The position numbers and the translations under genes were made by a program. The notes under the pieces were generated by a model. That model saw nothing but the letters and a program-made list of their open reading frames with translations. It was not told the origin of the DNA and ran no database searches. Below, piece by piece: positions 1-64,000 of a stretch of 64,000 nucleotides of DNA (position 1 is the first letter of the stretch; the number at the start of each line of letters is the position of its first letter). Source of the DNA: Longimicrobiales bacterium (GTDB taxonomy: Bacteria > Gemmatimonadota > Gemmatimonadetes > Longimicrobiales > Gaopeijiaceae); contig CBDCNQ010000002.1 in NCBI GenBank assembly GCA_965219445.1, positions 448,001 through 512,000 of the forward strand. Direction: 5' to 3'.

Positions 1-2
1 CC

Positions 3-188
3 ATCGATGGGGTCGAGGTGTGTGGGCATGTGGGCTCTCTACAGGGGTCGGACGATGAAGTCTACATGAACGGGGCGGCGGTTCAAGTCGACGCTCGAGT
101 CGCGGAGTTCGGTCGGGTGCCTCCAATTGCTGAGGAGCGCTGGGCTCACCAAGTTCCGATGGAGAATCCCCTACCCTCGGTGAGGTGA
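3..188 (+). CDS. Possible 3' end of a gene entering from outside the window (unknown product)
   Basis: Open frame IDGVEVCGHVGSLQGSDDEVYMNGAAVQV...PSVR* from the window edge to TGA at 186-188; family not recognised. Confidence 0.4.
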   Translation: MDGVEVCGHVGSLQGSDDEVYMNGAAVQVDARVAEFGRVPPIAEERWAHQVPMENPLPSVR

Positions 189-210
189 GTTCCTTGTCCA
201 GGATATCAGC

Positions 211-238
211 GTGAAGCCTGCCACGTGAAGCCTGCCAC
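211..238 (+). repeat. 14-bp perfect tandem duplication at the start of the dipeptidase gene
   Basis: GTGAAGCCTGCCAC at 211-224 and again at 225-238. Confidence 0.9.
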
Positions 239-1328
239 TCGATCCAGCCGAAGCTCTCGTCCGCTGGCGCTGATGATTGCTTGGGGCGTTTGGGTCTCTG
301 CCTGCTCGAGGGACGGAAGCCCAAATCCGCCAGCGGACGCTACCCTCCCTCAGCCTGGGGTGATTGCATCCCGATCGCCGACCCCGGACGCCCCCCCTAC
401 CCGCTGGCTGGAGTTGCTCGGCGAATACGGCCCTACCGACGACGTCTGGCTGATCCTGGAGGACGAGTTACGGCTCCAGCTGAGGCACGGAGAGCTTGCC
501 TACCCTCTGGAGGAAGCCTCGGTGGATGAATTTCTCGGTCGTCCCTCGGGCGACGGAGCGACGGCGCGCCTCCTGTTCACGCGCGGAGGGGACGGCCGCG
601 CCGAGGGTTTCCAGTTGGGTGGAGCCCACTTCGCGAGGCGGGAGGTCGGCACCGTAGGAGCCGAGATCTTTCGGATCGAGCCTGTTCGGGACGTCGAGGA
701 GCTTCGCATCGAGGCGCTCGTGACGTCACCACCGGTGGAGGAAGGCGTTTTTCGCGAGTCCGAGCTGGTGGACCTCACGTCCTTGGATTCGACGATCAGG
801 CTCGATATCCGCTATGCCACCACGAACAACTTCATGAACGCTGTGTTCTACGAGGATTCCCGCGCCTTCCTTCAACGTCCGGGTGCCGAGGCCGTGGCGC
901 GGGCTCACAGAGCGCTTGCGCCCTATGGGTACGGACTACTCATCCACGATGGATATCGGCCCTGGTACGTGACCAAGATGTTCTGGGACGCGACGCCCAC
1001 GCATCAGCGTGAGTTCGTCGCGAATCCGGCGAATGGGTCGAGGCACAACCGAGGGGCGGCCGTCGATCTCTCCCTCTACGATCTGGTGAGCGGAGATCCG
1101 GTTGAGATGCCGGGGGGATATGATGAGTTCTCCCACCGCTCGTATTCCGACTATCCGGGCGGCACCGCGAGACAGCGGTGGCACCGCGACCTGCTACGGC
1201 AGGTGATGGAAGCCGAGGGATTCACCGTCAATTCCGGTGAATGGTGGCATTTCGACTACCGGGATTGGCGGGAGTACGGAATCCAGAATGAGGTTTTCGG
1301 CGAAATCGGTGCTACCCCACCCGCTTAG
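225..1328 (+). CDS. D-Ala-D-Ala dipeptidase (M15D, VanX/DdpX family) with lipoprotein-like N-terminal extension
   Basis: DIRYATTNNF, DGYRP, SRHNRGAAVDLSL and EWWHFDY motifs; hydrophobic stretch followed by VSAC lipobox. Confidence 0.9.
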   Translation: MKPATRSSRSSRPLALMIAWGVWVSACSRDGSPNPPADATLPQPGVIASRSPTPDAPPTRWLELLGEYGPTDDVWLILEDELRLQLRHGELAYPLEEASVDEFLGRPSGDGATARLLFTRGGDGRAEGFQLGGAHFARREVGTVGAEIFRIEPVRDVEELRIEALVTSPPVEEGVFRESELVDLTSLDSTIRLDIRYATTNNFMNAVFYEDSRAFLQRPGAEAVARAHRALAPYGYGLLIHDGYRPWYVTKMFWDATPTHQREFVANPANGSRHNRGAAVDLSLYDLVSGDPVEMPGGYDEFSHRSYSDYPGGTARQRWHRDLLRQVMEAEGFTVNSGEWWHFDYRDWREYGIQNEVFGEIGATPPA

Positions 1329-2641
1329 TTGTGCTGAAAGGACAGCGCCACGCTGGCGGCTCTGAACTCGCCCGCCGAATTCTTCTCGGTGAGGTAGGCT
1401 CCTGAAAGGTGCACCGGACCCATCTCTAGGCCGAAGCCTGCGGCAAAGTGAACGGCCCCACCCGAGATACGCGACAGGCCCCCACGCAGCGGCAGGAACG
1501 GGATCACGCGGAATTCCAGGCCCATCCCTATCTGCGATCCCTCGCCGTGGACCAGCGCCTCTCCTGAGTCGTGCCGGAAATCCGCCGTGATAGAGATCCG
1601 TTCCGTGGCACGGTAGGCAACGCCCAGGTTGAGAACCGGCCCGAAGCTTTGCCCCAAGAGTTCATCCTGGAGCGAGGCGGGTGCACCCGCCACCGGGAGT
1701 GGGTCGAAGTCGGTCGCAGTCGAGTCGTTGTCGGCGAAGACGGTGCCCGGCCGGAAAGCGAAAGCGTCGAGGTTCCACTGAAATGTGTGAAAGACGTTCT
1801 GCACCGCAGCGCTGATGGCCCAGGTCGAGCCCTCCCAGGCCAGCGCGAGGTCCAGGCCCATGCCCGTACCGTTGCTTACGGTAAAGCTGTCCGGAAGGAT
1901 CATGGGAAGCTCGAGGTCCATCCCGATCGGGTTGGCTGTAATCACGCTGTTGTCGTCACGGGTCGCGACCACGGCATGGCCGACGGTGTATTTCAGGGTG
2001 GCTCCGGCCGCCAGGCTTCCGCCTTTTGTCTCAGGCAACGGGATTCCTAACGCGAGCGCCACAGTCGTTGCCGCCCACCCGTCCCCTGCTGTGCCTGTCA
2101 ACGTCATATCCCGCGCGGTGCCGGTGCGGCCCGCGTTGCCAAACAAGGCCAACTCGACAGCGTCCGGACTCAGTGTGGCGTCGGTATCACCAACGGTCGA
2201 GATCTGCAGGCCTACAGGCCCGGCGCTCAGCGCGAAAGCGGTCGCTGCGGCGCCGGCTCGTGCCGTGAGGCCGCCTTCAGTGATGACGGACTGGAGCCAC
2301 GCGTCCTTCGTTGCCACGGGAATCGTCTGTCCGGCGAGAGCATCGATTTCGCTAAGACTGATGGCGTTCAAACCTACCCGGGCCTGAACTGGGAGTAGCG
2401 CGAGGGAGAACCCCGGGTTCCCGGGCATGCCGAGTCCGGCTGGGTTCAGGGCGATAGCCGTGAAGCCCCTTGCCAGGGCTGTATAGTTGTTCGCTGTGCC
2501 AAGCGCCGCGGTGCTCGCCGACGGCAGTTGGCCGGCCACGGCACGAGGGAATGATACCGCCGCTAGTGTTAGACATAGGTTCACCGCGGCCACTGCTTGC
2601 TTCGACATCATCGCTCCGTACCTCCATGTAGGTTGCTTCAT
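1325..2641 (-). CDS. Putative outer-membrane beta-barrel (FadL/TraF/DUF5723-like)
   Basis: Signal peptide; ALG..NYTALARGFTAIALNPAGL plug-like motif; alternating beta-strand pattern to the C-terminus. Confidence 0.65.
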   Translation of the reverse strand: MKQPTWRYGAMMSKQAVAAVNLCLTLAAVSFPRAVAGQLPSASTAALGTANNYTALARGFTAIALNPAGLGMPGNPGFSLALLPVQARVGLNAISLSEIDALAGQTIPVATKDAWLQSVITEGGLTARAGAAATAFALSAGPVGLQISTVGDTDATLSPDAVELALFGNAGRTGTARDMTLTGTAGDGWAATTVALALGIPLPETKGGSLAAGATLKYTVGHAVVATRDDNSVITANPIGMDLELPMILPDSFTVSNGTGMGLDLALAWEGSTWAISAAVQNVFHTFQWNLDAFAFRPGTVFADNDSTATDFDPLPVAGAPASLQDELLGQSFGPVLNLGVAYRATERISITADFRHDSGEALVHGEGSQIGMGLEFRVIPFLPLRGGLSRISGGAVHFAAGFGLEMGPVHLSGAYLTEKNSAGEFRAASVALSFQHN

Positions 2642-3717
2642 CCTCCTAGCTCCAGCTCGACATCCAGGCTGGCATCGAGCGTCGCTTCCTGCGTCGGCGT
2701 AACCGTAGCCGGTACGCCGGGTGAGCTGACGGTGCCGGTGCCTCGGAAGAACACGCCCGTCTTGCCCAGGAAGGACTGGAGCTCAGGTCCCGTATAGGAA
2801 AGTGTTGCGGACGTGGTCGGCCCACTACCGATGTTCAGAGTCCTCTGAAGCGTCGTGATATTGGGGCCGCCGATTTCCAACACGACGTCGATCGCCACGC
2901 CAAACGGGTTCTGAACATCCAGGACCAGTGAGCCACTCTGAATGTTGTCCACCAAATCGGCGTCGATGCCGCTCACGTCGAGTGTCGTCTCGGGGATGCT
3001 GACCGCTCGGCCGTCCACGACGATCGTAACGGACGAAACGAGGATCGAACCCACGGTTGCCGTGATATCGAAGACGGCGTTGACGTCGATCAGGACTGGG
3101 TCGCCCACGGGGGAATTGATGTCGATCACGGTCAGAATCGTCGGCGTTACCGTTCCGGCAGTCATGGTGATCGGGATCGTCGTGAGACCCCCATTCGGCA
3201 GGGAATTGGTGGGGCCAGCCAGCGCCACCTGACCGAGAACGCGGCCGAGGATGTCCCCGTCGTAGACGGTCATGGTCATGGTTCCGGGGTTGGCCACGGC
3301 CGGATTGATGGGGTCGAAGCCGAGGTTGTTCTGGATGGCCAGAGAAACCGATCCGCTCACCAGCGCTGCCGACACGACATCGGTCGGAAGGGTGCCACTC
3401 TCATTGTACGAAGTGTTGAACGCCGGCTTGGGTACCGTGAGCCCATCGACGGGACCACAAGCTCCGCACAACCCACCGAGCGTTTGGTTCAGCGTGAACG
3501 GGGCCACGTCCACCTGGAAGTTTCCACCGGCCGTGTCGACGTTTGCCGGAAGGAGCTCGGCAACGGAAATCGACTTGTCCTCGATGGGAATTACCCAGCG
3601 TTGCCCGATGATGGGTAGTTCCGTCGGGACGTCACATCCGGAAAGGGCAGCAATGGCAAGAAGAAGGCCTGCATGCCCGAGAGGCGCACGAAGACGAGGC
3701 CGGGTGCAAGACTGCAT
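2638..3717 (-). CDS. Beta-rich lipoprotein, translationally coupled to the barrel gene
   Basis: Likely ATG at 3717; LLLAIAALSGC lipobox; stop overlaps the next start (ATGA). Confidence 0.7.
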   Translation of the reverse strand: MQSCTRPRLRAPLGHAGLLLAIAALSGCDVPTELPIIGQRWVIPIEDKSISVAELLPANVDTAGGNFQVDVAPFTLNQTLGGLCGACGPVDGLTVPKPAFNTSYNESGTLPTDVVSAALVSGSVSLAIQNNLGFDPINPAVANPGTMTMTVYDGDILGRVLGQVALAGPTNSLPNGGLTTIPITMTAGTVTPTILTVIDINSPVGDPVLIDVNAVFDITATVGSILVSSVTIVVDGRAVSIPETTLDVSGIDADLVDNIQSGSLVLDVQNPFGVAIDVVLEIGGPNITTLQRTLNIGSGPTTSATLSYTGPELQSFLGKTGVFFRGTGTVSSPGVPATVTPTQEATLDASLDVELELGG

Positions 3718-4151
3718 GAAGGACACCTTGAGTTCTTGTTGAGGAAGATCGATACGGGGCGATAAGGAGGCATTTCCAAGATAACAACCGGCGGTCGCCG
3801 GTTGCGAGGAAAATTTACGCTGCGGTGCGCGCGAGGTACGACATACTGCCCGAGGCACGCCGCAGCGAATCCGACGTCGGCGGGGGACCGCGATTGGTCA
3901 ACCTTGAGTGGTGGAGTTGGCGACCCCCGACGTCGAATGTTCCGCGAACTTTGGTCAGACCTGGTGGGGTGCGGTCCAGCAGGTTCTCCCTAGAACCCAA
4001 ACACGAATCCGAGGAGCGGCCCGTGCGTAGTAGTGTCGTACGACGCGGTCACAATGCGGATGGCTCCCCCCTGAACCTATTGGACCAACGTCCAATGTTG
4101 GCGTGGGTTCAGCTTCTCGGCCGAACTGAGCCGATCAGCCCCAGCTCCACC

Positions 4152-5249
4152 GAGTCGCTCCCGTTTACCGCGCTTGGGAGCTTCACATGGGAGTGCTGCG
4201 GCGAGACCCACCTGATGTCGATCAACGATTTTGGCAACACCACGATTGGAGGGGCAATGCTCGGGGAGATGTTCTACCGCCTTGCCTCCACGATTTTGGA
4301 CAACGAATCCGAGGGCACCGAGCGTGCCTGGCGGGAAGCGGGCGTGGTGGCTTTGAATCCCGGACGGGGTGTGACCCGGATATTCACTGGGCGTGCGTTT
4401 GACGATGGTATGAACCCGACAGACCCCCTCGACTACAGGGGGAATCGCCTCTTCAACACGTTCAACTTCGGGTACCGAATGGTTGGAGAAGGAGATCGAT
4501 TGGACTTCTCGGAGGACGAGGCTCACTTCTTCGTCGAAATGGACCTCTCTTTCGGAAATCCGTTCGACATGGAACGAAACAAGCCGTTCGACTTTTTCAC
4601 TCTTGGGGTCCAGTTGAACTTCAGGGACAAGAAACCGCTCGGCAGACTCCAGGGGCGCGGCACTCTGCGCAATTTCGAGCTGAGCCGCTCCGAGACCCGT
4701 CAGCAACTCTTCTCCATCGCGCACTACTTCGACTACTTCGACAACAACGCGTATGAGTTTGGCGGTCAAAGCGTGGGGTTCATCTACCTGTCCAACTGGA
4801 TCCGGTCGCACCGCACTCGCCTCGTGGTTGCCACCGACATCCACGCGATGCTGATGGGCGGGGTGAACACGGAATACGCCGAGTTCGCCGAGATCCCGGG
4901 CGTGCGGGAGCGTGACCGAGAGTATGACTTCGGGTCCGGCTTCGGGAACTGGCTCCAGTTCCGAGTGCTCCGCGATGAGTACCGGATCGTGGACCTGAGC
5001 TATCGAATCAACTGGATACACACGTTGAACGGGACCAACGTCGGGGGCCAGAATACCGATCACATCATTCAACAGGCGACCGTCAGGCTCGGATGGCCAT
5101 TGAGTGCCAGCTGGGGAGTAGCCGTTGAGAGCTCAGTTTTCCTCCGGAACAGCTACTTCGAGGAAGATTTCTTCGACGACGTGCGGCAAAGGAATCCGGA
5201 GCTGCGAATCCTGGGGTCGTGGACGGTGGGGTCCAGAGGGGCCTTCTGA
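4152..5249 (+). pseudogene. 5'-truncated DUF3943-like outer-membrane protein
   Basis: ESLPFTALGSFTWE..GET...SINDFGNTTIGGAMLGE resembles the DUF3943 core; no signal peptide or HPY-containing N-terminal part upstream, and the upstream frame looks non-coding. Confidence 0.6.
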
Positions 5250-5378
5250 TCCGGTCCTTCGATTGACCCCGCCGGGGTGGCGGGCTTGTGTACTCCCGTC
5301 ACAGTCCCCCGCCCCACCTGAACTGGTAGGCCACGAGGAAGCTCTCGACTTCAGCAGCCATCATTCGGCCCCAGGAGT

Positions 5379-6050
5379 TTGCATGAGGCTCGGTCAGTGA
5401 TAAGGTCTACCGTCAACCTCGCCGTCGTCACGGGCGTGATGATGCTGGCCCCTTCCAGCGGACACGGTCAGAACGGTGGAGGATCCACTGCCGCAGCCTT
5501 TGTAGGGGCTGCTCTGGGAGCCACATCGGGTTCCATGCTCGGGCTCCTGGGAGGCTTGGAGGGGTGCAATCGGACTCTCCGCCCGTCGCGATGCAGTCGC
5601 ATCACCACTGCGACTGGGGCAGCCATCGGGCTTACCACCGGAGCCGTCATCGGATGGCAAAACGAGTCGGAGCTGGACGATCGCGTCGAGAGCGCAGCGC
5701 TGGGTGTCCTCTTGGGCGCCGGAGTGGGTTTGGGGCTGAAGAAATTCGTCCGGCAATATGAATGGCCCGACGTGGCTGCCGCCTCCCTTTTGGGACTTGC
5801 TATCGGCGCGTCGGCCGAGGGCTCCGGTCTCGGACTGGCCGCTGGAGCTGCGGCCGGAGTCTTACTGTGGCGCCTCCATCCCTCCGTGGGACCGGCCGGA
5901 ATCGTCGTATGGGCTCTGGCTGGACTGGCTGTCGGGGGGCTCACTGACTGGGTGGCCGATGCCGCGCGGGCAAGCTCCCGCGCACTTGATCCCACTCCAA
6001 TTCTCCGTTCCGCTGTGACGCCGTTCTTCGATTCACGGCTCCTTCTATAA
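5379..6050 (+). CDS. Gly/Ala-rich membrane protein (glycine-zipper-like)
   Basis: Signal-like N-terminus and repeated GxxxG hydrophobic helices; start uncertain. Confidence 0.6.
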   Translation: MHEARSVIRSTVNLAVVTGVMMLAPSSGHGQNGGGSTAAAFVGAALGATSGSMLGLLGGLEGCNRTLRPSRCSRITTATGAAIGLTTGAVIGWQNESELDDRVESAALGVLLGAGVGLGLKKFVRQYEWPDVAAASLLGLAIGASAEGSGLGLAAGAAAGVLLWRLHPSVGPAGIVVWALAGLAVGGLTDWVADAARASSRALDPTPILRSAVTPFFDSRLLL

Positions 6051-6239
6051 GATCGCCCGGTAGAAGGCCAGGCCGAGGAGGATTCGTAGCGTCAAGCGTG
6101 ATGTCTAATAAAAGTCCCAAATCCCCATGGATACGCCCGATCACGACTTTAAAGTTACATAACCCTTGCGTCCGAACCAACGACCGTCGTATCCTTGGGG
6201 CGACACTTGTAAGGTACAAATCGCCCTGTGAGGGTCAAA

Positions 6240-6527
6240 ATGGGACATTTAAGTTACACATCCGCAACCGATCGGGAGGTGATGCAGGAGCTCGGGCGCC
6301 GCCTGGTGGCGCTCCGCGAATCTCAGCGCCTGACGATGCTGGAGGCCGCCGAGCGGGCGGCCCTGTCTCGCCAGACGCTGTACCGGGCGGAGCGAGGGCA
6401 GAACCCTACGCTCGTTACGATCGTGCGACTGCTTCGAGTCTACGGCCGGCTCGCTGCCCTGGAGAGCTTCATTCCCGAGCCCGAGATCTCCCCAATGGCC
6501 GTCCTCGAAGAGCGGCGGGCGACGTAG
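6240..6527 (+). CDS. hipB: XRE-family HTH antitoxin (HipB-like)
   Basis: ELGRRLVALRESQRLTMLEAAERAALSRQTLYRAERG HTH; 1 nt upstream of the hipA-like gene. Confidence 0.8.
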   Translation: MGHLSYTSATDREVMQELGRRLVALRESQRLTMLEAAERAALSRQTLYRAERGQNPTLVTIVRLLRVYGRLAALESFIPEPEISPMAVLEERRAT

Positions 6528-6528
6528 C

Positions 6529-7818
6529 GTGGCCACCGTCCTTGCCGACGCCGAGGTCCGCCTCTGGGGCGAGACGGTGGGTGCGGTCGTGGAGCTCGAC
6601 AACGGCCGCATCCTCTTCGAGTACGCCGACGCTTTCCGGCGCCGCGGGCTGGACATCTCCCCCATCCACCTTCCCACATCCCGGGAGGGTCCCCTCGGCT
6701 TCGACGAGCTCCTGAGGCGGCCGGCCTTTCGGGGCCTCCCCGGTGTGCTCGCCGACTCACTCCCCGACGCGTTCGGCAACAAGGTCATCCGGGCATATTT
6801 CGAGGCCCGCGGCGAGTCGGCCCGGGCGCTCAGTCCCGTCCAGCGACTGCTGTACGTCGGGGAGCGGGCCCTGGGTGCGCTCACCTTTCACCCCGCTGAG
6901 GACATTCCGACCCGCGAGGCCGAGCTCGAGTCGCTCGAGGTCGCCGCCCTGGTCCGTGACGCGCGGCGCATCGTCCAGGGCGAGCCCGAGGTGGCGATCC
7001 CCGAGATCTATCGCATCGGGTCCTCGGCGGGTGGCATGCGTCCGAAGGCCGTCATCCTCTACGACCCGGCGGACGGCTCCATCCGATCCTCGAACGCGCC
7101 GCCTGGGCCCGAGGATCTCCCCTGCATCCTCAAGTTCGATGGCGTGGGTGACGGCGTGACTCCCGACCGCCTCGGGGCCCCCATGCCCTTTAACCGCGTG
7201 GAGGCCGCGTACTCGGAGATGGCGCGGGCGGCGGGACTCGAGGCGACCCGTGTCGAGGTCCTCGAGCACAAAGGTTACGCACACCTCCTCATCCGCCGCT
7301 TCGACCTCGAGGACGGCGAGCGGATTCACCAACACACCCTCGGGGGACTCGTCCACGTCGACTACAACGACCGCGGGGCGAGCTCGTACGAAGAATACCT
7401 ACGGACCGTCTTCAGGCTCGGGATGACGTACGGTCCTCTCGAGCAGGCGTACCGCCGGATGGTCTTCAACGTGCTCGCCATCAACCAGGACGATCACGTG
7501 AAGAATCTGTCCTTCCACATGCGCCCCGACGGGGAGTGGTCCCTGGCGCCGGCATACGACCTCACCTTCGCCCGCGGAGTGGACTGGACGTCGGAGCACC
7601 AGATGCGCGTGCGCGACAAGACTGCCGGCATCCGTGAGTCCGACCTTCTCGCCGTGGCGAGAGAGTTTGGCGTGAAGAAGCCGGAGCGCATCCTCGAGGA
7701 GACCCGTTCGGCCGTGGCCGGCTGGGAGGGCTACGCTCAGGAATTCGCGGTCCCGCTGTCCACGGTCGTCGACGTGCGGAAGGCGTTGAACGAGCGGGTC
7801 AGGTCGCTGGAGGTCTAA
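6529..7818 (+). CDS. hipA: HipA-family kinase toxin
   Basis: SSAGGMRPKA P-loop, DDHVKNLSF catalytic loop, LAPAYDL; N-terminal ADSLPDAFG. Confidence 0.92.
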   Translation: MATVLADAEVRLWGETVGAVVELDNGRILFEYADAFRRRGLDISPIHLPTSREGPLGFDELLRRPAFRGLPGVLADSLPDAFGNKVIRAYFEARGESARALSPVQRLLYVGERALGALTFHPAEDIPTREAELESLEVAALVRDARRIVQGEPEVAIPEIYRIGSSAGGMRPKAVILYDPADGSIRSSNAPPGPEDLPCILKFDGVGDGVTPDRLGAPMPFNRVEAAYSEMARAAGLEATRVEVLEHKGYAHLLIRRFDLEDGERIHQHTLGGLVHVDYNDRGASSYEEYLRTVFRLGMTYGPLEQAYRRMVFNVLAINQDDHVKNLSFHMRPDGEWSLAPAYDLTFARGVDWTSEHQMRVRDKTAGIRESDLLAVAREFGVKKPERILEETRSAVAGWEGYAQEFAVPLSTVVDVRKALNERVRSLEV

Positions 7819-7961
7819 GGCCGAGAGAGAGAGACCGCGGTCTCCCGCCCGCGCAGGACGCCTGTTTGACCGGAGAGAGGCACGACGCCGATCGCGTTCG
7901 CCGTAAGCGCTATCAGGAGTGCGAAGCCGGGGCCCTTGGTCTTGGGTTTACAAGTGCGCAT
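7815..7961 (-). pseudogene. N-terminal stub of a secreted protein (TonB-dependent-receptor-like start)
   Basis: MRTCKPKTKGPGFALLIALTANAIGVVPLSG-QTGVLRGR, then the frame degenerates. Confidence 0.4.
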
Positions 7962-8191
7962 GGGGTTGGGCGAGGAGGGAAAGGGAGGAGTCGGGCACAT
8001 CGTAATCTGACACGCCAACCGCCCGATCCGCAAAGTGCAGCACCGCATTATCGCACCGGCCGATTCGTTTAGTCGGTGCCGATGCTTGCGCCCACCCACG
8101 CGCCCATTAGGATGTTGACTCGGTGTGATCCCCGAGTGCGCTGGGTCCGGCCCCATGTTTCTATCGATGGGGCGGCCAAAAAGGAGGAACC

Positions 8192-9223
8192 ATGTCAGGA
8201 GACGGATCGCGGTGGGCCGGCAGCGTGGCGGCTTTATTGCTGACTGCAGGACTGTTCGCCTGTGGTGTCGAAACCGAAACCGAGGACCAGAGCTACCCGG
8301 CGATGACGACCATGGCGGAGTACCAGCACGCGATGGAGGAACTGTCCAACTGGGGCCGTTGGGGACCGGAGGACGAGCTGGGCGCGGCGAACCTCATCAC
8401 GCCGGCAAAGCGGAGGGCCGCGGCCGCGCTCGTAACCGAAGGGATCAGCGTTTCGCTCGCGCACGATGTCGTGCAGGAAACGGCACTCGACGCCACGACG
8501 ATTCTGAATCGTGAAGTGCTGCGGGTCAGCGCGACGGGCGCCTCCGACCGGTATCAGTACACCGGGTCGTACCACGGCGTCATCCATAGCCACCTCGATG
8601 CGGTCGACTGCCACATCATGGTCGATGGCAAGGGCTACAACGGCGTGGCGATGGAGGACATCGAGGCGACGGGCGGCTGTCCGCAGGGGAGCATCAACGC
8701 TCTGAAGGACGGCATCGTCACACGTGGCATCCTCTTCGATGCCACGCTCCTTCCGGGCAACGCCACCCCAGAGGGGTGGGTCGAGCCCGGGACTGCGATC
8801 CGAGCCGCGGACCTCGAGGCCCTGGAAGAGATCGAGGGCGTGAGGGTCGAGCCGGGTGACGTGATCCTGCTTTACACGGGTCGCTGGAAGCGGCGTGCCG
8901 CGCTGGGGCCGTGGCCGACCTCGGAGGGCGTGGCCGGCTATCATGCCGACGTCGCCTACTTCATGAAGGAGCGCGGCGTGTCGTTCATCGGCCACGACAT
9001 GTGGAACGACGTCTTCCCCCACGAATTCTCCGACGGTGAGCGCCTCCCACTGCACCGGCTCGCGCTGGTCTCGCTCGGCGTCGGGATTTTCGACAATCTC
9101 GATTTCGAGCGGGTTGCCGAAGAGGCCAGACGTCTAGGGAAGTACGAATTCCTGTTTACGGCCGCGCCGCTGAGAATCGAACAGGGGATGGGCTCGCCCA
9201 TCAATCCGATCGCGACGTTTTAG
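8192..9223 (+). CDS. Cyclase family (kynurenine formamidase-like) metal hydrolase, lipoprotein
   Basis: SNWGRWGPEDELGAANLIT, HSHLDA, ENL-equivalent DNLDF, GSPINPIA; LFAC lipobox; AGGAGG RBS. Confidence 0.88.
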   Translation: MSGDGSRWAGSVAALLLTAGLFACGVETETEDQSYPAMTTMAEYQHAMEELSNWGRWGPEDELGAANLITPAKRRAAAALVTEGISVSLAHDVVQETALDATTILNREVLRVSATGASDRYQYTGSYHGVIHSHLDAVDCHIMVDGKGYNGVAMEDIEATGGCPQGSINALKDGIVTRGILFDATLLPGNATPEGWVEPGTAIRAADLEALEEIEGVRVEPGDVILLYTGRWKRRAALGPWPTSEGVAGYHADVAYFMKERGVSFIGHDMWNDVFPHEFSDGERLPLHRLALVSLGVGIFDNLDFERVAEEARRLGKYEFLFTAAPLRIEQGMGSPINPIATF

Positions 9224-9235
9224 CCGGCGATTATC

Positions 9236-9742
9236 GTGTCTCGTGACCGCGCCGCTGGCCCCGTGTTTGGCTTATTGATAGGTGCAGCAGTCGTGGCGCT
9301 CTTCCCCGTTCCAGCTCGCGGTTCGGTGCAGAGTCCCCCTTCGATTTCATGCGCGGATCTCTATTCCCGGTCACCGTTGGAGGACCTGACTCGTTGCGCC
9401 GAGCAGGGCAATGCTAGAGCGCAGTCTGCGCTCGGGTTGAAGTACGCGAGTGGTGCAGGCGTCCCGGAGGACGATGTCGAAGCGGTGCGCTGGTATCGGC
9501 TGGCCGCCGAGCAGGGGGATGCTGGCGCCCAATGGAGCCTTGGAACCATGTATGAGAAGGGTGATGGGGTGCCGCAAGACGACGTTCTCGCCTATATGTG
9601 GTGTCTTCTGTCCGCCGCCCAAGGAAACGCTTCGGCGCAGGAGACCACAGACATCATCGAGGGGCGGATGAGCCGGGAGCAAATCGCTGAGGCCGAAAGG
9701 CTGTCCCGCGAGTGGACGGAGACCCATCCCGGGGCCAACTGA
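9236..9742 (+). CDS. Sel1-repeat protein
   Basis: Repeated AEQG.A.AQ..LG..Y..G.GVP.D units. Confidence 0.9.
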   Translation: MSRDRAAGPVFGLLIGAAVVALFPVPARGSVQSPPSISCADLYSRSPLEDLTRCAEQGNARAQSALGLKYASGAGVPEDDVEAVRWYRLAAEQGDAGAQWSLGTMYEKGDGVPQDDVLAYMWCLLSAAQGNASAQETTDIIEGRMSREQIAEAERLSREWTETHPGAN

Positions 9743-9847
9743 GCTGGAGAGGTAGGGGCCCTCGACGGCCTTCTTTCCATGGCACCCCTATGGAGATCCC
9801 CAGGATGCCCAGTCGAGAAGGTGAAATCCGTCGTTCGACAGTCGTGT

Positions 9848-10663
9848 TCAGGGCAGGAGTGCGGATGCCTTGAAGACCCGGTAGCGATAAGCAACGAGCC
9901 CCCGTTTCAGGCACTGGCGCAAGGCGTTGCCCCCCAGGTGGCTTTCGAGCCTCGCGCTCAGCGAGACGAAGGGCCTCGCGAGGGTGATGAGGAGGCCTAG
10001 CGCCCGATCTCGGGGGCGGTCGAGCTCGAGGAACGGAGTCAGATCCCGGTCTTCCACGAGCTCGAGTCCTTGCTCGGCCGCGAGAGCATTCACTGTCTCC
10101 GAGCGTAGGAGCGAGCTGGCGAGCCACCCTCGGCGGAACTCACGCAGCCACGGATCGTCGTCGGCGCCGGCGAGAAAGTCATCGCAAATCACGAGATATC
10201 CACCTGCGGAGAGTGCTCTCGCCACGTTCTGGAAGAACAATCGGGCATCCGGCGCCTGGACGAAGGATTCGATCGCATAGGCCATGTCGACCGGCCCTTC
10301 AAGAGTCGCCGAGCAGAAATCGAGCTCGGATATGACCGCCCGCCCGTCGAGTCGAGCGCGTGCGAGCTCTGCCTGAACCCCGCTGTTGGTGACGCCCAAG
10401 CCCACCACCTCCGTCTCGCGAAGTAGATATTCCAGGCTCGCGCCGACGCCGCAGCCGAGGTCGAGTATGCGCCGCGCGCCGCTTTCCGCGATTCGGCTCT
10501 TCAGAAGATCGTGTACAAAGTGGAACGCCTCCTCGCGGCGAACGACACCCTCACCCCAAACCGCTCGATGAATGACGCCTTGTGCGCCGCCTTGGCCGTG
10601 AGCGAGAAAGCTCGCCGTATTCTGGTCGTAGTAGCGTGCCACGCGGGCGCTTTCGAATCTCAC
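9848..10663 (-). CDS. Class I SAM-dependent methyltransferase
   Basis: ILDLGCGVGAS motif I; AYAIES; sterol/tocopherol methyltransferase-like layout. Confidence 0.88.
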   Translation of the reverse strand: MRFESARVARYYDQNTASFLAHGQGGAQGVIHRAVWGEGVVRREEAFHFVHDLLKSRIAESGARRILDLGCGVGASLEYLLRETEVVGLGVTNSGVQAELARARLDGRAVISELDFCSATLEGPVDMAYAIESFVQAPDARLFFQNVARALSAGGYLVICDDFLAGADDDPWLREFRRGWLASSLLRSETVNALAAEQGLELVEDRDLTPFLELDRPRDRALGLLITLARPFVSLSARLESHLGGNALRQCLKRGLVAYRYRVFKASALLP

Positions 10664-10897
10664 GAGAAGGACGTTACAGCCAGATGATCCTCACGGCTGA
10701 CCGTCACTCGGTCCGACATATTCACGCCCTCAACGGTAAGACAGTTCGACAAGCCACCCAGACAGTGGCGGGAACGTAGGTGACCATGAGGAGCATGGCC
10801 ACGATCCTTGGCGAAAGTCCTGCCCTTCCCATAGATTTTCCGCGCCCGCGCCGTTGCCGCGCGTGCCCGAGGGGGCTGGCCGGGCGGAAGTGATCGG

Positions 10898-11278
10898 TTG
10901 AACCCATTGGAAGAGGTGCCAATCTGGTGGTCGCTGATCCTGGGACAAGTCCTCTTCGCAGGATTTCTCACCATGATCATGGGCTGGCGAGGGGACTCTT
11001 CGGCGGGGGCCGGCTTCAAGACCGGCGCACTCGTAGGGCTGGTGTTGGGGCTCAGCCTCAACTTCACGTTCTACGGGACCGCAAATATTGCGAATCTCAC
11101 GGCCACCCTCGTCGATCCGATCATTGTCGTGATCCAGACTGGCATCACCGGTGCGGTCATCGGCACGGTTCTGGGCACGGGCAGCGCCGCCGCCGTGCCA
11201 GCCCACGCCAGCGCACCGCCTCCACCGCCGGCTCCGGCCGCGGACGAGCACACCGGAGAGCACTCGGCAGGCATGTAA
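10898..11278 (+). pseudogene. Membrane protein, probably N-terminally truncated (DUF1761-like)
   Basis: Three TM helices (PIWWSLILG, GFKTGALVG); weak TTG start with no evident RBS. Confidence 0.45.
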
Positions 11279-11280
11279 GC

Positions 11281-11510
11281 GCCCGGCATCATCGACACGC
11301 CGATCCGGACCCTCGATGTCGGCGAGTACGACGTCAGCGTCGCAGTCGTTTCTCGGGGCCCGGCGGGAGCGGGAGCGCGCCTCGCCGACCCGGCACGTCG
11401 GGGCCCGGGTGGACGGGTAGCGGCATGGAAGGTGGGGTGTCCCGTCAGGTTGCCGAGGGTGACATCATCATCATCCCAGCGGGCACGCCTCACTATTTCT
11501 CCGAGATTCT
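11281..11510 (+). pseudogene. Cupin-fold gene remnant in two reading frames
   Basis: IIDTPIRTLDVGEYDVSVAVV in one frame and GDIIIIPAGTPHYFSEI (cupin motif 2) in another; no start codon. Confidence 0.6.
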
Positions 11511-11517
11511 ACGGGCT

Positions 11518-12681
11518 TCAGGCTTCTCGTACTCCTTCCCCTTCCAGGTCTTTATCGAGGGAGACCCGGTTCTTCCCGAGGTCTTTTGCGCGGTACATGG
11601 CACTGTCGGCCGCACGGATGAGAGCCTCTTTCATCTTCTTCGGTTCTTTCCCCTCCCCTTTCTCTAAGGAAGCGATCCCCACACTGCAGGTGATCACCCC
11701 TTCGATATTCAGGGGCGGCTCTCCCGGGGAAGCCCCTTCCCTGACAAAAATATTCCTTTCAATGGCCTCCCGCAGCGTTTCACCATAGTCGTTACTTGTT
11801 TCGAGTGAGTCTCCCGGCAGGAGGATAACGAACTCGTCCCCGCCGTACCTGGCCGACGCCGCGCCTGAATCGAGAAACACTTCCTCAACGATGGTGGCAA
11901 CCTCCCTGAGCACCTGGCTTCCTATGAGGTGCCCGTGCGTATCGTTCACTTCTTTGAAGTGATCGAGGTCGAAAAATATCAACGAGAGGTCGCTCCCCTC
12001 ATCGATCGCTTTTTGCGTTTCCATGTCCAGCCTTTCATGGAAATACCGATCGTTATAGAGGCCCGTCAGGTTGTCCCTTTTGGACAGGTCCTCAAAGCGT
12101 CTCGCATCGAGCGCATTCTTGATAAGTGTCGAAGTATAGCTCGCAAAAATTTCGAGGATGGAGACGTCCCTGTCGTCATAATTGACCTTCTCCTTCCTGT
12201 TGATCAGTTCGATAACGCCGACGACCGAGTCGTCGATCTTGATTGGCATGGAGAGGATCGACTTCGATTCGTATTTGGTCTGCTTGTCGATCGCGTCGTA
12301 GAATTTGTCGTCTTTCGAGATGTCTTTGCTGAGATAAGGCATACCGCTTTGATAGGTGGCCCCGACAATCCCCACATCGTGCGGAAGGTGGGTGCCCGCA
12401 AGCTCCGATGAGCCGACCCCGAAGCAGGCCATACAATAGAGTTTCCCCTCATGTTCCTTGTCCCACTTGAGGAGGGGGTCGTCGAGGAGAATAGAGCCGG
12501 AATCGGAAGGGACGAATTCGTTCGCCCGCAGCAGGATTTGCCTGAGCACCTCTTTTAGATCGACCGCCCGAGCGGGATGCCTCCTCTTGGTTTTCCTCTG
12601 GAGGATGCGGTCGATAATCGTATCGTCCGCAATATAGGTGGCCAGCCCCTTATCCGTTCTCGTTGAAGACGCGTCAGCCAT
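11518..12681 (-). CDS. GAF-GGDEF diguanylate cyclase
   Basis: GAF (SILSMPIK..VVGVIELIN); DNLTGLYN, DLDHFKEVNDTHGH, ARYGGDEF, ADSAMYRAK. Confidence 0.93.
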   Translation of the reverse strand: MADASSTRTDKGLATYIADDTIIDRILQRKTKRRHPARAVDLKEVLRQILLRANEFVPSDSGSILLDDPLLKWDKEHEGKLYCMACFGVGSSELAGTHLPHDVGIVGATYQSGMPYLSKDISKDDKFYDAIDKQTKYESKSILSMPIKIDDSVVGVIELINRKEKVNYDDRDVSILEIFASYTSTLIKNALDARRFEDLSKRDNLTGLYNDRYFHERLDMETQKAIDEGSDLSLIFFDLDHFKEVNDTHGHLIGSQVLREVATIVEEVFLDSGAASARYGGDEFVILLPGDSLETSNDYGETLREAIERNIFVREGASPGEPPLNIEGVITCSVGIASLEKGEGKEPKKMKEALIRAADSAMYRAKDLGKNRVSLDKDLEGEGVREA

Positions 12682-12790
12682 TCAGCATCACCAGGGCTCC
12701 CTGCCTTCGCGTGGCATTGCCATCCTTTCGGTAGGAACAAGACTGTCCTCTCAAACAGCCTAAGTCCAAGTAGAGCTTCCACTTCCCGAA

Positions 12791-12836
12791 GCGTCCCGGG
12801 CAGGAATCGAACCTGCGACCTACTGCTTAGAAGGCA
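12791..12836 (-). pseudogene. 3' fragment of tRNA-Arg(TCT), att-like site
   Basis: Minus strand TGC-CTTCTAA-GCAGTAGGTC-GCAGG-TTCGATT-CCTGC-CCGGGACG gives anticodon loop, T-arm and acceptor 3' strand; no D-arm or 5' acceptor strand upstream. Confidence 0.88.
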
Positions 12837-12985
12837 AGCTCAAATGGGTACCAGATTCCGACAAGAAACAGTATAAACCATTGGCGGGCTGCACGATATG
12901 CCGTTGTCCGCCTGATCCAATGTCGGAATCCACCGTCCTGAATCGACAGTAACCGACCGTTCCTACATTCTTGGGGTCTACTCGT

Positions 12986-13273
12986 TCACGGGACAGACCG
13001 GCAGATAGGGGAGAGCTCGACCGTGAGCTCCCTTTGGCGGCTTTCGGCGTTCGCTGTGGATGTTACCTCGCAGACGTAGTGCGTCGGACGCTGTGCTCGG
13101 ATGCAGGCGTTATCGCCCTTGAGGTGGGCGAGCAGTCGCTCACGAATATTACCCTTACCGACGTATATCCAAGTGGAGCCCGCGGAGATTCCGTAGACCC
13201 CGTACTGTCCAATTCTCAACTCCCCAATTCCTGCCTGCGTGAAAGGACGCGGGTATTGCTGAGTGAAGGCCAT
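12986..13273 (-). CDS. Small standalone GIY-YIG nuclease-like protein
   Basis: GVYGI...IYVGKGNIRERLLAH...RE pattern, 95 aa. Confidence 0.7.
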   Translation of the reverse strand: MAFTQQYPRPFTQAGIGELRIGQYGVYGISAGSTWIYVGKGNIRERLLAHLKGDNACIRAQRPTHYVCEVTSTANAESRQRELTVELSPICRSVP

Positions 13274-13480
13274 TTCCGTACCTGAGAGTTGACGTTTCCT
13301 AACGAAACAACATCACCTTGGCAGCGCCACGGCGATACCTACGAGCCTGAACCGAGCCTCATGACCGGATGAAAGTCCCCAACAAAACGCTTGCCTGCAC
13401 TCGGATCTCCGTCGCATTGTTTAGTAACAGTCTATTCACGAAGCCGTTCCCCCCGACGGCGAGACGACGGTGCATGTATC

Positions 13481-13951
13481 ATGGCTTCTCCCAGCAAGAT
13501 ATCGAACGCGTTGATCCCCGTCGTTGAGGACAATCCCGACGATGCGGCATTGATCCAGGCGGTGTTCGACGTGAGCCTGGTCCACACCAAGACTCAGTTG
13601 GTCGTCAGTGGTTGGGAGGCTCGGTTGTACCTTGCGGGGGAGTCGCCGTATGAGGACCGGTACTGGAATCCACTTCCATCGCTCATCGTCCTCGACCTCG
13701 GGTTACCGGACGGTGCCGGATTCGAGCCTGGTTTCGAGATCCTGGCGTGGCTCGCGGAACGAGAAGAGGTTTCCGGGATCCCGGTCATTGTATTTACGGC
13801 ATCCGAAGATCCCGAGCACGCCCGGAGGGCCTACGCGTTGGGAGCGCGACGCTTCTTGCGGAAAGCCGATGATTACGAAAATTTGACCGAAGCGGTCAAG
13901 GAAGCACTCGACCGGTGTATCGAAACGCAGCAACGCGAGGCGATCAGCTGA
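13481..13951 (+). CDS. Single-domain response regulator (CheY/Rcp1-like)
   Basis: VEDNPDD, LDLGLP, FTAS, FLRK receiver motifs. Confidence 0.88.
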   Translation: MASPSKISNALIPVVEDNPDDAALIQAVFDVSLVHTKTQLVVSGWEARLYLAGESPYEDRYWNPLPSLIVLDLGLPDGAGFEPGFEILAWLAEREEVSGIPVIVFTASEDPEHARRAYALGARRFLRKADDYENLTEAVKEALDRCIETQQREAIS

Positions 13952-14222
13952 TTCTGGCCACGGAGCCTCCTAACTAGCCATCCCTCCACAGAAAGCCGGC
14001 CACCCCCGTCGTTCGGAGGTGGCGGTAGCAACCGACAGTGATGGGCAGCGGTCTCGTCCATGCAGGGAGCGTTGCAGGAGGGACACACGCCGCCCCGGAC
14101 TTCGTCTTCGACCCAGACCCTGCCCAGGTCGGCCTGTGCGCTTTATCATATGGGTGTTCCAGCGCCCGGTTCTCGGATGAGGCCGTTGGTGGGGAGGCGT
14201 GAGTTCAATGAGGGCCTAGGGT

Positions 14223-14606
14223 ATGACTCGGACGATGCTGGCCGGCAAAATCCATCGGGCGACGGTGACCGAGGTCAACGTCGATTATGAGGGCTCGATA
14301 ACGATCGATCCGAGCCTCCTGGAGGCCTCCGGGATCCTGCCGTACGAAAAGGTCCAGGTTCTGGACATCACGAATGGCGCTCGGGTGGAAACCTACGCCA
14401 TCGAGGGCGAACGGGGGGCGGGTGAAGTCTGCGTCAACGGTGCGGCGGGGCATCTGATCCACGAGGGAGACTTGGTTATCATCCTCCATTTCGCGCAGGT
14501 CGGAGATGAAGAAGCCCCCCACGTCAAGCCGAAGATCGTGCGGGTGGACGCGAGAAACCACATCGCTTCCAAGCGCAGTCCGCTCCAAACCTACGCTGAC
14601 CGCTAG
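14223..14606 (+). CDS. panD: Aspartate 1-decarboxylase
   Basis: KIHRATVT, YEGSITID (Gly-Ser cleavage site), ETYAI, NGAAG. Confidence 0.96.
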   Translation: MTRTMLAGKIHRATVTEVNVDYEGSITIDPSLLEASGILPYEKVQVLDITNGARVETYAIEGERGAGEVCVNGAAGHLIHEGDLVIILHFAQVGDEEAPHVKPKIVRVDARNHIASKRSPLQTYADR

Positions 14607-14635
14607 TTTGCGTCGGTCCATGGGATCCACCTGCC

Positions 14636-15469
14636 GTGCGCGTTAGCATCCAGGACCTTCAAGTGTCGAAGGACCGGGGCGAGCGGTTTCCGGTCCTCAC
14701 GGCGTACGACTACCCCACCGCAAAGATCATCGACGAGCTTGGAATCCCCTTGATTCTCGTTGGGGATAGCTTGGGAAACGTGGTTCTCGGCTACGAATCG
14801 ACGGTCTTCGTGACGATGGATGAGATGCTCCACCACACGAAGGCGGTGACCCGTGGGGCGAAGCAGTCCCTGGTCGTGGGCGACATGCCGTTCATGAGCT
14901 ATCAGACGAATCCTGATGACGCTTTGACCAATGCTGCGCGGTTCCTGCGAGAAGGAGGAGCCCAGGCCGTAAAGCTCGAGGGCGGTGAGATTATGGCGGA
15001 GACGGTCCGCACCCTAACGGACCGCGGTATCGCCGTCATGGGCCACATCGGGTTCACGCCGCAGTCCGCGTATAAGATCGGGCAGCGGGTACAGGGTCGG
15101 TCTCTGGAGGCCGCCCGCAAGCTGGTTCGCGATGCTCAGGCGTTGGATGAGGCGGGAGCGTTCGCGGTCGTGTTGGAGTTGGTGCCCTCAGAGCTCGCGA
15201 AGGTGATTACGGATCGCATAAAGGTGCCAACGATCGGCATTGGTGCCGGCCCCGATTGCGATGCTCAGGTCCAGGTGATTAGTGATATCTTGGGCCTTTA
15301 CACCGATTTCGTACCGCGCCACGCCAAACGGTTCGCGAATCTGGCCGACGCCATCCGTGAAGGGGTGAAGGGTTACGCCGCCGAAGTGATGGACGGTAGC
15401 TTCCCAGCCGAAGAGCATGGCGCCGGGATGGAGGACGAGGTTCTGCGCGCACTGTTGAAGGACCTGTAG
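14636..15469 (+). CDS. panB: 3-methyl-2-oxobutanoate hydroxymethyltransferase
   Basis: LTAYD, LVGDSLG, DMPFMSY, VKLEGG, GHIGFTPQ. Confidence 0.96.
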   Translation: MRVSIQDLQVSKDRGERFPVLTAYDYPTAKIIDELGIPLILVGDSLGNVVLGYESTVFVTMDEMLHHTKAVTRGAKQSLVVGDMPFMSYQTNPDDALTNAARFLREGGAQAVKLEGGEIMAETVRTLTDRGIAVMGHIGFTPQSAYKIGQRVQGRSLEAARKLVRDAQALDEAGAFAVVLELVPSELAKVITDRIKVPTIGIGAGPDCDAQVQVISDILGLYTDFVPRHAKRFANLADAIREGVKGYAAEVMDGSFPAEEHGAGMEDEVLRALLKDL

Positions 15470-15487
15470 TCTCGCCGCTCTTAACGA

Positions 15488-16339
15488 ATGCAGATCCTTA
15501 CTACGATCGACGACTTCCGCTCAGTACGAGAGAAGATCCGCTCCACCGGGTCGTTGGGGTTCGTCCCGACGATGGGCTATCTGCACGATGGCCATCTCGA
15601 GTTGGTACGACACGCGCGTGTGGAGAATGGGAGGGTCGCCGTGTCCATTTTCATGAACCCGACTCAATTCGGCCCGGATGAGGACCTGCGTACTTACCCG
15701 CGCGACTTTGAAGGAGATCAGGCCCTTCTGGAGAAAGCGGGGTGTGACCTCCTCTTCTATCCAGCCGTGGAAGAAATGTACCCGCCCGACGGTGGGGATG
15801 TCCACGTATTGCCGGGGAAGCTGGCGACCGTGCTGGAGGGAGCTTCACGGCCGGGGCATTTCCGTGGCGTTGCAACGGTCGTGGCGAAACTCTTCAACAT
15901 TGTACAGCCAGAAAGAGCCTACTTCGGCCAAAAGGACGGTCAGCAGCTCGTGGTCATACGACGGATGGCACGGGACCTAGACTTTCCTGTTAAGATCGTT
16001 GCCGTGCCCACAGTACGCGAGCCGGACGGGTTGGCTATGTCTAGCCGCAATACCTACCTGAGTCCCGACGAGCGGTCGGGAGCGACCGTCCTCTACCGGG
16101 CCTTGATGCGCGCGCAGGAACTCCACTTGAAGGGAGAGCAAGACGCTAAGGTGCTCCGTGCAGCGGTGTTCGATGTCCTGGCCTCCGAGTGTCTCGCCGT
16201 GGCGGACTATGTTTCGATCGCCGACCCCGATACGCTGGAAGAGCTGGATTGGGTCGATGCCGACGCGCTGGTGTCGCTGGCCGTGCGAATCGGTCAGACT
16301 CGCCTCATCGATAACATCTTGCTAGGATCTCCAGCCTAG
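15488..16339 (+). CDS. panC: Pantoate-beta-alanine ligase
   Basis: FVPTMGYLHDGH, NPTQF, FGQKD, GLAMSSRN, RLIDN. Confidence 0.96.
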   Translation: MQILTTIDDFRSVREKIRSTGSLGFVPTMGYLHDGHLELVRHARVENGRVAVSIFMNPTQFGPDEDLRTYPRDFEGDQALLEKAGCDLLFYPAVEEMYPPDGGDVHVLPGKLATVLEGASRPGHFRGVATVVAKLFNIVQPERAYFGQKDGQQLVVIRRMARDLDFPVKIVAVPTVREPDGLAMSSRNTYLSPDERSGATVLYRALMRAQELHLKGEQDAKVLRAAVFDVLASECLAVADYVSIADPDTLEELDWVDADALVSLAVRIGQTRLIDNILLGSPA

Positions 16340-16644
16340 CTTAGGGCAAGCCAGAGCCTACTTCGGCACCACGGAACGAAGTTCGCCACAAACTCTTGGA
16401 GCCTGAGGAAGCTGTCGAGGCCAAAGAGCCTGTCAGCGTTGAATCGATTGCAGCGCGGCCACTCCACCACCACCCGCCTCACCGTCTCGCTCCAAAACAG
16501 AAGCGGCCACTCCCCCGCTCTGTCCGTCTCCACCTCGAACTCCTCGTGCTCACGCATCATGGAGAGGAACCACTCGTGTGCGTCACGGGCTGTGTGGATG
16601 CCGTAGGAACGTGATAGGCCGAAGGAGACCTCGGTGGGTGCCAT
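16336..16644 (-). CDS. Hypothetical protein or gene remnant
   Basis: 102-aa ORF converging on panC; no motif recognised. Confidence 0.3.
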   Translation of the reverse strand: MAPTEVSFGLSRSYGIHTARDAHEWFLSMMREHEEFEVETDRAGEWPLLFWSETVRRVVVEWPRCNRFNADRLFGLDSFLRLQEFVANFVPWCRSRLWLALS

Positions 16645-16867
16645 GCCCGAGTCAGGATATTCGCAGCGGACGGTTAAGCGGGGGTTCCGAGTCGATGGCT
16701 GCAGCTGAACTCAGCAGCGACTGACCAAAATTGTTGTCTGTAGAATATTACGTGTTTCCCCCACCTGACGTAGAATTGCACGGACCCAATCAGAGGAGGC
16801 GTTAGTCAGTGAAGTACTTCACTACGGGAGAAGCCTTGGAGGTTGGGTCAATAGGTGTGTAAATGTT

Positions 16868-18112
16868 TCAGGCGGCGTTTTTCCGCTGTTGGGTTGAGAC
16901 GGGCTTTCCGTCTTCGAACTTTCTTCCTTCAAATACGTCCTTGAGGAGGTGAGGAGCGTCGAGCCTTCTGAAGCGCTTCTCCGCCACCAAGAGCAGCTTC
17001 CAGATCAGCGCCGTAGCGCTCTCGACCCGCTTGAAGCGCTTCGCCGCCGTTGTCCTGAGCCGTACTGCGGCAAAGGGGCTCTCGACCACGTTCGTCGTGC
17101 GTAGATGCTTCCAGTGGTCCTCGGGGAAGTCGTAGAACGCCACCATCCGCTCCCAGTCGTCCTCGAGTACATCCACCGCCTTCGGATACCACGGTCTGTA
17201 GCGCCTGGCGAACGCCTCACGGGCCTTCAGCGCCTCGGACCGCCTCGGTGCGTAGACCACGGTCCTGAGAAGGTCCTTCGCCTCGCTCTGCTCCCGCTGA
17301 GGCAGCCGGTCCAGCACGTTCCTCATCTTGTGGTTCCAGCACCGTTGCTCGCCCGCCTCAGGCCATACCTGCCGTACTGCGCCCCAGATCGCCGCGTTGC
17401 CGTCCGCCATCAAAAGCCGGGGCGCCTCGATGCCGCGTGCCTTCAGATCCCGCAACACCTCGGACCAGGACTCGACCGACTCTCGGTAGCCCGATCTCAG
17501 GGCCAACACCTCCTTCGTACCATCTCGCATCGCACCGAGAACCACCAGCAGCGCTGCCTTGTCCCGCTCGAGCCCCGCCTTCACGTAGATCCCGTCCGCC
17601 CAGACGTAGACGACCTCACGGTCGGCCAGCGAGCGCTTCGACCATTCCTCGAATTTCCTTGTCCATCCCGCCCGCAGCCGCCAAATCGAAGACTTCGACA
17701 ACGGGGCCCCCTCGCCCAGCAGGCCCCGCATCGCCAGCTCGAAGTCTCCCTCCGCCAGCCCGTGCAGATACAGCTCCGGAAGCAGAGCACCCACCTCCTT
17801 CGTCCGTCGTGCGAACAACGGCAACACCCGACTCTCGAACCGCTCCTCAATGCCTCGAACCCGGGGCCGTCGGAGCATGATCGTGCCCGAGCTCATCGCC
17901 AGCCGCCGAGCCTTGCCGTAGCCGTTGCGGTAGCCTGGCGCCGGGTCTACGACCGTCTTCCGCTCCGACTTCTCCCGGCCGAGCAACTCCGTCACTTCCT
18001 CCTCCAGAATCCGCTGGACCATCTCCTGGGCCTTCTCACGAACCAGCGCTTCCAAGCACTCCCACGTCGGCGTGCTGGACTCACTCTCGGGTCCCACCAT
18101 ATTCTTCCTCAC
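16868..18112 (-). CDS. IS256-family (Mutator-like DDE) transposase
   Basis: YRNGY, VWADGIY, GYRES, ADG, QRCWNHKMRN, LRTTNVVES motifs. Confidence 0.95.
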   Translation of the reverse strand: MRKNMVGPESESSTPTWECLEALVREKAQEMVQRILEEEVTELLGREKSERKTVVDPAPGYRNGYGKARRLAMSSGTIMLRRPRVRGIEERFESRVLPLFARRTKEVGALLPELYLHGLAEGDFELAMRGLLGEGAPLSKSSIWRLRAGWTRKFEEWSKRSLADREVVYVWADGIYVKAGLERDKAALLVVLGAMRDGTKEVLALRSGYRESVESWSEVLRDLKARGIEAPRLLMADGNAAIWGAVRQVWPEAGEQRCWNHKMRNVLDRLPQREQSEAKDLLRTVVYAPRRSEALKAREAFARRYRPWYPKAVDVLEDDWERMVAFYDFPEDHWKHLRTTNVVESPFAAVRLRTTAAKRFKRVESATALIWKLLLVAEKRFRRLDAPHLLKDVFEGRKFEDGKPVSTQQRKNAA

Positions 18113-18394
18113 GAGGCATCGTTCCTTTCCCCCGGGCGCTCACCCGGGATTCGCTGGTTAACTTCTTACTACCTAGCGGAAAGGTACGTCGCCTCTTTTT
18201 TTACACACCCTTCTATGGGGCTGGCGGTCAAGACGCACCTTCCCCACGCGCCGTCGGCTCATTTTTTGACCGTCGGCGTCCGCATGGTTTGGATTGCCCG
18301 GTCGACGACTCAGGGTGGGGAGGGGTGCGCTCGCAGGGTCCGCATCGCAGTCCGGAAGACGTTCACAGCCGTCGCGTTCTCCGCTCTGGAGCGG

Positions 18395-18521
18395 GAACCA
18401 TCCTTCTATCTGGGACTCTGTGGCCCATCGCTTCGTTCGGCTCTTCCAGGGGTGCATAGCCTTTGAGTGGGGGCTTGGGCTCTCTGCCCCGGCCCACGGT
18501 GTGTATGGATGCTGTCCCCTG
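18395..18521 (-). ncRNA. Putative bridge/seek RNA core (target-binding loop plus donor-binding loop)
   Basis: Two stem/internal-loop/stem units; loop segments UACACACC and UCAAAGG match the target, AUAGAAGG matches the donor; true RNA ends unknown. Confidence 0.8.
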
Positions 18522-18598
18522 TAACCGGTTCGCTTCCGTTTCGTCGGACCCCATGTTGTGACCGCTTTCGACCCCACGCTCGCCGATCCCAGGCCGGT

Positions 18599-19654
18599 TT
18601 ACTCCGTCGCTTCCAGTCTCTTGGGGTCGTACGCTTCGCCCGTGCGCCACACCGCTAGCACGATCGAGGCGAGCTGACGCGCGATCGTCAGCTTCGCCAG
18701 ATTCGGCTTCGTGCCCCCCTCCAGGAGTCGCTCGTAGTGGCGGTACAAGGGCTCGTCCTCGGCCCGACCGATCACCGTCGTCGCTGCGCCCTTGAACACA
18801 CGCTTCAGCGTGTGGTTGAAGTTCCGATTCAGCCCCCGCGTCTGCTGTACCGGTTCCCTTACCCACCGCCCACCCGGACCCCGCACCCAGTCCGACGAGC
18901 TCCGCATCACGACGCCCAGTCCGCAGTACGCCCAGAACCTGCTCCGGCTCTGGAACCGGTACGGCGTCACCACCACCGGCAGGAGCTCCGCCGTCCGGAT
19001 CGGACCCAGACCCGGGCACGTCTTCAGCACATGCCACTCTCGATGCTTGCGTGCTTCCGCCAGCAACGCCTTCTCGGCCTTCGCCCTCAATGCCACGAGT
19101 GCGTCGTGCTCCTCGTACAGCAACCCGGCCGTCGTCCTGCTCGCTTCCGGCAGCTTGGCCAACCACTCCTCCCGGTCGCGCTTTAAGTAGACCGAGCGCC
19201 CCGCGCCGTAGGCCACTCCTCTCGAGCGCAGCACGCTCTTGAGCCGGTTCTTCACCCGCACCGTGTCGCCGACCAAGAAGTCGTAGCTCTTCGCCCGTTC
19301 CCCCAGCCGCCTGAACTGGCCCCGGTTCTTGTAGACCGTCGTCTCCAGTGATCCGATCCGCAGCTTCTCCGCCAGGGCAAACGCGTCCAGCTTGTCGGTC
19401 TTCGGGCCCCGGCTCTTGCCGACCCCCGCCACCGTCAGCTCCTCCACGTGCGGCTTCAGCACCTCGTACAGCCACCCCGACAGCGTCCCTTCTTCCAGGC
19501 ACAAGTGCCGGTTCCTCGGAATCCCTCGCAGCACCTCGATCAGCGCCCGCGCGTTCGTTTCCACCACCTGCGAGCCCAAGCGCTTGCCGCTGGGGCCTAC
19601 AATCCCCAGCGTGCAGCTCGACGCGTGTGCGTCGAGTCCGATATATCTCTCCAT
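18599..19654 (-). CDS. IS110-family DEDD recombinase/transposase
   Basis: YIGLDAH, LEEG, KTDKLDA, PGLGPIRTA, YCGL..RSSS, IARQLA; GAGGAG RBS before ATG 19654. Confidence 0.95.
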   Translation of the reverse strand: MERYIGLDAHASSCTLGIVGPSGKRLGSQVVETNARALIEVLRGIPRNRHLCLEEGTLSGWLYEVLKPHVEELTVAGVGKSRGPKTDKLDAFALAEKLRIGSLETTVYKNRGQFRRLGERAKSYDFLVGDTVRVKNRLKSVLRSRGVAYGAGRSVYLKRDREEWLAKLPEASRTTAGLLYEEHDALVALRAKAEKALLAEARKHREWHVLKTCPGLGPIRTAELLPVVVTPYRFQSRSRFWAYCGLGVVMRSSSDWVRGPGGRWVREPVQQTRGLNRNFNHTLKRVFKGAATTVIGRAEDEPLYRHYERLLEGGTKPNLAKLTIARQLASIVLAVWRTGEAYDPKRLEATE

Positions 19655-20100
19655 CGGCGTTCTCCTCTTGGATAGGTGGGTTGCTTCCTTGCGCGAACAA
19701 TGATGAACGCGCACCCGTTCCCGGAGGAGAACGCCTCTTCGTCTTCGGGCTGCTTAGCTGCTGATCGGTACCGGTAGCCGTCGCCATGCCCCTATGATGC
19801 CTTTGATCCTAGCTCCAAACAGTGCCACGTATCGAACAAAATAGGGTCTCATGAGACCTCCTCGGTTGAGCGCTACGCGCTTGATTGTGTCTGTGTGTAA
19901 TACGAGCGGAGAGACCTGCCGTCAACCGAAGGGGACGGCCCTGGGGTGCCTCGGCTCGCTCATCGAGTGCCGAACTCGGACAACGGCCCCTGAAATTCTG
20001 ACCCTCGCCGGGTTCGGCTTGACGGCCTCTTTCCCCGCTCGCATATCCAGCCGAGGGCCTTATATTTATGGCCCCTCACCCTTCTCTCCGAGGAGCTCCT

Positions 20101-20181
20101 ATGAAAAGTACCTTTGTCCGATCGATGTCGCTGCTCACCGTTGCGGGCTTCTTAGCCGCCTGCCAGAGCGAATTCCGGTAG
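20101..20181 (+). pseudogene. Lipoprotein signal-peptide stub
   Basis: GAGGAG RBS followed by MKSTFVRSMSLLTVAGFLAAC-QSEFR*. Confidence 0.5.
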
Positions 20182-20257
20182 GCCCCCCGCGTGCGCGACC
20201 GGTATGATTCTCTGACGGTCGACGCGCACCATCCCGATCCCAGTCCAATTACCGGGG

Positions 20258-20947
20258 GTGACGATGTCCGACACGTGGATGTTCTCGATTTCAGCGCTGA
20301 GTGCGGCGCTCCTCGGCGCCGCGTGCGGCACCGATAGCACGGCTCCAGAGGCCGCTCCGGCCGATTCGGTCCCTGAGGCCGTCGCGACTCAGCTCGTCAA
20401 GAGCGGTGGCGACCAGCAGGCCTGGTACTTCAACAACCCGCTCTCAACGCCCTACGCGGTGACGGCTCGGAGCGAAAACGACGATCCGGTGCCTGGCGTG
20501 GTGGTCACGTGGTCCGTGGCTTCGGGCGGTGGCTCGGTGGATCCTCCTCAGGTGGGAACCGACTCGAGCGGGCTCGCCCAAGCGACGCACACTTTGGGTC
20601 CCACGGCCATGTCCCAGTCGGTTACCGCAGGCGTCCCCGGCCTTCCCACGCTCACCTTCAACGCTACCGCGACCGATCCGCCGACCGCAGCCGCCGTGAT
20701 GGTGAAAAACAACTTCTTCGATCCCCGCGATGTGGTCGTGCAGATCGGCAGCACAGTCGTATGGACGTGGAACTCTTCGGGCGAGGTTCACAACGTGACG
20801 TATGTGGGCAGTCCTACGCCCCTTCCCCAGAGCTCGACCACGCAGGGAGCGGGCATGCACAGCAATACCTACGGGACGGCCACGAAGTACCGATATCTCT
20901 GCACAATCCACGGTGGCATGGAAGGTACGGTGACCGTGGTGCGGTGA
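20258..20947 (+). CDS. Lipoprotein with Ig-like (Big_1-like) and cupredoxin domains
   Basis: GAAC lipobox; SGGDQQ..PVPGVVVTWSV..GGGSV Ig-like segment; HNV..YLCTIHGGM type-1 copper ligands. Confidence 0.8.
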   Translation: MTMSDTWMFSISALSAALLGAACGTDSTAPEAAPADSVPEAVATQLVKSGGDQQAWYFNNPLSTPYAVTARSENDDPVPGVVVTWSVASGGGSVDPPQVGTDSSGLAQATHTLGPTAMSQSVTAGVPGLPTLTFNATATDPPTAAAVMVKNNFFDPRDVVVQIGSTVVWTWNSSGEVHNVTYVGSPTPLPQSSTTQGAGMHSNTYGTATKYRYLCTIHGGMEGTVTVVR

Positions 20948-20973
20948 TGACCCGAAGGGCTGAGGCCGGCGGA

Positions 20974-22770
20974 CTAGTAGTCGACCGGCCTCAAGTAGAA
21001 CTCGCCGATCGCGGTGGACGAAAGCATCGCGACCGTGGGCAGCTCCCTCTTCCAATGCGTCGCCGACAGTAGACGCCAGACGCGATCCACGTCGGCCTCA
21101 GGGACCCCGTCTCTCTTGAGCTCGTCGGCCGTATAGCCGAGGAGAAGCCAGTGGAGAATCGGATCGGCCCGGTGGTAAGAAATACCGAGCTCGTCCTCGT
21201 CATGAACGCCACGGACCAAGTCGGCCGACGCGGGCTTGTCGATGATCACGTCCGGCACCCCGAGGTGCCTGGCCAAGTCCCAGACCTGCGTCTTGAAGAG
21301 ATCCCCAAGCGGATTGATCGGGGGAGAATCATCCGCGTGCCACGTGTAATAGCCCAGGAGGCGCTCCGACTTGTTTCCCGTACCGAGCGGCAGCGCCCGG
21401 AGCTTCGCGGACTGGTCGAAAAGAATCACTGAACGGAGGCGGGCAGCCAGATTCCCCCGGCGAAGGGGCGAAAGGTCAGGCTCATGTTTCTCTATGTACG
21501 CGTCCACCGTCTCCGTAATCTCGATCGTACGACCCTCGGCACCGGACGCCTCCAGCACGAGCGCCGCGTGGTCCAGGCTCTCCTGGCTCGACGTCGCGTA
21601 AGGAAGGCGAAAGCCCGTCACGTTCTCGGGGCCGAGAGCGCGGACGGCCAAGAATAGCGACACGCTCGAATCCACTCCCCCGGATATACCGATCACCACA
21701 CGTTCGAAGCCGCGCCGACGAACGACTTCTTCCCGGATGAACTCCAGCAGAGCGCTTTCCACCAGGGGCAGATCCAGATCGAGTAGCCTGTCGTCTTCGG
21801 GATGGACGGGCGTATGCAGGCTCGGGCCCACGCGATCGAGCGGGGGCTCATCCTCCACCGGTTCGGGGCGAGGCGGGGTGGGTGGCCCAGCCGGGCCCTG
21901 GGCCTCCGTCAGCGCCCTCTGCAGGTGAGGGAGCGTCTGCTCGAGATCGGCCAACAAGGGGGACGCGACCCGGGCACGGTCCAGCGCCGCCGGATCCAGC
22001 TGGGCCAAGGTCACACCCTCGGCGAAGAGTGGTCCCCGTGCCAGAATCGAGCCGTCCGGCGCAACCGCAATGGACCCACCTGGAAACACCTTTCCCCCCT
22101 CCGAGCCGACGAGCTGACTGACCACAACGAACACACCGTGCTCGAGCGCGGTAGCCGGGGCCAAGGCCTCCCATCGACTCAGATTGTGCGGGCGCCCTTC
22201 CCCACTCGGAGTGAAGTCTCGCGCCGGAGACGCGCTCACGGCGATGATCAACTCCGCACCCCCTACGGTCAGGATCGTGGGCGGCAACGAGTGCCACATT
22301 TCCTCACAGATGAGGAGCCCTACCCGTCCGAACCTGGTATCGAACGCCTGGACCGTCCTTCCAGCCTCCACGAAGCGCGCCTCGTCGAAGACGCCGTAGG
22401 TGGGGAGAAACATCTTCCGGTGGACGTGGGTCGCCTCGAATCCTCGCTCGCCGGGCGTCAGATACACGACGCTGTTATACAGCCTCCGACGATGCCGTTC
22501 GAAGAAGCCGAGCACCACGTCAGGAGCCTCCTCCGGCGGTTGTCCCAGACCCTTTGCCACGTCCGCGGCCGAGCGCGCCGCCTCGGCAACACCACCCTCC
22601 AGGAAGTAGCCGGAAAGGCTCGCCTCGGGAAACACCAAGAGGTCGACCGTGCCCGCCTGCTCGGAGACCACCTCGCCAATCCGGGAGATATTGGAGGCGA
22701 CATCGGCCTTCTCGGGTTTGAACTGGGCGAGCCCCACCCGTAGCTGAGACCCTACTATCGGTCGTATCAT
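20974..22770 (-). CDS. nadE: Glutamine-dependent NAD+ synthetase
   Basis: Nitrilase domain (FPE, RKMFLPTYGVFDE, ICEE) plus GISGGVDS, TGNKSE, PLGDLFKT. Confidence 0.95.
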   Translation of the reverse strand: MIRPIVGSQLRVGLAQFKPEKADVASNISRIGEVVSEQAGTVDLLVFPEASLSGYFLEGGVAEAARSAADVAKGLGQPPEEAPDVVLGFFERHRRRLYNSVVYLTPGERGFEATHVHRKMFLPTYGVFDEARFVEAGRTVQAFDTRFGRVGLLICEEMWHSLPPTILTVGGAELIIAVSASPARDFTPSGEGRPHNLSRWEALAPATALEHGVFVVVSQLVGSEGGKVFPGGSIAVAPDGSILARGPLFAEGVTLAQLDPAALDRARVASPLLADLEQTLPHLQRALTEAQGPAGPPTPPRPEPVEDEPPLDRVGPSLHTPVHPEDDRLLDLDLPLVESALLEFIREEVVRRRGFERVVIGISGGVDSSVSLFLAVRALGPENVTGFRLPYATSSQESLDHAALVLEASGAEGRTIEITETVDAYIEKHEPDLSPLRRGNLAARLRSVILFDQSAKLRALPLGTGNKSERLLGYYTWHADDSPPINPLGDLFKTQVWDLARHLGVPDVIIDKPASADLVRGVHDEDELGISYHRADPILHWLLLGYTADELKRDGVPEADVDRVWRLLSATHWKRELPTVAMLSSTAIGEFYLRPVDY

Positions 22771-22943
22771 TAGCGACGTCTCCCGGGCACGTCGGCGACA
22801 AAAACGTATCTCGCCTCTCTCTCGACAAAGTAAGGATTCGGCCGTCGAAGCCGAAGCCCCCTTGCATCTTGACCGGAATGAGGCAGGATTCGATGGGGTT
22901 AGTCAGACATTCTTTGCGGCGGCCGCCACACCGAAGGGAAACG

Positions 22944-24572
22944 ATGATCCGTAAGACGGTACTCGGCTTTGTGTTGGCCCTCGTTCTGGCGCTGCCTTCG
23001 GCAGTTCAGTCGCAGGATAATGCGCAACGGCGCCGATCCGGAGGACGGGCGGCCGCGTCCCCAGGTGCTCAGGAGTTCCTGAGCGTCTTTCAGGCCATTC
23101 GTGACTACGGCCTCCAAGAGCTTTCCGACTCGACACTCTGGTACCGTGCCGTCGACGGGCTGATCCGCGAGATCGATGACCCATATGCGCAGGCGTTTTC
23201 GCCAGATGAGTACGACGAGTTCCAGGAATCCAATACGGGCAACTATGCGGGCATCGGCGTCCAGATCTCGACCCTCAACGAAATGATCACCGTCACGGCA
23301 GTATTCCGGGGCACTCCCGCCGAGGAGTCGGGCCTCCAGGTCGGGGACCTGATCATTGGGGTGAACGACGAGAGTACAGAGGGATGGACCACCGGGGACG
23401 CGTCGAACGCCATCCGTGGCGAAGTGGGAACGACGGTGGACCTTGCGATCGCTCGCCAAGGGCTCACTGCCCCGCTCAGGCCAACTGTGCGCCGGGATAC
23501 CGTGCATGTCTCTGCTGCGGAGGCAGACTTCGTGGGCTCGAACATCGCCTATATCCGACTCGACCGCGTCGCTCGCGGCTCGGCCGATGAGGTGGGGGCC
23601 CTCCTTTCCGAATTCGGGGACGCCCGGGGATTCATCCTCGACTTGAGGGGCAATCCAGGAGGATACCTGGACGAATCGCTCAGCATCTCGGATCTCTTCC
23701 TCCACGAAGGCGCTCGCCTTGCCAGTGCGGAGAGCCGGGTTCCGGGTGAAGCGAACCGTAGCACGGACGAAGCGTGGACCGCCGAAACCCCCGACCAGAT
23801 ACCGGGCAAGCCGGTCATCGTCCTCGTCGATCAGTATTCCGCATCTGCCTCGGAGATCGTCGCCGGAGCCTTGCAGGACCACGACCGAGCTTTGGTTATC
23901 GGTGAGAGGACCTTTGGAAAGGGCGTCTTCCAAAACGTGTTCAGGCTCACCGAGACACGTCATCTCCGACTCACGACGGGCGAATGGTATACCCCGCTGG
24001 GGAGGTCGCTGCATCGACCGCGGACCGCTCAGGGTAACCCCATACCTGAAGATTCGGACAACTTCCCGATGGTCACGACCGACGGAGGGCGTCAACTGGT
24101 CGCTGGAGGCGGAGTGTTCCCCGATCTCGAGATCAGAAACGACACGCTCACGCTAGTCGAACGCGAGTTCACGTCTCAAGCAGCCAGCGCCCGTGTTCCC
24201 ATGAACGTCCGCATCGAGGAGTTCGCCTTCGGTCAGTCCGGGGAGCTCCGTGCCGCGAGTGCCGACCCTGCGATCGATCCCACCGCCTTCGAAGATTTCC
24301 TGACCGGGCTGGTCGACGACGGAGTCGATCCCACTTATCTCGAAAATGACGAAGTGCGGGGATACCTGGAATACTTGGTCATTCAGCGCATTGCGCGCCG
24401 AATGGACAACTTGGGACGGGCCATGGAGCTTCGAGCGCAGCGTGATCCAGTCCTCGCGGAAGCCATGCGACTCTTGGGTGAGATCGAGACTCAAGCCGAA
24501 TTGTTCGCTGCGGCCGAGCGAATGAATGAGTCCTCGCAGGACGTCCGCACAGACGCGATCGGAGTTCGCTAG
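22944..24572 (+). CDS. ctpA: S41 C-terminal processing protease
   Basis: PDZ (GIGVQI), LDLRGNPGG, SASASEI, TFGKG. Confidence 0.92.
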   Translation: MIRKTVLGFVLALVLALPSAVQSQDNAQRRRSGGRAAASPGAQEFLSVFQAIRDYGLQELSDSTLWYRAVDGLIREIDDPYAQAFSPDEYDEFQESNTGNYAGIGVQISTLNEMITVTAVFRGTPAEESGLQVGDLIIGVNDESTEGWTTGDASNAIRGEVGTTVDLAIARQGLTAPLRPTVRRDTVHVSAAEADFVGSNIAYIRLDRVARGSADEVGALLSEFGDARGFILDLRGNPGGYLDESLSISDLFLHEGARLASAESRVPGEANRSTDEAWTAETPDQIPGKPVIVLVDQYSASASEIVAGALQDHDRALVIGERTFGKGVFQNVFRLTETRHLRLTTGEWYTPLGRSLHRPRTAQGNPIPEDSDNFPMVTTDGGRQLVAGGGVFPDLEIRNDTLTLVEREFTSQAASARVPMNVRIEEFAFGQSGELRAASADPAIDPTAFEDFLTGLVDDGVDPTYLENDEVRGYLEYLVIQRIARRMDNLGRAMELRAQRDPVLAEAMRLLGEIETQAELFAAAERMNESSQDVRTDAIGVR

Positions 24573-24670
24573 CGGAGCGATGCTATTCCTCGTCGTCGCG
24601 CCCTGCCGCATCCGGCGCCTCGGCACTCTCGGTGGCTCGCGAACTTCTGGAACACCACACTACGACCACC

Positions 24671-25588
24671 CTACGACCTTGGGTGGTACCTTCGATGCGT
24701 GTCACGAAGGTATTTACGATCCAAGTGTGTATAGATCTGGGTCGTTGAGATGTCCGCATGACCTAGAAGCTCCTGGACCGCCACCAGATCCGCACCTCCC
24801 TCCAACAGGTGCGTCGCGAACGTATGGCGCAGCACATGGGGAGACACTTTTCGTTCGATACCCGCCAAGCCCGCAGCCGCCTTTACGATCTTCCACACTG
24901 CCGTCCTGGACAGGGGCCGCCCTCGCTGATTGAGAAAGACAAACCCACCGCCCTTGCCCTTCTCCAAGGCCGGCCTCACTTCACGGAGGTAACGGGAAAT
25001 CGCCACGCACGCCGGCCGCCCGAGCGGAACCATACGCTCCTTGGACCCCTTCCCGAAGACCGTACACAATCCCTCTTTCAGATCGAGATCAGTAAGGCGC
25101 AGGCCCACGAGCTCCGAGACGCGCACCCCGGTGGCGTAGAGAAATTCTAGAATCGCCCGGTCGCGCCAGTGCAGCGACGAATCCAATCGAGGCGCCTCCA
25201 ACAGCGCAGAGACCTCGGCAACATCGAGGACGTTCGGAAGCGGCCGGGCGACACGAGAGCTTTGAAGCCCCTCCGTCGGGTCGCTTGGCAGAGCTCCCTC
25301 CTCCAGTAGAAATCCGAAATAGGTGCGAAGCGCCGACTGGGCGCGGCGTACAGACGTTGGGGCCAGCCCAAGATCACTTAGGTGGAACACGTAATCTCGT
25401 ACGTCATCCCCACCTACGGACGCCGGATCGCGGCGTCCCCTCTCCGTCGCAAAGACGATGAATCTCTGGAGCTCCCGGCCATACGCACTGACGGTGAGCG
25501 GGGACAAGCCACGCTCGAAATTCAGATAGTCGGCGTAGAGTTCAGCCTGAAATTCGATCACCTCATTCACGCGGTCACTCCGACTCAT
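24671..25588 (-). CDS. xerD: Tyrosine recombinase XerD
   Basis: RDRAILEFLYATGVRVSE, GKGSKER, HVLRHTFATH, LLGHADISTTQIYTH. Confidence 0.92.
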   Translation of the reverse strand: MSRSDRVNEVIEFQAELYADYLNFERGLSPLTVSAYGRELQRFIVFATERGRRDPASVGGDDVRDYVFHLSDLGLAPTSVRRAQSALRTYFGFLLEEGALPSDPTEGLQSSRVARPLPNVLDVAEVSALLEAPRLDSSLHWRDRAILEFLYATGVRVSELVGLRLTDLDLKEGLCTVFGKGSKERMVPLGRPACVAISRYLREVRPALEKGKGGGFVFLNQRGRPLSRTAVWKIVKAAAGLAGIERKVSPHVLRHTFATHLLEGGADLVAVQELLGHADISTTQIYTHLDRKYLRDTHRRYHPRS

Positions 25589-26237
25589 CTCGATGCTGGT
25601 CCGGCCCAGAGCGCGCGTCGATATCGGCCCTGTGCCTCCGGCGGGATCGTACCCACCACCACCCCAGCAGCACGAAGATCACACCCGTGATGCCTGTCAA
25701 TGTCCAGTTCAGACGGGACTGTATCCTCAGTAGCTGGTCGATATTCCGCCCAGCGAACGCTCCGATCCAGATGAGAGCTCCGTACCAGATCGCCGAAGCC
25801 ATCAGAAGAGGAACAGCCACAGAGAGTGGGTGCTGTCGGATGAGGCCCGCGAACACGGGCGTAACCGCCCGCAGCCCCGGTAGGAACCGGGTATAGAAGA
25901 CTGCTACCACTCCCCACCGCTCGTAAAACTTCCGAACGATTTCAACCTGCTTCGGGTCGAGCAGGTACCGCCCGAGCCGAGACTGGAAAAACGAGTCGCC
26001 GTAGCGGTAGCCAGCCGTGTAGACCACAAGGGCAGAAAGCACGTTCGATGTCCACGTCACGAGAAAGACGAGCTGTTCGCTTGCGAGCCCTCGAGCGGCG
26101 AGGAAACCTCCGAGCAGAACGAAGGTGTCGGCCGGAATCGGAGGGATGATGTTCTCGACGGCCGCGCCCACGCCGAGCGCCGCATACAACAGGTAGGGGG
26201 ACGCATCCCGTATCCAGGCAAGAAGCTGGTCCAGCAC
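25575..26237 (-). CDS. dedA: DedA family membrane protein
   Basis: ENIIPPIPAD, RFLPGLR motifs. Confidence 0.9.
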   Translation of the reverse strand: MLDQLLAWIRDASPYLLYAALGVGAAVENIIPPIPADTFVLLGGFLAARGLASEQLVFLVTWTSNVLSALVVYTAGYRYGDSFFQSRLGRYLLDPKQVEIVRKFYERWGVVAVFYTRFLPGLRAVTPVFAGLIRQHPLSVAVPLLMASAIWYGALIWIGAFAGRNIDQLLRIQSRLNWTLTGITGVIFVLLGWWWVRSRRRHRADIDARSGPDQHRDESE

Positions 26238-26242
26238 GACCC

Positions 26243-26770
26243 TCAGAGGCCCGACCCGTCACTGCGACGGGCTTCGTCGTCTCCTGATCCCTCTAGAAGC
26301 GCCACCGCGTGCACCGCCATGCCCTCCCCCGCTCCGATCCAGCCCATACCCTCGTTCGTCTTTCCTTTCACGGAAATCCTCTCGGGAGCCGTGCCGAGCA
26401 CCTCGGAGAGCCTCGCCACCATCTCCTTCGCGTTGGGAGCGATCTCGGGCAGCTCCGTGATTACGGTGACGTCAAGATTACAGACCCGGAGATCGGACTC
26501 ACGAATGAGTTCGACCGTACGCGCCAGCAATTCCATGGAATCCGCATCCTTCCACCGGGGCTCAGAGGGGGGAAAATGCCGACCGATGTCACCCAAAGCC
26601 GCGGCGCCGAGCAAGGCATCCGCGACCGCATGGGCGATGGCATCGCCGTCGGAGTGTCCCACGAGACCCGGGTGATCAGGAATCCGGACGCCTCCAAGAA
26701 CGAGCGGCCGTGCCTCGTCGAAGCGGTGGGAGTCGTATCCGAAGCCGATCCTCATCGAGCCGATCTTCAT
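26243..26770 (-). CDS. ispF: 2-C-methyl-D-erythritol 2,4-cyclodiphosphate synthase
   Basis: GFGYDSH, HSDGD, GDIGRHFP, KGKTNEG. Confidence 0.95.
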   Translation of the reverse strand: MKIGSMRIGFGYDSHRFDEARPLVLGGVRIPDHPGLVGHSDGDAIAHAVADALLGAAALGDIGRHFPPSEPRWKDADSMELLARTVELIRESDLRVCNLDVTVITELPEIAPNAKEMVARLSEVLGTAPERISVKGKTNEGMGWIGAGEGMAVHAVALLEGSGDDEARRSDGSGL

Positions 26771-26819
26771 CGCCCCTCCATTCACTTCGCGGAGCCGCAC
26801 CCCACCTTTTCAACAGGCC

Positions 26820-28082
26820 TCAATCTCCTCCCCAGGCCCGGATCGCCAAACAAGCGTTGTGCCCACCAAATCCGAAAGAGTTGGAGAGAGCGACCCCCAC
26901 CGGGCGATCGACCACACCGTGTGGACCATAGTCGAGATCGCAATCTGGGTCAGGGTCGGTCAAGTTGATCGTGGGAGGCATCCGGCCCTGCTGGCATACC
27001 AGCGCCGTGATGACGGCCTCGACTCCGCCGGCCGCCCCCAACAAGTGCCCCGTCATCGATTTCGTGGAACCCACGATCACCGAATACGCCAAATCCCCCA
27101 GGACCCGCTTGATTGCCGCCGTCTCGTTCCGGTCGTTTGCTTGAGTCGATGTACCGTGGGCGTTGATATAACCCACATCCTCGGGGCTCGCGCCCGCGTC
27201 ATTCATAGCCATGCGCATAGCGTGTTGAGCGCCCTCTCCCTCCGGTGCCGGCAGTGTGATGTGGTGCGCGTCCCCTGACACGCCGTATCCGACCACCTCG
27301 GCCACGATCGTCGCACCGCGGGCAACCGCCGTATCCAAAGCCTCTAATACCACGCACCCCGCTCCCTCGCCGATGACGAACCCGTCTCGGGCCACGTCGA
27401 ATGGGCGGGACGCGGCCTCCGGTTCGTCGTTCCTCGTGGACAGCGCCTTCATGGAAGCGAACCCCGAGACGGCCAGGGGCGTGATCGTCGCCTCAGCTCC
27501 CCCTGCGATCATGATGTCGGCGTCACCGCGCTCAATGAACCTGAACGCATCCCCAATCGCGTGGGCACCCGACGCACACGCCGACACCGTAGCGTAGTTC
27601 GGCCCTTTAGACCCGAAGCGGATTGAAATCAGGCCTGCCGCGATGTCGGGGATGAACATGGGGATGAAGAAAGGACTCACTCGGCTCGGACCGCGGTCCC
27701 TCAGTTGATCATGTTGGGCTTCCATGGTGGAGATGCCGCCGATCCCGCTTCCGAAGATCACCCCAAAACGCTCGGGGGCGACACCCTCGGGGGGGCCCGT
27801 CAGTCCCGCGTCTCGCATAGCCTCATCGGCGGCGCCGACGCCGAACTGAGCGAACCGGTCATACCGGCGAACTTCCTTATTGTCGAGGAAGGTGAGTGGG
27901 TCGAAGTTCTTAACCTCGCAAGCGATTCGGGTCACGTACTGCTCTGTGGTTTCGAAGAGGGTGATGGGTCCCGCCCCGCTCTCGCCTGCCAGTAACGCAC
28001 TCCAGGTTGAAGGCACGTCGTTCCCCACCGGGGTGAGAGCCCCGAGGCCTGTGATGACCACCCTACGACGGCCATCGCTCAT
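26820..28082 (-). CDS. fabF: 3-oxoacyl-ACP synthase II
   Basis: SACASG, NAHGTST, GHLLGAAG, SNSFGFGG. Confidence 0.97.
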   Translation of the reverse strand: MSDGRRRVVITGLGALTPVGNDVPSTWSALLAGESGAGPITLFETTEQYVTRIACEVKNFDPLTFLDNKEVRRYDRFAQFGVGAADEAMRDAGLTGPPEGVAPERFGVIFGSGIGGISTMEAQHDQLRDRGPSRVSPFFIPMFIPDIAAGLISIRFGSKGPNYATVSACASGAHAIGDAFRFIERGDADIMIAGGAEATITPLAVSGFASMKALSTRNDEPEAASRPFDVARDGFVIGEGAGCVVLEALDTAVARGATIVAEVVGYGVSGDAHHITLPAPEGEGAQHAMRMAMNDAGASPEDVGYINAHGTSTQANDRNETAAIKRVLGDLAYSVIVGSTKSMTGHLLGAAGGVEAVITALVCQQGRMPPTINLTDPDPDCDLDYGPHGVVDRPVGVALSNSFGFGGHNACLAIRAWGGD

Positions 28083-28118
28083 CGCCAGAACGCCTTCATA
28101 GCAGAGATTTCAGCAGGC

Positions 28119-28361
28119 TCACGACTCCCCGTGCTTCTCGATGTAGGCGACCGCTTCGCCAACAGTGCGCATCTGCTCCGCGTCCTCGTCTGGAATATCG
28201 ATGGTGAACTCTTCCTCGAAGGCCATCACTAGCTCCACGGTGTCCAGAGAATCAGCCCCGAGGTCGTCCACGAAGGAAGCCTCCGGAGTGACCTTCTCAG
28301 GGTCCACTCCCAACTCATTGATGATGATTTCCTTGACCTTCGCGGCCGTGTTGTCAGCCAT
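28119..28361 (-). CDS. acpP: Acyl carrier protein
   Basis: [22 protein letters not shown] before ATG 28361. Confidence 0.97.
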
Positions 28362-28427
28362 GGTGCCTCCGTAAAGTGAGTCCAGACGTGTCGAGTCGAC
28401 TTGAACCAAACTTGCATCATGATCGCC

Positions 28428-29165
28428 CTAGATTGCCATTCCTCCGTCCACCGCGACGACCTGGCCGGTAATGTAGCGGGCCCCAGGTCCCGCAAGAAAG
28501 CGCACCAGGCCGCCCACGTCTCCGGGATCGCCAAAACGACCCAGCGGAATGCGCGACTGTAACTCCTCGAGCGTGGACTGGGGCAATTCCGCCGTCATAT
28601 CGGTCGTGATGAAGCCCGGTGCGATAGCGTTGCAGCGGATGCCCCGCGGAGCGAGCTCCTTCGCGATGCTCTTCGTAAATCCGATGAGGCCGGCCTTGGA
28701 GGCGGCGTAGTTCGCCTGGCCGGCGTTTCCCACGATTCCGACCACCGACGTGATGTTCAAGACCACACCGCTCCGCCGCTTCATCATTCCCCGCGCGAGC
28801 GAGCGCGTCATGTTGAATGCCCCCTTGAGATTGACGGCGAGGACCTCATCCCAATCCTCCTCCTTCATTCGGATGAAGATGTTGTCCCTCGTGATCCCCG
28901 CGTTGTTGACCAAGATTTCGATCGGCCCCAGCCCCTCTTCCACCTTTGCGGCGACCGCCTTGACGCCTTCCGCGTCGCTGACGTCGCAGCCGTAGCCCTC
29001 GTGCCCCGCACCCTCGAGGGAGGTCGCCGCGGACTCGGCCGCCTCCCCGTTTCGGCCCACGACCGCCACTTTGGCACCGGCGCGACCGAGCTCCTGTGCG
29101 ATCGCCAGCCCAATACCACGGGAGCCTCCCGTGACGAGCGCGACCTGTCCGTCGAGTTCTTTCAT
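28428..29165 (-). CDS. fabG: 3-oxoacyl-ACP reductase
   Basis: TGGSRGIG, NNAGITRD, YAASK. Confidence 0.96.
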   Translation of the reverse strand: MKELDGQVALVTGGSRGIGLAIAQELGRAGAKVAVVGRNGEAAESAATSLEGAGHEGYGCDVSDAEGVKAVAAKVEEGLGPIEILVNNAGITRDNIFIRMKEEDWDEVLAVNLKGAFNMTRSLARGMMKRRSGVVLNITSVVGIVGNAGQANYAASKAGLIGFTKSIAKELAPRGIRCNAIAPGFITTDMTAELPQSTLEELQSRIPLGRFGDPGDVGGLVRFLAGPGARYITGQVVAVDGGMAI

Positions 29166-29176
29166 TGAAGACCTCT

Positions 29177-30100
29177 TCAAGGCTCCCATGCTTCGAGATC
29201 GTCCGGCTCACCGAGAGACGCGCACGGGATGGGTTTTGCGATCCTTCGATTCAGTCCGCGTAGAACCGACCCGGGCCCGATTTCCAGGAATCGGTCCGCA
29301 CCCGACTCGACCATATGCAGGACAGAAGGCGCCCACAGTACAGGAGTGGTGAGTTGCCGCACCAATAACGCCCTTGCGGCCTCCCCTGTCGATACCGGTT
29401 TCGCGGTGACGTTCGCGATGATTGGGAAAGCGGGATCGTAGAAGGACTGCTGCTCGAGCCAAGTCTCGAACTCCACCGCCGCTGGCGCCATCAGTGGTGA
29501 GTGAAACGCTCCAGAAACACTCAACCGAACCACACGTTTGGCACCCCGCTTCGTCGCAAGCTCCATCGCCCGCTCAACCCCGGCGAGGTCTCCACTGATG
29601 ACTACCTGGCCCGTAGCGTTGAAGTTTGCCGGGACGCAGACGCCCGCTTCTTCCTGTGCCTGCCCACAGACCGAAACGACGGTTTCATCATCCAGCCCGA
29701 TCACGGCCGCCATGGTACCGGGCCGCTCGACTCCTGCGGCATACATCAGTTCTCCCCTCAGGCGCACCGTATGCACGGCGGTGCCAAAATCGAGTGTCCC
29801 CGCCGCGACGTGGGCGGAGAACTCGCCCAATGAGTGCCCCGCGGCTAGTCCCACTTCGCCGAGACGATTCTGGATGACCCGGTATACAGCGGTGGAGTGG
29901 ACAAGCATGGCCGGCTGGGCGTTTTTTGTGAGCACGAGATGCTCCTCCGGACCCTCCCAAGCGAGCTTAGAGAGGGAAAACCCCAAAACGTCGTCTGCCT
30001 CTTCGAACACCCGAGCGGCCTCGGGATAGGCGCACGCCAGAGATCGACCCATTCCAACGTACTGGGACCCCTGTCCTGGAAAGAGAAGTGCGAGGGACAT
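29177..30100 (-). CDS. fabD: Malonyl-CoA:ACP transacylase
   Basis: FPGQGSQ, GHSLGE, AFHS. Confidence 0.96.
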   Translation of the reverse strand: MSLALLFPGQGSQYVGMGRSLACAYPEAARVFEEADDVLGFSLSKLAWEGPEEHLVLTKNAQPAMLVHSTAVYRVIQNRLGEVGLAAGHSLGEFSAHVAAGTLDFGTAVHTVRLRGELMYAAGVERPGTMAAVIGLDDETVVSVCGQAQEEAGVCVPANFNATGQVVISGDLAGVERAMELATKRGAKRVVRLSVSGAFHSPLMAPAAVEFETWLEQQSFYDPAFPIIANVTAKPVSTGEAARALLVRQLTTPVLWAPSVLHMVESGADRFLEIGPGSVLRGLNRRIAKPIPCASLGEPDDLEAWEP

Positions 30101-30131
30101 TATCAGTCGCGGTCGCTCGGACCGCCCGTTC

Positions 30132-31124
30132 CTACCAGCGGACAGCCATGGCACCCCAGGTCAGTCCAGCCCCGAATGCCACGAGTAGAAGGTTCATGCC
30201 GGGCTGTAGCCGGCCCTCTTCGATCGCCTCGTCCAACGCTACCGGTATGCTCGCTGAGCTCGTATTTCCATATCGGTCGATGTTCACGAACACCTTCTCC
30301 ATCGGAAGCCCCGCGTAGCGCGCGATAGCCTTGATGATTCTGATGTTGGCTTGATGGGGGAACACCAAGTCCACGTCCTCGAGCACCCAGCCCGATCGTT
30401 CCAGCGCTTGTCCGGAGCTGTCCGCCATTGCACGGACCGCATGCTTGAAGACCTCCCGCCCCTCCATCCGTATGAGATGGCTCCGATTCCGAAGTACCTC
30501 CTCGTCCATCGGGATCGCGGCTCCTCCCGCCGGCCGGTATAGGAGGTCCGCCAGTTTTCCATCGGTTTGGTGGTGGGTACCCAAGATGCCGCTCTCGCCC
30601 TCCGCACGCCGGACGACCGCGGCACCCGCCCCATCACCGAACAACACGCAAGTGGTGCGATCCTCCCAATCTATGATGGAACTCATCTTCTCCGTGGCGA
30701 TGACAAGAGCGGTTTCCCCACGACCCGTCGAGAGATACCCCTCGGCCAGAGTGAGCCCATAAATGAAGCCTGAGCAGGCACCGCAAACGTCGAAGGCGAC
30801 CGCATTCGTCGCATCGATGAGAGCCTGAATATCGCAGGCGGTGGCGGGAAGCCAGCGGTCGGGTGTCGCCGTCGAAACAATCAGAATGTCCACGTCTTCG
30901 GGTGCCACACCGGCTCGCTCCATGGCGACCCGCGCGGCGGCCGCACCCATGTGGGCGGTGGTCATCTCTGCGGGCGCGATGCGGCGTTCGCGGATTCCGG
31001 TCCGCTCGACGATCCACTCATCGGAGGTCTCGACGATCGACTCCATATCCCGATTCGTCACGACGTTGTCGGGCAGGAACCGGCCCGTCGACACGATTTC
31101 GACCAACGGAGTTGCCGCCGTCAA
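30132..31124 (-). CDS. fabH: 3-oxoacyl-ACP synthase III
   Basis: ACSGF, PHQAN, GNTSSAS; likely TTG start overlapping the plsX stop. Confidence 0.95.
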   Translation of the reverse strand: MTAATPLVEIVSTGRFLPDNVVTNRDMESIVETSDEWIVERTGIRERRIAPAEMTTAHMGAAAARVAMERAGVAPEDVDILIVSTATPDRWLPATACDIQALIDATNAVAFDVCGACSGFIYGLTLAEGYLSTGRGETALVIATEKMSSIIDWEDRTTCVLFGDGAGAAVVRRAEGESGILGTHHQTDGKLADLLYRPAGGAAIPMDEEVLRNRSHLIRMEGREVFKHAVRAMADSSGQALERSGWVLEDVDLVFPHQANIRIIKAIARYAGLPMEKVFVNIDRYGNTSSASIPVALDEAIEEGRLQPGMNLLLVAFGAGLTWGAMAVRW

Positions 31125-32116
31125 ACCGTGCTTCCGGATTCGATGGGGTGAGCCATTTCCCGAACGAAGTGAGATACCATCGAGGCCTTGGCTGCCCGGT
31201 CCGCCACACGGATCGCACTCTCGATCGCCTTCGGCGGTGAGCCTCCGTGGCAAATGATGGCAATGCCGTTCACACCGAGCAGTGGCGCACCGCCCGTCTC
31301 CGTATAGTCCAACAGCCGGAAGACCTCCTCGAGATCATGGCTGGCGGGGGCATCACCCAATGCATTCGTCAACAGGCCCACGATGAAGCTCGCCACAGAT
31401 TCGTAAAACTTGAGGAGCACGTTCCCCACGAACCCGTCACAAACGAGTACGTCGCACCCACCCTCGACGATTCCCCGGCCCTCAACGTTGCCGACGAAGT
31501 TGAGGCCACTCTCCACCAAGGCTTCGTACGCCGCCACCGCCAGCTCGTCACCTTTCTTTGGCTCCTCGCCAATATTGAGAAGGGCGATGCGAGGATCGGC
31601 GATACCCATCAGGTCCTGTGCGTACACTTTCCCCAAGTGCGCAAACTGAACGAGCTGGTGTGGCTTGCAATCGACATTGGCTCCGGCATCCAAGAGCAAC
31701 AGCGGACCACCGGCGGTCGGCACCACCGTGCCGATCGCGGGACGATCCACTCCCTCCAAGGGCCGAAGGACGAAGAGCGATGCAGCCATGACGGCTCCTG
31801 TAGAACCGGCGCTGATGAAAGCGTCGGCTTCCCCTTCCTTATGAAGGCCCACGCCGACGGCGATGGAGGAATCGGGTTTCCGCCTCAGGACCGTCGAGGG
31901 TGGATCGCCCGGTAGGACTCGTTCGGAGGCGTGAACGATGCTCAGTCTGTCGGAGGGAAATCCAGTGTGCTTGGCGAGCTCCGCGCTTACTAGAGCGGAG
32001 TCCCCGACGAGGATGATCTCGAAGTCCGATTCAGGGTTTGTCAAAGCGCTTACGGCGCCGGCTACCTCAGCCCCGGGGGCCGCATCGGTCCCCATGGCGT
32101 CCAGAGCAATGCGCAC
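31121..32116 (-). CDS. plsX: Phosphate acyltransferase
   Basis: IALDAMG, LDAGAN, LLNIGEE, CDGFVGN. Confidence 0.96.
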   Translation of the reverse strand: MRIALDAMGTDAAPGAEVAGAVSALTNPESDFEIILVGDSALVSAELAKHTGFPSDRLSIVHASERVLPGDPPSTVLRRKPDSSIAVGVGLHKEGEADAFISAGSTGAVMAASLFVLRPLEGVDRPAIGTVVPTAGGPLLLLDAGANVDCKPHQLVQFAHLGKVYAQDLMGIADPRIALLNIGEEPKKGDELAVAAYEALVESGLNFVGNVEGRGIVEGGCDVLVCDGFVGNVLLKFYESVASFIVGLLTNALGDAPASHDLEEVFRLLDYTETGGAPLLGVNGIAIICHGGSPPKAIESAIRVADRAAKASMVSHFVREMAHPIESGSTV

Positions 32117-32140
32117 CTCAATCGGTCCCGTTTCTCGAGG

Positions 32141-32323
32141 TCAGTCCAAGTCCGGGTCTAGCACCTGCTCTCCACCGTAGTACCCACAGCTTGGGCACAC
32201 CCGATGGGGGATCTTGGGATCACCACACCGAGAGCAAGTATTCGTGACCACGGGCTCAGCCTTGTAATGAGTGCGCCGCTTACGCCTGCGTTGCTTAGAA
32301 ATTCTCTTCTTTGGCACAGCCAT
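32141..32323 (-). CDS. rpmF: 50S ribosomal protein L32 (zinc-ribbon type)
   Basis: MAVPKKR, CxxC...HRVCxxCGYY. Confidence 0.97.
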   Translation of the reverse strand: MAVPKKRISKQRRRKRRTHYKAEPVVTNTCSRCGDPKIPHRVCPSCGYYGGEQVLDPDLD

Positions 32324-32332
32324 CGGCCTAAC

Positions 32333-32842
32333 TCACTTGTTCTCGAGTGCGCGGAGGACACCCCACCGTGGGTCGGTGCCTCCCGGCAGACAGTTGCATT
32401 CGGACTCGTTCAGATTCTCACCACATCCAGCGCATAGACCACGACAATCGACCCGGCACTCCATAAAGGAGGGTATCGCGAGGACCACCTCGTCACGAAC
32501 GTACGGTCCCAGGTCGATCTCTCGGACGCCCATCTCGAGGCGGTACGTCTCGCTATCGTCGTCCTCCAACAAATCCGACGGCGCGAAAAGAAGCGTGATA
32601 TCGAGATCGACTTGCTTCTCGACGCGATCGAGGCACCGGCGGCAATCCTGCAACACTGTACCCACCACGCCACCCCGCACCACCAACTCACCCGAGCCCG
32701 CCCATGAGGCGTTCAACACGACGTTGAGAGGCTCTTGGTGCACGAACTCGAAACCCTCGAAGAGGGCGTCGCTGGCCTCAATCCACCCTTCGACTCGCAA
32801 CGTCTTACGTCGCTCCAAGTCACCCAAATCGACCTTGAGCAT
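32333..32842 (-). CDS. YceD/DUF177 family protein
   Basis: CRRCL, CRGLCAGCG, DPRW; lies upstream of rpmF. Confidence 0.92.
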   Translation of the reverse strand: MLKVDLGDLERRKTLRVEGWIEASDALFEGFEFVHQEPLNVVLNASWAGSGELVVRGGVVGTVLQDCRRCLDRVEKQVDLDITLLFAPSDLLEDDDSETYRLEMGVREIDLGPYVRDEVVLAIPSFMECRVDCRGLCAGCGENLNESECNCLPGGTDPRWGVLRALENK

Positions 32843-32895
32843 AGTCGGAAAAGCTATCCCAAGCCCGAGGGCGAGTCAACGCGGTGGTGGGCCTG

Positions 32896-33315
32896 TCAAG
32901 CGCCCAACCTTTGATGCTCGGAGAAGAAAAAAGCGATCTCGGACGCAGCGTTTTCGTCCGAGTCGGAGGCATGGATCGCGTTGCGCTCCTTCGACTCCGC
33001 AAAGAGCTTACGAACCGTTCCTTCATCGGCCTCGGCCGGATCGGTCGCACCGATCGTCCTACGAAGCTCAGCGACCGCATCTTCGGCCTCCAAGACCATC
33101 GGGATCACTGGGCCCGACGTCATGAAGCTCACCAGAGAGTCGAAGAACGGGCGCTCCTTGTGAACGGCGTAGAACGCCTCCGCCTGGACCGTGTTCATAC
33201 GGGTCATCTGCACGGCCCTGACCGTAAAGCCGGCAGCTTCGAGATGGGCTAGAATACTTCCTGCTTTACCGGCCTCCATCGCATCCGGCTTTATGATCCC
33301 GAGCGTAAGGCTCAT
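32896..33315 (-). CDS. ndk: Nucleoside diphosphate kinase
   Basis: IIKPD, IGATDP, NAIHASDS. Confidence 0.97.
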   Translation of the reverse strand: MSLTLGIIKPDAMEAGKAGSILAHLEAAGFTVRAVQMTRMNTVQAEAFYAVHKERPFFDSLVSFMTSGPVIPMVLEAEDAVAELRRTIGATDPAEADEGTVRKLFAESKERNAIHASDSDENAASEIAFFFSEHQRLGA

Positions 33316-34296
33316 CTATGTTTGTTCCTCTTTCTTGAACGAACCGTCCGGGAAGAGCCAGCGAAGCACCTCCCTACGGGTGAGTAGGCCGACCATCTCT
33401 CCATCCCGGATTACCGGGAGCTGTTCGACATCCCGATTCACCATGATCGACGCCGCCTCGATGAGGCTCTGTTCTTCCGAAATGCACATCACCGTGCGCG
33501 TCATGATTTCCCTCGCCGTCAGCTCCGTCCGGGCCGTCGCAGCACTCCCACCGACGCTCTCCACCCGGGCCTGAGAGACGAGCTCCTCCATCGCGTCCCC
33601 GCTCGTGATTACGCCGAGGAACTCGTAATCCTCACCCACCACGGGAACCGCCTGGAGGTCCCTCCGGACCATGAGATCGGCCACCTCTGAGTAGGGCGTA
33701 TCCGGGTATACGCGATACTGGACGGGCTCGACCACGTCCTCCACCAGAAGACTCCGATGGGGATCGAGTTCCATAAACACCGATACCCTCGCAACGCCGT
33801 CAGCCGATCGGGCGTTCAAAAGCGCCGTCACCTTCTCTTCCTCCCGGAAAAACCGCCTTAGTGTGGGGAGCGTCCGATCCCTCAGAGACACTAGATGCCG
33901 AGGGGTCACCAGTATGAAGACCATCTCGGAATCGGTTTCAGATCCGCGACCACCGTTGGCGTCCACCTCGTCGGGATCCACGCCCGAAGAGGCATCAGCC
34001 CGAGTCCTCTCCGCCATAAACCCCGTGGGCGAAACGCCGATGACCGCACGGACTTCCTCGACGGCATCGGACTCCGAGAGAGCCACGACGACACGCTCGT
34101 GGACACGATGGATCTCTCCGGATGCGCCGCCAACGAGATCTGAGGCGAGCTTCTTGGCCACCGCGTCCGAGACCCCCGGTATGGCTCGGAGCGCACTCGT
34201 GAGTGCCCCCGGGAGATCCGGTGCATCGAGCGGAACCAGAATCGCCCCGCGCCGGAGCATTTCAGCGATTTTCATCCGTCCTCCGTCGAGGAGCAA
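33316..34296 (-). CDS. Degenerate PTS EIIA-like domain fused to a CBS pair
   Basis: C-terminal CBS repeats (AVPVV..FLGVIT; AREIMT..LPVI..VGLLT); N-terminus loosely EIIA-like; start may be ATG ~34275. Confidence 0.7.
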   Translation of the reverse strand: MLLDGGRMKIAEMLRRGAILVPLDAPDLPGALTSALRAIPGVSDAVAKKLASDLVGGASGEIHRVHERVVVALSESDAVEEVRAVIGVSPTGFMAERTRADASSGVDPDEVDANGGRGSETDSEMVFILVTPRHLVSLRDRTLPTLRRFFREEEKVTALLNARSADGVARVSVFMELDPHRSLLVEDVVEPVQYRVYPDTPYSEVADLMVRRDLQAVPVVGEDYEFLGVITSGDAMEELVSQARVESVGGSAATARTELTAREIMTRTVMCISEEQSLIEAASIMVNRDVEQLPVIRDGEMVGLLTRREVLRWLFPDGSFKKEEQT

Positions 34297-34302
34297 GGCG
34301 GG

Positions 34303-35190
34303 TTACGCACGAACAGCACCTTGGATCAGGCCGACGATATCAGCAGGACGTTGGGCCACCACGATACCGTTGTCCTCGAACGCTTTTATCTTCTCTTCTG
34401 CAGTCCCCGAGGAGCCACTGATAATCGCACCGGCATGCCCCATTCGGCGACCCGGAGGGGCGGTCTGGCCGGCAATGAATCCTACGACCGGGATCTCGAG
34501 GTTCTCGCTCACCCACCGGGCCGCCTCCTGTTCATCGGTACCCCCGATCTCCCCAATCATGACGATCGCCTCGGTGTCGGCGTCACCGGCGAAAGCCTCG
34601 AGCGCATCGACGAAGTTGGTTCCGATGAGCGCATCACCGCCGATCCCCACACAAGTCGTCTGTCCGATCCCCGAGTTGGTCAAGTGGATCACAGCCTCAT
34701 ACGTGAGTGTTCCCGAGCGAGAAATCACGCCCACAGGTCCGGGCGTAACGATGTTTCCCGGAATAATCCCCACCTTCGCCTTTCCTGGAGAGATGACGCC
34801 TGGGCAGTTCGGCCCCACGACCTGCGCGCCGTGGTCCCGCGCGAAGGCGTGCGCCCGAGCCATGTCCTGCACCGGGATCCCCTCGGTGATGGCCACGATC
34901 AACGAGACTCCGGCGTCTGTGGCTTCTTCGATCGCACTCGCAGCGAAGGCTGGCGGCACGTACACCGCCGAGGTGTTGGCGCCGGTCTCGGATACCGCTT
35001 CATCCATGGAGTTGAAGATCGGTACGCTCGCGCCCTCAGGACCCTCGAAGGTCTGCCCGCCCTTCCCCGGTGTGACACCGGCCACCACTGCGGTCCCGTA
35101 TTCCATCATCTGAAGCGTGTGGAAAGACCCGTCTCGTCCCGTAATTCCTTGGACAACCAGCTTCGTATTTTCGTCGACTAGAATCGCCAT
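34303..35190 (-). CDS. sucD: Succinyl-CoA synthetase alpha subunit
   Basis: [26 protein letters not shown]. Confidence 0.97.
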
Positions 35191-35207
35191 CTATCGTATG
35201 GGCTCCA

Positions 35208-36344
35208 TCATCCCGCATTCACCATCTCAACGGCTCGCTCGACCACTTCATCCATTGACGAAGACACCGAGAAGCCGGCTTCGGCAAGAATGTCCAACCC
35301 TTCCTTTTCATTGGTTCCCGTAAGGCGAATCACGATCGGGCACTCGATATCGATGCGAGTCGTCGCCTCGACGATGCCCCGTGCCACATCGTCGCAGCGG
35401 GTGATCCCCCCAAAGATGTTGAACAGGATGACCTTCACATTCGAATCCGAGATGATGATCTCCAGCGCGGCGACGACCTTTTCAGGACTCGACGAGCCTC
35501 CAATATCGAGAAAATTAGCGGGCTCTCCGCCGTAATATTTCACGAGGTCCATGGTGGCCATGGCCAACCCCGCTCCGTTGACACAGCAACCGACGTTCCC
35601 GTCCAGCTTGACGTAGCTGAGAGCGGCTTCCCGGGCCTTGGTCTCGGCAGCCGGTTCCGCCGACAGATCCCGGTATTCGACGAGCTCTGGATGCCTGAAG
35701 AGCTCACTGTCGTCGATACTCATCTTGGCATCGATCGCCTTGACCTCGCCCGAACTCGTCGTAATGAGAGGATTGATCTCGATCATCGACGCCCCGCTCG
35801 ACGTGAACGCACTGTAGAGCTGGCGGATGATCTTGGCCGCCTGCTTCACCAAGCTCGGTTCCCCGTAGAGCGAGTTCGCCAGCCAGTACGCCTGATGGCC
35901 CATCAAGCCATAGCGGGGGTCGACCGTGAGCTTCCGGATGGTATCCGGACTGGTGTGCGCAACTTCCTCGATGTCGATCCCGCCCTCGGCCGACACCATG
36001 AACGTGGCGGCCCGAGCCTTTCGGTCGATGAGGACGCCCACATAGGCCTCCGTATCGATGTCTTCCGCTGGGGTGATGAGAACTCTCTCGACCGTGAGAT
36101 CCGAGATGGTCATGCCCAGAATTTTCTCGGCATGCTCACGAGCCTCGGCCGTCGTCTTGGCCAGCTTCACGCCACCCGCCTTCCCTCGTCCACCGGAGTG
36201 GACTTGAGCCTTCACGACCACCGTCCCTCCATACTGCTCGGCGAGGGCCACAGCCTCTTCGGGCGTGGTGGCGACCTCTCCAGGGGGCACCGGGATCCCG
36301 TTGGCACGTAGCACTTCTTTGGCCTGATACTCGTGGATGTTCAT
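35208..36344 (-). CDS. sucC: Succinyl-CoA synthetase beta subunit
   Basis: MNIHEYQ, GGRGKAGG, NGAGLAM, NIFGGI. Confidence 0.97.
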   Translation of the reverse strand: MNIHEYQAKEVLRANGIPVPPGEVATTPEEAVALAEQYGGTVVVKAQVHSGGRGKAGGVKLAKTTAEAREHAEKILGMTISDLTVERVLITPAEDIDTEAYVGVLIDRKARAATFMVSAEGGIDIEEVAHTSPDTIRKLTVDPRYGLMGHQAYWLANSLYGEPSLVKQAAKIIRQLYSAFTSSGASMIEINPLITTSSGEVKAIDAKMSIDDSELFRHPELVEYRDLSAEPAAETKAREAALSYVKLDGNVGCCVNGAGLAMATMDLVKYYGGEPANFLDIGGSSSPEKVVAALEIIISDSNVKVILFNIFGGITRCDDVARGIVEATTRIDIECPIVIRLTGTNEKEGLDILAEAGFSVSSSMDEVVERAVEMVNAG

Positions 36345-36362
36345 GCGAACCTAAGAGTGGAT

Positions 36363-36394
36363 GCTGTGGATGCTAAGGGCTGTGGACGCTAAGG
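36363..36394 (+). repeat. 16-bp tandem duplication spanning the UPF0182 stop codon
   Basis: GCTGTGGATGCTAAGG then GCTGTGGACGCTAAGG (15/16 identical). Confidence 0.85.
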
Positions 36395-39145
36395 AATGTC
36401 CGCACCCGAAGAAAGCCGCTCGAGCAGGGCGCGGAGTTCGGAGAGCGCCTCGCCAAATCCCTGAAAATCTCCGGTTCGTAGTGCCGCATCCGCCACCTCG
36501 AGCAGGGCCAAGGCCTCAGCCGGCCACTGGTCGGTGTCCAGGGAGGGAACGTCCAGCGCCTCTTCGGCGGATGTGAACTGGGGGACAGCCGCGTCGGCGG
36601 TCCGAGCCAACGCCTGGATCGCTTCTCGAAGTGTTTCCTCCATCTCGACCCGGTACCCATCGCTCACGACGAAGCGCCTCAGTTCAGGAATGGCGTCCTC
36701 TTCGGCCGCCAAGAACACGGGCTCCATGTAGAGAAGCGTTCGGCCTACCGGTACCAGATGCAGGTGTCCGGTCCACACCTGGCTTCCTCCGGTCCTCCAC
36801 AGCGAGAACTGTTGCGAGATCCGCGGATCCTGCTCGATCAGGGCCTCGACCTGACGGGGGCCCGGCACCTGATCCTCGACGGGCACATCGAACAGAACGA
36901 GGTCGCCGTACCGGTCGCGATCGCTCGAGGCGGCCAGGATGGCGGTCAGATTCTGCCGCCCACGTGGCACGAACACGGAGGTGAGCAGAAAATCTCTCTT
37001 CTCCTCTCCTGGGAGCCGATACAGCCCATATTCCGGTTGATAGGGCACGGGGGTTGTACCCTGAGCCAATTCCTGTGGCAATGTCCAAACGTCCTGCTGG
37101 CCATGGAAGAGTGGCGCCGTCTCCTGGTGGTACTGAAAGAGGACCCGAGCTTGGAGGCTCAGCATGGTCACAGGGTACCGAACGTGGTCGCGTAACCCCT
37201 CCGGCATTTCACTCAAGGGCCGGAATAGTGTAGGAAAGCCCCGGGCGTAGGCCTGGAGCAGCAGATCCTCTTCATCGATCACGTAGAAAATCACCTCGCC
37301 GGTGACCCCGTCGACGGTGATTTTCACACTGTTCCGAGCGTACCGGACGGGCCTCCCCGCCTCCAGGTCGTGCCGGGTCGACAGAGGGAACGAGCTCGTC
37401 CCCGTGAACCCCTCTAATATCCAGACGATCCGCCCCTCGTGGACAACGGGATAGGGGGCCTCGGGGAATCTGAGGAGTTGTCCGGAAATTCGTCCCACGC
37501 GCTCCAAAACATCCCTTCGGAAGACGAAGCGGCTGTCCCGGTCCACCTCGGCAGCGAAGAGCAGGTTCGCATCCCTGAAGCGCCAAGCAAGCGCGAGGGT
37601 CCTCAGAGGCGAGTCCAGCTGAATTCCGGCCGGAAAATCGATCCCCGGCTGTCGCGTGCCCCCTTCCCCGCCTGTGGGATCTCCGGGATTGACAATCGCA
37701 TAGACCTGGCGACGCGCTCCGACGTAGACGTTCGGACGAGTCAACCTGAGGCCCTCTGGTGCAACGTCGCTCGCCGCAAATTCCGGGGGAATCCCAGACA
37801 CGAACATCGTAGGACGCCCCTCGGGTGTACGGGCCGTTGCGGCGCTGACAACCGCCCCCATCCCTCGGATGTAGTCGTCCCGGAGATGCAGGTTCTGCCA
37901 GTTCGGATCTTGGATCCCCCTCGGGAGAACCTCCCGTACGGCCAGCGCTACCGGGACCATTCCATCCGCTCCCTGATAGCGATCCACCGTCACACCCGAA
38001 AAGTCATAATACGGGAAGCGAGCCTCCAATTCTCTATATGTCGTCAGAAGGGCCTGCGCACTCCAGACCGGAAGACCCTCGAACTGGGAGGTCGCCGCTT
38101 GCCAGTCCACGCTGGACGACTGCTCGTAGTCGAACTCACGCCGCTCGAGGTCCGTCAGGTCGAAGCCCATCCGTGTGAACCGCATGTTCTCCAGTATGTA
38201 GGGAGATTCCCGCTCCAATTCATTGGGCTCTACCCGAAAGCGCTGGATGAACGACGGATACGCCTGTCCAACGGCCAGCCCACCCACCAACAGGACTCCG
38301 GAGCTCACGATGAGCGGCAGTGGGCGATTCTTGAAGCCGCTCCACAGCGCAGCGGCGGACACCGCAAGAGCGAGCACCGCGAGGACACTGTACGCGGGCA
38401 TGCGCGCCTCGGCGTCGGCAAATCCGAAGATGCCTTGTACGCCAGAGGTTCCGTTGAGCATGAGGACGTAACGCGCGAGCCAGAACTGCGCCCCCAGCAT
38501 GACGGAAAACGCAGCGATGATCACCCCTAGGTGCACCCGGGGTCGACTCCTGATGACGAACCGTGACGGTCCCCATTGGAGCGCCCCTGTAGCCGCGTAT
38601 CCTGCCGCCGCAAGCGTAAAGACGAGGAAAGTAACGACGAGACCGAAGATCACCAGCGATCTCAAAAGGGGCAGCACAATGACGAAGAACGTCAAATCCC
38701 GTCCCAGGAAGGGATCCGTAACACCCCATTCCGGCGCGTTGAGTAGATATAGAACGTTGAGACCCATGGATGGAGGGATTGAGGCCCCAAACCAGGCCCC
38801 GACCAACGCGGAAAGCACGGCGACACTCCAAACCACAACCGTCTCGGAGAGTTGCTCCGAGATTACGAGGTCGCCCAGCCGGCGCTTGATCCGGATTCCA
38901 CCGAGCGCGCGGGCGATGAACCGCAGGTTGAAGAAGAACACCAGGCCCACCATCAGTGCTCCGAGCAGACGCACACCCCACTCCCAGAAGACCCGAGTCC
39001 AGAAGACCGACGAGTATCCGAGGGAATCGAACCAGAGGATTTCGATATAGGCGTTGGCGGCGATCCGCCCTGCCAACAAGACCATCAGCAAAGCGATCCC
39101 CAAAGCGAGCAAGAGACGTCTGCCCCTCAGTTCCCGGATCTTCAC
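36389..39145 (-). CDS. UPF0182 family membrane protein
   Basis: LWFDSLGY, PNELERESPYI, PYPVV, YARNSVK, LYMEPVFL. Confidence 0.93.
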   Translation of the reverse strand: MKIRELRGRRLLLALGIALLMVLLAGRIAANAYIEILWFDSLGYSSVFWTRVFWEWGVRLLGALMVGLVFFFNLRFIARALGGIRIKRRLGDLVISEQLSETVVVWSVAVLSALVGAWFGASIPPSMGLNVLYLLNAPEWGVTDPFLGRDLTFFVIVLPLLRSLVIFGLVVTFLVFTLAAAGYAATGALQWGPSRFVIRSRPRVHLGVIIAAFSVMLGAQFWLARYVLMLNGTSGVQGIFGFADAEARMPAYSVLAVLALAVSAAALWSGFKNRPLPLIVSSGVLLVGGLAVGQAYPSFIQRFRVEPNELERESPYILENMRFTRMGFDLTDLERREFDYEQSSSVDWQAATSQFEGLPVWSAQALLTTYRELEARFPYYDFSGVTVDRYQGADGMVPVALAVREVLPRGIQDPNWQNLHLRDDYIRGMGAVVSAATARTPEGRPTMFVSGIPPEFAASDVAPEGLRLTRPNVYVGARRQVYAIVNPGDPTGGEGGTRQPGIDFPAGIQLDSPLRTLALAWRFRDANLLFAAEVDRDSRFVFRRDVLERVGRISGQLLRFPEAPYPVVHEGRIVWILEGFTGTSSFPLSTRHDLEAGRPVRYARNSVKITVDGVTGEVIFYVIDEEDLLLQAYARGFPTLFRPLSEMPEGLRDHVRYPVTMLSLQARVLFQYHQETAPLFHGQQDVWTLPQELAQGTTPVPYQPEYGLYRLPGEEKRDFLLTSVFVPRGRQNLTAILAASSDRDRYGDLVLFDVPVEDQVPGPRQVEALIEQDPRISQQFSLWRTGGSQVWTGHLHLVPVGRTLLYMEPVFLAAEEDAIPELRRFVVSDGYRVEMEETLREAIQALARTADAAVPQFTSAEEALDVPSLDTDQWPAEALALLEVADAALRTGDFQGFGEALSELRALLERLSSGADIP

Positions 39146-39146
39146 G

Positions 39147-40514
39147 TTATACAGCCACCCCTTTCGTCAGCAGCCAGGACTCGATCTCGCTGCGAATCGC
39201 GCTCAGTTGCTTTTCTGTTTCCGCCTCATAACGCGCCACGATAATGGGCTGCGTATTGGACGCCCGGAGGAGACCCCATCCGCCGTCGAACCGAACTCGC
39301 GCACCATCGACGTCGATCACGTCCCGAGTCTCCCTGAAGTGTTCCAGTGCCGCCTCCACGATCGCGAACTTGGTCTCCTCGGTCACGTCGATGCGCAGCT
39401 CCGGCGTGGACACGTACACCGGAAAATCAGAAACCATCTCTGAGAGTGTACGCCCGGACCGTGCGATCAGGTCCACGAGCCGGCACGCCGCATAGGGTGC
39501 ATCATCGAACCCGAGGTAGTTGTCGGCCATGAAAATATGTCCAGAAAGTTCGCCCCCGAGGGCCGCGTCCGTTTCCCTCATTTTCTCCTTGATCAGGGAG
39601 TGCCCGGTCTTCCACATGATCGCTTCCCCACCAGACCTCGTAAATTCGTCCGATACGACCTGGGAGCATTTTACGTCGAAGATGAGCCGTTGTCCCGGTC
39701 CCCGTGTGCGAAGGACGTCGAGTCCGAACAGCAACAGCAGGAGGTCTCCACGGACGATCTGGCCGTGCTCGTCCACGGCCCCGATACGATCTGCGTCTCC
39801 ATCGAACCCGATGCCTAACTCGGCGCCCTCGCGGCGTACGGCGTCGATCAAGTCCACGAGGTACTCGTCTACCGTGGGATCTGGATGGTGATTAGGGAAC
39901 GTCCCGTCGGACTCACAATACAGGGGAACGACCTCCGCGCCCAGCGCTTCGAGTAACTCGACCCCCACCAGGGATCCGACACCGTTTCCACAATCCAACA
40001 CGACCTTCACCGGCCGCGAAAGATCGAAACGTCCGGCCACATCCGCCACGTAGCGATCCAGGACGTCGACACGTTCGGAGCCTCCCGCACCCTCTCCAAA
40101 TTTCTCCTCGACGATGGCGTGCTTGATCGCTTGAATGCGCTCGCCATATACCGGCATCCCCTGGAGCGTCATCTTGATGCCGTTCCATTCGGACGCGTTA
40201 TGGGAGCCCGTAATCTGAACGCCACCATCCGTGGGAAGGGTCTTCTCGGCCCAGTAGAGGGTGGGCGTCGGAACGGTCCCGATATCGATCACGTCGGCGC
40301 CAGAGCCGTTGAGCCCCCGGATCAAGCCCTCGGCCAGTGCAGCAGATGAGGGGCGGTTGTCCTGCCCGACAGCGATAAGAGGAGGCCGACCGAGGCGTTG
40401 AGAGGCCAGTGTCGCGTAGGCCCGCCCAACCCCCTCGGAGACCTCGGGGATCAGCTCGTCGGCGACAAGACCGCGAATATCGTACTCACGAAAAATATGT
40501 TCAGGTGCCGACAT
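39147..40514 (-). CDS. Phosphomannomutase/phosphoglucomutase
   Basis: FREYDIRG, TGSHN, FDGDADR, GELSGH, RASNT. Confidence 0.95.
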   Translation of the reverse strand: MSAPEHIFREYDIRGLVADELIPEVSEGVGRAYATLASQRLGRPPLIAVGQDNRPSSAALAEGLIRGLNGSGADVIDIGTVPTPTLYWAEKTLPTDGGVQITGSHNASEWNGIKMTLQGMPVYGERIQAIKHAIVEEKFGEGAGGSERVDVLDRYVADVAGRFDLSRPVKVVLDCGNGVGSLVGVELLEALGAEVVPLYCESDGTFPNHHPDPTVDEYLVDLIDAVRREGAELGIGFDGDADRIGAVDEHGQIVRGDLLLLLFGLDVLRTRGPGQRLIFDVKCSQVVSDEFTRSGGEAIMWKTGHSLIKEKMRETDAALGGELSGHIFMADNYLGFDDAPYAACRLVDLIARSGRTLSEMVSDFPVYVSTPELRIDVTEETKFAIVEAALEHFRETRDVIDVDGARVRFDGGWGLLRASNTQPIIVARYEAETEKQLSAIRSEIESWLLTKGVAV

Positions 40515-40566
40515 ACAACCGTCGCTGGTTGAGGTGCGAGTCTGTTCGGCTAGAAGCCTGTTCAAG

Positions 40567-42075
40567 TCACGGAGCCACACCGATAAACTCCGGGCCCGCC
40601 GCTGAGAGCCCACTGACGCTCGACCGCGCCAGATCCATGGTGGCTCCCGGAAAAACGCCGAGATAGACGATCAAGATCACTCCGGTAATCAACGCCAGGC
40701 GCATGGCAACCGGAATGTAGATCGGCCCGCCGGCGGTATCGGGAGGCGCATCCCTCATCCACATGAACCACGCCACACGCAGGTAATACCAGTACGAGGC
40801 CACGGTCGTGAGCACGAGGACGACCGAGAGGAAGACCAGGTTTGCCTCCATCGCGCCCTGAAGGAGAAACACCTTTCCGATGAAGCCTCCCGTTCCGGGA
40901 AAACCGGCCAGCGAAAGCAGGAAGACCGTGAAGAGGACCCCGAGTAACGGGTACCTCCAACCGAGTCCGGCGTATTCCTGGATCTCGAGACGGTCTTCCC
41001 CCTGGCCCGACACCAGAATGACGATGCCGAACGCACCGATGTTCATCAGCGTGTAGATCAACAGGTAGAACAGAAGTCCGGCGGCCGCCGTCTCATTCGC
41101 AGCGACGATCGCCACCATGAGGTAGCCCGCGTGCGCGATCCCCGAGTAAGCGAGCATTCGCTTTACGCTCACCTGAACCATGGCGACGAGATTGGCGACC
41201 ACCATCGTGAGTACTGCGAGCCACCACAGAATCGCCCACCAACTCTCATAGGCATTCGCGAAGGCCACTGAAAAGACACGAAGGAACGCCAAGAACGCGC
41301 CCGCCTTGACGGCCACGGACATGAAGGCCGTAACTGGAGTCGGAGCCCCCTCATAGACATCGGGCGTCCACATATGGAACGGAACCGCGGAGACCTTGAA
41401 CGAGAATCCGACCGCGAGAAGCGCGATGCCGAAGACGAGGAGAGCGCCGTGCGCCGCTCCGCTCACGATGGACTCGGTGATCGCGGAGATATGCGTGCTA
41501 CCGGTCGCGCCGTATACGAGTGCTATCCCGTAGAGGAAGAACCCGGTGGAAAACGCGCCCAGCAAGAAATACTTGAGGCCGGCCTCAGCCGATGTGCGAT
41601 CTCTCCGGTTGATGGCGGCCAGCACGTACACGGCCACCGACATGATCTCCAATCCGAGGAAAATGACAATGAGGTCGCGTGCCGCGGCCATGATCATCAA
41701 TCCCATAGTCGAATAGATCAGCAACGCGTAAAACTCCGCTTCCTGAAGGCCCTGCCGCTGAACGTAGCTCTTGCTGATCAGGACCCCGAGTCCGGCGCCT
41801 GCGAGAATGATCCAATTTGAGAACAACGAGAAGCCGTCCAGGGCGATCATCGACTGCGTGCCCACTTCGGTGACTCCGTAAAGCCAACCGTTCGCGAACG
41901 CGGCGAGGACGATCCCCAGCACGGAAAGCCATCCCAGGTCGGCCGACGCCCCGGAAGCGTCGGAGCGGCGCGGACTCACGCCGAGCAGGAGAATTACGAT
42001 CCCCCACACCGACAGAATGATCTCAGGTGCGAGCGCTACGACGAAATGCGCCTGATGACTGAAATCGAGTACCAT
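40567..42075 (-). CDS. nuoN: NADH-quinone oxidoreductase subunit N
   Basis: EAGLKYF, FKVSAVPFHMWTPDVY, KRMLAYS. Confidence 0.96.
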   Translation of the reverse strand: MVLDFSHQAHFVVALAPEIILSVWGIVILLLGVSPRRSDASGASADLGWLSVLGIVLAAFANGWLYGVTEVGTQSMIALDGFSLFSNWIILAGAGLGVLISKSYVQRQGLQEAEFYALLIYSTMGLMIMAAARDLIVIFLGLEIMSVAVYVLAAINRRDRTSAEAGLKYFLLGAFSTGFFLYGIALVYGATGSTHISAITESIVSGAAHGALLVFGIALLAVGFSFKVSAVPFHMWTPDVYEGAPTPVTAFMSVAVKAGAFLAFLRVFSVAFANAYESWWAILWWLAVLTMVVANLVAMVQVSVKRMLAYSGIAHAGYLMVAIVAANETAAAGLLFYLLIYTLMNIGAFGIVILVSGQGEDRLEIQEYAGLGWRYPLLGVLFTVFLLSLAGFPGTGGFIGKVFLLQGAMEANLVFLSVVLVLTTVASYWYYLRVAWFMWMRDAPPDTAGGPIYIPVAMRLALITGVILIVYLGVFPGATMDLARSSVSGLSAAGPEFIGVAP

Positions 42076-42081
42076 GGCCGC

Positions 42082-43644
42082 TTACTCCGCCGCCTCGGCG
42101 CTGGATACGTCCCGACCCGGCTCGATGAGAGCCACGTTCGACGGCGCTGCGGCGTACACGCGCTCCAGCACCACCTGGACGCTGGGCTCCATCCTCCGCA
42201 GCAGTGGCGTCGGATGCACGCCGATCACGATCATGAGGGCGATCATGGGCGCCAAGATGGCCACCTCGCGGCGGGACAGATCGTGGACGGCCTGGTTCTC
42301 CGGTTTTTCCAGCGCGTTGAAGAAGACGCTCTGTACCATCGGCAGCATGTAGTACGCGGCAAAGATGACGCCGCTCGCCGCAAAGATGCCCACGCCGGGA
42401 TGGTACTCGAACGCCCCTAGGAGTGTGAGGAACTCCCCGACAAATCCGCTCGTGCCCGGCAACCCGATGGACGTTAAAGCGGTGATCAGGAACGCGGTGG
42501 CCAGCCACGGCGCCACTCGTCCGATACCGCCGAATTCCTCGATCAAACGCGTATGGCGACGCTCATGTAGCATGCCGAGAAGGAGAAAGAGCGCACCGGT
42601 GGAGATCCCGTGGGAGATCATGACCAGTAGTCCCCCTTGGAGTCCGTTCATGTTGAGGGCGAAGATGCCCACGACCACGAACCCCATGTGCGCCACGGAC
42701 GTGTACGCCACCAGCTTTTTCGCATCCGGTTGGACGGCAGCCACCCAGGCAGCGTAGATGATCCCTATGACACCCAGCACGAGCATGAGCGTTACGACGC
42801 TCGGATGTTGAGCCGCAACGGGAAAGAACGGCAACAGGAACCGCACGAACCCGTACGTGCCCATCTTGAGCAGGACCGCCGCCAGTACGACCGACCCCGG
42901 AGTCGGTGCCTCTACGTGGGCGTCGGGAAGCCAGGTGTGGAACGGGAAAACGGGAACCTTGATGGCAAACGCCAACGCGAAGGCCCCAAACAACCACATC
43001 TGCTCCCCCGGTGTCAGGGGAATCTGGAGAAGATCCGCGAAGGCGAAGGACGTCACGCCTAGCAGCGCCTTGCCCCGGGCGTATATGTATAGAATTCCCA
43101 CCAGCATCAGAAGGGAGCCAACGGCCGTGTAGAGGAAGAACTTTATCGCGGCGTAGACCCTCCGCTCTCCTCCCCAGATTCCGATGATGAAGTACATCGG
43201 AACGAGCGTGAGCTCGAAGAACACGTAGAAGAGGAACAGGTCCACGGCCGTGAACACTCCCACGACCCCGACCTCGAGAAGAAGCATGAGCGCATAGAAC
43301 GACTTTTCTCTCTTTTCGATGTAGTTGAACGACCCGAGGATGGCGAGTGGAACCGTGAAGGTGGTCAGCATGACCAGGAACAGGCTGATCCCATCGAGGC
43401 CGAGAGCGTAGTTCACACCCCATGCGGCGATCCACGACCGGCTGCTCTCGAGCTGATACCCACCGCCGAGGGCAGGATCGTAGGCCCACCAAAGTCCCAC
43501 GCTCAGGACGAAAACGACGAGGCTCCAACGCAGGGCGAGTCCCTTGGCCCGATCCTCTGCAGCCCAGAGAACGTGGACCGTCCCCAGGAGCGGAAGCCAA
43601 ATGAGTGCGTGTAACACCCAGCTCTCGTAGGCGAGTGCGCTCAA
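42082..43644 (-). CDS. nuoM: NADH-quinone oxidoreductase subunit M
   Basis: KFFLYT, HTWLPDAHVEAPT, LLKMG. Confidence 0.96.
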   Translation of the reverse strand: MSALAYESWVLHALIWLPLLGTVHVLWAAEDRAKGLALRWSLVVFVLSVGLWWAYDPALGGGYQLESSRSWIAAWGVNYALGLDGISLFLVMLTTFTVPLAILGSFNYIEKREKSFYALMLLLEVGVVGVFTAVDLFLFYVFFELTLVPMYFIIGIWGGERRVYAAIKFFLYTAVGSLLMLVGILYIYARGKALLGVTSFAFADLLQIPLTPGEQMWLFGAFALAFAIKVPVFPFHTWLPDAHVEAPTPGSVVLAAVLLKMGTYGFVRFLLPFFPVAAQHPSVVTLMLVLGVIGIIYAAWVAAVQPDAKKLVAYTSVAHMGFVVVGIFALNMNGLQGGLLVMISHGISTGALFLLLGMLHERRHTRLIEEFGGIGRVAPWLATAFLITALTSIGLPGTSGFVGEFLTLLGAFEYHPGVGIFAASGVIFAAYYMLPMVQSVFFNALEKPENQAVHDLSRREVAILAPMIALMIVIGVHPTPLLRRMEPSVQVVLERVYAAAPSNVALIEPGRDVSSAEAAE

Positions 43645-43647
43645 CGT

Positions 43648-45822
43648 CTAGAGCCCGATCACGGCAAGAATGACCAACACGCCCACCGTCATGAAGAAAA
43701 CATAGGTGTTCACCTGACCCGTATGTAACAAGCTGCCTACCCACCCGACCGCCCGGACCGCGTTACCCACCGCATTGACCGCCCCATCGATGATCTTGGC
43801 ATCCAGGACCCGCCACAGGACCCGCGAGGTGGTCAGGATGGGATCGACTACCCATCGGTGATAGAACTCGTCCACGTACCACTTGTTGAAGAGAATGCGT
43901 GAGAACCCCGTCGGCTCGACATCATCCACCGCCACCGGTACCCTCTTGCTCCCGAAGAGCCGGGTGGTCACCAAAACCACAGTCAGGGCCGCGACGGTCG
44001 AAATCAGCCCCCACGCCACCTCTCCGCCCCCAAGCGGTGCGGCGTGCGCCAGCTCCCCGAGTTGCGCCTCCTGGACCTGGTGGGCGGCTTCGGTGACCGG
44101 CTCGAGCCAGCCATGGAGCCACTCGCCCATCGGAAGAAAGCCAAATCCGCCCAGCACGGACTCCCTCAGATCCGGCGTGACATTGATCCAACCGCCGAAG
44201 ACGGACAGCGCGGCAAGGATCGCGAGGGGGATCCACATGGTTCTCGGAGCTTCGTGGAGGTGCTCGGCCTCCGTCGATCCGGTCCTGTTCTCGCCATGAA
44301 AGGTCATGAGCATCAGTCGCGTCATATAGAACGCGGTCAGCATGGCCGCGGCCAATGCCAGGACCCAGTAAACCGTGTAGAGACCCTGGTACGGCGCGTT
44401 CTCTGCGCCCGCCATCGAACCCGTCATCCAGATGATTTCGTCCTTCGAGAAGAAGCCCGCGAAGGGCCAGATCCCCGCGATCGCCAAGGTAGCGAGCCAC
44501 ATGGTGACCCAAGTGATCGGCATGTAGGCCTTGAGCCCACCCATATTCCGCATGTCCTGAGCGTCCCAATCCTTGTGCGTATGATGAAGCGCGTGGTGCA
44601 TCGAGTGGATGACGGCCCCCGCCCCCAAGAATAGGAGCGCCTTGAAGAAGGCGTGGGTCATGAGATGGAAGATACCGGCCGTATACGCCCCCACACCGAC
44701 ACCCAAGAACATGTAGCCCAACTGCGAGACCGTGGAATACGCCAGAAGCTTCTTGATGTCTTGCTGCTTCAAGGCGATGGTCGCGGCGAAGAGCGCGGTA
44801 AGCACGCCGATCCCTGCCACCACGGCGCTGCTGAGCGGAGCGAGTGCGAACAGCACGGAGGATCGTGCGATCAGGTAGACCCCGGCGGTGACCATCGTGG
44901 CCGCATGGATGAGGGCGGATACCGGCGTCGGACCCGCCATGGCGTCGGGTAGCCAAATATAAAGCGGAATTTGGGCGCTCTTACCCGTGGCAGCCAACAA
45001 GAAGAACAGTGTCACGGTGGTAACTACCGGGCCGCCGTAGAGGAATACGGACTCGGCGTCCCCAAACACGCCTACGAAGTCCACCCGCTGGAACACCAGG
45101 TACAGCAGAAAAATCGCAAGGAGAAAGCCGAGGTCGCCGATCCGATTCACGATGAACGCTTTCTTTCCAGCGGAAGCCTTTACCTCGTCGCTGAACCAGA
45201 ATCCGATCAGAAGGTAGGAGCAGAGCCCCACACCCTCCCAGCCGATGAACATGATCGGATAGTTGGCCCCCATGACCAACACCAGCATGAAGAAGACAAA
45301 CAGGTTGAGGTAGGCGAAGTAGCGCGGGTAACCTGGATCATCCTGCATGTATCCGACGCTGAACACGTGGATCAGGAACCCCACTCCGGTGACGATCATC
45401 ATCATGATCATCGAGAGCTGGTCGAGCTGGATCGCGGCCGCCACGTCCAGGCGATCTCCGGTAAGAAGGTCTTCACCCGCAGTGATCCACGACCAATAGC
45501 TACGGATCACAGGCTCGTGCAGCTCGGCGCCGAGCATCCCCACGAAGTTCACCAAGGTGAGCAGGAACGCCAGCAGCACGACACCGGGGCCCACCCAGGT
45601 TGGTAGGCTGTGGGAGGCGGGGCGACCGTTTTCGAAGAAGTCGAACTCCCCGCCGGCTCGGACCGCATCGGCCGACACTCGGGCAGCGGACAAGGCAAGC
45701 ACGCCATTGACGACGAACCCCAAAAGCGGCAAGAGGATGATGAGCCCTGGAAGGAAAGGCTCCCAGGCGCCTTGTGACTCCTCGAGTCCGCCGGCCTGCA
45801 CCAGTAGACCGAACTGCGTCAC
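43648..45822 (-). CDS. nuoL: NADH-quinone oxidoreductase subunit L
   Basis: WLPDAMAGPTPVSALIHAATM, HAFFKALLF. Confidence 0.96.
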   Translation of the reverse strand: MTQFGLLVQAGGLEESQGAWEPFLPGLIILLPLLGFVVNGVLALSAARVSADAVRAGGEFDFFENGRPASHSLPTWVGPGVVLLAFLLTLVNFVGMLGAELHEPVIRSYWSWITAGEDLLTGDRLDVAAAIQLDQLSMIMMMIVTGVGFLIHVFSVGYMQDDPGYPRYFAYLNLFVFFMLVLVMGANYPIMFIGWEGVGLCSYLLIGFWFSDEVKASAGKKAFIVNRIGDLGFLLAIFLLYLVFQRVDFVGVFGDAESVFLYGGPVVTTVTLFFLLAATGKSAQIPLYIWLPDAMAGPTPVSALIHAATMVTAGVYLIARSSVLFALAPLSSAVVAGIGVLTALFAATIALKQQDIKKLLAYSTVSQLGYMFLGVGVGAYTAGIFHLMTHAFFKALLFLGAGAVIHSMHHALHHTHKDWDAQDMRNMGGLKAYMPITWVTMWLATLAIAGIWPFAGFFSKDEIIWMTGSMAGAENAPYQGLYTVYWVLALAAAMLTAFYMTRLMLMTFHGENRTGSTEAEHLHEAPRTMWIPLAILAALSVFGGWINVTPDLRESVLGGFGFLPMGEWLHGWLEPVTEAAHQVQEAQLGELAHAAPLGGGEVAWGLISTVAALTVVLVTTRLFGSKRVPVAVDDVEPTGFSRILFNKWYVDEFYHRWVVDPILTTSRVLWRVLDAKIIDGAVNAVGNAVRAVGWVGSLLHTGQVNTYVFFMTVGVLVILAVIGL

Positions 45823-45826
45823 CAGC

Positions 45827-46120
45827 TCACCACTTGAGGAGGTTGAAGTTGTTCACGTTCACCGTTTCGTAGTGCCGGAATATGGAGATGATGATCGCCA
45901 AACCGACGGCGGCTTCCGCGGCCGCGACCGTCATGACGAAGAACACGAACAGCTGGCCCTCGATGCCCACGTATCTTGAAAACGCGACGAACGTGAGGTT
46001 CACCGCGTTCAGCTGGAGCTCGATGCACAAGAACATGACGATCACGTTTCGGCGCACGATCACACCGAGAGTCCCGAGCACAAAGATCAGCCCGGCTAGG
46101 ATGAGAGACTCGGCCAACAC
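45827..46120 (-). CDS. nuoK: NADH-quinone oxidoreductase subunit K
   Basis: [19 protein letters not shown]. Confidence 0.96.
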
Positions 46121-46122
46121 GG

Positions 46123-46644
46123 TCAGGTCGCCGTCTTGGCCAAAACGACCGCACCCACGATTGCCACTAGAAGCAGGATGCCCGTCAGCTCGAACGGGAC
46201 CACGTAGTCCGTGAAGAGCGGCCGTGCGATCGCCCCCACCGCCCCGTGTTCCCGCAAAGCCGCATCGATCGCGTCGCCCGCGCCCAGATTGGTTTCGAGC
46301 CCGGAGCTGCCGCTTCCCAACTGGCGAGCCAGCAGACCACCGATGCCTCCCGTCACCGCGAATCCGAAGATCGTGGCGACGCTGCCCCGAATGTCGCGTC
46401 GATACTCGTGCCCCAGATTGAGCAGCATGATCACGAACAGGAAGAGCACCATGATCGCACCGGCATACACAATGATCTGGACCGCCGCGAGGAAGTGAGC
46501 CTCCAGCAGTACGAAGACCCCCGCCGTGCTGGCCAACGTCGCCACCATGAACAACAGGCTTCCTACAGGGCTGCGGCTCACGACCACGCCCATCGAGCCA
46601 CCGACCGCGACGGCCGCGAACACGAAGAAGAGGACTTCAGTCAT
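46123..46644 (-). CDS. nuoJ: NADH-quinone oxidoreductase subunit J
   Basis: [21 protein letters not shown]. Confidence 0.96.
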
Positions 46645-46665
46645 GCGCCCATTTCACGCGTCGTA

Positions 46666-47166
46666 TCACTCGCCGGCGGGGTCTGCGGGGTCCCATAACA
46701 ACGTGGTCGGATGGTCCTGATCCATCAGCCGATCCAGATCATAGACGAAGCGGTCGCGCGTATACTCCGCGTTTTCGAAGTCACGGCCCACGTGAATCGC
46801 CTCGACCGGACAAACCTCCTGACACATGCCACAGAAAATGCAGCGGAATTCGTCGATCTCGTAGACGATCGGGTAGCGATTGCCCTGGTCGTCCTCCCCA
46901 CCGACGAGACGGATGCAGTTGGCCGGGCATACTGTCGGGCAAAGACCACACGCAACACACTTGGGCCGCCCGTCCGCATGGACCTCCATAACGTGCGTGC
47001 CACGCCACCGGGGGCTCAGTTCGGTCTGCTCCTCGGGATACTGCTGCGTCACCTTCTTCGGGCTCAGCATGTGGCGGAGCGTGATGGCCATCCCCTTGAA
47101 CGCCGCCCGCAAATAGGAGGTCCGCCCCGGATCCGGTCTCTGGATGACTCGTGTGGTTATAGCCAT
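46666..47166 (-). CDS. nuoI: NADH-quinone oxidoreductase subunit I
   Basis: Two CxxCxxCxxxCP motifs. Confidence 0.96.
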   Translation of the reverse strand: MAITTRVIQRPDPGRTSYLRAAFKGMAITLRHMLSPKKVTQQYPEEQTELSPRWRGTHVMEVHADGRPKCVACGLCPTVCPANCIRLVGGEDDQGNRYPIVYEIDEFRCIFCGMCQEVCPVEAIHVGRDFENAEYTRDRFVYDLDRLMDQDHPTTLLWDPADPAGE

Positions 47167-47211
47167 CTCACTATTCCGTATTTTCTTAGATCCATTCGTC
47201 TAACATTGTTT

Positions 47212-48510
47212 CTAATCACCAGCCGTGGCTCCTTCGCCCACGATCACTCCCTGGCCACCAGCCGAAGGCCCCGACGCGGCCGCTTTATACCCCACCGCCG
47301 CACCCTCGATGATTCGGCCACGATCGAGGAAGAAAACGAATGCCACCGTACAGATCGCACTGACGCCGGTGAGCGCCAGCCCGTGAGTAAATCTGGAAAC
47401 GCCAACCTGGTCCAAGACCAATATCGTCGTAGAAACGATCATGATGTACGCCAAGGCCGTGGGCAGCATGATCTTCCACCCCAACTGCATCACCTGGTCG
47501 TAGCGGAAACGTGGCAGCGTCCACCGAACCCAGATGTAGAAGACCAGGAAGAACCCCGTCTTTGCGGCAAAGCCGGCGAAGGTCAGCAATGTCTTCCAAA
47601 TGGCCGGCGCGGCAGCGATGGGAGCACCCGACGCGTCGAAGCCCCGAATCAGCTCGCCCTGGAACCAGAAGGCATCGTCCCACGAACCGGGCAAATCCCA
47701 CCCACCGAAAAAGAGTGTAGCCATGAGTGCCGCTGCCGTCAGCATGTGCGCGTATTCGGCGATGAAGAACATGGAGAACTTCATCGCGGAATATTCGGTG
47801 TGAAAGCCCGTGATGAGCTCTGACTCCGCCTCAGGCATATCGAACGGCAACCGGTTCGTCTCGGCGAACGCCGACACGACGAACAGGATGAACCCCAGAG
47901 AAAGGGGGAGTGCAAACCAGAGGCCCAACTGCTGCTGTTGCCAAACGATCTCCGTGAGCGTGACGCTGCCGGCCATCATGATCACCACAATCAGGCTCAG
48001 GCCGAGGGCGACTTCGTAGCTGACCATCTGGGCCGAAGCCCGAAGGGCACCCAAGAAGGCATACTTATTGTTGGATGCCCAGCCCCCGATCACGATCCCG
48101 TACACGCCCAGTGAGCTGAGCGCGAGAATGTAGAGGAGGCCGATCGGAACGTCGGCGATGATCATGTCGACGACCCCCCACGGTGTGGGGAGCGGTGCGG
48201 CGAAGGGCACCACCGCGAACGTAACCAGCGCAGGAACCATCGCCAGCATCGGCCCGAGCATGAAGTAAAACTTCGAGGCGGCTCCGGGAAGCGCTTCTTC
48301 CTTGACGAGGTTCTTTAGCCCATCCGCAATCGGCTGAAGCAGCCCGAACGGTCCGACGCGATTGGGGCCGAGCCGGTCCTGGATGAACGCAGAAATCCGC
48401 CGCTCGGCGAGCGTCGTGTAGGCCACCGTCAACATCACCACGCCGAACATGATGGCGACCTTGAGTGATGAGGCCAGGAGGAGCGGCAGACCGGCAATCG
48501 GAGTGTTCAC
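47212..48510 (-). CDS. nuoH: NADH-quinone oxidoreductase subunit H
   Basis: GPNRVGP, AETNRLPFD, PRFRYDQ. Confidence 0.96.
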   Translation of the reverse strand: MNTPIAGLPLLLASSLKVAIMFGVVMLTVAYTTLAERRISAFIQDRLGPNRVGPFGLLQPIADGLKNLVKEEALPGAASKFYFMLGPMLAMVPALVTFAVVPFAAPLPTPWGVVDMIIADVPIGLLYILALSSLGVYGIVIGGWASNNKYAFLGALRASAQMVSYEVALGLSLIVVIMMAGSVTLTEIVWQQQQLGLWFALPLSLGFILFVVSAFAETNRLPFDMPEAESELITGFHTEYSAMKFSMFFIAEYAHMLTAAALMATLFFGGWDLPGSWDDAFWFQGELIRGFDASGAPIAAAPAIWKTLLTFAGFAAKTGFFLVFYIWVRWTLPRFRYDQVMQLGWKIMLPTALAYIMIVSTTILVLDQVGVSRFTHGLALTGVSAICTVAFVFFLDRGRIIEGAAVGYKAAASGPSAGGQGVIVGEGATAGD

Positions 48511-48511
48511 G

Positions 48512-50140
48512 TCAGTCCGCCACCACGGGTACCCGTGCTCCGGGCGGCCCACCCTGGGCGCCGATCGTTTCGTAATCCAGTCCCCTATACGACTCTACCA
48601 CGTCGGCCACCAGACCGAAGGCCTGCTCAGCGCTACGCGGCCCCTCCTCATCTTGGATTGCACCCAAGAGCGCCCCCAGCACTAACCACGCGGGGCGAGC
48701 CGCTCCGGGGCCCGACAGCGCAGGCCAGAACCGTTGCACGCGTCCTACATGGTTCGTGAAGGTCCCTTCTTGTTCCGCGAACGTGGTGACCGGCAACTGG
48801 AAGTCGGCCGAGGCGAGAGCCGCAGACGTGTACGCACCCACATACAGCACCAGTGCTGCGTTGGGGGCGAAGCCCTCGGGCTGATCGTCGAGTGCGTCCC
48901 CGAGGACCAGAACCACGCCGTCGTACTCCGCAAAGTCGTCCAGCCCCCCCTGCCCTGCGTCGTCGCCCACCCTCTCACATCCGAGCAATTCAGCACCCTG
49001 CTCATTGGGCGCCAGCCCTTTCCGGCGTGCCAACCCCTCGTATCCTCGTAGCGCGACCTCTTCATCGGCTCGCGGAGAGCGAAAGACCACCGCGCCGTCA
49101 CCAAGAGTCCGGACCAGGCGCGACACCGCTCCGAGATCCTCATTCGACCAGAAGGGCGACACGACCGCTTTCACCGAACTTGCGCGCAGTGTGTCGACTC
49201 GCGCCTTCAACGCCTCGAGCGCCTCCGTCCAGCCCATCGCCGTTTTGCGGCCCTCGGCGTGCATGACCGGTGCCTCCAGCCGGTCGCCCCTGTTCAGCCA
49301 TTCGTACCGACCACGTCCGTAGTCGCAGATCCAATGCCCGTTCACCTCCGGGTTGGTTCGAGGCTTCATGCGATGTACCAGGTTGTCCCTGGTGTGCAGC
49401 TCGATGTTGCACCCCTGGCTGCAATTCGGGCAGATCGAGGGCGTGTGATCGAGGTCCCACGCTCGGGCCCTGTGGAGGAAGTCCTTCGACACGAGCGCGC
49501 CCACGGGGCAGATATCCACCACGTTCCCGGCCCATTCGGCCTGTTCCAGCCCCTTGTCGAAGAATGTGTCGATCACCGAACGGCTCCCCCGCTCTACCAC
49601 TGTGAGCAACGGCTTTTCCTCGACCTCCTCCATGAAGCGGACGCAGCGTGTGCACATCACACAGCGATCCCCGTAGAAGAGGACGTCCCCTCCAAAGTCG
49701 TCGCGTCCCAGCACACGCTTCGCGTCACGCCCCCGACCGTGCTCCCGACCCTCGGCGAACACGAAGTCCTGGAGGTCGCACTCACCCGACTGGTCACAGA
49801 TTGGACAGTCGAGGGGATGGTTCAGCAGGTAGAACTCCAGTACACCACGCCGCATCCGCGTGGCGTTGTCGCTCTGGGTGCGTACCACTTGCCCCTCAGC
49901 CACGGTGGTTGTGCACGACGGAAGCAGCTTGGGTGCGCCCTCCACCTCGACGAGACAGAGGCGGCACATGGCCGGTGACGAAAGACCCGGGTGATAACAG
50001 TAGTGCGGCACCTCCGTGCCGGCGCCCTGCGCCGCCTGAAGAAGTGTCGTCCCCTGAGGCACCGTGACCTCTTGCCCGTCTATCGACAGTGTCACCTTCT
50101 CCACGTCGGAGCCGTCGATTTTGGTAGTCTTGTCGGCCAT
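48512..50140 (-). CDS. nuoG: NADH-quinone oxidoreductase subunit G (short form)
   Basis: CYHP..CRLC, HPLDCPICD, CVMCTRC, CPNCSQGC. Confidence 0.93.
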   Translation of the reverse strand: MADKTTKIDGSDVEKVTLSIDGQEVTVPQGTTLLQAAQGAGTEVPHYCYHPGLSSPAMCRLCLVEVEGAPKLLPSCTTTVAEGQVVRTQSDNATRMRRGVLEFYLLNHPLDCPICDQSGECDLQDFVFAEGREHGRGRDAKRVLGRDDFGGDVLFYGDRCVMCTRCVRFMEEVEEKPLLTVVERGSRSVIDTFFDKGLEQAEWAGNVVDICPVGALVSKDFLHRARAWDLDHTPSICPNCSQGCNIELHTRDNLVHRMKPRTNPEVNGHWICDYGRGRYEWLNRGDRLEAPVMHAEGRKTAMGWTEALEALKARVDTLRASSVKAVVSPFWSNEDLGAVSRLVRTLGDGAVVFRSPRADEEVALRGYEGLARRKGLAPNEQGAELLGCERVGDDAGQGGLDDFAEYDGVVLVLGDALDDQPEGFAPNAALVLYVGAYTSAALASADFQLPVTTFAEQEGTFTNHVGRVQRFWPALSGPGAARPAWLVLGALLGAIQDEEGPRSAEQAFGLVADVVESYRGLDYETIGAQGGPPGARVPVVAD

Positions 50141-50144
50141 CGCG

Positions 50145-51437
50145 CTACGCGGCCCCCACCCGCTCGCCGCGGCGGATCAAAGCAAGGTATTCGTCTCTGA
50201 ACTTCTCGATGGAAGACTGCACGGGAGCGGCCACCGAATCCGAAAGCACGCAGATGGTCGTGCCGGTCATCTGCTCGCTGACTTCGACGAGCGTGTCGAG
50301 GTCGTCTTCGGTCCCGCGTCCATCCTCTATGCGCTTGAGGATCGTGGTGACCCAAGCGGTGCCCTCACGGCACGGCGTGCACTGGCCGCACGACTCGTGC
50401 GCGTAGAACGACGCCATGCGCATGACCTGATGCACGATGTCCGTGGTCTCGTCCATGACGATCACGGATGCACACCCCAGCATTGATCCGGCCTCGACCA
50501 CCCCTTCATAAGAGAGCAAGCAGTTCATTGACTCCTCGGCGGACAGGAGCGGAACTGAGCTGCCACCCGGGATGACCGCCTTCAGCGCCCGATCCTTGAT
50601 CATGCCACCACACACGTCGTAGATGAGATCCTTGAGCGGGAAGCCGAGCGGAAGCTCGTAGTTACCCGGACGCCTCACATGACCGCTCACGCAGAACAGC
50701 TTGGTCCCCGGACTCTTCTCCGAGCCCCACTGCCGGTACCACTCACCCCCGTTCGCGACGATGGGCGGGATCGCCGCAAGAGTTTCGACGTTGTTGATGG
50801 TCGTCGGCATTCCGAAGGCACCGACGGCGGCCGGAAATGGTGGCTTTACACGCGGCTCCCCCCGACGCCCCTCGAGAGAGTTCATCAGGCCGGTTTCTTC
50901 GCCGCAGATGTATGCACCCGCACCCGCAAAAACCGTCACATCGATCTTCTGCCCGGAACCCAGGACGTCGTCGCCGAGAATGCCCGCCTCGTATGCGTCC
51001 TCGACCGCCTTCGCCATAACCTGATTCGCTTCGAAGAACTCACCACGGCAGTAGATGTACACATGCTCGGCACCCATCGCATAGGCGCCGATGACACACC
51101 CTTCGATGAGCAGATGCGGCACCCAGCGCAGAAGTTCACGGTCCTTGAATGTACCGGGCTCGGATTCGTCCGCGTTGCAGAGCAGATAATGGGGCTTGGC
51201 CTTGTCCTTGGGCATGAAGCTCCACTTGAGCCCGGTCGGGAAGCCGGCCCCTCCCCGTCCGCGCAGCCCCGACGCCTTGACGATCTCCACCACGTCCTCG
51301 GGGCTCATGTCCAAAGCCTGCTTCAAGGCCTCGTAGCCCCCGCGCGCCTCCCAACCGTCCAGCGTCCGGGCCTCGGGGTCACCAAAATACTTGGAAAGAA
51401 TCGGGACTTCCTGTTCGTGGCTATACGGGTACCCCAT
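50145..51437 (-). CDS. nuoF: NADH-quinone oxidoreductase subunit F
   Basis: GRGGAGFP, NADESEPG, ESCGQCTPCREG. Confidence 0.96.
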   Translation of the reverse strand: MGYPYSHEQEVPILSKYFGDPEARTLDGWEARGGYEALKQALDMSPEDVVEIVKASGLRGRGGAGFPTGLKWSFMPKDKAKPHYLLCNADESEPGTFKDRELLRWVPHLLIEGCVIGAYAMGAEHVYIYCRGEFFEANQVMAKAVEDAYEAGILGDDVLGSGQKIDVTVFAGAGAYICGEETGLMNSLEGRRGEPRVKPPFPAAVGAFGMPTTINNVETLAAIPPIVANGGEWYRQWGSEKSPGTKLFCVSGHVRRPGNYELPLGFPLKDLIYDVCGGMIKDRALKAVIPGGSSVPLLSAEESMNCLLSYEGVVEAGSMLGCASVIVMDETTDIVHQVMRMASFYAHESCGQCTPCREGTAWVTTILKRIEDGRGTEDDLDTLVEVSEQMTGTTICVLSDSVAAPVQSSIEKFRDEYLALIRRGERVGAA

Positions 51438-51441
51438 GTGA

Positions 51442-52131
51442 CTATCCCTCACCCTCCGGCCCCGTCGAGTAAGCCGCGCCAGCTCCCCACTCCCGCAAGT
51501 GAGCTACGATCCGCGGAACCTCCTCGAGGGTCACGTTCTCGTAGTACCGGGAGTTGATCTGCACACAGGTGGGAAAGCCACAGCCTGCCAGACACTCGGC
51601 CTCGATCACCGTAAAGGCGCCGTCGAGGGAGGTCGCGCCCATCTCGGTGTTCGTGTGCTCCAGAAACGCCTCGAGCACATCCTCGGCGCCACAGAGGTTG
51701 CAGCTGATGTTGGTACACACCTGCACGAGGTGCCGTCCCACTGGGCGCTTGTTGTACATCGTGTAGAAGGTCGCCACCCCACGCACGTACGCGGACGAAA
51801 GCTCGAGGAGCTCCCCCACCCGATCCATGGTCTCGGGGGAGATGTGCCCGCGTACCTCCTGGGCCAGATTGAGAGCCGGCAGCAGCGCAGCGCGCTTGTT
51901 CGGATATCTGGTCAGGATTTTCTTGAGGCGTGCTTCATACGGCCCTTCGAAGAGGGGCGCATCTGGATCCTTCTCCTCCAACATGTACGGGTAGGTGGCC
52001 GATCCCGCAGCGTGCCCGCCTTCCAGCGGACGGACCCCCACGAAGTCGATCCCCCGAACCTGCTCTTCGGTCAGATCGTACTCGCCCACATTCCCCGCCC
52101 AACCCGGGTTCTTGAAGGGAATCTCGCTCAT
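51442..52131 (-). CDS. nuoE: NADH-quinone oxidoreductase subunit E
   Basis: VATFY, CTNISC, CLAGC; N-terminal extension; ATGA overlap with nuoD. Confidence 0.93.
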   Translation of the reverse strand: MSEIPFKNPGWAGNVGEYDLTEEQVRGIDFVGVRPLEGGHAAGSATYPYMLEEKDPDAPLFEGPYEARLKKILTRYPNKRAALLPALNLAQEVRGHISPETMDRVGELLELSSAYVRGVATFYTMYNKRPVGRHLVQVCTNISCNLCGAEDVLEAFLEHTNTEMGATSLDGAFTVIEAECLAGCGFPTCVQINSRYYENVTLEEVPRIVAHLREWGAGAAYSTGPEGEG

Positions 52132-53333
52132 CGATCGATCTCCCCGAGCACGATGTCCAGCGAGGCGTTGATCATGATGAGATCGGAGACCAAGTGCCCT
52201 TCGGCCAGCTTGGCGATCACCGAAAGATTCACGAACGAAGGGGGACGAATTCTCCACCGCACCGGCTTCTCGCCTCCGTCACTCACGACGTACATCCCGA
52301 GCTCCCCCTTCGAGCCCTCCACCGCGAAGTAACAGTCACCGGCCGGAACCGCGATGCCCTCCGTGATCAACTTGAAGTGATGGATCATCGACTCCATGTC
52401 GTTCATGCAATCGGTCTTGCTCGGCAAGGAAACACGAGGATCCGCTACGTTGATCGGCCCATCCGGAAGGCGGTCGAGCGCCTGCTCGAGGATGCGCAAG
52501 CTTTGGCGCATCTCCTCCATACGCACCAAATATCGGTCGTAGCAGTCTCCGTTTTCCCCGATCGGGACGTCGAAATCGTACGTCTCGTAGTCGTAATAGG
52601 GATTGTCCTTGCGCAGATCGTAGTCCACGCCGGAGGCTCTGAGGTTCGGGCCCGTGAACCCGTGGTTGATCGCGTCCTCACCGGAGATCACTCCGATGTC
52701 GAGTGTGCGTCCGAGATGGATTCCGTTCGTGGTCAGAAGTGAATCGATCTCGTCCAGTGTTTTCGGGAAAGTCTTCACGAAGTCGCGGAGCGAGTCGGTC
52801 CAGCCGTCAGGGAAATCCGCCATCATTCCGCCGACCCTGGTGGCCGACGTGGTGATGCGTGCTCCCGTGTAGTCCTCATGGAGTTTGTAGATGCGCTCCC
52901 GTTCCTGAAACGCGTACAGGAAGGGCGTGAAAGCCCCCACGTCGATGGCGGTCGTCCCGAGCCAGAGCAGGTGGCTGAAGATCCGGTTCATTTCCATGCA
53001 GAGCACACGGGCGACCTTGCATCGCTCCGTCACCTCGAGGCCCATGAGTTTCTCGACCGCCATGACGTAAACGCAGTTGTACATCAGCGGCGCCAAGTAG
53101 TCCATGCGGTCCGTGAGCGGAACGATCTGATTCCAGGTCCGGTACTCGCCGAGCTTCTCGAAGGAAGAATGGAGGAAGCCGATATCGGGCGTCACCTTGA
53201 GCACGGTCTCGCCATCAAGTTCACAAATTAGCCGCAGAACGCCATGGGTGGCGGGGTGTTGCGGCCCGATGTTGATAAGCATGGGCTCCGAACGAGCGCC
53301 CGCCTCCGGAAGCTCCAGGATCTTCTCCGTCAA
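52128..53333 (-). CDS. nuoD: NADH-quinone oxidoreductase subunit D
   Basis: GPQHPATHGVLRL, RMDY, GEIDR. Confidence 0.96.
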   Translation of the reverse strand: MTEKILELPEAGARSEPMLINIGPQHPATHGVLRLICELDGETVLKVTPDIGFLHSSFEKLGEYRTWNQIVPLTDRMDYLAPLMYNCVYVMAVEKLMGLEVTERCKVARVLCMEMNRIFSHLLWLGTTAIDVGAFTPFLYAFQERERIYKLHEDYTGARITTSATRVGGMMADFPDGWTDSLRDFVKTFPKTLDEIDSLLTTNGIHLGRTLDIGVISGEDAINHGFTGPNLRASGVDYDLRKDNPYYDYETYDFDVPIGENGDCYDRYLVRMEEMRQSLRILEQALDRLPDGPINVADPRVSLPSKTDCMNDMESMIHHFKLITEGIAVPAGDCYFAVEGSKGELGMYVVSDGGEKPVRWRIRPPSFVNLSVIAKLAEGHLVSDLIMINASLDIVLGEIDR

Positions 53334-54031
53334 GGCGCGTCCTCGGCCGGGTCCGTTGAGCGGTCAGGCTCAGGAGGCACCAGCCCGGGGACGCCACCCA
53401 CCTCCAACTCTTCCGGCGTATAGTCGTCGTGATAATCCTGAGACAGTGCACGCCTCGTCTGCTCCGCCCTCGAAAAGCGCCCCCGCAAAGGGAAGTCCTT
53501 CCTGAGGGGATGGCCTTCCGCGTAGTTCTGCGGCATCAAAATCCGGCGAAGATCCGGGTGGTCCCTGAACTCCACACCAAACAGGTCGTAGACCTCCCGC
53601 TCGAGCCAATTCGCGGCCTTCCAAAGCTGGACCACGCTGTCGATGGAGAGCCCGTCGAGGGGCAGCTCACATTTGACTCGCAGCGCCCGCTTGTGGGCCA
53701 CGGACCACAACTGATACACGATCTGTAGCGGCCTTCCGCCCCCGTAATCGATGGCTGTCACGTCGACAAGGAGATCATAGTGCTGCTCAGGATCATCCTT
53801 TAGCCACTCCAACACCGCTCGGTTACTGTCAGCATCTACAAACACGACGTGCTGATCGCCCGCCTGCACTTCATGGCGGAGTACGGTCGAGCCGAATCGG
53901 CCTTGAAGCCCCGTCACCGACGGGTGTTCCGCTGGGTCGCCACCGCCACCGCGAGGCGCGTCCGTGCGGCGGTCTGAGACCTCCGGGCCCTGCTCGACCG
54001 AGTCGAACGCGGATCCACTCTCGTCCACCAT
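53330..54031 (-). CDS. nuoC: NADH-quinone oxidoreductase subunit C
   Basis: WLEREVYDLFG, HPLRKDFPL; likely ATG at 54031. Confidence 0.93.
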   Translation of the reverse strand: MVDESGSAFDSVEQGPEVSDRRTDAPRGGGGDPAEHPSVTGLQGRFGSTVLRHEVQAGDQHVVFVDADSNRAVLEWLKDDPEQHYDLLVDVTAIDYGGGRPLQIVYQLWSVAHKRALRVKCELPLDGLSIDSVVQLWKAANWLEREVYDLFGVEFRDHPDLRRILMPQNYAEGHPLRKDFPLRGRFSRAEQTRRALSQDYHDDYTPEELEVGGVPGLVPPEPDRSTDPAEDAP

Positions 54032-54033
54032 GC

Positions 54034-54747
54034 CTAGGGGAGCAAGTCCTCGGAGCGCTCCGGGCGCGTGGTCTGAGCGGGGGAACTGAGTTGCTCCTGC
54101 TGGGTCGAGTTTCCGAACGGGCCCGCCAGCGCCGCGACCTCTTCGTCGTCGGCATGGGGGCGCCCCACGAGGGCCGGATTTTCCGCCCTGAGGCCGTAGT
54201 GCTCCGACAGGCTCTCGTGGCGAATCTTCTCTTGGATCATCATCAAACCGTAGATGAGACCCTCGGGACGCGGCGGGCAGCCGGGAACGTAGACGTCGAC
54301 GGGGATGATGGTGTCGATCCCCTGGACCATGGAATATGTGTCGAACACGCCTCCCGAACTCGCACACGCACCCATCGAGATACACCACTTTGGCTGCATC
54401 ATCTGGTCCCAGATCCGCCGCAAGACCGGCGCGAGCTTGTAGGGAACCCGACCAGCACAAATCAGCACGTCGGCCTGACGGGGACTGAACGACATACGCT
54501 CCATTCCGAAGCGAGCCAGATCGAAGTTCGAAGCGGCCGAAGCCATCATCTCGATGGCGCAGCAAGCCGTACCGAAGGGCATGGGCCAGAGTGAATTTCG
54601 TCGAGCCCAGTTGACGACGAAATCCACCTTCGTGGTGAGGAATGTGGGGCTTCCGAAGCCGAGAAGTCCGCCCTGTCGCCCTTCCGCCTGGCCCAACGCC
54701 TCAACCTCCGTGACGCTCAGTGGATCTCCGCTCCCACTGTCTCTCAT
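54034..54747 (-). CDS. nuoB: NADH-quinone oxidoreductase subunit B
   Basis: ACCAIEM, SPRQAD, GCPPRPE; ATGA overlap with nuoA. Confidence 0.95.
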
Positions 54748-55100
54748 TCCCATTCGAGACCCCCCTTCTTCCACTCGTAGACCAGCCCCAAGGCCAAAAC
54801 GGCGACGAAAAGACTTACCGCCACGAACGGACCCCACCCCAGCTCCCTCATTTCGACCGCCCACGGGATCAGGAAGATCGTCTCCAGATCGAAGACGATG
54901 AAACTGATCGCGACCATATAGAATTTCACCGAAAAACGAAGGCGTGCGTCCCCGAGCGGGATCATTCCGGACTCGTAGGGCATGGATTTTTGTGGGGTCG
55001 GCCGCCGGGGGCTCAGAATATGGGAGGCGATCCCCATTCCCAGCGCGTTTACGACGGATACGCCGAACAGGATCAGAAGCGGGATATATGATCCCGACAT
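54744..55100 (-). CDS. nuoA: NADH-quinone oxidoreductase subunit A
   Basis: [21 protein letters not shown]. Confidence 0.96.
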
Positions 55101-55119
55101 GGCGGCCTTTGGACGTGGC

Positions 55120-55137
55120 TTGTGAAATCGTTCACTT
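55120..55137. promoter_or_regulatory. Rex-like operator upstream of nuoA
   Basis: TTGTGAA-ATCG-TTCACTT versus Rex consensus TTGTGAA-N4-TTCACAA (12/14), 20 nt from the nuoA start. Confidence 0.7.
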
Positions 55138-55317
55138 GTGTACCACCTTAAGGTATTCCAAGGCTCGAACGAGTGTCAACCCGATTTCAGTCCTACTTGG
55201 GGGGACCATCATATTGTCGGCGCCCGAGGGGTGCATCGCAGGGGGTGTGCGGGTCCCTCCCAAGCCCTTATTCTGCCCGTCGAAGAGACGGTTTTCCTAT
55301 CAACCTGACACCGAAAC

Positions 55318-55872
55318 ATGCCAATCAAGAGCGACCATTGGATCCGGCGGATGTCCGAAGAGCACGGCATGATCGAGCCCTTCGAGCCGAAACAGATAAA
55401 AGACGGCAACATCTCCTACGGCCTGTCTTCCTACGGCTACGACATCCGGGTGGCTGCCGAGTTCAAGGTCTTTACGAACGTCCACAATGTGATCGTCGAC
55501 CCCAAGAAGTTTGACGACCGTTCATTCGTGGACGTGACGGAGCCCGAATGCATCATTCCGCCGAATTCCTTTGCCTTGGCGAGAACCGAGGAATACTTCC
55601 GTATCCCGAGGAACGTCCTCGTCCTGTGCGTCGGGAAGAGCACGTACGCGCGATGTGGCATCATCGTGAACGTGACGCCCCTCGAGCCGACCTGGTGCGG
55701 ATACCTGACCCTCGAAATCTCGAATACGACGCCCCTTCCGGCGAAGATCTACGGAGGTGAGGGGATCGCTCAGCTGCTCTTCTTCGAGGGGGACCAGGAG
55801 CCGAGCGTGGCATATGCCGACCGACAGGGCAAGTACCAGGATCAGGTGGGTGTGACCCTTCCGAAATTATAG
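55318..55872 (+). CDS. dcd: dCTP deaminase
   Basis: [25 protein letters not shown]. Confidence 0.96.
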
Positions 55873-55877
55873 GTCCG

Positions 55878-56450
55878 ATGATCGACTCTCCACCATCACT
55901 AGGTGGCTACTGCGTCGTGGCCCAGGATCACCCCCTCCATGGCCCGTACCACGATGAGGAATACGGTTTTCCGCTTACCGACGACAATCGCCTCTTCGAG
56001 CGGCTCCTTCTCGAGATCAACCAGGCAGGCTTGTCGTGGCTGACGATCTTGAAGAAGAGGGAGGGTTTCCGGAGCGCCTACAACGACTTCGACGTTCGGA
56101 TCGTGGCCGACTACGGTGCCGCCGACCGGGCGCGCCTCATGGGAGACGCGAGAATCGTTCGAAATCGTCTGAAGATCGAAGCCGCCATCCACAACGCCGG
56201 CGTGTTCTCGAGCCTCCGTGAAACGTACGGCTCCGTCGCCGAGTGGCTGGCATCACACCATCCCAAGTCGAAAGAGGATTGGGTGCGGCTCTTCAAAAAG
56301 ACCTTTCGCTTCACGGGTGGCGAGATCACGGGTGAGTTCCTCATGAGCATCGGATACCTTCCGGGATCCCACGACCCGGCGTGCCCAATATACGATCGAA
56401 TTCTACGACTGAACCCTCCGTGGGCCCAAGTGACGTCCGGGGCATCATGA
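55878..56450 (+). CDS. tag: DNA-3-methyladenine glycosylase I
   Basis: YHDEEYG, QAGLSW, IVRNRLKI, H...C. Confidence 0.93.
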   Translation: MIDSPPSLGGYCVVAQDHPLHGPYHDEEYGFPLTDDNRLFERLLLEINQAGLSWLTILKKREGFRSAYNDFDVRIVADYGAADRARLMGDARIVRNRLKIEAAIHNAGVFSSLRETYGSVAEWLASHHPKSKEDWVRLFKKTFRFTGGEITGEFLMSIGYLPGSHDPACPIYDRILRLNPPWAQVTSGAS

Positions 56451-57538
56451 CCGAGGCAGTACCCGAGGGCCACGGGGAGGAGCATATCTGGACCGCCCGG
56501 CATTACTCACCTCCGTGGTGGTTGTCGAGCCCCCACGTTCAAACGCTGGCCGGGAAATTTCTCAGGGCGGCGCCGCGCAGGATGCTCACCGCCGAACGGA
56601 TCGAGACGCCGGACGGAGACTTCTTGGACATCGACTGGATGCCCGAAACCGATCCCTCGGCGCCCCTCGTGCTCGTGCTACACGGGCTGGAAGGCCACAC
56701 CAAGAGGGGGTACATGGTCCAGGCGTTCCTGGCGCTGGCGGACCGCGGAATGCGTGCCGTGGGACTGAACTTCCGTGGCTGTTCCGGAGAGGCGAACCGG
56801 ACCCCCCGCTTCTACCATTCTGGTGAGACCGAGGATGTCGGCTTCGTCCTCGATTTTCTGCGCGAGCGGTTGCCGGCCCGCCCGCTCATGGCACTCGGCT
56901 TTTCTCTCGGAGGAAATGTCCTCCTGAAATACCTCGGGGAGCAGGGAACGAAGAACGCCGCGCCGCTTTCAGCGGCTGTGGCAATCTCGGTTCCGTACGA
57001 CTTGTCGGCTGGAGCAGATGCTCTCGAGCGGGGCGGCATGGCCAAAATCTATGTCGACTACTTCCTCCGCTCTCTTTTGGCCAAGGTCCGCGCCAAGAGA
57101 GAAATCCTGGCGAACATCCTCGACCTCGACGCCGTGTGGGCTAGCACGACGCTACGCGAGTTCGACGACACTGCCACTGCCAAGCTTCATGGATTCACGG
57201 ACGCCGAGGATTACTATCAGAAATCCAGCTCGAACTGCTTCATCCCGTCGATCCGGGTCCCCACGCTGCTCCTTCACTCTCGGGACGATCCCTTTCTGCC
57301 TGCGGCGGCGCTTCCCCGGACTGCGATCGAGGCAAACCCATTTTTGACGCTGACCCTTACCGAGGGCGGCGGCCATGTAGGCTTCTTCGAGGGTGGACCG
57401 CCCTGGCATCCAGCCTTCTGGGCGGAGGAGCAAAGTGCGTCATTCCTAGCCCACCATCATCACAGGTCCTCGGTGATGACGGGTAACGGGAACCCCCGTG
57501 CGCCGGAATGGGTTGACCCGAACCCCGAGACTATCTAG
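56447..57538 (+). CDS. YheT-family alpha/beta hydrolase
   Basis: HVQT, HGLEG, GFSLGG, DDP, GGHVGF. Confidence 0.9.
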   Translation: MTEAVPEGHGEEHIWTARHYSPPWWLSSPHVQTLAGKFLRAAPRRMLTAERIETPDGDFLDIDWMPETDPSAPLVLVLHGLEGHTKRGYMVQAFLALADRGMRAVGLNFRGCSGEANRTPRFYHSGETEDVGFVLDFLRERLPARPLMALGFSLGGNVLLKYLGEQGTKNAAPLSAAVAISVPYDLSAGADALERGGMAKIYVDYFLRSLLAKVRAKREILANILDLDAVWASTTLREFDDTATAKLHGFTDAEDYYQKSSSNCFIPSIRVPTLLLHSRDDPFLPAAALPRTAIEANPFLTLTLTEGGGHVGFFEGGPPWHPAFWAEEQSASFLAHHHHRSSVMTGNGNPRAPEWVDPNPETI

Positions 57539-57617
57539 TGTGGCGAAGTCCGAAAGGATTGAGTGGGGTGCTGGCAAAACGTGAGCACCGAGCAACGATG
57601 GATGAGGGAGAAGTGGC

Positions 57618-57824
57618 ATGGCCGAGGGAACGGTAAAGTGGTTCAATGACAGCAAGGGTTTTGGATTCATCACGCCGGACGAGGGCGAGAAGGATTGCTT
57701 CGTGCATTATTCGGCAATCCAAGGAGACGGTTTTAAGAGCCTCGCCGAGGGGGACCGAGTACAGTTTGAGATCGGTGAGGGACCGAAGGGACCTGCTGCA
57801 GAGAACGTGACCCGACTCGGATAA
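57618..57824 (+). CDS. Cold-shock protein (CspA family)
   Basis: GTVKWFN, KGFGFI, FVHYSAI. Confidence 0.97.
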
Positions 57825-57890
57825 GACCGCACGTCGGGCCTCCGGTCCAACGTGGCACCCTACTAGCAGTCACCCCAGCGCAGGGCTTCC

Positions 57891-58409
57891 TTAGGCGGGC
57901 TCGTGCTGCCCTGATTGCTCGAAGAACACCCTCTGGTGCCAGCTCGCCCGGGCCGGACCCTCCCACCGCCCCGAGCGCGCATCTTTCAGGCTGGTGACGG
58001 TATTATCGAACACGACGGTGTCCGGACCCACCGCACCCTCCTCCGCCAGTCGGCTGAAGTCCGACCGGGAAATCCGCCTCACCTCGCCGTCCTCCACGAA
58101 CCAAACCGGCGTGTTGTCGAGGACCCGCGTACCCAATCGCCGCTCCTGGTCTTTCAGCACACCGACCATGGCGTCGATGGAGCACCCTGAGGGAGGTAAG
58201 GAAGCATCATCGACGGCAACAAGGAGAAACCGTCCCCATCTCCAATCGCGACCGCACGTCAGTGGAACCCCGTGCGCCGCCCATGTCTCGAGAAAGAGGT
58301 CCACGGCACTCAAGAAGCTCTCCTGCTCGGCGTCCGCGAGGGAGCGCTCGACCCCGAACACCCAAAGGCGTGATTTGTCTGGTAACGTCTCGAATGGAAC
58401 CACTGGCAT
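57891..58409 (-). CDS. Conserved hypothetical protein with SGCSID motif
   Basis: SRLWVF, WAAHG, SGCSID, VFDNT, SWH; compact ORF coupled to the upstream transporter. Confidence 0.75.
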   Translation of the reverse strand: MPVVPFETLPDKSRLWVFGVERSLADAEQESFLSAVDLFLETWAAHGVPLTCGRDWRWGRFLLVAVDDASLPPSGCSIDAMVGVLKDQERRLGTRVLDNTPVWFVEDGEVRRISRSDFSRLAEEGAVGPDTVVFDNTVTSLKDARSGRWEGPARASWHQRVFFEQSGQHEPA

Positions 58410-59608
58410 CAGGCCACCTCCTCTTCGCCCTCGGCGGTGTCAGCACGGTCAGCACGCTCCTCGGTGACTTCAGGGGCGTCCAAGTTGCCGGCGGTCGCGG
58501 CCTCCGAAGGACTCGGAATCGCAAAGCCCGGCGCCATCTGTGGGGGCGCCTTATCCAAGAGAATAGCCACCCACCGCAGATCTTCAGTGTTCTCCAACAT
58601 GATCTTGACAACCATCGTGAGGGGAACCGCGAGCAGGGCTCCCACCGGGCCCCACACCCAAGCCCAGAATAGCAACGACAGGATCACCACCAACGTCGAC
58701 AGCCCAAGCCTCCTGCCCATCAGGTTGGGCTCGACGATATTCCCGAACACCGTGTTGATCGCTCCGTATCCGACGATCACCAGTATGAAATTGCCGAGCG
58801 AGCCGAACTGAACGACGCTGAGAAGCAGGGCCGGAACGGCAGCCAGAATGGACCCTACGGTGGGAATGTAGTTCATGACGAAACCGATGAGCCCGAGTAG
58901 GATTGGAAAGTCCAGGCCCGCGAACCACGCCAGCACGCCGATCAGCAAGCCAGTGGTCAGGCTCGTCAGCGTCTTGATGCCGAGATACTCCTGGACCTCC
59001 CGGACGATCTTGGTCATACGTCTACGGTCGTTCGGCACCATCTTGGTGACCCGCCGCCGCTCGCTCTCCCGACGCCCCACGATCGCACGGAACTTGAAGG
59101 GGAAGACCATCGCCTCACTCAGAACGAAGGCCATGATCAGCAGAACCAGGAACGTGTTGGTCAAGAAGCCCGCCACCCGCGCAGCGGTACTAGCGAAAAA
59201 ATCGACCGCGGCACCCGGATCGATCAATTCGAAGGTCAGATATTGGTCAAGCTGGATCCCGATCTGCGCACTCAATCCGGCCACCCATGATGCGTAAAGC
59301 GCCTCTACGCGTGCTCGATACCCGGGGAGCTGGTCTTGGAAATCGGCAACGGCCTGCGTACCCAGCATGATGAGGGCCCCGAATACGACGCCGATCATGA
59401 GCATCGTGAGTACGATGGCCAGGGGTGCCGGCACACGCCGGAGCTGGAGCCAGAACATGAGCGGCATACTCATCACGGCCAGGAACAGCGCCAAAACGAA
59501 GGGCAGAAGAATGCTCGCACCCTCGCGTAAGCCCGCGACGACAATGACGAAAGACGCCCCCATGAGAAGGAAGCGGGCTCCAGGGGTGTTGGTTGAGATC
59601 GGAATCAT
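58409..59608 (-). CDS. AI-2E family transporter
   Basis: NYIPTVG, VEPNLMG..LGLS, WGPVGALLAVPL. Confidence 0.93.
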   Translation of the reverse strand: MIPISTNTPGARFLLMGASFVIVVAGLREGASILLPFVLALFLAVMSMPLMFWLQLRRVPAPLAIVLTMLMIGVVFGALIMLGTQAVADFQDQLPGYRARVEALYASWVAGLSAQIGIQLDQYLTFELIDPGAAVDFFASTAARVAGFLTNTFLVLLIMAFVLSEAMVFPFKFRAIVGRRESERRRVTKMVPNDRRRMTKIVREVQEYLGIKTLTSLTTGLLIGVLAWFAGLDFPILLGLIGFVMNYIPTVGSILAAVPALLLSVVQFGSLGNFILVIVGYGAINTVFGNIVEPNLMGRRLGLSTLVVILSLLFWAWVWGPVGALLAVPLTMVVKIMLENTEDLRWVAILLDKAPPQMAPGFAIPSPSEAATAGNLDAPEVTEERADRADTAEGEEEVA

Positions 59609-59721
59609 CTAGCGTGTCGAATCTCCCAGGGTCGTGATCGCGATCACGTCCCGGCCGAATCTTGTGGACCGCACTGGCATGGACCTTACACAGCAAGGCT
59701 CGTACCAGCGGTAACTGTCTG

Positions 59722-60096
59722 ATGCCTGAACACCGATCCGATTCCGGGGTTCCGATTCCCCACTCCGACAGGGAACTGCTCGACCAGTGCCGTGTGGACG
59801 TGTTCCGCTCCGGGGGCAAGGGAGGACAACATCAAAATGTCACGGAGAGCGGCGTCCGTCTTACGCATCTTCCCACCGGGACCGTCGTCATCGGTCGCCG
59901 TTTCCGTAGCCAGCAGGCCAACAAGCGGCGGGCTCTGGTCACGCTTAGAGAGAGGCTCACGGCCCTGAACACGCCCGAGAAACGGCGAATCCCCACTCGC
60001 CCCACCCGCAGTGCCCGGGAGCGGCGGTTATCATTGAAACGACGCCGGTCTTACAAGAAGATTTTCCGCCGAAAACCGAGGGTGGACGACGATTAG
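59722..60096 (+). CDS. ArfB/YaeJ-like peptidyl-tRNA hydrolase (RF-1 domain)
   Basis: SGGKGGQHQN, VRLTHLPTG, RSQ..N, basic C-terminal tail. Confidence 0.88.
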   Translation: MPEHRSDSGVPIPHSDRELLDQCRVDVFRSGGKGGQHQNVTESGVRLTHLPTGTVVIGRRFRSQQANKRRALVTLRERLTALNTPEKRRIPTRPTRSARERRLSLKRRRSYKKIFRRKPRVDDD

Positions 60097-60171
60097 GCAC
60101 TCGCCTTATCATTAATGGTTGTTGTTCGTTCCGCCCTAGGTTGGTTTGATCCCCGCTTCGAGAGGCTCTAA

Positions 60172-61305
60172 TTGAAGGAGAAAATCCGCGCGCTGCTGAT
60201 CGATGATGATCAGGGTGATTTTGTCTTCACGAAGGGGCTTCTGAGTCAAATCACGCACCCCATCATCGAATTGGATTGGGTCCCCACCTTCGAGGAAGGG
60301 CACGATGCCATCGCCGAGGGAGGGTACGACGTCTACCTCGTCGATTATTTCCTCGAAGACCGTACCGGCCTCGACCTACTCCGCGAGGCCGCACGATACC
60401 AACTCGAGGCGCCGGTGATCATGCTCACCGGCCGCGGCAGTCGTGACGTGGACCTCGAGGCGATGCAAACGGGTGCCGCCGACTATCTCGTCAAGGGCCA
60501 GATCGAACCCGAGGACCTCGAGCGCTCCATACGATATGCGCTTGATCGAATGGAGGCCCAACGCGCGCTCAGAGTGAGCGAAGAGCGCCACAGAGGGATG
60601 TTCGACCACCTCCCAATGGGTGTTTACCGGTGCTCGCCAGAGGGTGAATTTTTGGATGCGAACCCAGCCCTCGTGAGGATCCTCGGTTACCCCGACCCGG
60701 CCAGCCTCGCGAGCCTATACGCGTCCACACTTTACGTCGGCGCCGAGGACGAAGAGGCCTTCAAGGAACGGCTGCGTGAATTCGGGGTCGTCCGGGGCTT
60801 CGAGACGCAGGTGCGTGGCGTGGATGGCCGGGACATCCGGCTTCGCAATACGGCGCGCATTCATCGGGACGTGGATGGGGAGGTCGGCTACGTCGAGGGC
60901 GTTGTCGAGGATGTCTCGCGTACGTGGCGCTCGCCTGGGATCCACCGGGAGGCCGCACGATATCAGGCATTGTACGAGTGCGGCCACATGGGCATCCTCA
61001 CGGTGGACGACTCGGGAGAGATTCAGGATGGCAACCCCGCCTTCCGTGCGCTCTCGGGTTATGAGGAGGAGGACCTTTCCTCGGTGCCATATGAGGCACT
61101 TTTTGAGGAGGCGGACCGAGCTGAGGCGTTGGAGAAGATACGGCAACTCTTGGCGGGCGGCTCTGCGATTCGGGAAGACCTCCGTAAGCTTCTCATGAAG
61201 GATGGATCGATCCGCACTGTGAGTGCCCTGTCCATCCTGATCGAGAACGGGGAGCGCGAGCCGAACCAAATCCTCGTTGTGCTGGAGGCGACGCCGACGC
61301 CCTGA
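60172..61305 (+). CDS. Response regulator REC-PAS-PAS protein
   Basis: IDDD, LVDY, MLTG, DYLVK receiver; two PAS-like segments (ANPALVRILGY, NPAFRALSGY). Confidence 0.85.
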   Translation: MKEKIRALLIDDDQGDFVFTKGLLSQITHPIIELDWVPTFEEGHDAIAEGGYDVYLVDYFLEDRTGLDLLREAARYQLEAPVIMLTGRGSRDVDLEAMQTGAADYLVKGQIEPEDLERSIRYALDRMEAQRALRVSEERHRGMFDHLPMGVYRCSPEGEFLDANPALVRILGYPDPASLASLYASTLYVGAEDEEAFKERLREFGVVRGFETQVRGVDGRDIRLRNTARIHRDVDGEVGYVEGVVEDVSRTWRSPGIHREAARYQALYECGHMGILTVDDSGEIQDGNPAFRALSGYEEEDLSSVPYEALFEEADRAEALEKIRQLLAGGSAIREDLRKLLMKDGSIRTVSALSILIENGEREPNQILVVLEATPTP

Positions 61306-61332
61306 AGGCTCCGCTGGGATCCGTCTCGAACG

Positions 61333-62139
61333 TTAAGCTGTGTGTCCCTCGGTCTGATCCGGGCCGTTGGCCGTCGAATCCTCCTTGGCCAGTACGTCTT
61401 CCGCCCCTCCCTCCCCCTCGCTGGCATCCTCGCCATTCCCCTTCTTCGCCCCGGGGGTCCCTGAATCCCCTGCTTCCCCAGAGCCAGTCACGCCATCACC
61501 ACCGCCGCTTTCGGGCTCGACGATCTTGCGAACGTTCGATCCCAAAGCGTGACTCAAACAGAGCTCGGTCCAGTCCCCCGGATCACCCTCGTCTTGAGGC
61601 GTGTCGCCCGCCTCGATCCCGACTCTCACCTCAGCCGCAGCGTCCGCAAGGTCGAGCGCGTCCAGCGCATCTGCCGCGGCACCCCGGAACTCCACGTCCG
61701 CAACCGCCCGAGCCATCATCTGGATCTGCTCCCCGGCGATGTCCTCACGTCCAGCCTTTAGTGCACTTGCCACATATTCGTTCAAGTGCACCACAACGGA
61801 GGCCATATGGTGAGAAGCCAGGTCGAGCCACGTCAGAGTGCAAAGTGTTCGCACCGCTTCGGGGTGGATGCGCACGATCTTCGTCGCGAGTCCACGGGCA
61901 GGCTCGGGCTGCCCGTCCTCGAGCATCGCGTCAATGGCGCGGCCGTAATAATGAAGAGCCCGTTGCCGGTTGCCCGCACGATCGCAAAGGTCACCCGCTC
62001 GGTTGAGCGGGACCCATCTGAGCCCCAAATCCGCCGTTTCGGCCTGTGCCTCGAGATCAGCCAGAACCGCCTCGGTAACAGGCGCACGCCGGTCCGAGGC
62101 GGGTTTCTTCGAGCGGAACAAGCCTGAAAGCGATTTCAT
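61333..62139 (-). CDS. Hypothetical helical (TPR-like) protein with acidic tail
   Basis: NRAGDLC..AG...AL..YGRAID helical pattern. Confidence 0.65.
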   Translation of the reverse strand: MKSLSGLFRSKKPASDRRAPVTEAVLADLEAQAETADLGLRWVPLNRAGDLCDRAGNRQRALHYYGRAIDAMLEDGQPEPARGLATKIVRIHPEAVRTLCTLTWLDLASHHMASVVVHLNEYVASALKAGREDIAGEQIQMMARAVADVEFRGAAADALDALDLADAAAEVRVGIEAGDTPQDEGDPGDWTELCLSHALGSNVRKIVEPESGGGDGVTGSGEAGDSGTPGAKKGNGEDASEGEGGAEDVLAKEDSTANGPDQTEGHTA

Positions 62140-62206
62140 TGCGACCGTTGGACGTTTGCTAGAGATCTGGCTGCGTCCCTAAACTGCCCGTCTCGGCGCG
62201 CTGCCG

Positions 62207-64000
62207 TCAAACGGACCCGACACGTACTGGGGTGAACAGTCGCCAGAACCACGGCGCGCGCCGCACAGCGATGTCCAGGAAAAAGCTGATCAACGCCAGA
62301 GCGGATAGCCATGGCCACAGCGGTGTCGGTACCGAGGCTGTCTCTCCCTGGTCGTCGAAAATCTCTCCCACTTCGGGTAAGAACTCCCCTCCGGTTTGGG
62401 CAGCGATCTCACCCAACAATTCGGTGTTAGCGGGATAGAGCCGGTACTCGTCACCGTACCTGTAATAGAGTGCCTGCGAGCGGTCCTCGATGCCATTGCC
62501 CGACAACTCGAACCGATACGGTTCCTCCCCGGGGGCGCCGAGGGCATGACGGGCCTGGAAGGTCCCCGGGCCAACCTGCTGGAAGGACAAGGCAACCCCT
62601 CCCCCCTCGGTTCCTACCAGGCTTAGCCGTGGATCGAGATCGGTACGATAGTCACCCTCCTCGGTAAGCGCACTCACCGTAATGAGGGCTTCATCCCCGA
62701 CCCGTTCTACGACGAAATCCAGCTCGCCGCCACCGTCACGCCTCATCGTTTCTCGGACGAGCTGGGACCAGAACTTTCCGTACCCATCCCATGTCAGCCA
62801 ATCGGCGGCCCAGCGGTTCTTGACGTCCGATGTGAAAGCAGCGGTCCTGCCCAAGCCGTATCGCCAACGGGCCAACAGTGGGTTCTCAGTTTCAGATTGG
62901 ATGAGCACTTCGGCCGTCTCCTTGGGCAGCGTCCTCACGTATCCGCGGAGAGGCGGCGCCGCATCCAGATCGATGTCCGTGAAGGCTTCGATCGATGTGA
63001 TCACCGTCGTCTCGACGGCCTCCTCCACCAGCGTGGACTGCGAAGCGATTTGGGTTTCCTGGATGAAGATTCTCGGGACGCGTTCGGCGTCTTGAATAAA
63101 GTAGCTGCGCCCCCTTCCCCACGTCGCAATATCCCCCAGCAGCTCTCTATCCGCCTCCTGGCCCACCGCCACCGACGAGACGGTTATGTCCGAAGCGGCC
63201 ATCAGTGTAACGAGGTCCTCGTAGTCGTCCGCGTAGGTCTTGCCATCGGACAGCAGGATGACGTGCCTCACCTCGGCCTCGGAGTCCGCAAGAGCCTCGA
63301 ACGCCGTCTCCAACGCCGGATAGATGTTCGTCTGGGACCCGGCAATGATGCGGCTGATGAAGTCGTTCATGCGGGACTTCTCGACGGCGGGCTGAAGAGG
63401 CACGGTCACGTACGGAGTATCGTCGAACGTGACCAATCCGAAGCTGTGGCTCGGCTCGAGTAGATCAAGCGCCGCCTTGGCCGCTTCTTTGGACAACTCG
63501 AGCTTCGGGCCCACCATGCTGTACGACTTATCCATAACGATGACGAGGGCCAGGTCCTTCCGTTCCTCGTTGATCTGGAACCATATGGGAAGCACCTCTT
63601 CGATCTCAGACTCGGCATATCCCTCCTCACCGTAGCTCGACTCGCCAGCGGCGAAGATGAATCCGCCCCCGAAGTCCCGGACGTATTCGAGGATGGCGGT
63701 CACCTGATCGCCGCCCAGCGCGTCCATCGGCACGTCGCTCAATAACACGAGATCGAAATTCTCGAGATCCGCAGCCGTCGCTGGCAGTGATTCAGGGCCC
63801 ACCACGATCACGTCCATGCCTTCCGAGGAGAGCGCGTCTCTTAGGTATTGGGCGCTCGCTGCTCTACCCTCGATATAGAGTATCCGGGGGCGTGCGCCGA
63901 CCGAGATCGCCTGCGTATGAAGATCGTTTTGGCCGAGCGGGTCGTTTTCACTCTCGAGCCGTCCCGAAAGCGTCCCCGCACCTCCCGCCGGAAGCCGTAC
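62207..64000 (-). CDS. VWA-domain membrane protein with GATase-like segments (5' end probably outside the window)
   Basis: MDKSYSM MIDAS, LLSDG, WRYGLGR..AFTSD, C-terminal TM; frame appears to continue toward the window edge. Confidence 0.85.
   Translation of the reverse strand, partial: VRLPAGGAGTLSGRLESENDPLGQNDLHTQAISVGARPRILYIEGRAASAQYLRDALSSEGMDVIVVGPESLPATAADLENFDLVLLSDVPMDALGGDQVTAILEYVRDFGGGFIFAAGESSYGEEGYAESEIEEVLPIWFQINEERKDLALVIVMDKSYSMVGPKLELSKEAAKAALDLLEPSHSFGLVTFDDTPYVTVPLQPAVEKSRMNDFISRIIAGSQTNIYPALETAFEALADSEAEVRHVILLSDGKTYADDYEDLVTLMAASDITVSSVAVGQEADRELLGDIATWGRGRSYFIQDAERVPRIFIQETQIASQSTLVEEAVETTVITSIEAFTDIDLDAAPPLRGYVRTLPKETAEVLIQSETENPLLARWRYGLGRTAAFTSDVKNRWAADWLTWDGYGKFWSQLVRETMRRDGGGELDFVVERVGDEALITVSALTEEGDYRTDLDPRLSLVGTEGGGVALSFQQVGPGTFQARHALGAPGEEPYRFELSGNGIEDRSQALYYRYGDEYRLYPANTELLGEIAAQTGGEFLPEVGEIFDDQGETASVPTPLWPWLSALALISFFLDIAVRRAPWFWRLFTPVRVGSV

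Follow-up and report, generated by a model that had tools for sequence, protein, structure and literature searches.

An IS110-superfamily element with a predicted guide RNA lies inside the left terminal repeat of IS256-family elements in a Longimicrobiales genome

IS4321 and IS5075, of the IS1111 group, are said to target the terminal repeats of the Tn21 family, the original paper reportedly being that of Partridge and Hall in 2003. As far as the available part of PMC5001619 describes the two, the element studied here resembles them in lying at one fixed base and in one orientation inside the terminal repeat of another element, in its right end AGA, in the promoter layout predicted for its circle junction and in indels at left-flank junctions. 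Unlike IS4321/IS5075 with their Tn21-family target, it occupies the left repeat of IS256 (Mutator-type DDE), its subterminal repeats are imperfect, and it is chromosomal, with 23 sites in one genome; lesioned empty sites are present here, while IS4321 gave no empty-site junction. With the seekRNA systems ISEc11, ISKpn4 and ISPa11 (Siddiquee et al. 2024, PMC11187229, available text) the element shares an extended 3' non-coding region, terminal extensions of 7 bp and 3 bp and a top-strand complement placed before the bottom-strand match, and natural re-direction by guide change is common to ISEc11/ISXne4 and the clade of the element. The targets of these three systems are different, their recombinases carry an S/T-G motif as against RSSS here, and the present elements also stand apart in that one clade shows, at three places, re-direction from the ends of one IS family to those of another.

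Like IS621 (PMC11208160, PMC11208158 and PMC13626964, in the parts available), the element appears to combine DEDD with a serine recombinase, has a predicted target loop followed by a donor loop, and has a 2-nt core preceded by two exchangeable bases. IS621 differs: the RNA lies in its left end, its guides come in the opposite order, and it targets REP sequences. ISEc21 of the IS110 group, as described in the text available, is likewise guided by RNA into members of another IS family and has a protein of similar length, but its non-coding region is upstream, its guide order is opposite, and it enters a gene and not a terminal repeat, at the codon for the second catalytic D in IS3-family transposases. 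IS or repeat targets are on record for ISKpn4, ISPa11, ISEc21 and IS621, again in the portions of the sources available. An IS256-repeat or IS91-end target was absent from the literature search listings, a scope that leaves out subscription papers, ISfinder, TnPedia and supplements, and the search returned nothing combining IS110, bridge RNA, IS256 and target. The accessible part of a 2026 survey (10.64898/2026.08.14.744561) does not mention IS256. Targeting of terminal repeats is already known; what appears to be new, in the literature searched, is IS256 as the target, the recurrent change from IS91 ends and the presence of empty sites with lesions.

The window is a stretch of 64,000 nucleotides from a Longimicrobiales bacterium (GCA_965219445.1, contig CBDCNQ010000002.1, positions 448,001 to 512,000); the genome is referred to as G000. 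The composite locus is read on the minus strand. An intact 25-bp right repeat (IRR, 16839..16863), checked against the sequence, borders an open frame for a 414-aa transposase (16868..18112) that matched NCBIfam NF033543 with 295 bits (cut-off 150) and also Pfam PF00872. On these profile matches the host element is a member of the IS256 family with a Mutator-type DDE transposase. Its 25-bp left repeat (IRL) is split between bases 13 and 14: the inner 12 bp, the right target half, which starts with the AG core, lie at 18200..18211, and the outer 13 bp, the left target half, lie at 19803..19815, both on the minus strand. The initial annotation had placed IRR at 16839-16863 and the interrupted repeat at 18200-18212 (TTTACACACCCTT) and 19800-19815 (CCTTTGATCCTAGCTC), and these coordinates are right, as is its figure of 20/25 identities between the rebuilt IRL and IRR by manual column count. 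In place of the 4-bp CCTT duplication that it proposed, we adopt a 2-nt core, AG. Junctions of homologues read T/AGG on the left and AGA/AG followed by G, A, C or T on the right (the slash marks the junction), from which AG is the shared core and the element spans 18212-19802; the CCTT repeat is partly coincidence.

So delimited by comparison of homologue junctions, the inserted element (18212..19802, minus strand) is 1591 bp long and has the layout of the IS1111 group. Its right end (18212..18226) consists of the 3-bp extension AGA and a short imperfect subterminal repeat, and its left end (19782..19802) of the 7-bp extension AGGCATC and an imperfect subterminal repeat, both on the minus strand. 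The subterminal repeats agree at 12/14 positions with two single-base gaps, and at 6/12 ungapped (manual count); in some homologues both subterminal ends change together. About 390 nt downstream of the gene and about 150 nt upstream of it are non-coding.

The gene encodes a DEDD recombinase/transposase of 351 aa (18599..19654, minus strand, ATG at 19654), and 16/22 complete inserts in this genome retain the 351-aa frame. The recombinase scored above cut-off with both PF01548 and PF02371 and reached 111.9 bits with NF033542, under its cut-off of 140. Residues D8, E54, D87, D90 and S252-S253 are invariant among 20 homologues; S252-S253 stands in the expected place of the catalytic serine and is followed by S/A rather than G. 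A single-sequence search of solved structures gave 0 matches, and a profile search gave three, including the IS621 recombinase (8wt6, E 1e-10). The best plasmid matches, one of them named ISGdi15, have 23-27% identity. The element is, on its domains and ends, a member of the IS110 superfamily. It appears from its layout and guide order to work like the IS1111 group, of which it is a putative member. The frame also gave a weak match to a TIGR-Tas model, 57 bits against a cut-off of 100, which is attributed to a shared domain.

Element left ends in G000 were located by BLAST. At 23 of the 25, the outer half of an IS256 IRL adjoins the element with the same left junction, which confirms the reported insertion of an IS110-type element inside an IS256 IRL. 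One further full copy, at C2:336723, is off-target: its chromosomal site is unrelated and non-IS, and agrees with the left guide. The remaining left end belongs to a 57-nt remnant. This remnant (G000:C2:661546-661605) shows the junction type of relatives at IS91 ends. Among the outer halves of IRR in this genome, 29/30 are intact and none is filled; IRR and IRL differ at the base preceding the core. The IRL is unfilled in five IS256 copies, none with the exact rebuilt sequence, so that no exact empty IRL was found in this genome. One near-perfect site, at C1:205750, is unfilled.

A filled junction was found in 7/314 genomes of the family, this one included, with 22, 6, 6, 5, 4, 2 and 1 copies, and none was found in viral contigs. 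The rebuilt empty repeat, which the initial annotation had suggested searching for elsewhere, occurs exactly in 8/17 other genomes, and also as loose ends in contigs of 3/4 read runs from four studies; it can therefore be taken as the normal form of the repeat. The occurrence of the same junction at 23/25 left ends here and in 7/314 genomes, together with exact empty repeats elsewhere, argues against both chance and misassembly. Saturation is not general, since G129 has 1 filled IRL beside 44 exact empty ones and G103 has 6 beside 5. In G108, all 8 empty repeats are core-changed and stand beside 5 filled ones, and G131 contains 37 unfilled copies of another core variant. These core-changed IS256 isoforms, multiplied in G108 and G131, are possible escape alleles. 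The proposal that the element specialises on IS256 ends is supported by the occupancy of IRL in this and six other genomes, by predicted guides that match the site and co-vary with flanks, and by a 69%-identical homologue (L168) at the same base of a 73%-identical IS256; here it applies to IRL only and not to both ends. A variant of 95% identity in which the two guides have both changed (L145, G058:C1:4813432) lies after the outer 14 bp of an IS256 right repeat, and its right flank is unrelated. At another filled site (L079, G173:C7) three extra bases at the right junction equal the right tip of the element, another imprecise product.

The two outer flanks of the IS256 copy in the window do not match one another as target duplications. 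The right-side flank (16830..16838, no strand) differs from the left flank of its own copy and is 8/9 identical to the left flank of the copy at G000:C2:416881, and the left-side flank (19816..19824, no strand) agrees at 9/9 with the right-hand flank of a copy whose end is at G000:C2:419857. The window copy (16830-19824) and the inverted copy G000:C2:416881-419857 have thus swapped target duplications. In 3/5 genomes of the same genus the two sides are joined as the duplications predict, which points to an inversion of about 45 kb, real or assembled. That two repeats were mis-joined in assembly would agree with these swapped flanks and with the fact that no contig of the read-run assemblies compared spans the whole 3-kb locus. 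The same junction, however, recurs in 7/314 genomes and in an unrelated metagenome contig (L168), and contigs of independent runs cross it; an assembly artefact can practically be dismissed.

Comparison of homologues showed that the 3' non-coding region of about 390 nt is a conserved scaffold with two variable stretches. A part of the predicted RNA region (18386..18449) adjoins the predicted target-binding loop (18450..18519), the seekRNA part, which comprises a stem, a two-guide internal loop and an apical hairpin; both are on the minus strand, as are the guides. The predicted left target guide (18460..18467), CTCAAAGG, matches the left target plus core at 7/8 positions. The predicted right target guide, a 10-mer at 18497..18506, is complementary in its middle 8 nt to GGTGTGTA, which belongs to the inner half of the IS256 IRL. 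The top-strand complement comes ahead of the bottom-strand match, in agreement with the IS1111 seekRNA rule (PMC11187229, available text). The loop after the target loop contains ATAGAAGG, which equals the element's joined ends, and the right donor guide had no confident placement in the RNA region. Joining of the ends in a circle would put TTGACC (18226..18231, minus strand), a predicted -35 box, 17 nt before CATCAT, and TTGAC recurs in homologues. Neither a sigma-70 promoter nor a terminator was found in 18050-18650 of the linear locus. No circle-junction joint was seen among the 15 of 26 joints listed from contigs, which cannot show absence. The RNA runs screened contained 5-7% of the sequence words of the stretch.

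The guides of homologues were compared with their own flanks, with rows drawn from those of 232 loci whose loop pattern and junction could be parsed, a selection that lost the more distant homologues. When each distinct guide counted as one row, the right flank matched its own guide at 7.19/9 positions and shuffled guides at 4.95 (n=21, p 5e-5), and the left flank at 4.18/5 against 2.11 (n=11, p 5e-5), p values that overstate the case because the rows are related by descent. After removal of IS256-type guides and the close clade the right-flank match was 7.17 against 5.38 for shuffled guides (n=18), and after removal of the close clade the left-flank match was 4.29 against 2.75 (n=7, p 0.007). 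The right-guide test took the best of three registers, with a shift of at most 2 nt and the same freedom for the shuffles; it replaced a weaker fixed-register test (3.81 against 2.95 of 8). Two of the 21 rows had a poor right-flank match, with 3 and 4 of 9. The 3' region as a whole folds no better than shuffles (z -1.24), and 1/4 target loops folds as drawn by minimum energy, so the loop structure rests on conservation and co-variation.

From these matches, the element almost certainly finds the IS256 IRL by means of a predicted RNA. The site could instead be chosen by a protein or by DNA structure, for example by IS256 transposase bound to the end, with the RNA matches incidental. Such a choice would fit the 44 empty sites beside a filled one in G129 and the register shifts in the right guide. 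It is nevertheless very improbable, as guides vary with flanks in homologues that lie within unrelated DNA, the off-target copy occupies a non-IS site that fits the guide, and IRR, different at the base before the core, is unused.

The IS256 host has 25-bp terminal repeats and keeps its own 8-9 bp target duplication in 10/24 copies with both ends; flanks of the other copies match those of another copy. Since only 10/24 copies keep their own duplication, inserts may have been shuffled by recombination among copies or by mis-joins. The inner parts of 14/22 IS256 copies are identical over 1373 bp, and 11 of these are filled, with 11 different inserts. Among the full-length inserts 20/21 sequences are distinct, and one insert sequence is common to two IS256 types. 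Identical IS256 parts with different inserts are the reverse of what amplification of one unit would give, and separate insertion after the spread of IS256 is the simpler account. On this comparison, it is likely that the element entered the IS256 copies separately.

IS256 transposase might also move the 2.98-kb composite by means of IRR and the 16 surviving outer bases of IRL, so that the inserted element hitch-hikes. The composite is the commonest form in this genome, most filled copies retain an intact IS256 frame, and one named record has four loci (L007, L008, L010 and L012), every one of them filled, with a repeat variant in common, as hitch-hiking would predict. Several composites also have their own 8-9 bp target duplication (10/24 copies with both ends), although duplications are equally expected if IS256 moved first. 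Hitch-hiking is improbable given the 11 different inserts in 11 identical IS256 parts, the match of 5/12 between the inner half of IRL and the bases that replace it (manual column count), and the large IS256 expansions in G129 and G131, which are empty. The initial annotation had left it open whether the element disables its host or travels with it, and the sequences favour disabling. An insert in IRL probably blocks transposition of that IS256 copy; IS256 circles reportedly start to form from the left end (PMC3942029, available text).

In this genome, four of the five empty IRLs are altered by one base within the two positions that precede the core: a G-for-A at the first base, a G-for-A at the second, an added G and a lost A. 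Three of these IRLs are in copies from the set of 14 identical IS256 copies, each with a different change, and three bring in G, as at the right end of the element. At the bases before the core, donor and target differ by one G against A, which is the change at C4:1221680, so the simple G-for-A donor product is seen in 1/4 lesions. In the fifth empty IRL (C5:635832) the difference lies in the inner half, and G058 has this allele too. Two of the four lesions were compared with reads, from a run that may be the source sample (X1) and a run of the same study (X2). The added G at C4:199262 is spanned without difference by contigs of both, and a loose end in X2 reproduces the C4:1221680 lesion (G-for-A, first base) with its flank. 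The two substitution lesions were seen in 0 of the 122 matches in 17 other genomes, the plus-one lesion was absent from 5 further genomes, and no lesion of the G000 kind was found in 5 other genomes.

In the available parts of the relevant papers, the two bases before the IS621 core are exchanged on one strand and are mismatched after the reaction (PMC11208158, PMC13626964), and the IS621 target is regenerated at a low rate (same sources). IS4321, with its right end AGA, gives indels at the left-flank junction at 1.7e-2, and IS4321/IS5075 gave no empty-site junction against 5651 circle junctions (PMC5001619). The target is reported as not regenerated by ISEc11 (PMC11187229) or CazIS110-1 (bioRxiv 10.1101/2025.10.25.684509). 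Excision may accordingly be very rare, judging from IS4321/IS5075, ISEc11 and CazIS110-1.

By analogy with its characterised relatives, the element would copy or cut itself out as a circle, the joined ends of which would form a promoter, and the RNA-guided DEDD recombinase would exchange strands at the AG core of the target. The split IRL, with its 13 outer bases 1.6 kb from the inner 12, would no longer serve IS256 transposase, and the blocked IS256 copy would stay so until the element leaves. A rare excision or an aborted insertion would leave a mismatch beside the core, repair of which would give a one-base lesion, and lesioned repeats would then be poor targets. We consider it reasonably probable that the four lesions are such footprints of the recombinase. 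The targeting may also be real and the lesions ordinary mutations, pre-existing resistant alleles or consensus errors, in which case the element never leaves. IS1111-type elements are reported to copy out without target restoration, resistant-looking alleles have multiplied elsewhere (8 in G108, 37 in G131), the fifth empty allele also occurs in G058, and one lesion removes an A from an A-run. Ordinary mutation is nonetheless unlikely to explain lesions that are single-copy, all different and all at the two bases before the core, three of them in copies otherwise identical over 1373 bp; three lesions add G like the right end of the element, and two are backed by read contigs. As a whole, insertion into IRL guided by a predicted RNA, separate entry, a block of IS256 and footprint lesions form the best explanation, with a probability of roughly 0.78.

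Distant homologues carry guides for GGAT/AGG-n-CAA sites. Among their right flanks of at least 400 nt, 10/22 match an IS91-family transposase, two of these being the query loci themselves, and Pfam Y2_Tnp was found in 5/22 frames. In 9/10 of the IS91-matching flanks the transposase gene points towards the insert. Relatives therefore seem, from their flanks, often to occupy the downstream end of IS91 elements, an end that we take to be oriIS. The flank check suggested by the initial annotation had a divided outcome: most distant homologues insert elsewhere, at IS91 ends, and the guides are different there, which fits the guide reading.

IS256-end targeting appears at three places in the tree, namely the close clade, L168 with L167, and L185. 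L168, on the unrelated metagenome contig and with 69% protein identity, occupies the same base of a 73%-identical IS256, and L167 groups with it. L185 (61%) has the opposite orientation; it occupies the left end of a different element of the IS256 family (PF00872) and has its own matching guides. A single clade of IS256-end targeters was rejected by the AU test (p 1e-5 and 4e-5) in a quick tree of 28 rows; for the second tree L027, with a long frameshift-like branch, was left out and only 4 rows of the close clade were kept, and a fuller tree was also built. Transfer of guides between the close clade and L168 by a swap of the whole RNA was considered and is unsupported, as the L168 scaffold is that of its own lineage (0.80-0.91 against 0.51-0.83). 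Near-identical guides thus stand on two scaffolds, which may mean that guides are rewritten from a template and not base by base. L167:586 combines IS256-type guides with an IS91-type left junction and is possibly a re-programming intermediate or a chimeric contig.

The scattered IS256-end targeting may be an old shared state plus reversals. The broader idea of an arms race of IS on IS, in which guides switched repeatedly from IS91 to IS256 ends, nearly every IS256 copy in the genome was frozen, and rare exit left a restored and immune end, is tentative and on present evidence rather doubtful. If true, it would give in vivo evidence that an IS1111-type system can excise with heteroduplex repair, and on exit the element would convert the target with its own donor base. 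The locus is a natural test bed for whether IS1111-type elements leave and rejoin their target in cells, on which published work disagrees, for the fate of a mismatch adjacent to the core, and for natural re-programming of guides. The locus also suggests that an IS can limit how far a different one spreads, a point relevant to genome stability where bacteria are rich in IS. It further offers a divergent recombinase whose guides can be read, along with many guide-target pairs from nature.

Several other features were observed at these loci. At G000:C4:1169767-1171666 (L141), a 1.9-kb insert with a 500-aa frame containing YADD lies in the inner half of IRL, a few bases past the right end of the IS110 element, giving three nested elements; the ends of the insert look to us, from remembered patterns, like those of a group II intron. 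A composite copy at G000:C5:1611126-1614615 contains a second IS110 segment and totals 3.49 kb. In L005:3557-4838 the last 460 bp of the element, the gene end and RNA region, are present in three tandem copies. About 3 kb of flank plus insert is 99% identical between a named record (L006:1-3009) and this genome (G000:C2:602534-605543); this block, a filled site on a shared island, contains an internal 141-bp tandem repeat. The locus in the window is neighboured by a pantoate ligase (PF02569) and a frame resembling an Ig-like plus cupredoxin lipoprotein (14223-16339 and 20258-22770), and the neighbours presumably include panB, panD and a glutamine-dependent NAD synthetase. Short MITE-like repeats of two abundant kinds, about 100-220 bp and about 150 bp, are spread through G000, for example at C2:619144-619346 and C2:256204-256357.

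Follow-up and report, generated by a model that had tools for sequence, protein, structure and literature searches.

A predicted IS1111-type guide RNA whose target-binding loop matches an occupied IS256 inverted repeat

Described systems and the composite element

The terminal repeats of Tn21-family transposons are reported targets of IS4321 and IS5075, and IS1383 is said to target IS1384 repeats. The element described here resembles them as an IS110/IS1111 element that appears to home to the terminal inverted repeat of another mobile element, but its host is an IS256 (Mutator-type) element and its guide uses only the left repeat. RNA-guided insertion into another IS family also likens it to ISEc21, an IS110-group element with a 5′ RNA that targets the catalytic codons of IS3 transposases (available text of PMC11187229). 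The mechanism considered below is taken from the available texts of PMC11208160, PMC11208158 and PMC11187229. As described there for the IS1111 group (ISEc11, ISKpn4 and ISPa11; PMC11187229, PMC11208160), our element has a DEDD recombinase, a short left end and a long 3′ non-coding end holding the predicted guide RNA, together with candidate sub-terminal repeats, a putative junction promoter, a guide order reversed relative to IS621, and natural retargeting among relatives. It differs from that group in forming an unnamed lineage, in its imperfect sub-terminal repeats, and in a left guide that slides by one base; an unnamed relative appears in row 926 of Supplementary Table 1 of PMC11208160. 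With IS621, as far as PMC11208160 and PMC11208158 describe it in the text available, it shares two internal loops (target, then a predicted donor loop), a left guide identical to one target strand and a complementary right guide, a likely CT core, and the DEDD and serine residues. The IS621 RNA lies 5′ of the gene, whereas the RNA predicted here lies 3′; further differences from IS621 are a target read on the opposite strand from the gene, a right guide of 7-8 nt, and a barely recognisable left donor guide.

The mechanism is already published, and targeting of the ends of other elements has already been described. A search of openly available full texts returned no paper on an IS110/IS1111 element in IS256 repeats, and the term IS256 is absent from the main texts of PMC11187229 and 10.64898/2026.08.14.744561. 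On present sequence evidence, the element would add a multi-copy, apparently recently active IS1111-type lineage with readable guides and a long right guide. Its value lies in natural specificity data, possible escape alleles and a possible guide swap: dozens of natural guide-target pairs offer a ready set for deriving specificity rules, such as where the core lies, how the left guide slips by one base and which mismatches are tolerated, and occupied and free IS256 ends amount to a natural mismatch screen.

The window analysed is a 64,000-nucleotide stretch (G000:C2:448001-512000, G000 being the genome under study), and its relevant features are collected in Table 1. The IS1111-type element, at about 18212-19800, splits the left inverted repeat (IRL) of an IS256 element. 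Rejoining the flanks restores an intact IRL, GAGCTAGGATCAAAGGGTGTGTAAA, which pairs with the right repeat (IRR) GAGGTTGGGTCAATAGGTGTGTAAA at 16839. The element junctions share four nucleotides, CCTT; only a short core is repeated, and there are no long terminal repeats or target duplication. Non-coding ends of about 387 nt 3′ of the recombinase gene and 146 nt at the left give the IS1111 layout. The preliminary description had recognised the left-guide/right-guide arrangement as that of IS110 bridge RNAs and had pointed out that IS1111-group elements encode the RNA 3′ of the recombinase. The sub-terminal inverted repeats are imperfect (a GCCCC core with gapped flanks; the IS1111 range is 7-17 bp) and vary together among homologues as judged by eye, for example in L059 and L063. 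Joining the element ends in sequence gives TTGACC-17-CATCAT, a promoter-like junction, and a promoter scan of the linear element gave no promoter-like site. Circle joints were looked for in three contig sets, which drop rare forms, and in one thinly read raw run, and none was found. The left end also carries a 17-bp inverted repeat (19656-19672 with 19719-19735) that would pair over the recombinase ribosome-binding site in read-through transcripts. Just before the IS256, at 14223-16339, are three open reading frames whose sequence motifs suggest panD, panB and panC (pantothenate synthesis).

Table 1. Features of the IS256 composite, in window coordinates
Feature	Position	Strand	Details
IS256 right inverted repeat (IRR)	16839..16863	+	2 mismatches to guide-matching 14-mer
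IS256-family DDE transposase of the host element, 414 aa	16868..18112	-	NF033543, 295 bits, cut-off 150
Split IS256 IRL, inner part	18200..18211	+	left target TACACACC 18202-18209; likely core CT 18210-18211
Long 3′ non-coding end of IS1111-type element	18212..18598	-	predicted bridge/seek RNA, imperfect sub-terminal repeat, -35 box
-35 box TTGACC of predicted circle-junction promoter	18226..18231	-	17 nt from CATCAT
Predicted donor-binding loop	18395..18443	-	3′ of target loop; right donor guide AUAGAAGG 18402-18409
Target-binding loop (predicted)	18447..18521	-	fold, guide covariation, stem covariation
Right target guide UCAAAGG	18460..18466	-	reverse complement of 19800-19806
Left target guide UACACACC	18498..18505	-	identical to plus-strand 18202-18209
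IS110-family DEDD/serine recombinase, 351 aa	18599..19654	-	Pfam, catalytic residues
Short left end	19655..19800	-	-10 box CATCAT 19799-19794, sub-terminal repeat, hairpin over ribosome-binding site
Second core copy (19801-19802), right target TTGAT, outer IS256 IRL	19801..19815	+	junctions

The recombinase scored above the Pfam cut-offs for PF01548 (RuvC-like DEDD) and PF02371 (Tnp domain). Residues D8, E54, D87 and D90 were invariant in 29 aligned rows, and S253 was present in at least 90%. The NCBIfam equivalog NF033542 matched over the full length (E 3e-32) at 112 bits, below its cut-off of 140, a score that we read as that of a divergent IS110-family member. A PDB search with the single recombinase sequence gave no match; the family profile was needed to find IS621, and matched structures of IS621 (8WT6 at E 5e-12) and ISCro4. 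A TIGR-Tas identity was rejected, the Tas endonuclease profile scoring 57 bits against a cut-off of 100, with no repeat array near the recombinase gene. The closest homologues among the matches listed were in Longimicrobiales (Gemmatimonadota) MAGs, and members of the lineage come from Gemmatimonadota, Myxococcota and Acidobacteriota. Plasmid-borne IS110 proteins were at most 27% identical to this recombinase, and a search of viral contigs found no relative. Five G000 copies (C2 522723 and C3 162325 among them) have lost a single base close to the end of the recombinase gene, which puts the final codons out of frame; the alignment stops at residue 345.

The predicted target-binding loop and its guides

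The positions and sequences of the loop and guides were rechecked and found right. Both guide matches proposed in the preliminary description are exact, 8/8 on the left and 7/7 on the right, and some relatives lengthen the right-guide match by one base (AUCAAAGG). When the 386-nt non-coding end was resampled with a first-order Markov model, none of 200,000 resamples held both motifs in order and 20-60 nt apart, the single-motif frequencies being 0.0023 and 0.024. The outer stems described around the internal loop form in the minimum-energy fold and leave both guide strands largely unpaired; the fold of the loop alone is modestly better than that of shuffled sequences (z -2.0, 5 of 200 shuffles being as good). 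The inner stem, given as GUGGG/CCCAC, stood in part: its GG/CC-based helix is conserved across 51 aligned loops, and its GU/AC part, whose bases border or belong to the guides, is not. Covariance across homologues had been put forward as a check, and it was found both in guides, which change with the insertion flanks, and in stems, which show compensatory changes. Such changes occurred in 14 of 26 consensus pairs, counted over 51 chosen loop regions with a structure drawn from the same alignment, the counts being 18, 10 and 23 for the outer target stem and 22 for the donor stem. None of 500 shuffles reached any of five structure measures, and pairing stood at 94%, compared with 36-51% when the structure was slid. 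An Rfam scan of 18150-18650 gave no match at E up to 1. In the predicted donor loop the right guide AUAGAAGG, on the 3′ strand, equals the element's own end at 18209-18216. The same identity held in 75 of 77 loci, a count partly built in by the use of a related degenerate motif as end anchor. The 5′ donor strand matches the other element end by only 4-5 nt, giving a weak left donor guide (GAUG, 18426-18429). Some G000 copies have an extra linker base between the two loops, at window position 18444, which is absent from relatives and from runs X1-X3.

To compare guides with insertion flanks we used two homologue scans, which yielded 157 loci from the best 80 matches of each. With the window included, 135 loci reached the C-terminus; the loop was parsed in 108 and remained unparsed in 27. 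Three misparsed loops and five loci of a divergent clade were left out, and so were three badly anchored ends, two right and one left. End anchors, such as TTG(A/C) near the element end, were set independently of guide sequence. Right guides matched their own flank at 4.32 of five variable bases, against 2.08 after permutation (64 loci, 25 unique guides), and left guides at 6.32 of eight bases against 3.65 (80 loci, 53 unique guides), the left guide being scored as the best of three registers in observed and permuted sets alike. None of 20,000 permutations reached either value, although kinship among the elements inflates both results. The right-guide signal persisted without the commonest guide (22 guides, 4.32 against 1.91). 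Clear cases of the three left-guide registers relative to the core numbered 8, 13 and 15 of 53. Flanks were matched poorly by four of the 53 left guides and three of the 25 right guides. By locus, misfits were L065, L111 and L124 on the right and, with at most five matching bases, L025, L027, L029, L063, L065 and others on the left. One further mismatch was hidden by de-duplication: the upstream flank of L092, of the ancestral GGATAGG type, disagrees with its right guide. A guide-pattern search of 401 genomes of the phylum found only close relatives. The commonest guide pair in the family (L011, L078, L090, L098, L108 and others) points to TTG(G/A)ATTTC-CTATCC-like sites in unrelated DNA; an attempt to match the commonest ancestral target (CCTATCC-type) to a feature gave none.

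The target had been written as a 14-bp site, TACACAC-CC-TTTGA. The site itself held, and the core within it is more likely CT, giving TACACACC-CT-TTGAT. Since CCTT is shared by the junctions, this copy alone cannot fix the core. Among homologues, the base before CT differs in 17 of the 80 right-end junctions that have CTT or CTC; this variability indicates that CT is the shared dinucleotide. A CT core dinucleotide is also described for IS621 in the available text of PMC11208158. The pattern in the related genome G002, where five occupied sites have T at the base before CT and a C to A change at the next position marks free sites, also fits CT. Against it, 11 of 64 left junctions read AAG rather than AGG. 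Moreover, pairing of the donor-loop handshake base with the element's own end is described as inhibiting IS621; under a CT core such pairing could occur here, and the published handshake rules fit CC better. Junction comparison thus favours CT and handshake logic CC, and we tentatively favour CT. In eleven elements (L024, L041, L046, L050, L053-L055, L059, L065, L119 and L129) AAG both precedes the left end and terminates the right guide, yet the right end has GAAG. In these, either the left end is one base shorter or the core is mismatched.

Occupied and free IS256 ends

In G000, 21 of 24 right-end junctions follow an IS256 IRL. Of 25 left-end junctions, 22 continue CCTTTGATCCT and one does likewise minus a base; the others are one off-target junction and one belonging to a divergent element. 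Twenty of the 23 complete copies rebuild to a perfect 14/14 site. The remainder are one true off-target insertion (C2 338311) and two that match on the right only and so resemble the half-match events described in the available text of the preprint 10.64898/2026.08.31.748434. Off-target sites of this guide use the neighbouring left-guide register. No free perfect 14-mer was found in the G000 assembly; related genomes do have free copies, and in run X3 it occurs at a loose contig end. All five free IRLs of G000 are changed, by a substitution in three and by a one-base indel in two; the indels could be assembly errors, and one substitution recurs in run X3, possibly the source sample. All 29 of the 29 IRRs, two mismatches from the 14-mer, are free. 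The 16 full composites include 11 whose IS256 hosts are identical; each of these has its own passenger haplotype, the mean distance between haplotypes being 16.3 columns. This diversity fits separate insertions, and gene conversion could give the same pattern.

Related genomes served as natural controls. In G002, six copies match the guide, five of them in IRLs, and a search for a perfect free site found none; its free IRLs comprise eight with the core C to A change and two with another change. Extraction of IS256 elements covered 13 of 15 loci in G002, six of eight in G001 and one of nine in G003, which was left out of the host comparison. Seven of the eight C to A hosts of G002 were extracted and lie 1-12 bases from occupied hosts, or 22-30 in two cases. 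They have open transposase frames, and five have clean target duplications, indicating that the C to A IS256 copies spread by transposition and stayed free. Free IS256 ends with a changed core hint at target mutations that allow escape. G001 has a single copy, whose altered guides fit the IRR-type junction on one side of it, and seven perfect IRL sites that are free. G003 is a counter-case: alongside four or five matching copies it has perfect IRLs that are free, two of them complete and three truncated. Run X3 likewise contains a perfect empty site, and saturation of perfect sites is not general. G011 and G015 have two and one perfect free sites, respectively, and a matching element was not found in either assembly (91% and 88% complete). 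In G001 the locus L009 (C1 about 4,813,400-4,815,000) carries an element of 95% identity whose guides have shifted towards the IS256 IRR; its left junction is an IRR, and its right junction matches nothing.

Origin of the insertions and a second guide-sharing lineage

We consider it very probable that 18447-18521 is the target-binding loop of a predicted IS1111-type guide RNA, and that its guides, which match the occupied IS256 IRL, direct the recombinase there. Guide-flank covariation, stem covariation and the presence of copies at the guide-matching site support the target-binding-loop reading of the preliminary description, which had suggested a natural RNA-guided recombinase. Its use as a programmable tool, suggested there too, is a fair inference from published IS1111 and IS110 work. 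By analogy with IS621 and ISEc11, excision would yield a circle whose joined ends would form the TTGACC-17-CATCAT promoter, from which recombinase and RNA would be transcribed. The left guide would then base-pair to one TACACACC strand and the right guide to CT-TTGA on the other strand, while the second loop would hold the element's own end. The DEDD residues and S253 would cut and exchange strands at the two-nucleotide core, most likely CT. A split repeat would be expected to hinder movement of the IS256, and would thereby favour IS256 copies with a changed repeat.

The composites could also have arisen from one or a few entries into an IS256 end, followed by copying of the whole composite through IS256 transposition, so that the element hitch-hiked rather than inserted repeatedly under guidance. 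The composites are indeed flanked by IS256 target duplications, and eight of the 20 occupied IS256 copies keep their own; the mosaic passenger haplotypes, too, could have been produced by gene conversion after such co-movement. Nevertheless, 11 identical hosts carry 11 different passengers, and the same insertion base is used in variants of this IS256 with 46 and 154 differences, as well as in an IS256 of 72% identity occupied by another lineage. Hitch-hiking would also leave guide-flank covariation unexplained, and we regard it as unlikely.

It is less probable still that the target is chosen mainly by protein or DNA structure, for example at an end bound by IS256 transposase, with the RNA match a secondary or historical trace. 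One-base sliding of the left guide, among homologues and at off-target sites, would suit such a mode of recognition, and a 2026 preprint reportedly finds a structure component in ISPpu10 targeting. However, targets are unrelated among recombinases about 80% identical, each following its guide, whereas target and guide are both shared between recombinases 69% identical. That the guide matches reflect chance or misplaced element ends is scarcely credible. At 7-8 nt the guides are short, and taken by itself the fold is weak, but the ends are fixed by the 24 and 25 junctions in G000, the Markov resamples never reproduced both motifs in order, the anchors in homologues are guide-independent, and guide-flank covariation (0 of 20,000 permutations) refutes this reading.

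A second recombinase lineage, represented by L092 and L093 and 69% identical in protein to that of this element, shares its IS256 guide pair, and the insertion base of L093 is also the same, in an IS256 of 72% identity. The guide-sharing group was defined before any tree was made. Quick trees with 76 and 31 rows nested each guide group among relatives of the TTG(G/A)ATT/GGATAGG type, and forcing the seven same-guide rows together cost 175 log units (AU p 2.5e-38), so that a single clade was rejected. Diagnostic columns outside the loop follow the clade of each element; inside the loop, two of three agree between this element and the other clade. Both a guide swap between the conserved outer stems and convergence would fit, the latter requiring about a dozen guide bases to change in the same way. 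The old-type flank of L092 fits a swap in place, although metagenome contigs can be chimeric. The shared guide pair is thus a possible natural guide swap which, if true, bears on natural reprogramming of bridge RNAs as a route to new targets. The wider proposal, that target loops are traded as cassettes between distant recombinases in an arms race between IS256 and its guided parasites, is tentative and on balance doubtful.

Several copies show rearrangements. Only 10 of the 25 complete IS256 copies keep their own target duplication, and many match that of another copy; these mismatched duplications indicate that the repeats have reshuffled the genome. The composite in the window (duplications at 16830-16838 and 19816-19824) and an inverted copy about 45 kb away (G000:C2 about 416,900-419,860) have swapped target duplications, matching at 9/9 and 8/9, which points to inversion of the DNA between the two composites. 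Tandem repeats of the element 3′ end, including the whole guide RNA, were seen as a 508-bp unit at G000:C5 1612733-1613241 and as three 458-bp units at G277:C11 428847-429818 (L005). These repeats are joined into the recombinase gene, at positions that match the guide poorly.

Follow-up and report, generated by a model that had tools for sequence, protein, structure and literature searches.

A predicted donor-binding loop with a conserved left-guide mismatch in an IS1111-type element lodged in an IS256-family terminal repeat

Element and insertion site

The window, that is, the whole stretch of 64,000 nucleotides of Longimicrobiales DNA analysed here, contains an IS110-family element inserted in the terminal repeat of an IS256-family element. 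The gene, repeats and targets are located as follows.

16839..18211, minus strand: host IS256-family element with its terminal repeat interrupted (transposase ORF 16868-18112)
18203..18209, plus strand: left target ACACACC, within the IS256-family terminal inverted repeat
18217..18226, plus strand: sub-terminal inverted repeat, 3' arm, the inner 5 nt of which covary
18599..19654, minus strand: IS110-family DEDD recombinase of 351 aa, from domain matches and the alignment of relatives
19782..19792, plus strand: sub-terminal inverted repeat, 5' arm, with one extra base; the arms covary
19803..19815, plus strand: right target TTGAT and the outer rest of the split IS256 terminal repeat

The recombinase scores above the cut-offs of both PF01548 and PF02371 (DEDD RuvC-like and Transposase_20 domains), and its match to NF033542 (E 2.8e-32, 112 bits) lies below that model's cut-off of 140. 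A weak yet colinear match to IS621 (E 4.6e-5) covers the catalytic DEDD and serine region, and residues D8, E54, D87, D90 and S253 are invariant in 19 aligned relatives. The nearest named match is ISGdi15, at 24% identity. Among annotated plasmid proteins even the nearest reach just 23-27% identity to the recombinase, and four of these distant plasmid elements, compared with the RNA profile of the family, gave no match. The non-coding ends measure about 390 nt at the 3' side of the gene and about 150 nt at the 5' side, and in 61 elements the inner 5 nt of the inverted-repeat arms are paired in 240 of 305 cells, against a shuffle mean of 160 and maximum of 193. Long non-coding 3' regions and sub-terminal inverted repeats of 7-17 bp are described as marks of the IS1111 group (PMC11208160 section 12; PMC11187229), and by its 3' end and covarying repeats the present element bears the marks of an IS1111-type IS110 element.

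Near-full copies of the element number 22 in the genome, with 23 left and 21 right junctions at the identical base of the IS256-family terminal repeat, and each of the 24 matched bridge-RNA copies has the same pair of donor guides. Among the IS256 terminal repeats of the genome no perfect empty site remains, and none was found in a second genome (G001), where an empty target was sought as a direct test of the crossover. Close relatives occur in Longimicrobiales assemblies, and remoter ones in other Gemmatimonadota, Myxococcota and Acidobacteriota.

Several copies and sites depart from the common pattern. Four unoccupied IS256 ends (G000 C4:1221669, C4:199276, C5:483701 and C5:267950) keep the left target and CT, and have TC, TCT, CT or T in place of the TT of the intact site; these variants are all contained in TCT, the end of the element itself, and adjoin the predicted cut, so the four ends may be scars of imprecise excision or escape mutants. 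The left target itself differs in two further unoccupied ends. In a sibling that is 95% identical (L017) the target guides have changed and the 5' end lies in the other terminal repeat of this IS256 family. Parts of the element also occur without a transposase gene, namely an orphan 5' end made of the left donor and CT followed by unrelated DNA (G000 C2:661546-661605) and an orphan, slightly decayed donor-binding loop (G000 C5:1023334-1023423). At one-ended junctions (G000 C5:1612738, C4:1171667, L013 and L199) the 3' end joins the element's own interior or non-target DNA at short homology, with duplication of the bridge RNA in L199, and these junctions resemble half-match products. The IS256 composite of the window (16839, 19815) and an inverted copy about 45 kb away (G000 C2:419859, C2:416886) have apparently swapped their flanking duplications, which suggests an inversion between the two composites. 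Finally, an unrelated IS110 element of 26% identity (L204, CP031753.1) directly adjoins an IS256 gene, seemingly within the IS256 end, and holds a copy of its 5' flank sequence in its 3' region.

Relatives compared

The relatives parsed came from 78 genome loci and 80 metagenome loci. From 159 records 141 were kept, after 13 near-identical copies (94% identity or more) and exact duplicates had been dropped, and each count below refers to the subset of relatives in which both compared parts were readable. Counts of the left donor guide rest on 67 elements: 59 whose ends were anchored only on the target guide and the repeat motif, and 8 added by eye, among them one (L056) with a one-base junction deletion, for which the register of its sister L061 was adopted. 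Counts at P5 were first made with patterns that favoured A in the guide and T in the donor; the alignment and the ends anchored on the target guide gave the same result.

Donor-binding loop

The stretch 18395..18443, in the 3' end of the element, probably serves as the donor-binding loop of a bridge RNA like that of IS621, judging by covariation and layout; a search of Rfam gave no relevant family. Positions P1-P7 are those of the left donor, P8-P9 those of the core and P10-P14 those of the right donor.

18395..18443, minus strand: donor-binding loop of the predicted bridge RNA (covariation in 61 distinct rows; IS621-template layout)
18443-18439 with 18399-18395, minus strand: outer stem of the loop, from covariation
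18426-18423 with 18416-18413, minus strand: inner stem of the loop with A18417 bulged, from covariation
18430..18436, minus strand: left donor guide ACGAAGC, P1-P7 (P2 at 18435, P5 at 18432)
18401..18409, minus strand: right donor guide AUAGA (18409-18405), core-pairing AG (18404-18403) and handshake GA (18402-18401)
18496..18505, minus strand: left target guide, in which ACACACC (18504-18498) equals the flank 18203-18209
18459..18467, minus strand: right target guide CUCAA, core AG and handshake GC, the last complementary to donor P6-P7
18212..18216, plus strand: right donor TCTAT at the 3' end of the element, by sequence match
18210..18211, plus strand: core CT of the 3' junction, probably derived from the target
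19794..19802, plus strand: left donor ATGATGC and core CT at the 5' end of the element

The original prediction was that this loop reads the junction of the circularized element, and the right guide bears it out. As had been noticed, 18402-18409 reads CCTTCTAT on the plus strand, identical to 18209-18216, so that the RNA segment AUAGAAGG (18409-18402) is complementary to the element end, a match with a chance expectation of 0.005 in the 3' non-coding region; it comprises the five right-donor bases, the two core bases and the first handshake base. Across relatives the right guide tracks the element end. It is perfect (7/7) in 76 of 85, one of the misses (L155) being a parsing error, and on a tree of 79 elements 14 guide changes at P10-P14 were each matched by a donor change, none being left unmatched. 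Independent pairs were too few for sign tests on single columns; the co-change on the tree establishes the loop as donor-reading.

The stems fared unequally. The predicted outer stem GAGCC/GGUUC covaries and is paired in 93.1% of cells. For the inner stem the proposed UGGG/CCCA pairing (70.1% paired) gives way to GGGC/GUCC with A18417 bulged, which is paired in 99.6%; over the outer and the revised inner stem together, 96% of cells are paired in the 62-loop alignment, with 41 double changes.

On the left side the match is imperfect, as had been reported: ACGAAGC (18436-18430, minus strand) agrees with ATGATGC (19794-19800) at 5/7, with mismatches at position 2 (guide 18435, donor 19795) and position 5 (guide 18432, donor 19798). 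The observation that both left guides end in CG where the DNA has CC also holds (target guide 18498-18497, donor guide 18430-18429), and the two bases that follow the left donor guide opposite the core, G18429 and A18428, are not complementary to it.

Core and crossover

The core had been placed within CCTT, which stands, and possibly at CC, which does not: it is CT, at P8-P9. The two ends of an element share P7 in 43, P8 in 47, P9 in 59 and P10 in 6 of 61 relatives; since P7 and P10 vary and P8-P9 are shared, the core is CT, of which the T alone is nearly invariant. A core of CC at P7-P8 is hardly credible. The copy in the window does have CC at both ends, but over 97 elements the flanking P7 base is C in 66, G in 13, A in 10 and T in 8, the nearly invariant T9 is shared in 59/61, and no more than CT is shared in the sister copies L015, L017 and L022. 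The G that follows each left guide is no signal of the core, for the letter opposite P8 in the donor guide varies (G 52, A 26, C 25, T 6 and a gap in 3 of 112 aligned RNAs) and the left target guide pairs in several registers.

The right guides follow the core closely. The core read by the right target guide equals that of the 5' junction in 62/62, and the core read by the right donor guide equals that of the 3' junction at P8 in 79/85. In 14 elements the two right guides differ; there the 5' junction is TT in 14/14 and the 3' junction CT in 12/14, and most of the left target guides of these elements spell CT. Section 12 of PMC11208158 describes, for IS621, top-strand cuts between P9 and P10 and a final pairing of each right guide with the core that comes in. 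The relatives with variant cores accord with top-strand cleavage following the T of the CT core, and by analogy the cuts would fall between 18211 and 18212 and between 19802 and 19803. A crossover to the left of the core, with the core moving with the right half, was considered and is disfavoured, the 5'-junction core following its own guide in 62/62 and the 3'-junction core in 79/85. As a pattern in the sequences, the handshake of the target loop pairs donor P6 in 56/62 and target P6 in 24/88, and the handshake of the donor loop pairs donor P6 in 0/59; these letters fit the same crossover direction as the core-variant relatives.

The target loop was compared in the same way. Its right guide matches the flank in 47-57 of 62 elements, depending on the position. 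Its left guide matches at 6/7 or better in 41/81 (null mean 2.6), and the good matches fall in three registers relative to the core (16, 16 and 7 of 41). It matches P8 in 20/41, and on the donor side the left guide leaves the core unpaired. At off-target sites (G000 C2:338315; L022) the left target guide of the window (18496-18505) seems to pair in a different register.

Six distant relatives with 39-52% identity (L179, L180, L183, L184, L195 and L200) are placed after CTAAC-type flanks, several of them with a GT core. These flanks may resemble integron attC inverse cores.

Left guide mismatch across relatives

The left donor guide is perfect in none of the 67 elements; 56 match at 5/7, 7 at 6/7 and 4 at 4/7. 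By position, P1 to P7 match in 60, 21, 56, 67, 3, 65 and 66 of 67, so the mismatch sits at P2 and P5. The two positions behave differently on the tree. At P2 the guide changes 21 times and the donor 11 times, more than at any other donor position, and P2 would be a loosely read position. At P5 the donor is T in 67/67 and never changes, and the guide is A in 64/67 and changes twice, both times to U. In the alignment of 112 RNAs P5 is A in 106, U in 3 and a gap in 3; the three natural elements with U belong to two lineages and show no compensating change. The more distant L183 and L184 repeat the pattern, with A at P5 and a 5/7 match. At P5 the target guide agrees with its target in 52/55, in pairs preselected for a match of at least 5/7, which makes the mismatch donor-specific.

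Some joint changes of left guide and donor were seen: at P3 to A/A in L103, L111, L136 and the L060 clade and to T/T in L157, at P6 in L061, and at P7 in L184. Uncorrected, guide and donor match at P3 in 53/60 against 37.5 when shuffled; after correction for kinship, left guide/donor covariation is not significant (P3 p 0.5, P1 p 1) in tree-aware pair tests, which are underpowered.

Among the papers listed in literature searches, no title or abstract describes a conserved mismatch of the left donor guide; figures (PMC11208160 Extended Data Fig. 10c, which gives guides and donors of three IS1111 elements), bioRxiv supplements and most subscription papers lie outside that scope and may already show such mismatches.

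Junction promoter

Joining of the ends would bring two predicted promoter hexamers together, so that the gene strand reads TTGACC, 17 bp, CATCAT.

18226..18231, minus strand: predicted -35 hexamer TTGACC, 17 bp from CATCAT after end joining
19799-19794, minus strand: predicted -10 hexamer CATCAT, with 19798 at the -11 position

No promoter was predicted when the linear element was scanned, which is what one would expect while the ends are unjoined, and TTGAC is present in 68 of 97 right ends, which were located with an end finder that weighted TTG. The circle junction was found neither in the genome assembly nor in the contigs of runs X1, X2, X3 and X20, contigs being apt to drop rare forms, and a single RNA run covered only part of the gene and is silent on the bridge RNA.

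The -11 A is the most important base of a -10 box. Donor P5 corresponds to this base in the predicted promoter and is kept in 67/67; P1, the -7 T, is kept in 61/67. The suggestion that promoter function may constrain the donor holds in part: donor P5 never changes on the tree, as the suggestion would have it, but donor P2 changes 11 times and guide P5 only twice. That both mismatches lie in the box is a weak argument: the -10 hexamer covers six of the seven left-donor positions, and two mismatches would both fall there by chance 71% of the time.

Why guide P5 stays A

By analogy with IS621, from which strand geometry, cut positions and handshake function are taken, the loop would read the joined ends with its right guide exact on the 3' end and its left guide at 5/7 on the 5' end, and would place the top-strand cut immediately behind the CT core. 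The 22 near-full copies of the element imply that this mismatched system has transposed repeatedly. We consider it somewhat probable that the P5 mismatch is held by a constraint from RNA-loop structure or protein contact, together with a tolerated weak pairing. The mismatch would then be frozen from both sides. On the DNA side the donor would have to keep the -11 A of the circle-junction promoter; on the RNA side the A would be kept for loop structure or a protein contact, at a GAA/GAA centre made of purines alone and facing an invariant G. The loop is symmetric, with left P3-P5 (GAA) facing the GAA of the right guide, and guide P5 faces the invariant G in 89/91 loops. In 84 of 91 folds the guide is most open when P5 is A, compared with U, but the gain is small (unpaired 0.76 against 0.65); of all bases A generically pairs least, and the direct U-G pair has a probability of only 0.019. 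Weak left pairing could be tolerated if the donor is held through the perfect right guide, the handshake bases and the sub-terminal repeats. We also considered that a corrected guide might mispair with the GCAU stem of the target loop, and rejected this, the alternative helix having a probability of 0.00 in the window and a mean of 0.03-0.04 over 89 relatives.

The absence of any perfect left guide in 67 elements looks more like selection on affinity than tolerance. The left guide may instead be deliberately kept below full complementarity, a possibility that we take seriously and yet doubt. Such a brake would act against second-strand cutting, and so in favour of copy-out, or against recombination between donors or occlusion of the promoter. 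In IS621 the bottom strand of the donor is cut between 9* and 10*, of which 10* is the partner of P5, as given in section 12 of PMC11208158; by that analogy the A-A mismatch lies at a base predicted to be linked to the recombinase on cleavage of the left-donor bottom strand, and the same base is the -11 base of the promoter. A brake would also accord with the recurrence of 5/7 and A at P5 in the distant L183 and L184, with the one mismatch retained by all three U5 elements, and with an apparent trade-off at P2: where P2 is matched (21 elements) another of P1, P3, P4, P6 and P7 is mismatched in 17, and where it is mismatched (46 elements) in 4. That trade-off, however, rests on 6 independent pairs (3.1 in the same direction, 0 in the opposite, p 0.25), and the 52/55 at P5 of the target guide, which makes the mismatch specific to the donor, comes from the preselected pairs. 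Copy-out as such requires no mismatch, since it is reported for IS621 (10.64898/2026.08.31.748434) and CazIS110 (10.1101/2025.10.25.684509) in accounts that, as far as they go, do not invoke one.

A donor pinned by the -10 box, with a guide that has simply decayed by drift, is improbable. The TTGAC-17-CATCAT arrangement formed at the junction, the constancy of donor P5 and P1 and the 21 changes of guide P2 all accord with it, but drift would have randomised guide P5, which is A in 106/112 RNAs, and it is donor P2 that changes most. A promoter constraint explains why the donor DNA stays; it does not account for the guide remaining A, as the RNA is free to mutate toward a match. We give very little weight to the left strand being a scaffold rather than a guide, with the left end read by protein at the sub-terminal repeat and by the handshake of the target loop. 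The non-significant tree-aware covariation would suit a scaffold, donor P6 = A follows the handshake letter and not the left guide in L122 and L176, and a short seekRNA with no donor loop moved ISEc11, according to PMC11187229; against this stand the joint changes at P3, P6 and P7, the uncorrected excess of matches at P3, and a left-guide register that is the same as in IS621. We keep to the structural or protein-contact constraint with tolerated weak pairing as the most likely explanation of the P5 mismatch.

The most far-reaching interpretation, which we put forward tentatively and regard as unlikely, is of a widespread IS1111-type family whose guide RNA is deliberately mismatched to the element's own end at the -11 A of the circle promoter, neighbour of the second-strand cut, so that a single base brakes donor cleavage, copy-out and self-transcription with left pairing held at about 5/7.

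Comparison with known systems

The sequence comparisons make it a well-supported reading that the donor loop is of a known kind of system, with a CT core and a family-wide fixed left mismatch, which may be a built-in limit on the element's grip on its own ends. Rules for the design of bridge RNAs come mostly from IS621 and IS622, with fully complementary guides and donor mismatches poorly tolerated, and the present family, with a left donor guide that is never perfect, has reached more than 20 copies per genome. It offers natural controls in its U5 variants, its TT and GT cores and its floating target register, and it bears on whether donor-guide strength governs the balance of excision and insertion or strand bias, a point at issue between cut-out and copy-out models. 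It also supplies a donor-loop reading for an IS1111-type element, a group in which donor recognition is less worked out.

IS621 (PMC11208160, PMC11208158, PMC13626964; PDB 8WT6-9), as these sources describe it, has a simple internal donor loop like the present one. The register of the left guide, seven bases followed by core, A and UGG in the template of PMC11208160 supplement 7, is shared, as is the order of right guide, core, 2-nt handshake and UGGU. Further likenesses are a CT core with the T most conserved, a junction promoter (here predicted) and the catalytic DEDD and serine residues. The present RNA differs in lying 3' of the gene, with the donor read on the strand opposite the gene, and the element has sub-terminal repeats of about 10 bp and a right guide without the 2-nt bulge. 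The left guide of IS621 pairs throughout (A123-C130), whereas the present one is mismatched at P2 and P5, and donor mismatches are described as poorly tolerated in IS621 (PMC11208158 section 8; PMC11208160). Donor P7 here is C, which IS621 disfavours; the register of the left target guide floats by 0-2 nt; and the core is paired by the right guides and not by all four guides, a departure from IS621 rather than from bridge function.

With ISEc11, ISKpn4 and ISPa11, IS1111-group elements with a 3' seekRNA (PMC11187229; PMC11208160 section 12), the element shares, on the descriptions given there, a long 3' non-coding end, sub-terminal inverted repeats, a predicted joined-end promoter and a fixed target. 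Many IS1111 RNAs are drawn with their donor-binding bases in a multiloop, whereas the present family has a simple loop of the IS621 type. Its insertion into the terminal inverted repeat of another mobile element recalls IS4321 and IS5075, also described as of the IS1111 group, for which the hosts are Tn21-family transposons and not, as here, an IS256-family element.
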